Below, piece after piece: positions 1-64,000 of a DNA stretch of 64,000 nt. Source of the DNA: Saccostrea echinata (taxonomy: Eukaryota); NCBI RefSeq assembly GCF_033153115.1, contig NW_026889758.1, forward strand, positions 42,160,001 through 42,224,000. Reading direction: 5' to 3'. The notes beneath the pieces are model-generated. The model made no database searches. It worked only from the letters and a program-made list of their open reading frames with translations, and had not been told where the DNA came from. Both the position numbers and the translations under genes were made by a program. The first letter of the stretch is position 1; the number at the start of each line of letters is the position of its first letter.

Positions 1-28200: not shown

Positions 28201-31200
28201 AAATTTGATAACTTAATTATTTTACATGAAAGTTTCAATTTTAAAGATCACATTGAAAAGTAAAAAAAAAAAAAAAATATGGGCAAAAAAGCACTAATTA
28301 AAAATATGTATATTACCTACAAACTTTTAACTTTTATTTCAGGACAAGTTGCAGCATGATATCTTGAAAATTGCACAAGATCATGTTGCACAAGCCAAAG
28401 TCATGATAGCTGAAAATGTAGGCAGGTTAGCAAGATATTTGATTTAAAAGTGCATGTTTTCACTGATTAAAGTCATATAATTCATTGCAATATGAAGCAG
28501 TTGAACACAGGCTATAGCGCAGTTGAGCCTTGTTAATCTGGATGCTAATTGTCTGGATTAATGAAGTGTCCAGATTACTGTAACATAATGTACTTAGTAT
28601 ATATAAATATACATGTATTACAACATGTTACTTGTTTTCCAACTGTTCTGTTGAAGGTGAAATGTCTGGATTATTGGCTTGCAGATTAAGGAGGTTCCCT
28701 TTTTTTTTTGGTAGTTTATATATTTGTATTTTTGGGGGGATTTATCCAGGACAAAGCCAGTATTTTTCCTCTGTTATCATTATCAGTTATTGTTTGCATG
28801 ATTACAGTTATTGTGAAGAGAGAATCAGGGCTCTGGTGCCATTGCTGTTACCAGATGAACAGTCTGATTCTGTCAAGCAAACTTCTTCAGGGATTGCCAC
28901 CCGAATGTCACAGGAGAAAGTTCACTCTTGGATCAACAGGCACATCACTGTCCGTAAGTTAACCTAGAGAAACGTAATTCATCTTCTAGTGAAGTTATAA
29001 ATTCTGATGAGGTAAACATTATACGGTATGAAAATGAGTTGTCTGGAACTTCTGAAGTATCAATTCTAGTTCAAAAATTAAACTTTTTCCTGTCATTTTC
29101 AGAAATGTTTCAGTCAGAATTGACATTAGAGTTGGACAGAATACTGAAATCACAGCTCCTTAATCAGACTCGGGCCACCACGACTGGTTCAGAAATGTTG
29201 ATCCCCACAAATGTTGAGTCAAGCTTCGAGGTCAATGCCAAGGAACATGATGACAATACGAGACTCCCATCGGAAGTTCTCATTGACATCAAAGATATGG
29301 TGAAGCTGATTATTCTGAAAAATGTTAATCCTGGTAGGAAAGCTGTGAAGGATCTTCTCATGGAGACTAAGGTCATCCTGGAAAGAAGACAGGTATAAAA
29401 ACTTCTGAAATAATAAATTACCGTGTTTTATCTTTTAGAAAGAGAGTCATAGAAAATCTGTATCTCAAACATCCATGTTGAATAACAGAAAAATGTCAGT
29501 GTTGATGGTCCCAACTGCAATCTTTCATGCACTTGTATTTTATTCTTCCAAAATTATCGATAGGAAAATCTTCCAAATGTTTACCTAATTTGACCATGCA
29601 ACTATAGACTGTAGGAGATGAAAATTGACATGTTTCACTTGGGATTATATGGTCAAATTGAAGATTTAAGGTTTCGCACCAAGTCAGGGTTGTACTTAAC
29701 CATCAAAATTTAATCATGAATTTGTAAAAAATCAAAAACAATTATTTTACCTTTGTCAATGAAATTCAAACTATCTTTTTATCTATGTTTGTCTGTCATT
29801 TTTCTTGGAAAACTTCATCAAAACTCAGGATAAATAGTACTTTTTGTCAAGAAAGGAAAAATTTATACTGTTTAAGCAGATTTTTATTAAAAGTTGGATG
29901 TAGATTTTTTTACTATTATTATTTCACTACCTCTGCCAACTTTTGTCAAGATTTCTGTAAAAATAAATGAATTGTTTGAAAATGATGTGCCTGGCTTGAG
30001 GAAATAACACAAAAATTGAAGTGTATCTGGTGAATTATATGGTTACTTAATTTTCATTTTGTTTGCATTAAAATCAAACCAAGGAATGTTTTCTTAACTT
30101 TGTTTGACTTTTACAGGACTGGCTTCCTGGAATATTTAGATCCTATGGTCAGCTGGTAAAAGATCTCTGTCTTTCATTATGTAAGATTTTTTTTTTTCTG
30201 TCACCATGTTGAAGTTTTTTTAATAATTTTTTTATCTTTCATTTTATTTAAGTTATACATGTATGTGTATGTACATGTAATAGCTTTGTCATTTCATTTA
30301 TGTGTTTAATTTCACAACATTTAATTTATAAAAAGTTTAAGACTTACATGGTATATTTAACTTTGTAGTTTCTTAGAATTTGACCTCAGTATTCGGGACA
30401 CATTATGAAGTAGATTTAGGTTTTAAAAGCTGCACAATTAACAAATGACATCTTGTTTACAATCCAGTTTGTCATTTTCCTGAGGAGTGGAATATTGAGG
30501 ACATCGAGGATTTTGAGGAGCTGTGGATTGGTCCTTTGAAGTCTGCCATCCCTCTCTCTACAGTTGTGTGTAGCTACTCCCTGAGAATGGTAGAAGAATC
30601 TCCAAATCCAAAGGTCTGTCACCCATATGAACTGTAGCTTGCTTATGTTTGAGTAACTAATGACTTGCATAGCAAGCCAGATCATTAAATTAACTGCAAT
30701 CCATCAATGTAGTGCAGAGCAACCTATCAATGCAGATTTCTTAATCTGATCCATTTTCAACATGTATGCATGCAGTGAATATTTTTTTTTTTTCAGTTGG
30801 CCTGGACCAACTTTGAGAACTTGCTCCTGCTGTTGATTCAGCAAACATTACTGACAACTAGTGAACTACAACAGAGCTGCTTAAACATTCTGGCAGAAAC
30901 TCAGGTAGTTGAATTGCACCATATTTATTATGACATAAGAAAGTAGTGTTTGCATGTATTAAATGGGAAAGGAAATGTTTAATGCAATGTTTGATAATGT
31001 ATTTTTTTTAAATTTGTTTATTTTGCAATTTGTAATGCAAGTTTTGAGAAAAATGGAGGCAGCTATGCACCTGTAGTTTACTTTTTGGGAGCCTGGCAAT
31101 TGAAAATACACAAATATTTGATAATTGAAATAAACAGATACATGCAAATGATATGAAGACTGACTCTTCAGGCTTGGCTTTAAAGTAAGTATGTAAATTG

Positions 31201-32046
31201 CTCCTCCAGCTCACTTTCAATTGCAGATATTATCTAAAGCCAGGAAAGACTGGTACAGTTACATCGTTACTGTTAGCTTTCAAATTACCTGAAGATTATG
31301 AATTACCTGTTACAACTTCATAAGCTCTGCTCACAAACAAAATTCTGAGTCCTAGTATAACATAAGAATCAATTTTCTGATGTCTGAATAGTTTTTTCTT
31401 AAAATTATCTCAAGTAAATAATAATAGTCTTTCATAGCTATCATTTTCTATGAGAGGGACTGTCGTCAACAATCTGACCTTTGTACATGGAAAGATCTTG
31501 TCAAAGAATTTTCATCTTATGTTTTGTTCTTTGAGCATTATTGGAGGGAAATTTTCCTCTTTGCATGGGAACTTATCTCATTCATGTGTTTACCATGTAC
31601 TTTTCTAGGACAGCATTGAAAACCTGGCAGTGTGTTTGTGCCACATAATGGAAAAACTTGACCTTGATCCAGAGTTTACAGAGGAATGTGAATTAGGCGA
31701 TATTCTGGAGTGGATCTACCAGATTTGTGGGGCGGAGGCTCCAGTGTCAAAGTATATATTGCAGACTCTGAAATTGGATATACCACCAGGACAAGTGATA
31801 GTTGAGCCATCTTCTGAGCAAGTTCAAACATTTTCTACTGTACAATGTAATCAGTGTCAAAAGGATAAAGATAGTGAGTCTGAATCCAAGACTGTGCACT
31901 CTGTTCAACAAAACAAAGGTGTACTTGATGGTGATTCAATAAACAAGTGTTCACAGAATCATTTTGAACAGATGGACAGAGTTCATGTGAATTTAGAAAG
32001 CATGGCTATATCTGTTAAGGATCATAAAATATCAGTTCATGATTAA
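13223..32046 (+). CDS. CDAN1: Codanin-1 (ASF1-binding protein), 26 coding exons
   Basis: Exons 13223-13324, 13576-14354, 15352-15669, 15843-16042, 16341-16439, 16645-16723, 17110-17230, 17645-17757, 18455-18620, 19106-19203, 21562-21721, 21945-22001, 22340-22483, 23000-23166, 23408-23483, 23628-23723, 23951-24005, 24135-24262, 24502-24702, 28343-28425, 28808-28953, 29103-29392, 30117-30180, 30468-30613, 30797-30904, 31609-32046. Diagnostic peptides: [117 protein letters not shown]. Confidence 0.95.
14503..15228. mobile_element. hAT-like MITE (TAGGGATG termini) in CDAN1 intron 2
   Basis: Termini TAGGGATGTCAAT ... ATTGAAATCCCTA; flanks CTTTTTCA / CTTTTTAA (8-bp target-site duplication, one mismatch). 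Confidence 0.75.
17300..17500. repeat. 22-26-bp minisatellite (TGTATTACATGTRTAGCACC[TGTA])n in a CDAN1 intron
   Basis: About 8 tandem units visible; explains the MYYMYST-type ORF at 17289. Confidence 0.9.
19347..20492. mobile_element. Non-autonomous DNA transposon with CAGGG termini and 5-bp TSD
   Basis: CAGGGTTTTTTTTAGG ... CCTAAAAAAAACCCTG flanked by TTCAA on both sides; CpG-rich interior with a perfect 30-bp tandem duplication at 19870-19929. Confidence 0.75.
27151..27824 (-). CDS. Candidate nested antisense gene in CDAN1 intron 19, ~132-aa helical protein of unknown function
   Basis: Exon 27824-27734 ([30 protein letters not shown], donor CAG/GTTATC) joins in phase 1 to exon 27458-27151 (acceptor [22 protein letters not shown]...CVFSRNS stop). 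Minus-strand AATAAA at 27102-27097; a further acceptor (TTTTTTCTTCACAG) at 27844. Confidence 0.6.
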
Positions 32047-32389
32047 GTGAACTATATAAGAATTGATTCCTGTTTAATGTCTTTCAATACAAGTGGAAAA
32101 ACTAGTCCATTTCACAGTGGAAAAAAAGTGAGATACATGTATATGTACTTCTCTATGAAATTTCCATTTACAAGCTAAAAGTTGACATATTTAAGTGACA
32201 AGATTATTAATGAACTAGTGAATTTTCATTATTTTTCCATATCCATATGTGTTTGATAAAAGTTTAATAAAAAGAATAATTATGAAAATAAAAGTACATG
32301 TACTCTATTATTTTGGAGTTTGTGTTGTATGTAGTATAGGCATGCAAGATTTGGTTAAGGCTATACACATTAAAATGGAAAAGTGCGAT

Positions 32390-33171
32390 GAGAGTGTGTG
32401 ATCCAGGTGGTCACGTGACATGCTCCGTAATATTCTGTTCACAGAAGTTTTCTCAAAGTCATATTTCTTCCCATGCAAGTTATTTTTTATAACAAGAACA
32501 GTCCATTTGTCCCAAATGGCCAAATCTCGGCAATAGGATGAGTGGACAATGGTATCTTTTCCCAGAATGAGCATGGTCACCATCACAACCCTACTCCTTT
32601 GTCTTGGGTGCATCATTTATCCATTGTGGATAAAGTATGGGTGCCTTCTTATTTTTATCATATCTGATATGTTTAAAGTCTTAAGTTAACTATATTTTAG
32701 GGGTTTAATAACTTTATTATTGTTAAGATTCTGTCTGTAGCAATCTTTCATAAGAAATTGCTCAACAGTACACAGCTCTTCCCCAGCTTACTTTCACTGG
32801 GCACCAGAACAAACATCATTTTTAACGATCTCCCTTCATTCACTAAATCAATCAATCCAATTAATGACTGAACTTCTGGCAAGTCTTTTGTCTTCATAAA
32901 CCTTATACAAATTATTATGCTACTGCAAAGGAATTTCCAAGATATACGTTCAACTTTAAAGCCATTTGTTGCTCGAGTACAACTGAGTCAACCATTTTTT
33001 GTCACAAGTCATCTACATACTGAGGTCATTTTCACATTGTGACATCACAAATGCATTATGTAATTCTATTTATAGAACATTTATTACTATGTGTGGCAAA
33101 TTTCATTTTGATCTGAATTTTGGTTTTGTAAATAAAAATAGAGACGGTGGACTTCTTGATCACCCCTTGTA
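32390..33171 (-). mobile_element. Decayed, internally deleted mariner-type transposon
   Basis: End TACAAGGGGTGATCAAGAAGT at 33171. From ATG 32995: EQQMALKLNVYLG, then frameshifted VYEDKRLARSSVINWID*FSE*REIVKNDVCSG (mariner HTH region). ORF 32308-32616 carries IVHSSYCRDLAIWDKW..IKNNLHGKKYD, a degenerate HPPYSPDLAP(C/S)D motif. Confidence 0.75.
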
Positions 33172-35650
33172 CATGATTATATAAAGTAGAACATTTGCAC
33201 AAAAGCAATGTCTTGGTGCCATGAATCAAAACTTAAGCAACAATACATTACTGTCGTCATGAATTTGACTTGTATTTTCCAGTATTCTGTTTAAATAACT
33301 TGATTTTTAAAGATGCTTTGTTTAGTCAATCCACGTTTTTCTTCTTTGATAATAATTGTTGACTTCATATTTTGAAACAAAATTAATTATGAATGTTTAT
33401 TATATACACTGTCGACCAGATGACAGGTGTACATATGTATTATCAAACTGTTGGTGGTACTCTTTTTTGTTCAAATATATAACCCATTTTTTTTTTTTTT
33501 TGGAAGTTCTGTAAGAACAGCTCTAGTTTAAAAATCTTGATGAATCTAATGGAGAAACATAGTCCTATATATAAAAAAACATTTTATTAGAACAGATTAC
33601 AATTAAAAAAAAAATAAGTCATTATTCTGATACATGTGTAAATGACTTCAGGTGTAAATAAAGGTCTTGAAAACAGAAGAAACAGTACAAAATGTTAAAC
33701 CATATCTATGGTATACAAAAGCATGAAACATTGGTGATTAGAACTGGACAGGTTTAAAATTGAATGCAAAGAGGCAGTAACATGAATCATAACATTATGT
33801 AAAACAACAGATATAAAAATAAATAAATCACTTAAAAAAATACTTGCAAGGTATACACATCAAGGGCATATATCTCTACTTCCTCAATATAAAAACATAA
33901 AAAGGGAGGGCATTTAGTGTATATACCATACAACATTATGCACACACACACAAATAAACTATGAGGCAAAGTTTAAGTTTTGCTGAGGTATATTTTGGTA
34001 TCACAAAATGATTTGGGCCATTCCAAGTTTTTCCTCTGTTTAGCATCCACCCATCTATCAAAAACCTTCCTTATACCTATTTGCAAAAAACACACAAACC
34101 AAAAAAAAAAAAAAAAATAAAACACAGACTTTATAGTGAAAAAAATTACTTCATTAAAGGATTTAACTTCATTCATTTATTTTTCTTGTAGAAAGATCTT
34201 ATGGCTATTCTTTCCCCAAATCAAGGTACTAAATGCTTAAAATATCCTTTATATGACAAATTATAGACAGATGTTTAGAGAAATTGACAGAATTAAAAAA
34301 ATTTGACCAGAATAATCAACTTCAGGACTCCTGATTTTGTTTGTTTTTCATGATATTGGGTGTCGGAAACCAAGGCGCACACAGACACTTAATATAGGAA
34401 AAACTTGGAATGGCCTTGTCTGATATAAAAAATTTCATATTCTGATGTCAGAAAATCATTTTTGATTTCAATTTCTGATATCAAAAAATATATCGAAAAT
34501 TTATTTGATTTTTTTTTTAAATTCAATATTAGAAACACAATAAACATATTTGCTCAGGTTCATCAAAATAACGAGACTCGATCCCCTTAACTAATCCACA
34601 GTTTTCAGGTTTTCATCGTTCAGTATTTATAATGAACGATGTTAACATTCTCATAATTTATTTTCAAATTTATACAAGAAATTAAAGTAGGTATTCAAAA
34701 GGGGTCCATACTGCATGCAATAAAGTATGAATTTTACTTTAAGTATTTGAAGGAAATTGTGAATTTCCTCACAGGGCTAAAATTTCTTCCCAGAGTCTGA
34801 GGATTATTCTTGACTTACTACATGGAATCACTCCATACAGTATTTGTCTATTTTGAATGTGGATGTTTTATTTACTTCTATGCTTTTCACAAAGTTTAAA
34901 CACAAGAGTTTTAGGCTTTTTATACAACCAAATAATCAAATACTGAATTGAATATATGAGAGGGAACATCCCAGGAAGCATTAATTAAAGTTATCCTATT
35001 TATGTTACCAACATTTTCTGATTTCAAAATAATAAAATCTTATGATATCAAAGATTTTCAAGCTTTTATTCTATATTAAAAAAAAATCATTTTCTGTTAT
35101 CAGAAAATGATTTTTTGATTTCGAAAACTTAGATTATAATTTCTTATTTCAAAAATGTTATTTTTGTTGATACAATTTCCTATTATCAAAATTGAAATTC
35201 TTGATGTCAAATATTTTTTTATTTATATTACAGCATATTTTGATAGACTTTTTGGGGGGGGGGGGGGGGGGTTTGCATACCTCAAAAATACTAAAACAGT
35301 GCTTAATGAAAACCATGGATTTCTCATAAACATTTACTTAATGAAACAATAATGTAAGGTGCTTATATATATCACAGAATTAAGAGTACATGTACAATGT
35401 ATACTAATTTTGTTTCAATTTTTTTACCATTGTATAAGTAGAAAAACTACCAGTGAAAAAACTTTTTTCAGGATTTAAGTTTAAAATAATTGGATTTATA
35501 CAAAATTAAAGTCATACAATGGGAGTCCAAGATCATTGTAAGCAGCAGCAAACAATTCAAGTGAATTCAACATTAATTTTATCAAGCCAACAATTTAAAG
35601 AGGAAAAAAACCTAGCTGTTAAATTTCACCAAAAAATTTAATGAAATGGT

Positions 35651-38600
35651 TCATGTTTGTTGATATCCATAGTATGCTTCTGAGAGTGCCTTATTTTTCT
35701 CCACACGTCTCTTGACGTGCTGCATTTTATTGGATGCCCCAGATAATTTGCAGGCAGACTTCATGACATTGGTCTGCAGAACAGCTGTGTCCAGGTCTGA
35801 GAAACCACAAGCTGACAAAGAACTTGCCTGTGAAAGAACAAAGAATGCTAAATACAAGCAATATGCATACAAAATTTCTATTAAAAGCAATATTCATTAA
35901 AATCAATGACATGATACAAGTTTAAAATACAGCTTTTATATGTCAACACTCAAATAAATGTTTTTTTAATTACATGTGTATCTGTGTCAACATTCAAATA
36001 AATGTTTTTTAATTACATGTGTATCTGTATTTCATCATTAAATATAATTTAAGGTATCTGTCTTCATTCAACCATGCAAATTGTTAGCAGAATGTATTAG
36101 CCATTTTTAGTTTGTTTTATTAGGTTTTATTCTGTTTTGAGCCAGTTTTCCACCTTACCTGTCTTTCCTTATGAAGCTTATTAACTACTTGTGATAACGA
36201 TCTGCTCTCCTCAATAAATGCTACTTTGTCTTCCCGCTGTTGTAAATTTTTGGATCCTTTGGAAATCATGCTTCTTGAAGACAATCTATCAATATGAATT
36301 AAAGGGACGACTTCAGAAAAACTTTGAAAAAAAACTAGAGATGTGTTTTGTTATTTAACTAAAACATACATTACACCTTTATTGTAAATCAAAGATCAAG
36401 GTCATGCAAGAACATCATGATAGCATACATAAAGCATCCTTATATGATGACTAGACGTCTAGATTAAATTTAAAGACAAACAAGCAAATTCAGCGAAGTG
36501 TAATCCTAGGCTTTCGGTGTCTTAGTGGTTGGGATGCAATTGTTTATGGCATATTGTAACTGTCTTGTTTGTGTGTCCTGTCTTGTCTGTCCCTCATACA
36601 AAGAAGATATAAATTTTTGAACGAATAAAAGATTAAAGCTTCTCAAAACTGTATCAATCATCAAGGTCAAAAATAATAATACAATCTGAAAGATCTTCTC
36701 ACAAGTAATGCACATGTGAACAAATATGAAAGCCTCATCTCTTCTGGAGCAAAAATTATGGCCAAAGTTAAATTTTTTGATAAGAAGGTCAAGCTTCTAG
36801 GTCAAGGTCATAAAGTCAAAAATGATAATTCTTTCTGTGAAGTGTTGTCATAGGTAATGTACAGGTAATATATGAAAGCCCTATCTTTTCTCACTCAAAA
36901 AAAAAAGGACTGTAGGTTAAACTTTAAGGTCAAGGTCAAGAGGTCAAAAGCCAAAGTTCATTTGGAAAGGTCTTGAAATAGGTAATGCACATGTCAAATA
37001 TAAAAGACCTTCACTCATTCAAAAGTTATCAACATTGTTCAATTTTTTGAAAATTAGGTCAAACTTCAAGATCAAAGTCTCAGGGAAAAAAATCATAGTA
37101 CATGTATGTACATTTAGAAAGGTTTTGTCAAAGGTAATGCACATGTGGCACCCTATCTTCTCTAATTCAAAACTTATCATTAATGTTATAATTTTTGAAA
37201 ATTATGTTAAAGTTCAAGGATATGAGGTTAAAAATAATAGTACATTTTTCTTGTCACAGGTAATGCAGTTGTAAAACTGTGGATGCCTTATCTTTTTCTC
37301 CTTCAACAGTAAGCAGCAATATAATTAATGATACATATTTTTTAAATTAGGTCAAATTTCAAGGTCCTAAGGTCAAAAATCATAGCATGTTCAGAAACAT
37401 CTTATCACAGGTAATGCACATGTTAAATATGAATGCCCCGTCTTCTCTCATATAAATGTTATAAGCAATCCTATTCTATTCTTGACAAAGAATTCCATAC
37501 AAAGTCCCTGAGAAGGATCCTAAGAATATCTTGGCCCAATACCATCTCAAATAGGACCTTCTCAACAGGTGTCAGCAAGAGGATATGGCCACAATCATCA
37601 TCAGAAGACGTTGGAATTGGCTTGGCCATGTACTTAGAAGGGACTCAGACAGCATTATAAAGACAGCTCTCTTCTGGACACCAAAGGGAAAACGGAAGAG
37701 AGGAAGGCCCAAAGTCACTTTGCGGCGGACAGTGGAAGCCAGAATAAAAGAACAAAAGAGAAGTTGGGGCACACTCCAAAAGCTAGCCAGTGACAGACAT
37801 GGATGGAGAAACCTTGTTACTGCCCTATACACCAAAGACATCACGAGCAGCAAGAAAGTAACTGTAAAAGAGATGTTAACTTGAAATTCAAAGAATTGTT
37901 GTCCCCTGCTTGTAAGGTCTGATTGCTTGAGGTGCAATGAGGTCTGATTGGTTGAGGTGTAATGATCAATCTATGGCATATTGTAACTGTTCTTGTCTGT
38001 CTTGAGGTCATAGTACATTGAGAGGTCTTTTCACAGGTAATGCATATGTGGAAAAAATATGAAAGCCCTATCTTTTCTTATTCATAAATTATGACCAAGT
38101 TCAAAGTGTTTTGTGGGACAAGTTTGCTCAGATAATCTTTCTTGTCGAAGAAAACAAGTTACTTGATTCTGAGTGAAACATCAAGATTATGCAGGTCATG
38201 ATAGATGTATAGTACCACATGACACAACTTATAAAAAGAAATAAAGGAACACAAATGATTATGAAAGAGAACCAGAGGTTTCTGACAAGACTGCAGCTCT
38301 ACTGGTGTGTACCTATACTAAAGAAAGATGTATCTTAGTATAGTCTTCTTATATGTCAAGTCTAAATGAAATCCAACCAAAACTGTAGCAAGAGTAATGT
38401 TTTGAAAGAATTTCACAGACATTTCTATACACAGTAAAACATGGCAACTTCCACTGTTGAAATCAAAAACTGATATATTGAATTATTAATATTGTCTACT
38501 TGTGTACTAAGCTCAATTCAAACTTGGATCTATTTTTAGTAACCATGGCACCACCATTTGTTGAAATCAAAAATATCGACTGATGCATCTTTGCATAGTC

Positions 38601-41600
38601 TACTTGTGTACCAAGTCTGATTGAAGTTTGACCAAAACTGTAGGAGGAGAATTTCAAAGAAATTTCTATTTTTAGTATTCATGGCAAAATCCTTTGTTGA
38701 AATCAAAACCTTACATAGAATTATGTATCTTAGTATAGTTTACTTGTATACCAATTCTTATTGAAATTGGGCCAGAACTGTAGTAGGAGTAGAGTTTTGT
38801 TTTCGAAAATTTGTTTACAGACAGATGGATAGAAGACAGACCAACAGGTGGACAATGGACACCTAATTAAATGCATAAATTCTTCTGGTCTCTGACCAGT
38901 AGAGCTATAAAATGAAAAGTGAATGGAAATCACCACCACCACCTGAATAAGGTGTAATAAAAAAATCAAATTAAAACATTAATTTTTTTTAACTTACAAT
39001 TTTGAGCGAGCATCTTCAATATCTCCTTTACTGGCCAAGTAAGCAGTCTTCTGGACTACAGCAGTGCCAACCACATTTACATTCATTGCCTATAAAATTT
39101 AGTAGTGGATATCTGTTAATTTTATATATATATGAGACTGATATAAAATATTTTTTTAAAAACTGATTTAATTTAAATTATACTTTTAATATCAGTTATT
39201 ATGATGAAACAAACTATTGGCAAGATAACTCCAAAATCTCTCTGATTTTAAGAGGAAATTAAACATTTCTGTTCAAATGTGATTACTGATAAATGTAAAT
39301 AATGGAAAGTGTTTGTTCTTGGCTTTATAACAGTTTAAAGTTGTTGTTTAGTTTGATGATTTCAAAAATATTAAGGTCTTCATTGGTGAGATAATAGCTC
39401 CTGTCACTTACTTTTCATGTGAAGGCTAATTTTTTAAAGATATTTTTTTATTTATGCCAGATCTAAAAAAAAATTTCAAAACTATGAGTTTACATACTTC
39501 CTCCATGGTCTGTCTGTTGTCTGTGGTAGATAGTGCTTTACTAATGGTTCTCAACATGTTTCTGCCATCCTTTAGTGTGTAAGAAATCTGTACCTATAGA
39601 AGACAAAAAGAATAAAATGTGCTGTAATTTGTAAATTACTAGATCAAACTTAACAAAGAGTGAATGTAATGAATCTAATACAATGTACAAAGTAAAATTA
39701 CAACAAAAAACAAAACAAAACCAAATAAAAAAACCCAAAAGCCTGCAAACTTTGTCAAATTAACACCTGTATCAATAACTAGATTACTGTGAGCAAGCTC
39801 ACAAAATTATACCCCTCACTGCAATTAAAAAATGCCTATATACAATTTTCTAAATGTGACTTTGAACTTGCCAAGATGCCTTGGTTTAAAAAGAGACACC
39901 CTCTTGTCAAAAGCAATCGTTGTGTGAAATATGGACATCCAATCTTTTTCATTTGAATTTTACATTTTTATTCTACCAGTGACCTTGAACTTGCCAGAAT
40001 GATCCTTGATCAAGGTTACAACATACCCTCAACTCCATATAATCTTTTTGGAGTATCAATGAGAGAGTTATGAACTGGGCACATTTTATATGTTTCTGCC
40101 AGTAACCTTGAATTTCCCAGAATGACCTTGGGAAGGTCATGTCACACCCTCGGGTCATAAGCAATCTTTGATAAGTATGAACTTCTAATGTTCTGCATTA
40201 CAAGATATGGTCAGTACATGAATTGAACATTTTGTAAAGGTGACCTTGAACTTGATAAATTGACCCTGGGTCACTCAGGATCATGACATACCTTCAGGTC
40301 ATAAACAATCTTTGTATGAGGTATTAACTTCCAATGTTTTTCTATGAGGAAGTTGAATCTTAAACTTTTCTGCCAGTGACCTTGAACTTGCCATAATGAC
40401 CTTGAGTCAAGGTCAAGACACACCTTCAGGTCATGAAGAATCTTTGTATTACAAGTATGAGCTTCCAATTCTTCTCCATTACAAAGTTATGGCCCAGACA
40501 TGATTGCACAGACAAACAGACAGACAAGGTGATTCCTATCCATCCCCCAAACTAATTTGCGGGGTCATAAATATTGGCTTCAACAATAAGTAGGGATTTA
40601 TATACTATATTAAGTGGGCATAGAAACATATCCATTGGATACATTCCCAAATGGTATTTGTACTCCAACATTAAAGGAATAATTAAATGTACTTGAATTA
40701 TTAACTGACCTAGAAATTTTGAAAAATGAAGTTCAAGATCATAAAAAAGGTCAAGGTCAGAACTCTGTTGTGTAGCATTCACAAATATATACCTTAGTAT
40801 GAAATTTGACTAAAATATCTTGAAAAATACAGTTAAAGGTCGTAGGAAAAGTCAAGGTCAGAAAATTACACATACAGTATGACACAGTTGAATAGCTTTC
40901 CTAAATTTGTATTATCAAGGTATGAAGTTTGATGAAAATAACCTGGAACAGTTTCTTTGAAACTAAGGTAATTGCAAAATAAGGAATAATGACATCAAGG
41001 TCGAAGGAAAAGTCAATGTTAGAACATTATGACAGTTGAATAGCTTTCACCAGAATGTATCAGTGTACGAATTATGATAAAAATATTTTGACCAGATTCT
41101 TTTAACCTGAGCAAAACACAAAGTGTGATGGATGCACAGAGAAATGGAAGGACAGAAGACAGACATGACAAACACAATATGTCCATGCCATAGTCATGGT
41201 GGGTGGGCATAAAAATGTTCACAGTAAACATGCTTATAACAAAGTACCAGGACAGAAGATTTTGCTTCCTTATATGCATAATTCATTATATTGGTTAACA
41301 GGTTAAGTTTACAATATTTTTTTTAAGTCATGGGGAATGAAAATTACTTCACCATAAGTATCAATTCATTACAAGTGTGTTTGCTATAAGCATGTTTTAT
41401 TGTATCTAGCTATGGGGCTCATATAAAAATTTTCTTTGTTGCCTTTGGTGAAATGCAACCATTTTCTCCTATATGTTTGTAGATAAGGATGCAAATGGTA
41501 AACACAAAATATTTTCATTTTAGCCAGATTTTGAATTCACTTAGACACTAAAAAACAGGTTTCTGATTTCCTTACTTGGAATGGTATTTTTTCAATGTCC

Positions 41601-44600
41601 AATTTTTTCCCAGGATTTTTCAACTTAAATGAGAATGTCATATCAGTATCTTTTGTAGCACTGCCCACCTCCTTAATTATCTTGCTACTGCCCTGCAAAG
41701 AAAAAATATATACCTGGTACATTTTAGTATCTATGTATTATTACTAGGGATGGCAATTTCTAACCGGTTAACCGATTACTCGGTCGGAACGATGGCAATC
41801 GGTTAGATAAACTGTAATCGGTTAGTCGAAAAAATTTTTAATATGTGTAAAAATGAAGGCAATCTTCTTAAAATCCATTTTTAAAAAAGAAATTCCTTCT
41901 TAAACGTTGATAAGTTCGCGTTTTCATATATATATATTTATTTAGGCTGATTGGGGGGAAATTATGGCTCTCCAGATTAAAATTATGGGGTAATTGGTCA
42001 GTCCGAGATGTGTTAATTACTGTTCAAACATCGTTACCCCGACTGTCCTCTAATTCTTTAATGATACTAATCGCCGTTGGGCACCGTGAACTGGTGTGTG
42101 TATCTTTTGCAGTTATTTATCAAATTAAATTATTAAACAAACATTGTAAATTAAGAGATACAGTTTAATCTTAGTTTTGATTATGGTGACAATGAAGAAT
42201 GAACTTGTGTGACATCCGCTCTGGAAAATTATCTACGATATCTCAGGCATGTTTCATAGTTTTCTGATTTTTTTTCTTGTCTACTGTAATAAAAAATATA
42301 TGCTTGTACATGTAGTTTTCTGATCAAGAATGTTTTTGACCTCTAAGATGTTTTTTAATACTTCTTGTGCGTGGGAATAGAACTTCCTGAAAAAAGTCAA
42401 GAAAATGTATAGTTTGATACGATTAACCGGTTAATCGGTCAGAACGTTTTGCGGTTAACTGATTAGCAATTCTGTATTCGATTGCCATCCCTAATTATTA
42501 CACTGAAAAATTTAGACAAGAGGCCAATGGACCACAATGCTCATCTGAGTCACTTTGGCCTGCTGTTTTTCATCTCCAGTATCTTCTAAATTTCCATCTT
42601 TAATTTAACAAAATTTCACTGTTGAGTACTGTGAACTGAGTGCAATGTGCATCTATCTTTTGCAGTTATCTGTCAAATTATATTTTTAAACAAACATTGT
42701 AAATTAAGTAATAGTTCAGACTCTGTTTCTTTTTTATGATGACAATGCAACCATGGCCTTGTGTAACATCAGGTCTGAAAAATTATCAATATCTTTGATA
42801 TCTAAGGAATGTTTCATTGTTTTCTTGATTTTTTCTTGCCTTCAGAAATTGAAATAAAATATTATAATATAAAGAACACTTACCAAGCATAAACAGACTC
42901 TTACTAACATCTTTGTTAAGTTTTTTCTTAGGGTTTACGTGATAAAAAAAGGTCAGGAAAATGTGTATTTTGATACGATTAACTGGTCAGAATGTCTTGA
43001 ATTAACCGATTTCCAATTCTGCATTCAATTGCCATTGTATTTAGACATCTATTTTATAAAAAGAAGTTTTACTGAATGTTAAATGTTCGGTGAAAAGAGT
43101 TTTTCAATTTTCTATTTCAAATACAGTTGAACTTCTGTATCTCGAACACCGATATCTTGAATACAATGGATATGTCAAAATGATTAAGAACTCCCAACCA
43201 CTTATTTTATAGGTATTTTCCCCTTGATACATGTATCTCGAATCCTCAAATATCTCAAAGTTTTTTCTCAGTCCCATCGAGTTCAAGATAAGGAAGTTTG
43301 ACTGTTTGTTAGGAATAATAACCTTAGGGAACCTAGGGTCATCAACTTCCAGCTCTGGATGGAGAAAAAGAGTGACCGTTACATATGTAGCGATGACATA
43401 ATTTTGCGAGATGAGTCGAAGCTGCCGAGAAATTTCCAGGGGATTAAGCACATTTACAGTGCCTCCAGAAATATCTGCACATTTGCTAACTTTCTCCAAC
43501 CCAGTTCTCTCCCCTTCCACAGCAAGAATGGAAATAGTTATGTTCTTCTTTTTGGCATATTGCCCAGCCTTCAAAAGAGAAATGTACATTGATTCAAATA
43601 TGTCATACAGGAAACTTAATATTCTTTCTATCAACAGCAAATACATCTGTATATTTACTAATCAAGCAAAGACAAATTCATCAAAGCATCAACTCTGTGA
43701 TTTATCTTACCTCCACATAGAAATTTGGATCCCTGTTCAAATTGCCTATGCCTCCATTTGGTGCCCCATCAGTACATAAAATAATCTCAGATCCCACAGA
43801 ACCATTGACAATCCCCAAGGCAGCAGAAAGGGCAGGGCCGAGACTGGTACAACCCTTCGGTCTTAGCTTATTTACTTCAGTCACTATTTTCCTGAAAAGT
43901 GGACATAAATTTTAAGTAAATTTAAACAACTGATATAAAATGTATGTCCCTCTGTTATATAATCTTAACTTTCCATATAAATAAGTGTTAAAACATGAAG
44001 TTTCTGATTTTTTGATTTGCATGGGCATTGCCCTTAAAGTTACTGGTAATATGAAAGGGGTCTTGAGTTGCACAGTTTAATTATTTCAAATTTCTAAACA
44101 TTACACATTCAGTAGATACTGATCAACTCAATAAAGTGATCATACATTTTAATATATCTTTATACCTATAGAAATGGATGTCCCTAGTTTTTTTTTTTTC
44201 TAAACTACATGTCCTCAGTACATGTATTAATATATACATTTAAAAAAACACAGATAATTACTGGTAGGATTCTGTTAAAGGCTTGATCTGATGTTCTGTG
44301 GAATACTTTTCTCCGTAGTTCAGTAATGGCTCAAACTCATTATGGATGGTGGAAGGCACAGTTTGTATTGTGTTGTCTGAACAATCTCCATAGACCTCCA
44401 CCTTTGACTCAAATGTCAAGAAGATCACTCGCCGCTCTGGATTGTCCAGGTGCAGTCGCTCTAGCTGCCTGTATAAAATCATTATTATTGCTTTGATAAA
44501 AGAGGATATACTCATTTCTTTATCAAAAAATTATTGCTGAACCCTTTTTTCCATCATAAGTCTTTCTTCATTACCTTTTTCACAACAATTAAAGTAAAAG

Positions 44601-47600
44601 AGGAATAAAGAAACTACTAGATGCCTATTTACACTCTATCCATGCATTTGCTTATTTGCATCTGTGACACAAATATGTCACGTAAAGGTATCTATGTAAT
44701 GTAAATTTGACATACTGTATAGGGGATTAATTTCACGGGTTGTAATTTTCATGTTGTTCTCTCCTCGGACACGATCGCGGTTTGTTGAATTCGCGGAATC
44801 GGTATATAATAAAAGTAACCTCCTTTGTCTTTATCCGTGTAATCCATAGTATAGCTAGAACGACATTCATCAGCGTTATGTATTCACTTCACGAACAAGG
44901 TAGGTTTATATAAAATTATTAGATTTAGTAGTTAATTGATGATTAATCAAAACAAGTGCTGTTATTAAAATTTTTTGACTATAAACATCAAATGACTTTC
45001 CTATATGCTTTTACGATGAGTGCACATCTTTCCGAAGGTATAACATATTGCAGCGGGGAAAAAAAACACTGGACGCTAATAAATATATTGATGTAGGTAG
45101 ACATAATAATATCCTTTCATATCTTCAGCATATTCGATAGTTATCCGAATGATATTTTTTAAACCAAAATTTCCATAAAAACTAACACGCATAATGCTAA
45201 ATTGCAGGTAACAAATACACGTACGTGGTAACGTTACGCACGGGTAATCAAAACCCATGTCCCATGTGTTTTGATTGATGAAACATGCATCTATTAAAAC
45301 AGCTTTTAAACAATAAAAACAGGTCATTAGCTGCTTATTTGAATTAAAGTAAAGCGTGATAATTAAGATAATTGAATGACAACTACGCATACGTGTACTA
45401 CTCGTAATTACTGAAATAAATGATCACGTATCGTACGTATATATACCTATCGTAGTCTATTCTCAAATTTCCAAATAAAACATTGAGGTTTAATATTTAA
45501 AATTTATTCACTGTTTCTTGAATTCACGGATTTATTAACACAGTGAATATAGCAAATATTTACACCGCAAGTTATTTTCCCCCTATACAGTACATATACT
45601 TATTATGCTGGACATTGTAATTGTGCCTGCATCTATTGTGTTGAAAAGGCCACCTACTCCATTACCTTAGGAGTGCCTCTTGTATGGCCTGAAGTCGAGT
45701 AACACTGTTACTGCCAGAAGCATTCTCCCCGTCTCTCTGTCTCTTCCATTCAGCTTTAAAACAAGGTAAAAAAAAAAGTGTAGCTTAAATTGAATGGAAA
45801 CATACAACACTATAGTACTGTAAACCAACATTAATTTGCCCACTCAAAATCTAGCACTGTGACAGTCTTTCTCATGAACTGTGTAGCGTAACCATAAATT
45901 AGTGCATTTGGAGCCAAGCTTCTGTATACTGGTCCGTATTTATTTTAATCATATACGGTCAAACCTCGTTATCTTGAACTTGATGGGGCCAAGAAAAAAA
46001 ACTTCCCAGAAATCCAAGGGTTCAAGATATTGAAGGTAAAATACTTCAAAGATATGGTTAGGATTACCCAGTCACTTTGACATATCCATGGTATTCTTTG
46101 ATATCCATGTTCGATTCGAGATATTTGAGTTCAACTGTATTAGCATCTACTTAAGTTAGTTGAAAAGAAGAAACACAAAAGGCACTAAAATATGATAATA
46201 TTTCATTATTATACCACTAAGTAAGTTTACAGCATGTCAAGATGCCTGAATTATTATTTAAATCATAATAAACAATATGATTTATTTTTCTAGTTTTGTC
46301 TTTAGGAGCTAAAAATCGCACATTAACATAAGCACAAATTGATACATGTACATCTACAAGGTAAGTGCTTTCCTAAATTTCTTAGGTTGGTTATACAGTT
46401 GAACTTCAGTATCTCAAACTCCAATATCTCCAATATCATGGATATGTCAAAGTGATTTGGTTCCAACTGCTAATTGTTTAGGTATTTTACCCTCGATATC
46501 TCAAATCCTCAGATATATCAAAGTTTTTCCTTGGCCCCGTCAAGTTCGAGATGACAAGGTTTGACTGTACTTGTCTGATTAACTAGAAATATGTCCATAG
46601 GAAATGAAAACCCCACCCAGGGTTCATCAGTAATGCAACAAAAAAAGAAAAGTATCCTGATCACTTTTTTGTTTCAGATAAGGGTACATTATGATCAATA
46701 GTAAGGTCAAGGTCATGGGAAGCTTAAGGTCAGAAAATTATGACAAAGTTGAAAAGCTCTCACTTACCGATATATGTATCAAAATATGAAATTTGATTAA
46801 AATATCTTGATTAGCTTCTTTTAAATTGAGCTAAACGCAAACTGTGAAGGGTGGATATATGGAGGGAAAGAAGGATGGAAGGTGGAAAAGACCAAAGGAG
46901 GAAGACAGACATGACAAACACTGTATGGCCCAGCCATATTCATGGCAGGCATAAAAAATATACATTTAGTTCAGTTTATGACTCCACTGATTTAAATATG
47001 GGCTTTTTCAAGACAACCATAATGTATGATATAAATTTTGATTTTAAAATTATTTCAAAATATTTTACATTACAGAGTCTTTGAATTGTAAGGAGAGCTA
47101 GTTTAACGATTGAAATTAAAGACCTTTCCCTCTTATTCCATTTAAAATCATCAAAATATTACCTGCCAGTGAAAAATAATATGATTGTTAAACATTTGAA
47201 GGTTACCTTGTAATTCGGGAAGCTGTGTGACTCCCCCCATAGATCCACTGATATCCAGACAGTACACCACGTATCCACTTCCTGTTGTTGCTGGTTTTGT
47301 AGCCTCTGTCTTGTCAGTTTCTTTTTCTGTAGCAGCTTGCTCTTCTGGTGCAGAAAGGGCATAATCTATGGTGTCTGATTTAGGAATTTCTTCTTTTCTG
47401 ACCTCTGTGGAGACATTTTTATGTCCACAGAATTCACTGAAATGTTACAATGGTAAACCCAAAATGAAATAGCAATTCCCTCTCAGAGTAACAAAAGATG
47501 CACTGAAAACAGTTGTTCACAAATATTCATCTTAAAGAATAATTTCCAAATGTTTTACCCAAAATGAAATAGCAATTCCCTCTCAGAGTAACAAAAGATG

Positions 47601-50600
47601 CACTGAAAACAGTTGTTCACAAATATCCATCTTAAAGAATAATTTCCAAATGTTTTACCCAAAATGAAATAGCAATTCCCTCTCAGAGTAACAAAAAATG
47701 CACTAAAAACAGTTGTTCACAAATATTCATCTTAAAGAATAATTTCCAAATGTTTCATCTTATAAAATGAGGTTTCTATGTGGATTTTTTGGGGATTATT
47801 TCTGAATCTTTCTAATATTGTTTATGTGTTTGTGTATGTTAATTACATCAAATTGAGAATTTCAATGTAAAATGAAGCAGACATTTACAATTCATATTTC
47901 TTAATTTCTCATCGTACAATTTAAGAGATTGCAGATTTGAACAAAAGTTCCAAATCATTCATATTTTAGAATTCAGTGACTTTAGTATTACCAATTCCAC
48001 AACAGTTTGTCTCCATCTTGTTGTGTCTCAGAGATACAAGACAACACAACCTGACATCCATCGCAATACACCGGGTCACCCGTAGCAACATTGTCCATCT
48101 GATCAAGATCCTTCATGGACACCAGGATGACATTAGTGTCTGCTTTCTGACATTTTATGGTTTTCTTGGACTTGGTAGGTGATCGTATGGGTGGGGCTGA
48201 CTTCCGTCGACTTGGGGGCCCTCTCCTTGTGTCACCTCTCCTCTGCTGTACGGGTAAGTCTTCTGCTGTGGCTGACCTTGGTCGGGACAATCTACGGGAA
48301 AAGATTCCACTAATGGAGGAGATGAAACTTCGTACCCTGGACACTTGTTTTCTGGGTCTTCCTTGTTCTTCTAAAGTCAACATTTTAAAATTAAAGTCTA
48401 CAGTGCAAAGTTTTTCTTGGGGGGGGTGGGGTGTTTTGGTTTTTTTGGTTTTTTTGTTGTTGTTGAGAAAATAGGAAAATCAGCACAAAGTGTTACTTTA
48501 CCTCATAAATATTTCATTTATTCATGCTGCTGTGTACTTGGTAATTACATGTATTTTCAAGTGAAAAGAAAAAAAAAACTTTTGCAATTATTCATGCAGA
48601 GAGAAATGAAAGAGAAATTACAATGGCATCTTAAACTAATTTAATTCATCAGATTGAAAATACATGTAAATGGGAGAATTATCAAACGCTTATATCTTTA
48701 ACTTAATTATACACCTGTGTGTATTATTTATATTTCATAAATGAAATACCTTCCTCAGCTTTTCTTCGTTTTCCCTTCACTTTGACCATTTTACGATAAG
48801 AGTCTTCTATGGTTGGATCATAGTCCTCAACAAATTGGTCTGCTACAAATCTAAGTGTCAGTGAAGATTTTCCTACAGCACCAGCCCCGAGCATGACAAT
48901 CTGTGATAGACAATAAAAGTCATCTCTAATTTAGAGAGTGAAATAGCATACTTTTGAATTTGCCTGACAATATGCATTATTGTAAACCTTCTGAGATGTG
49001 AGAAAAAAGTTCTCTTACGTGGCTTTAAAATCTCATAATTAGGAAAACTGCATTGTGATTTTCAAAAATATTTTTCTTTTTATCTAGTATTTAAATCATT
49101 TTAGTTTACAAATATCATAACAGTGATTTTCTTTTAAGTAAATCAAATTGTCTTATTTAGCCAATCTGCTTAATATGCACAAGTTAAATATATATCTTCA
49201 TTTACTTTGTGTGTAGCTTTGTGTTCCGGAATTTCTAAAACCAGATTCTCAAATGCCTCCTGGACAAGGCTTCCTGTTTTTGCAGATGTTTCTGTAAAAG
49301 GAATACCCAAAGTATCTGCCAATTTCTTCCCCTCTTCAAATGATACCTCCCTCTGATGTTCAAGGTCACTTTTATTCCCACAAAGAATCTGTAAAATTAA
49401 ATCTTAAGCTTAGCATAATTTTCCTTTTTATTTTTTTTTTTATACATACATGTATATATAATCATAACCATGAACAAAACCTCTCTTAAGATTCTATAAA
49501 TACTTTTACTGGGCATAAAACACCACATCACATACTGATCAGTTTGCCCTTAACAATCACATTTACTTTATGCTTAATTAAAATTTGAAAAAAGAAGGTT
49601 TTTAAATAGGGATGTCAAATTGGTCATCTTTTGATCATCAGTTATTCGGACTATTTTCTGATCGAGAACCATGATTAAATGATGTTCATTAAAAAAAAAA
49701 ACTCCAAAAATAAAGGGCCACTATAAGTGAGAAAAGCTGTGTTCTAGTATATACACAGCCAAGGCCATGCAATAACATATAATTACTGGTGTAGGTAATG
49801 CTAATTACTGTATAGACATGGACATAAATTATTGACATTTTCTTAATAAGTTTTTGATAAATATATTTATACTTTGAAATATGAAAAATAAATGAGTACC
49901 AATTTTAGTATTCAATACTCAATTGCTATCTAATAGACCTATGAACTCTTTGTCTGCCATTTTTCAACCTACCGCAGGTGAATTTTCCATGCCTTTAATT
50001 TTCTGAACAAGACGATAAATGGCTGAAGCTTCATTGAAGGATGATCTGCTTGTAATGCTGTAGATAATCATAAAGCCGTCCCCTGATGTCATGTACATCT
50101 CTCTTGTAGAGGAGTACTCTTCTTGGCCTGCTGTGTCCAGAATATCCAAGCAACATGTCTGGAATCAAAGAATAAAAACCATGAGAACCATGTGTCCATG
50201 ATCTCCAAGCAATATATGTTAATCAAAGCATAGAAAGCATGAAATACATGAGTCTATGCATGATCTCCAAGCAATATGTGTTAATCAAAGCATAAAAAGC
50301 ATGAAATACATGAGTCTATGCATGATCTCCAAGCAATATGTGTTAATCAAAGCATAAAAAGCATGAAATACATGAGTCTATGCATGATCTCCAAGCAATA
50401 TGTGTTAATCAAAGGATAGAAAGCATGAAATACATGAGTCTATGCATGATCTCCAAGCAATATGTGTTAATCAAAGGATAGAAAGCATGAAATACATGAG
50501 TCTATGCATGATCTCCAAGCAATATGTGTTAATAAAAAAGCATAGAAAGCATGCAATACATGAGTCTATGCATGATCTCCATGCAATATGTGTTAATCAA

Positions 50601-52602
50601 AGGACAGAAAGCATGAAATACATGAGTCTATGCATGATCTCCAAGCAATATATGTTAATCAAAGGACAGAAAGCATGAAATACATGAGTCTATGCATGAT
50701 CTCCAAGCAATATATGTTAATCAAAGGACAGAAAGCATGAAATACATGAGTCTATGCATGATCTCCAAGCAATATGTGTTAATCAAAGCATAGAAAACAT
50801 GAAATTCATGAGTCTATGCATGATCTCCAAGCAATATGTTATTTTAATCAAAGCATAGATAGCATGAGACCCAGCTTAAAAAATGCTCCTTCACACCATG
50901 CTCACTAGCCCATTCCTCCTCCCCCCGAGATTTGTTTGAAGTTAAAAGTCATGAATACCAGAGTAAATTGATTCTGCGGTCTTTTTCTTCATTTTTTAAT
51001 ACTTTATTTACTGTAATAAACAATCTGTTACAACATTAAACAAATTTTAACATTTTTACAGACTGTGAATTTTGAGAGAGTTGGCATAATTTGTTTTCAC
51101 ATCTTTCATTTACATGAATAAAGATTGATTTTCTTCTTATTACAGATTTTAGCATAATAATAATTCCTCAGAGACCCACAGGTGATTATACCCTTCATTC
51201 CTCCCTAAATTAAGGTGAGAAGAATGAAGTTGAACTGTTTAGAGATCATGGGACCCAGGTTTGAATCCTGATCTGATTCTGTGGCTTAAGGCTGTATGCC
51301 TTCAAACCTGGGCCCCACGATCTTACCAACAATACTATCCGGCCACTGGTGATTGCATGAAGCTGCCTGTCCCCCTATTTTCCTCAAATGTATTTATACC
51401 CCTGCAATTAAGACACCAACCAAACCCTTGAGTTTCATCCCTAGCAGGTTTTGTACCTGTCACATCCATGAAATTACACATTAATATTAAATGTAACAGG
51501 GAGAAAATATATAGGACAGAATTGACCAGAATTCCAGCCTAGGCCTGCTGAACTCTAGACTTCTGAGATTTCTGACTGTAAGTGATCAAATTTGCCTAAT
51601 TTTATCTACATTATTTCTTAATATTTTGTTAGTATATGATTTAGAAAATAAAGCAGTGTGGCATAACATGTTTTAACTCCGGGCTTTTAATAGTTGGGTG
51701 TACATAAATTTACACCAAGCAAAATTTGTCTTACTTAAGCTACATAGGGAATAACAAATAGTATTTAAACTCTTCAGTAAAGGTATTTATAAACTCTTGA
51801 CTTTTTTTCTCTCAATAAGCTATATGCTTACATTTCAAAAGCTGTGAGCTGAAATGTGATCTCACTTGACTGAATTTTACCCGCAAAAGGTAAGCTATAT
51901 GTATGCAATCTCTGTACAATAAAAACCATAAATACCAGGCAATAAAAAAATTAAAATTCCGACGGATTTATGTATACTTCAAACTTCAAATAATCAATAT
52001 GTTAGATTTCAATCTAAAAATGAAAACCATAGGAAATTAAATGATAGTCTTAACCTATTGCAAACCATTAGAGAAATAAGTACATGCATATAAAATTGTT
52101 TTTCACATGTTTTCTATTGCAAACTGTACAGTAGCAAATCATGCATTTTTAGTATATGGAAAGTCATGAATAATCAAACCTAACTGCTTCAGTCTCTGTA
52201 CGTAAAGCAATTAAAGTGTAATGATAGAGAACAATTAAACCTTTAATGGATGTTTGACCTTATACCATGTCTGTACATAAATATAAAGCTCTGTTAAACC
52301 ATGCATATACAGCCAAACCTCATTATCTCGAACTCAATGGAACCGCAAAAAAACTTTGAGATATCCGAGGATTCGAGATATCCGGGGTAAAATACTTAAT
52401 AAGGGGTTGGGACATATTCATGGTATTTGATATATCGAAGTTCAACTGTATATTGAATTAATCATGCCATGAGTGTACAAACCTCTTCATCTCCATTTTG
52501 AGGATCAGCTTCTTCTTCCTTCTCCTCAAGATCATCTTCCTCAGGTATGTCCTCTTCCTCGTCTGTCCGACCAACGTACACAAGGTTTCCTCCAAACTCC
52601 AT
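35651..52602 (-). CDS. cpras1: Circularly permuted Ras protein 1-like (cpRAS domain + Sec23/24-type Zn finger + VWA + beta-sandwich/helical region), ~859 aa, 15 coding exons
   Basis: Exons 52602-52483, 50158-49973 (G3 DTAGQEEY), 49388-49206 (G4 NKSD, G5 ETSAK), 48900-48750 (G1 GAGAVGKS, G2 YDPTIEDSY), 48370-47992, 47436-47207 (CDGC...CEFC; YCLDISGSM), 45753-45666, 44468-44262, 43891-43711 (TSLGPAL, ILCTDG), 43568-43323, 41692-41576, 39593-39498 ([21 protein letters not shown]), 39089-38998, 36285-36159, 35827-35651. All junctions are GT-AG and phase-consistent with no internal stop. Confidence 0.9.
36640..38120. mobile_element. AAGGTCAAGGTCA-type satellite-carrying element in a cpRAS intron, interrupted by a LINE fragment
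   Basis: Several degenerate ~140-bp units (CACAGGTAATGCACATGT...GAAAGCCCTATCT) on both sides of 37490-37866. Related arrays at 39780-40570, 40700-41215, 46580-46935 and 20520-21000. Confidence 0.65.
37490..37866 (+). mobile_element. 5'-truncated RTE-clade non-LTR retrotransposon (3' end of ORF)
   Basis: [20 protein letters not shown], a frameshift, then [44 protein letters not shown]...WRNLVTALY, the typical RTE C-terminus. Confidence 0.88.
41745..42493. mobile_element. hAT-type MITE, complete
   Basis: TIR TAGGGATGGCAAT ... ATTGCCATCCCTA with perfect 8-bp TSD ATTATTAC (41737-41744 and 42494-42501); subterminal AACCGGTTAACCG repeats. An older partial copy follows at ~42610-43036. Confidence 0.9.
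43122..43306. mobile_element. Tc1/mariner-pogo-type MITE (TA-CAGT...ACTG-TA); family copies at 45954-46139, 46394-46569, 52308-52450
   Basis: Shared ~145-185-bp sequence with TACAGTTGAACTTC / GTTTGACTGT termini and internal ATATCTCGAA motifs, present in both orientations. Confidence 0.8.
44713..45592. mobile_element. Non-autonomous DNA transposon with TACTGTATAGGGG termini
   Basis: TACTGTATAGGGG at 44713 and CCCCTATACAGTA ending 45592; interior is CpG-rich relative to the host intron. Confidence 0.75.
47457..47756. repeat. 100-bp unit x3 tandem repeat in a cpRAS intron
   Basis: Units start at 47457, 47557 and 47657 and are nearly identical. Confidence 0.95.
50197..50866. repeat. 62-bp minisatellite (~10.5 units) abutting the acceptor of the cpRAS G3 exon
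   Basis: AATCAAAG recurs at 50221, 50283, 50345 and onward; unit CATGATCTCCAAGCAATATGTGTTAATCAAAGCATAGAAAGCATGAAATACATGAGTCTATG. Confidence 0.95.
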
Positions 52603-52837
52603 TACACTTAACACAATTTATTTTCTATAAGGAAATATTTACATTTTAATTTCTTTGTCCGAGATAAAACTACAAATAGTAAAAAATACTATATTTCTAC
52701 ATAAACTAAAAGCTACTGGTTCATCAATAGGCATGGTTAAAAAAACTGCGTGCAGTGTGGGACAGAGAGAGACAGAAGTATGGAAAGCGGGGATTGTACA
52801 TAGCATGTGAATTTACGAAATCAAGAGCATGTAAATA

Positions 52838-53004
52838 TAAGGAATAACTGTCTTTTTTTTGGTTTCAAGAGATCATGATCATGCGATTGGCTTGCATGAT
52901 AATTTTACACATAAACACCTTCGGTGTTTATGCAAATTATCATGCAAGCGCTAGCCCATTGTTTGATCACATCATGAAACCAAAAAATTAGACAATTATT
53001 CCTT
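52838..53004. mobile_element. Palindromic MITE-like element (AAGGAATAA...TTATTCCTT); second copy at 62149-62305; structurally similar palindrome at 54430-54595
   Basis: Long imperfect inverted arms around a central hairpin CATAAACACC-TTC-GGTGTTTATG (52910-52932). Confidence 0.7.

Positions 53005-64000: not shown

Follow-up and report, generated by a model that had tools for sequence, protein, structure and literature searches.

A Circularly Permuted Ras GTPase Joined to a Sec23/Sec24-Type Module in the Oyster Saccostrea echinata

The Gene and Its Transcripts

The window analysed here, a 64,000-nucleotide stretch of Saccostrea echinata contig NW_026889758.1, contains a gene of 15 exons on the minus strand, at approximately 35654-52602 (Table 1). 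In its product, a circularly permuted Ras domain is followed by a basic, disordered linker, a zinc finger of the C4 type, a VWA domain with complete MIDAS, a beta-sandwich and, finally, a helical tail. The exons are colinear on an 848-residue O. edulis protein, to which they are 60-91% identical (tblastn), and their summed lengths (the exons were not joined into one sequence) give a protein of ~855 codons, close to the 859 residues of a preliminary description of this DNA; all motifs named in that description were found where it had put them on the minus strand (ORF scan, tblastn). The N-termini of O. edulis isoform X1 and of P0009 both place the start of exon 1 at 52602 (tblastn). At the other end, the stop codon lies near 35654, and orthologues end at the same YYxY motif as the C-terminal YYGYQQT.

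Table 1. Exons of the permuted Ras gene, in transcript order; positions are those of the window
Exon	Position	Strand	Content	Basis
1	52483..52602	-	Start codon and acidic N-terminal tail, 40 codons	ORF scan; donor inferred from frame and GT
2	49973..50158	-	cpRAS beta3, G3 DTAGQEE, switch II	Pfam Ras profile 50-102; RNA joint 49388/49973
3	49206..49388	-	G4 NKSD, G5 SAK	Pfam Ras profile 130-160; RNA joints on both sides
4	48750..48900	-	G1 P-loop GAGAVGKS, G2/switch I YDPTIEDSY; last permuted-Ras elements	Pfam Ras profile 4-49; RNA joints 48900/49206 and 48370/48750
5	47992..48370	-	Basic Ser/Arg/Pro-rich linker, N-terminal beta-strand of module, first CxxC	RNA joints
6	47207..47436	-	Second CxxC, loop, trunk beta1 with MIDAS DISGS	RNA joints
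7	45665..45753	-	Trunk: insertion and start of helix alpha1	tblastn; RNA joints
8	44262..44467	-	Trunk	RNA joint 44467/45665
9	43711..43891	-	Trunk with MIDAS Thr (GCTSLGPAL) and Asp (CTDG)	Aligns to Sec24A ALGPAL region
10	43323..43568	-	Trunk end ADISGGTV, beta-sandwich start	
11	41576..41692	-	Beta-sandwich strands, end ...IPFQ	Bounds inferred from frame and GT-AG
12	39498..39593	-	Last beta-sandwich strands	Via family profile aligns to Sec24A FQSALLYTSSKGERRIRV stretch
13	38997..39089 (approximate)	-	First helices of helical domain	tblastn; aligns to Sec24A helical-region start
14	36156..36284 (approximate)	-	Helical domain	tblastn; helices 746-792 of orthologue model
15	35654..35812 (upper bound approximate)	-	Helical-domain end, C-terminal YYGYQQT, stop	ORF scan, tblastn

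The gene is expressed, and its Ras exons are united with its zinc-finger and VWA exons in spliced transcript contigs. A 3,003-nt contig (run X1) runs through seven exons on the minus strand, from 50158 to 44261, with GT..AG introns, and contigs with the same exon joints were obtained from runs X2, X3 and X4 (two studies). The junction between Ras and linker, 48370/48750, is crossed by single spliced contigs in runs X1, X2 and X3, again from two studies; the RNA joint makes 48370, the upper bound previously given for the feature, exactly the first base of exon 5.

The Permuted Ras Domain and the Linker

The segments of the Pfam Ras profile occur in the transcript in the order 50-102, 130-160, 4-49, and all five GTPase motifs are intact in one chain, in the order G3-G4-G5-G1-G2, with the RAS-family TIE motif in the G2 of exon 4. 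In the PDB, the family profile matches KRas and HRas best (E ~1e-68). Ras matches are present in 33 of the 52 family members, whose lengths range from 585 to 1071 residues.

Beta2 is separated from the Sec23/24-like module by a basic linker of ~90 residues, rich in Ser, Arg and Pro; in the model of the O. edulis orthologue, pLDDT stays below 50 from residue 202 to 263. Switch I had been described as standing directly upstream of the module, an arrangement that this intervening disordered segment contradicts, and because the linker is flexible, a rigid coupling of Ras to the module through the chain is disfavoured. The Ras domain is probably placed against the core in the model: with 92 of the 848 residues disordered, its pTM of 0.85 would otherwise be hard to attain.

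The Ras and VWA parts of the gene are set apart by a linker that is poorly conserved.

A Sec23/Sec24-Type Module

The C-terminal ~570 residues are a Sec23/Sec24-type module, composed of an N-terminal strand, a treble-clef C4 zinc finger, a trunk, a beta-sandwich and a probable helical domain. The assignment rests on Pfam, a profile search of PDB sequences, Foldseek and two VIA-align searches, which bear out the Sec23/Sec24 domain order proposed in the preliminary description.

When the profile of the module was compared with PDB sequences, the first 21 of 64 matches were all Sec24 or Sec23 (E 5.2e-16 for the best, Sec24A, and 2.1e-8 for Sec23). The Sec24A alignment spans the zinc finger, trunk, sandwich and first helices and includes the shared hallmarks ALGPAL, (S/T)GG and FQ..YT..G..R.RV; the zinc finger, between the N-terminal strand and the trunk, is aligned to Sec24A 68-116, and the position of the beta-sandwich after the trunk is backed by both this alignment and that of the folds. 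The closing stretch of the sandwich that begins with PFQ spans exons 11 and 12, with PFQ itself at the end of exon 11. Exon 10 as a query retrieved 327 matches at E<=1e-3 among representative sequences. Among ten full-length homologues, Pfam zf-Sec23_Sec24 (PF04810) was matched by nine at E<=0.1 (three above the curated cut-off), Sec23_trunk (PF04811) by eight (three above cut-off, one of them the O. edulis orthologue with 34.7 bits) and Sec23_BS (PF08033) by seven, none above cut-off (13.7-20.9 bits vs 33.5). At E<=0.01, the trunk was found in 33, the zinc finger in 29 and the beta-sandwich in 29 of the 52 family members (best Sec23_BS match, 6.5e-06); VWA_2 is present in 51 of them. Single exons of the window had no Sec23-family match in Pfam, and a PF04811 profile search of the genome, which located three canonical Sec23/24 loci elsewhere, did not recover this locus; the homology is thus seen only with full-length relatives or profiles.

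Structural comparison was done with models of relatives of the window's own protein, namely the O. edulis orthologue (pLDDT 85.3) and, second, a Batillaria fragment. All Foldseek matches listed, to rank 46, are Sec23/Sec24 chains (E 4.7e-22 to 6.1e-16). VIA-align superimposes model residues 280-820 on Sec23A 33-617, with 465 residues aligned at Z 25.4 and rmsd 4.8, and a search independent of Foldseek, in which the second model was compared with 48,161 chains, returned Sec23A and four Sec24 chains at the top (Z 20.5-23.1, 478-488 residues aligned). Only ~170-190 residues of generic VWA proteins could be aligned, so the outcome that the preliminary description had named as its refutation, a likeness to generic VWA proteins and nothing more, did not occur. 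Identity to Sec23/24 is low, 12-16% by Foldseek and VIA-align.

Two cysteine pairs upstream of the VWA domain form the zinc finger, CDGC being encoded by exon 5 and CEFC by exons 5 and 6 together. A Cys codon is split by the intron: LLWN ends exon 5 (47992) and EFCGHKN opens exon 6 (47436), a junction confirmed by the RNA joint 47436/47992. The MIDAS is assembled from DISGS of exon 6 and the T of GCTSLGPAL and D of CTDG of exon 9, and in the O. edulis model these residues occupy the canonical sites after beta1, before a helix and after beta4. In an alignment of the 52 family proteins, the four cysteines are kept in 50, as are the D-S-S-T-D residues of the MIDAS, and the motifs are therefore not due to chance. 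By contrast, the oyster's own Sec24 has DVSFN at the first MIDAS motif and its own Sec23 has DTCMD, while human Sec24A has Q at the position of the family's MIDAS Asp (profile alignment). The predicted metal site is intact in the oyster cpRAS-VWA protein and degenerate in the Sec23/24 of the same animal.

In the helical region, the fold alignment reaches Sec23A residue 617, at model residues 820-831, and ~30 residues align to Sec24A by profile; Pfam Sec23_helical (PF04815) was matched by none of the 52 family proteins. The chain ends ~30 residues past the aligned helical domain, and the Sec23A alignment stops before the gelsolin-like domain; the 24 Pfam families listed for the 52 proteins include no gelsolin-like family. 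The suggestion that the protein is too short for a gelsolin-like domain thus holds: the domain is absent. It is the part of Sec23 in which Bi, Corpina and Goldberg are reported to have placed, in 2002, the arginine finger with which Sec23 acts as GAP for Sar1; the domain that would supply such a finger is lacking here.

Relation to the cpRAS-VWA Family

The locus is very probably an expressed oyster orthologue of CPRas1, or cpRAS-VWA, which combines a permuted Ras domain, a linker and a ~570-residue homologue of the Sec23/24 core. The family was first described by Elias and Novotny (2008; Biol Direct 3:21, PMC2430557), who found in eight species a short variable N-terminus, a Ras domain of the order G3-G4-G5-G1-G2 with a TIE-type G2, a variable linker, a four-cysteine finger and a VWA domain carrying the Pfam label "Sec23/Sec24 trunk", in proteins of 840-970 residues. 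The oyster gene shares this whole architecture, its ~855 residues are inside the published range, and no difference in the gene was seen; in NCBI the O. edulis orthologue bears the name "circularly permutated Ras protein 1-like". The oyster gene is thus a member of a known, annotated family, not of a new one.

The 2008 paper took the trunk label as an alternative name for VWA and held that the architecture gives little clue to function; its main text mentions neither the beta-sandwich nor the helical domain, COPII or MIDAS, and the only molluscan proteins listed (Lottia) are Ras-less relatives (PMC2430557). Our literature search found no experiment on any CPRas protein, and in the literature searched we did not find the presence in cpRAS-VWA of the whole Sec23/24 core minus gelsolin, the intact MIDAS as against the degenerate one of the oyster's Sec23/24, or the Ras-less paralogue in the same oyster genome. 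The family is absent from many eukaryotes (PMC2430557); according to another paper (PMC13393502), CPRas may go back to the last eukaryotic common ancestor.

Ras-less zinc-finger-VWA relatives, whose C-terminal module is the same and includes the zinc finger and MIDAS, form a separate group that includes proteins of Dictyostelium, Entamoeba, Lottia, Capitella, sea urchin and ciliates (PMC2430557). One such paralogue is present in the S. echinata genome (C12:20643448-20647368), where the zinc finger and MIDAS are kept and no Ras exon is found within ~18 kb upstream.

A Possible GTP-Switched Adaptor

Recognition of a specific Sec23/24-type core, rather than merely a VWA domain, opens an otherwise uninformative architecture to test in three respects: a coat-adaptor fold may be acted on by a small GTPase of the same chain, a metal-dependent ligand site that was lost from COPII may persist, and the protein may pair with the Ras-less paralogue as Sec23 does with Sec24. 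Tentatively, we infer that the protein could be a cytosolic GTP-switched adaptor, in which nucleotide-dependent docking of Ras on the Sec23/24-like core gates a ligand site at the MIDAS. By analogy with Sar1-GTP on Sec23, the Ras domain may dock on the core according to its nucleotide state and so gate a predicted, MIDAS-dependent site at which a peptide, acidic or phosphorylated, would bind. As the counterpart of the Sec23 domain with the arginine finger is missing, a GAP from outside would be required for GTP hydrolysis. Recruitment to membranes could come from the basic linker and from a putative pairing with the Ras-less paralogue, in the way that Sec23 pairs with Sec24.

A bolder and rather improbable extension places CPRas and its Ras-less paralogues beside Sec23 and Sec24 as a third, ancient lineage of their superfamily, one that retains an ancestral, ArnB-like MIDAS. 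They would then form a self-contained GTPase-plus-adaptor pair, Ras taking the part of Sar1 in cis, the paralogue that of Sec24 in a heterodimer, and ligands being held at the metal site. If so, an "inner coat" of minimal make-up and distinct from COPII would survive in scattered eukaryotes, perhaps closer to the Sec23/24-like proteins of Asgard archaea than COPII is. With this family, a eukaryotic branch enters the discussion of how archaeal VWA proteins gave rise to the inner coat of COPII.

Comparison with COPII and ArnAB, and Alternative Readings

COPII Sec23/Sec24 and cpRAS-VWA agree in the order and fold of their domains, from the N-terminal strand through the beta-sandwich and probably on into the helical domain (Z ~25, 465-488 residues), and both are tied to a small GTPase; in the oyster protein it is a permuted Ras-family domain fused in cis, in COPII the separate Sar1. 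The oyster protein differs in its lack of a gelsolin-like domain, its intact MIDAS, its low identity and the patchy distribution of its family among eukaryotes. Sulfolobus ArnB/ArnA and bacterial relatives (8s05, 5a8j, 4fx5) likewise combine a VWA domain bearing a functional MIDAS with a beta-sandwich, helical parts and an association with a zinc finger, but in ArnAB the finger is on a separate protein, ArnA, and control is by phosphorylation via an FHA domain, not by a GTPase. ArnB-type VWA proteins of archaea and bacteria have these parts without belonging to any coat, so a role in trafficking does not follow from the fold by itself.

The module may instead be a VWA scaffold with a regulatory task, like ArnB, WAV3, TFIIH-p44 or Rpn10, whose MIDAS and zinc finger serve to assemble complexes in signalling or linked to ubiquitin, with Ras as the input, no membrane or coat role, and a likeness to Sec23/24 that reflects common descent of the core. 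We consider this somewhat unlikely. The alignments with ArnB (8s05) and with a VWA protein of Catenulispora (4fx5) extend over 340-354 residues (Z 19-22.6), yet those with Sec23/24 take in 110-140 residues more, and the profile matches Sec23/24 at far better E values than ArnB (0.083) or 4fx5 (0.39). VWA domains that bind ligands typically have an intact MIDAS, which the oyster's Sec23/24 have lost, and the ArnAB paper (PMC12852372) reports a MIDAS with bound ion, an ArnB-like core in Sec23/24 and WAV3 E3 ligases as close structural matches. Ubiquitin-linked functions are also hinted at by a RING finger on Naegleria CPRas (PMC2430557) and by Pfam RING families in two of the 52 family members, whereas a zinc finger in cis, at the Sec23/24 position, speaks against a scaffold of this kind.

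It is very unlikely that the protein functions as a COPII paralogue in place of Sec23 or Sec24, together with Sar1 and Sec13/31 in ER export, even though Sec23/24 chains are its best matches by sequence and fold. The protein lacks the gelsolin-like domain, to which a review (PMC6775307) ascribes Sec31 binding, and is only distantly similar to Sec23/24, of which the genome already has its three canonical loci; its own GTPase is of Ras rather than Sar/Arf type, and, unlike essential COPII components, its family is missing from many eukaryotes. Finally, that the fusion is an artefact, a neighbouring Ras gene and VWA gene read as one, has no observation in its favour and next to no probability, being refuted, barring chimeric assembly, by the single spliced contigs that cross 48370/48750 and opposed by the Ras matches across the family and the architecture published for eight species (PMC2430557).

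Transcript Evidence for a Single Ras-Sec23/24 Chain

The oyster gene encodes one expressed chain in which a competent-looking Ras-type switch is joined to a Sec23/24-type core that has a metal site and is without Sec23's GAP-finger domain. The family to which it belongs is already known: the cpRAS and cpRAS-VWA proteins were defined by Elias and Novotny in 2008 (PMC2430557), who described cpRAS-VWA proteins as 840-970 aa long, with 40-66 aa of variable N-terminus, a linker, four Cys that possibly form a zinc finger, and a domain known to SMART as VWA and to Pfam as Sec23/Sec24 trunk. They recorded these proteins in lancelet, sea urchin, sponge, a choanoflagellate, Capsaspora, Acanthamoeba, Naegleria and Dictyostelium, together with Ras-less relatives, one of them in the mollusc Lottia (PMC2430557). 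The trunk was equated with VWA by a reviewer, the authors found that the architecture gives little functional clue, and the main text contains neither COPII nor MIDAS (PMC2430557). A more recent study places CPRas potentially in LECA (PMC13393502, 2026). Literature searches returned no experimental paper on CPRas and no description of a full Sec23/24-type core. The demonstration of the whole core, its retained MIDAS and a Ras-less paralogue are additions to a known family.

The AT-rich window (GC ~0.33) derives from an animal genome, and the nearest database protein, from Ostrea edulis, bears the NCBI name 'circularly permutated Ras protein 1-like'. On the minus strand, open-frame pieces lying at 35.6-52.6 kb are colinear with the 848-aa O. 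edulis orthologue (P0003): 14 window segments cover its residues 23-847 at 60-91% identity, and the start exon at 52602 adds a fifteenth piece, matched by the N-termini of O. edulis isoform X1 (P0151) and of a further relative, P0009. All inspected splice sites are GT-AG, and the separate exon lengths add up to ~855 codons.

Contigs from four public runs (X1-X4, presumably RNA), which represent two studies and no more than three samples, were compared with 44261-50158, the stretch of the seven exons 2 to 8. Six intron-less joints were found, and at each the skipped stretch has plus-strand ends CT..AC, equivalent to GT..AG on the minus strand. All seven exons occur together on one 3,003-nt X1 contig; the same exon chain is found on an X2 contig of 1,499 nt, and parts of it on contigs of X3 and X4. 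Since the introns are removed, the contigs derive from spliced transcripts, and since they span both exon sets, Ras and zinc-finger/VWA, the two belong to one message; a gene-fusion artefact is rejected on the same grounds.

Coordinates of transcript joints and other features at the CPRas locus
Feature	Position	Strand	Source or detail
Intron-less joint	44467/45665	minus	run contigs
Intron-less joint	45753/47207	minus	run contigs
Intron-less joint	47436/47992	minus	run contigs
Intron-less joint	48370/48750	minus	run contigs
Intron-less joint	48900/49206	minus	run contigs
Intron-less joint	49388/49973	minus	run contigs
Single-letter differences	44297-49306		24, window vs run contigs; mostly exonic
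Minisatellite	50197-50867		62 bp, 10.7 copies, 95% matches; much of exon 1/exon 2 intron
Tandem repeat	47457-47755		100 bp, 3.0 copies, 97% matches; zinc-finger-splitting intron
High-depth intronic stretch	46428-46624		summed contig depth 56 to 1,378 in all four runs vs ~2-20 on exons; many loose ends around
99-aa ORF	37585-37884	plus	exon 13/14 intron, opposite to gene

The single-letter differences are consistent with allelic variation or with runs X1-X4 coming from a close relative (strain or species). The high-depth intronic stretch is probably a dispersed repeat transcribed elsewhere, and the 99-aa ORF may encode the C-terminus of some retrotransposon protein.

Sec23/24 Homology by Sequence

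At the level of single exons the Sec23/24 relationship does not show: in nine single-exon translations Pfam picked out pieces of Ras but none of the Sec23 families, the exons being too short for the divergent module. A genome-wide search with PF04811 found three canonical Sec23/24 loci on contig C2 without picking up the CPRas locus. With exon 10 (82 aa) as query against 1.84 billion representatives, E<=1e-3 was reached by 327 proteins, E<=1e-10 by 58 and E<=1e-30 by 4.

Full-length proteins are more informative. When ten full-length homologues were individually tested against Pfam at E<=0.1, Ras was matched in all ten (cut-off passes not counted), zf-Sec23_Sec24 in nine and Sec23_trunk in eight, each with three matches above the curated cut-off, including P0003 at 34.7 bits for the trunk. 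Sec23_BS was matched in 7/10, always at profile positions ~33-86 and never above the cut-off; Sec23_helical and Gelsolin were matched in 0/10, at this threshold or above the cut-off. Across the 52 members of the family alignment A1, matches at E<=0.01 were to VWA_2 (51), Ras (33), Sec23_trunk (33), zf-Sec23_Sec24 (29) and Sec23_BS (29).

A full-length A1 profile compared with PDB sequences was swamped by Ras, which is present in all of the best 60 matches listed; this prompted a further alignment, A2, from 30 members lacking Ras motifs. Not every row of A2 is truly Ras-less: P0015, in the first row, represents the C-terminal part of a Batillaria gene model that was split, and other short rows may be fragments. 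The split model looks faulty, since this gene (P0015/P0154/P0153) is annotated as 598-aa and 247-aa models in one version and as 841 aa in a newer one. Among 177,635 PDB sequences, the A2 profile has 64 matches at E<=10, and Sec24 or Sec23 proteins take every one of the first 21 places (Sec24A, 5.2e-16; yeast Sec24, 1.4e-14; Sec24B, 2.2e-12; Sec23A, 2.1e-8); 3rag (2.9e-4) is the first match to an unrelated protein, with INTS14 at 0.025 and ArnB (8s05) at 0.083. The alignment to Sec24A spans the zinc finger (68-116) and, at 193-522, the trunk and sandwich into the first helices, and the CPRas module and Sec24A share the hallmarks ALGPAL, an (S/T)GG motif and FQ..YT..G..R.RV.

Sec23/24 Homology by Fold

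An AlphaFold2 model of P0003 built on A1 has a mean pLDDT of 85.3 and pTM of 0.85, and confidence is low nowhere but in residues 1-15, in the linker (202-263) and in 366-378. In a Foldseek search of the PDB, all listed matches down to rank 46 are Sec23/Sec24 (E 4.7e-22 to 6.1e-16, ~580-655 alignment columns), followed by 4fx5, ArnB (8s05) and 5a8j. VIA-align of the Foldseek candidates superimposes model residues 280-820 on Sec23A (3efo_A) 33-617 with Z 25.4, rmsd 4.8 and 465 residues aligned; TFIIH p44 and Rpn10-type VWA domains reach Z 18-20 over an aligned length of only ~175-190 residues. A second model, of the module alone (the Batillaria fragment P0015; pLDDT 82.0, pTM 0.77), was compared with 48,161 representative chains without Foldseek. 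Its top five matches are Sec23A, yeast Sec24, Sec24B, Sec24C and Toxoplasma Sec24 (Z 20.5-23.1, 478-488 aligned), with 346-354 residues aligned to ArnB-type proteins and ~155-200 to plain VWA domains.

Sec23/24 thus comes first by both sequence and fold, and the Sec23/24-like module proposed in the preliminary description stands: matches confined to generic VWA proteins, named there as the result that would speak against it, were not what the A2 profile, Foldseek and VIA-align returned. A generic VWA domain and nothing else is rejected by the A2 profile search and both VIA-align comparisons.

The Zinc Finger, the MIDAS and the Missing Gelsolin Domain

Every motif that the preliminary description had reported is found on the gene. 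An intron interrupts the zinc finger: exon 5 holds CDGC, a further Cys codon straddles the junction, and exon 6 goes on with EFCGHKN. The complete MIDAS consists of DISGS together with the T in GCTSLGPAL and the D in CTDG. In A1, the four Cys are kept in 50 of the 52 proteins (exceptions P0009 and P0064), as is D-S-S-T-D (exceptions P0126 and P0009, where the region is missing from the gene model). The P0009 model, which has no DISGS region and an incomplete zinc finger, looks faulty. The CPRas module has kept its MIDAS, whereas canonical Sec23/24 proteins have lost theirs: in the oyster's own proteins the first MIDAS motif reads DVSFN in Sec24 and DTCMD in Sec23, and human Sec24A has Q at the position of the MIDAS Asp.

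The Sec23 arginine finger lies within the gelsolin-like domain. No such domain was found in the CPRas chain: the Sec23A alignment ends at residue 617 of ~765, the modelled chain ends ~30 residues further on, and orthologues share a terminal YYxY motif at the chain end, in agreement with the earlier suggestion that the protein seems too short to include it. The Sec23 domain order cited with that suggestion likewise matches the five-domain order of SEC23, i.e., zinc finger, trunk, a beta-barrel, an alpha-helix and a gelsolin domain, in PMC6775307.

A Possible GTP-Gated Adaptor

The Ras domain is permuted across exons, with Pfam Ras profile positions 50-102 in exon 2, 130-160 in exon 3 and 4-49 in exon 4; the resulting motif order is G3-G4-G5-G1-G2, and every motif is intact. 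Switch I and beta2 are the last Ras-domain elements. Switch I had been described as lying directly upstream of the module, but a ~90-residue basic Ser/Arg/Pro-rich linker, predicted to be disordered in the orthologue model, intervenes. The earlier interpretation is right about homology and the missing gelsolin domain and wrong about direct linkage; docking is a likelier route than the chain for sensing the nucleotide state. The full-length model's pTM hints at a defined Ras-core arrangement.

We tentatively propose a cytosolic adaptor in which the GTP-bound Ras domain would dock on the core and gate a ligand site or an assembly state, GTP hydrolysis would depend on an outside GAP, and the basic linker or partner proteins would provide contact with the membrane. 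Only slightly less likely is the main rival, in which the protein would be a regulatory VWA scaffold like ArnB/WAV3 and play no part in a coat. ArnB combines VWA, beta-sandwich and helical domains with an occupied MIDAS, and the Sec23/24 core is itself called ArnB-like, in PMC12852372; ArnB-type proteins rank behind Sec23/24 in the searches by sequence and fold. A working COPII subunit is rejected, since the gelsolin domain is absent and the chain carries its own GTPase.

A Ras-Less Copy and Distant Relatives

The same genome holds a second copy of the zinc-finger/VWA/beta-sandwich module on the minus strand of contig C12 (C12:20643448-20647368; loci L021 and L022). This copy is closest to members without Ras motifs (P0128 and P0140) and retains the zinc finger (CxxC pairs), DISGS, TALGPAL, CTDG and PFQ..Y; no Ras-like exon was found within ~18 kb upstream at E<=1e-3.

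Distant members of the family were found in transcriptomes of Diphylleia, Cavostelium and Soliformovum and in metagenomes, where one member (P0145/P0166) lies on contigs of up to 104 kb. In a language-model look-up with P0003 280-848, the module adjoins eukaryotic Sec23_trunk/VWA clusters; two neighbouring clusters are mostly Asgard archaeal (Promethearchaeota and Thorarchaeota; score 0.97) and carry Sec23_trunk, Sec23_BS and zf-Sec23_Sec24, a lead, and only that, to the origin of the module.

Follow-up and report, generated by a model that had tools for sequence, protein, structure and literature searches.

Gene structure and transcripts of a permuted Ras gene

In a 64,000-nucleotide stretch of the Saccostrea echinata genome (the window), three consecutive minus-strand exons together spell out a Ras GTPase whose second half comes first, which raises the question of whether a circularly permuted Ras domain is truly encoded at this locus and, if so, what kind of protein carries it and what that protein may do. 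Per an exact match over 858 of 859 residues, the exons in the window correspond to the Saccostrea echinata RefSeq protein XP_061173237.1, named "circularly permutated Ras protein 1-like". The gene has 15 exons between 52602 and 35654 on the minus strand and encodes a protein of 859 residues (Table 1). Pfam PF00071 was searched exon by exon, and whole-protein work used XP_061173237.1.

Table 1. Coding exons of the oyster cpRas gene and the repeat in its first intron (window coordinates).
Feature	Position	Strand	Extent or basis	Product or context
Exon 1 (coding)	52602-52483	-	40 codons, starts with ATG; exact match to XP_061173237.1 residues 1-40	Conserved N-terminal strand motif MEFG..VY, acidic loop, remnant of the beta2-beta3 turn (..NGDEE)
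62-bp minisatellite	50197-50867	n/a	10.7 copies (TRF)	Intron 1, directly upstream of exon A
Exon A	50158-49973	-	62 codons, phase 0; exact match to residues 41-102	Ras strand 3, switch II (G3, DTAGQ), helix 2, strand 4, helix 3 (Ras residues ~50-111)
Exon B	49388-49206	-	61 codons; residues 103-163	Ras strand 5 with G4 (NKSD), helix 4, strand 6 with G5 (SAK), shortened helix 5, junction residues as far as the beginning of strand 1
Exon C	48900-48750	-	50 codons and 1 base; residues 164-213	Ras strand 1, P-loop G1 (GAGAVGKS), helix 1, switch I/G2 (YDPTIEDSY), strand 2; at its end, first part of a basic helix
Exon 5	48370-47992	-	Spliced contig pieces, model pLDDT, zf-Sec23_Sec24 match	Short helix, basic Ser/Arg/Pro-rich disordered linker (model residues 220-278), two Sec23/24-like beta-sandwich strands (DTNV..), first half of the 4-Cys zinc finger
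Ten further coding exons	47436-35654	-	Exact 8-mer mapping of XP_061173237.1 on the window, tblastn, Pfam, Foldseek, VIA-align	Remainder of the zinc finger, VWA/Sec23 trunk with MIDAS-like motif, beta-sandwich, helical domain
Codon-level limits, five of the ten	47435-47208, 45754-45668, 44470-44261, 43890-43711, 43568-43323	-
Codon-level limits, other five	41692-41576, 39593-39498, 39089-38997, 36284-36162, 35830-35654	-

Exons A, B, and C are each bordered by an AG acceptor and a GT donor when the minus strand is read, and exon 1 ends at a GT donor. Spliced contigs from four public runs belonging to two studies contain the joints 49973|49388, 49206|48900, and 48750|48370 exactly, and at each of them an intron bordered by GT..AG is absent; the first two are the junctions at which an RNA check had been proposed along with the original prediction, which was made from the sequence alone. 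The four runs are presumed to be RNA, a cDNA origin being indicated by the intron-less joints. The spliced contigs also tie exon A to exon 1, as the part of them lying past 50160 reads as the last stretch of exon 1 in reverse complement.

A swapped order could be produced artificially, either by a local mis-assembly that moved the exon carrying G1 and G2 or if the exons were never joined in one mRNA. We found no point in favor of such an artefact and reject it, its probability being negligible, since the assembly contains zero N in 47900-52700 and the order exon A, B, C, exon 5 is present within single spliced contigs in both independent studies. Additionally, the RefSeq model is identical, the same motif order is found in more than 150 relatives from other species, and full-length ORFs of Magallana gigas (on ~3.6-kb contigs from public sequencing runs) show it as well. 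Only one copy of exon C is present in the 923-Mb genome, where its second-best match is 60% identical.

A Ras domain opened between strands 2 and 3

The Pfam model PF00071 matched exon A at profile positions 48-102 (E 3.7e-16), exon B at 108-160 (E 2.6e-15), and exon C at 2-49 (E 3.3e-13), and with matches in this swapped order on successive exons the permutation is not a chance pattern. A phmmer search of PDB chains retrieved K-, H-, and N-Ras as the closest solved structures (E ~1e-42), with residues 38-159 of XP_061173237.1 aligning to KRas 47-167 and residues 161-206 to KRas 3-48. Both searches bear out the G3-G4-G5-G1-G2 order and the swapped Pfam hits that had been predicted. The prediction had also opened the Ras chain in the beta2-beta3 hairpin, which holds, and had connected the old C-terminal helix to the old N-terminal strand through a very short linker, which requires correction: helix 5 enters strand 1 with no added linker at all. 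In the KRas alignment, K159 is Ras K167, and the residues that follow are directly the equivalents of Ras T2-E3-Y4-K5.

The full-length AlphaFold2 model (pLDDT 84.6, pTM 0.85) presents the elements of the Ras domain in the order b3-a2-b4-a3-b5-a4-b6-a5-b1-a1-b2, mostly with pLDDT >90, and at the connection between helix 5 and strand 1 places a helix at residues 144-154 followed by a strand at 161-168. Confidence falls below pLDDT 50 at residues 220-278, a disordered linker, and strands reappear at 284-298. The Ras fold is assigned from the sequence alignment and from how the secondary structure elements are ordered; the matches listed in fold searches with the full-length model are Sec23/24 and VWA chains, with no Ras chain among them.

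The oyster H-/K-/N-Ras-like domain shares with these proteins an identical effector loop and the P-loop, DTAGQ, NKxD, and SAK motifs. It differs from them in its permuted chain (Ras 47-167, then 2-48), in Ala at position 13, and in being embedded in an 859-residue protein that lacks a hypervariable tail or CAAX box. With the order swapped and a C-terminus ending in ..YYGYQQT, the protein was rejected as a canonical small Ras GTPase. The YlqF/YawG (YRG) proteins are likewise permuted P-loop GTPases, but they form an ancient non-Ras family with a role in ribosome assembly, and their order is G4-G5-G1-G2-G3, the chain being opened after strand 3 and before helix 2. In the oyster domain G3 (DTAGQ) precedes G4, so that membership in this family was rejected, in agreement with the distinction drawn in the original prediction.

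Assignment to the cpRAS-VWA family

Domains of the cpRAS family have been described as having the order G3-G4-G5-G1-G2, a Ras-family TIE motif in G2, a break of the chain between strands 2 and 3, and a helix 5 that runs straight into strand 1; in the cpRAS-VWA type, an N-terminal region of 40-66 residues is followed by the cpRAS domain, a linker, a 4-Cys zinc finger, and a VWA/Sec23 trunk, for a total of 840-970 residues (Elias and Novotny 2008, PMC2430557). The oyster protein has this motif order, the TIE motif, and the same break and junction positions. Its layout is also that of the cpRAS-VWA type, with a short N-terminus encoded by the 40-residue exon 1, a disordered linker (220-278), four cysteines, matches to the zinc finger, trunk, and VWA_2 models, and 859 residues overall. 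Slight differences from the family are Ala at position 13 and Glu after the conserved Pro between helix 5 and strand 1, neither of them essential.

Alignments by BLASTP are collinear over the full length with the copies in D. discoideum (32% identity, E 4e-122) and S. purpuratus (37% identity, E 1e-171). The carriers of CPRas1 listed in 2008 included Dictyostelium discoideum, Strongylocentrotus, Branchiostoma, and Amphimedon (PMC2430557), and molluscs, which were not among them, are now widely annotated as such: the RefSeq name is also given to orthologues in many molluscs, echinoderms, amphioxus, brachiopods, nemerteans, and sponges. In a tree of the C-terminal module, the oyster protein falls among molluscs, on a backbone that is poorly supported. 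Taken as a whole, the locus is best explained as the oyster orthologue of cpRas1 in the cpRAS-VWA family, and we hold this with high confidence. The permuted Ras gene is therefore correct rather than new, as an already annotated oyster copy of a family described in 2008; the original prediction had named cpRAS and called the family known, and the RefSeq annotation and full-length orthology agree.

The Sec23/24-like module and the N-terminal strand

Pfam searches yielded a zf-Sec23_Sec24 match at residues 313-347, as well as matches to Sec23_trunk and VWA_2. The zinc finger cysteines (C316, C319, C340, and C343) are conserved among relatives, and the VWA domain keeps a MIDAS-like DxSxS..T..D motif. 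The C-terminal ~580 residues match the Sec23/Sec24 fold (Foldseek E ~1e-23, VIA-align Z ~24), with structural alignments to Sec23A stopping near residue 617 in most cases. In Sec23, a gelsolin-like domain carries an arginine finger. No gelsolin domain was matched by Pfam in XP_061173237.1, and such a domain appears to be absent from the oyster cpRas. The combination of a small GTPase with a zinc-finger, trunk, beta-sandwich, and helical module resembles Sar1 with Sec23/Sec24 in the COPII inner coat. It differs in that the oyster GTPase belongs to the Ras family rather than Arf/Sar and shares one chain with the module, and, relative to Sec23, in the MIDAS-like motif of the VWA domain and the seeming lack of the gelsolin-like domain.

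In the structural alignment, residue 1 of the model already aligned to Sec23 residues 12-17. A complex test of residues 1-216 against residues 279-859 gave an ipSAE of 0.71, compared with 0.01 for the best control; this mark is attained by 51 of 78 solved complexes and by 2 of 108 mismatched pairs. Agreement between the runs covers at least 67% of the contacts, with a partner pLDDT of at least 70. The confident interface comprises residues 1-21 only. No confident placement of the Ras body against the Sec23/24-like module was obtained in this test, which is not evidence against contact. VWA-only paralogues that lack Ras begin with the same N-terminal motif, followed by an acidic disordered loop.

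From these models, the ~20 conserved residues at the N-terminus seem to form a strand of the Sec23/24-like beta-sandwich, which would make the GTPase an insertion in a loop of the module rather than a fusion to its front. The MEFG..VY strand would then belong to the sandwich, and the paralogues without Ras would represent the same strand with an empty loop. The permutation would place both chain ends of the GTPase at the tip of one hairpin, and the domain would be tethered through two loops, an acidic one and a basic one, one on each side. From the beta2-beta3 turn, the chain passes through strand 3 to helix 5, then strand 1, helix 1, and strand 2, and continues through the basic disordered linker to the zinc finger, VWA trunk, beta-sandwich, and helical domain. 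In such an arrangement the GTPase would most likely be the built-in switch of the scaffold, as Sar1 is on Sec23/24, and not a free-standing, lipid-anchored Ras. We propose only tentatively this full reading, in which Ras is inserted in the first loop of the Sec23/24-like module to form a Sar1-like switch and adaptor unit, with normal-order Ras at the same site in Archamoebae.

Active site and possible partners

The oyster domain contains DTAGQ, NKSD, and SAK, its effector loop YDPTIEDSY is identical to that of KRas, and its P-loop reads GAGAVGKS where KRas has GAGGVGKS, thus placing Ala at Ras position 13 per the phmmer alignment. Across 101 family sequences, the equivalents of G10, G15, K16, F28, D33, P34, T35, I36, and E37, as well as those of D57, A59, G60, Q61, N116, K117, and D119, are invariant, and that of G12 is found in all but one (100/101). 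All of the active site features listed in the original prediction were seen here: the Ala13 substitution and the canonical effector loop in the KRas alignment, and the retained equivalents of G12, K16, T35, and Q61, with NKxD and SAK, in the alignment together with conservation in the 101 relatives. Ala at position 13 is a minority state, present in 21 of the 101 relatives, with 78 differing from the oyster at this site. Where helix 5 meets strand 1, a conserved Pro-Arg pair has Arg in 86 of 101 relatives and Glu in the oyster.

Judging from these residues, the domain probably binds and hydrolyses GTP like Ras and would act as a nucleotide-dependent switch. GTP binding and hydrolysis have also been assumed for the cpRAS family at large (Elias and Novotny 2008, PMC2430557). 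The reverse case would be a pseudo-GTPase that has stopped cycling, its Ras fold retained solely for structure, as a spacer or as a platform for binding. In its favor one could cite Ala13 and the loss in oysters of the Arg of the Pro-Arg pair. Rac and Cdc42 carry Ala at the same position and are active, so Ala13 is only weak evidence against activity. Pseudo-GTPases normally lack several catalytic or nucleotide-binding residues, but the equivalents of K16, S17, T35, and Q61, along with NKxD and SAK, are present here and invariant across the family, and we consider the loss of cycling very improbable.

If the domain does cycle, it might instead behave as a Ras-like transducer that engages canonical effectors (RBD/RA) under the control of RasGAPs and Cdc25-type GEFs, with the Sec23/24-like half serving only as a cargo or localisation device; this is compatible with assignment to the cpRAS-VWA family. 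The identical effector loop, with the equivalents of D33, E37, D38, S39, and R41 retained, speaks for it, and so does the invariance or near-invariance of this loop in the 101 relatives; such constancy from amoebae to animals points to a partner that has been conserved too. The switch face also lacked confident burial in the complex test. Nevertheless, switch II is unlike KRas at the equivalents of 66, 67, 69, 70, 73, and 74, some of which we take to be SOS contacts, and no lipid anchor is present: XP_061173237.1 has neither a CAAX box at its C-terminus nor the Met-Gly of N-myristoylation at its N-terminus. Strand 2, which pairs with RBDs, directly precedes the chain exit, so that RBD access may be hindered, and a literature search found no interaction data for any species. 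On balance, we regard control and output of the canonical Ras kind as unlikely.

Functional context and Archamoebae relatives

A literature search found no functional study of cpRAS in animals, as the original prediction had said. Among Ras-family domains, cpRAS alone is known to have a permuted chain; one more expressed copy adds little by itself. Joined to a Sec23/24-like scaffold, the complete Ras active site points to an adaptor under GTPase control, so far unstudied, on which one could work in oysters, sea urchins, and Dictyostelium. Should the insertion reading be true, invertebrates and protists would possess a self-contained Sar1-like switch and adaptor.

Archamoebae carry relatives with a normal-order Ras. 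Six such proteins were found, three of which were removed from the C-terminal module tree by the zinc-finger filter. Normal order at the same site would be either a reverted or an ancestral form, and the insertion topology and these relatives offer handles on how a GTPase permutation originates and on whether the order bears on function.

A repeat beside exon A

The minisatellite units in intron 1 are non-coding and derive from the junction between intron 1 and exon A. Aligned to that junction, the copies have AAC in place of the CCAG of the real acceptor, and none of them serves as an acceptor in transcripts, where the real one of exon A is the only one used.

Gene structure and transcripts

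Three minus-strand exons of the window, which we call A, B and C, encode a Ras GTPase domain whose motifs run in the circularly permuted (cpRAS) order G3-G4-G5-G1-G2. When the exons were scanned singly, each matched a different part of the Pfam Ras profile (PF00071), in swapped order. Since the three matches fall at profile positions 48-102, 108-160 and 2-49, the swapped order of the original prediction is real and far above chance.

Features of the cpRAS gene in the window
Feature	Position	Strand	Description
Exon 1	52602-52483	minus	ATG start, GT donor at end; upstream of exon A
Minisatellite, intron 1	50197-50867		62-bp unit repeated 10.7 times, copies 95% alike; its end lies about 38 bases before exon A on the upstream side
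Exon A	50158-49973	minus	62 codons; open stretch bordered by AG/GT; PF00071 48-102, E 3.7e-16
Exon B	49388-49206	minus	61 codons; open stretch bordered by AG/GT; PF00071 108-160, E 2.6e-15
Exon C	48900-48750	minus	50 codons and one base; open stretch bordered by AG/GT; PF00071 2-49, E 3.3e-13
Exon 5	47992-48370	minus	Downstream of exon C; its product includes residues 220-278 (linker)
Tandem repeat, intron between exons 5 and 6	47457-47755		100-bp unit, 3 copies, 97% alike
Open frame in gene intron	37585-37884	plus	99 codons; looks like the C terminus of a non-LTR retrotransposon protein

Full-length relatives were retrieved with a downstream exon (43568-43323) as query against protein representatives; mapped on the window by tblastn, they extend the gene to 35654. 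The database protein P0156 (RefSeq XP_061173237.1, “circularly permutated Ras protein 1-like”, 859 residues) carries the unchanged translations of exons 1, A, B and C as its residues 1-40, 41-102, 103-163 and 164-213. By exact 8-residue words, 15 window exons cover 858 of its 859 residues, the remaining one being a split codon. Whole-protein analyses were run on P0156, and exon-level searches on the window exons taken singly. Exon C is single copy in the 923-Mb genome, where the closest other sequence, at 60% identity, comes from ordinary Ras-family genes.

Of the sampled words of 47950-50200, 20-27% were present in each of five public sequencing runs (X1-X5), close to the exon share of the region. 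When contigs from X1-X4, which come from two studies and at most three samples, were aligned to 47800-50190, they showed the joints 49388|49973, 48900|49206 and 48370|48750, every skipped intron being GT..AG on the minus strand; both junctions proposed for an RNA check are thus present. The RNA type of these runs was guessed, but the intron-less joints at canonical sites show cDNA origin. Past 50160 the contigs run on into the end of exon 1 (in reverse complement), which shows that this exon is spliced to exon A. Single contigs, for example of 1499 and 3003 letters, run through exons A, B, C and 5, which rules out that the exons are not co-spliced. A local mis-assembly is likewise ruled out by spliced contigs in the same exon order and by the lack of any N in 47900-52700.

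The unit of the intron 1 minisatellite shares homology with the final ~38 bases of that intron together with the first ~22 of exon A. Its copies read AAC where the true exon A acceptor reads CCAG, and the true acceptor is the only one that transcripts use. The open frame at 37585-37884 is probably a decayed mobile-element fragment.

Chain connections and active site

Among PDB chains, phmmer ranked K-, H- and N-Ras highest (E about 1e-42). Each aligns in two parts, with P0156 38-159 facing KRas 47-167 and 161-206 facing KRas 3-48. K159 (Ras K167) leads straight into the equivalents of Ras T2-E3-Y4-K5; the connection therefore consists of native terminal residues only. Helix 5 is terminated early by a Pro at the Ras-164 position (90 of 101 full-length relatives), and the beta2-beta3 turn has left residues at both domain ends, ..GDEE ahead of strand 3 and ..VKG behind strand 2. 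An AlphaFold2 model of P0156, built on the 101-relative alignment (pLDDT 84.6, pTM 0.85), arranges the strands (b) and helices (a) as b3-a2-b4-a3-b5-a4-b6-a5-b1-a1-b2, and pLDDT exceeds 90 over most of them.

In the KRas alignment, Q52, G170, K174 and T193 are the equivalents of Q61, G12, K16 and T35, A171 stands opposite G13, and the effector loop YDPTIEDSY is the same as in KRas, all as originally read from the exons. The equivalents of G10, G15, K16, F28, D33, P34, T35, I36, E37, D57, A59, G60, Q61, E63, N116, K117, D119 and A146 (the Ala of SAK) are invariant across the 101 relatives, and that of G12 is kept in 100. At position 13, 78 relatives have Gly, 21 have Ala and 2 have Ser; Rac and Cdc42 also have Ala there, so Ala13 need not harm catalysis. 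The Ras active site of P0156 is complete, conserved and expressed, and its conservation suggests that the domain cycles between GTP and GDP.

Sec23/24-like scaffold and proposed insertion of the GTPase

Pfam assigned zf-Sec23_Sec24, Sec23_trunk, VWA_2 and, weakly, Sec23_BS to P0156. Foldseek retrieved Sec23 and Sec24 chains (E about 1e-23, 600-670 columns), and VIA-align superposed them with Z about 24, about 480 residues and rmsd about 5 A. For the model as a whole, VIA-align ranks highest, level with Sec23 and Sec24, a protein of the Toxoplasma pre-conoid ring P2 (PDB 9ya0_GF; Z 24.2, rmsd 4.7 A over 497 residues). The relatives' alignment shows conservation of all four cysteines of the zinc finger and of a MIDAS-like DxSxS..T..D set. 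The latter set lies at residues 401-405, 530 and 556 (exons in 43711-47435), its first Asp and two Ser being kept in at least 90% of the 101 relatives and T530 and D556 being invariant, and the motif suggests metal-dependent ligand binding by the VWA domain. Residues 220-278, the linker that follows the GTPase, are strongly basic, Ser/Arg/Pro-rich and predicted to be disordered; their sequence reads several Arg-Arg-x-Ser type sites (RRLS, RRKS), which might serve as kinase targets or form a lipid-binding patch. No CAAX box was found in P0156.

The N-terminal region of cpRAS-VWA proteins was called poorly conserved and without recognisable homology in 2008 (PMC2430557). Our model indicates that it is not featureless: M1, F3, G4, S5, V8 and Y9 are each kept in 68 to 86 of the 101 relatives, have pLDDT 90-96, and model residue 1 is paired with Sec23 residues 12-17 by VIA-align. 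Tested as a complex, residues 1-216 and 279-859 gave an ipSAE of 0.71 (best control 0.01), with contact agreement between runs of at least 67% and partner pLDDT of at least 70; 51 of 78 solved complexes attain that mark, compared with 2 of 108 mismatched pairs. The confident interface comprises residues 1-21 only, which contact 282-298, 680-738, 760-764 and 826. Ras-less paralogues (P0067, P0121, P0145, P0117, P0126 and P0096) open with the same motif, MEF-x-S-K-F-x-Y, followed by an acidic stretch, a long disordered loop, a DTNV strand and the zinc finger. The simplest reading of the model is that the GTPase is an insertion in a loop of a Sec23/24-like fold, in which case an acidic segment of about 18 residues and a basic one of about 65 would tether it.

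Two kinds of contact may be considered for the GTPase. The Ras body has no confident placement against its own scaffold in the complex test, and a Sar1-like contact between the two is possible. The free switch face could bind Ras effectors or GAPs, as originally proposed; the whole effector loop is invariant from amoebae to animals, which speaks for a conserved partner that recognises it.

Family distribution and normal-order relatives

P0156 is collinear with the copies of the founding carriers of the cpRAS-VWA family, Dictyostelium discoideum (32% identity, E 4e-122) and Strongylocentrotus purpuratus (37% identity, E 1e-171), and its architecture matches cpRAS-VWA as described by Elias and Novotny in 2008 (PMC2430557). 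Entries under the name “circularly permutated Ras protein 1(-like)” exist for oysters (Ostrea, Saccostrea, Magallana), scallops, mussels, many gastropods, Lingula, Lineus, Owenia, echinoderms, Ptychodera, amphioxus and sponges, and relatives not so named are found in Capsaspora, choanoflagellates, amoebozoans, heteroloboseans and a few agaricomycete fungi. With named proteins in so many phyla, the permuted domain is already known and annotated; the original prediction is confirmed as an observation and supported in its interpretation, and it had itself treated the family as known. A 2026 paper remarks that CPRas may already have been present in the last eukaryotic common ancestor; in an abalone circRNA study it appears as a table entry. 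Apart from these and the 2008 description, our literature searches found no functional work on CPRas, in agreement with what had been said for animals. The value of the present case lies mainly in the unstudied family, the proposed insertion topology and the normal-order relatives. We would like to note that P0159, a RefSeq model from Pecten maximus (1058 aa), has two G1/G2 sets and a late G3 and looks like a fused or mis-joined model of two tandem gene copies.

In six Archamoebae proteins (P0102, P0269, P0230, P0270, P0271 and P0236) the corresponding site is occupied by a Ras domain in the normal G1-to-G5 order, and both the N-terminal motif and the C-terminal module (zinc finger, VWA) are shared with the permuted proteins. 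Three come from Pelomyxa schiedti, one has Mastigamoeba-type gene ids, one is from a transcriptome and one is a metagenome protein; in P0102, Pfam found Ras 1-160 in a single stretch. The normal order may be a reversion or the ancestral state. In a quick tree of the C-terminal module, from which a filter had removed three of the six, the other three (support 100) fell inside the permuted group, beside a Balamuthia protein, with deeper branches weak.
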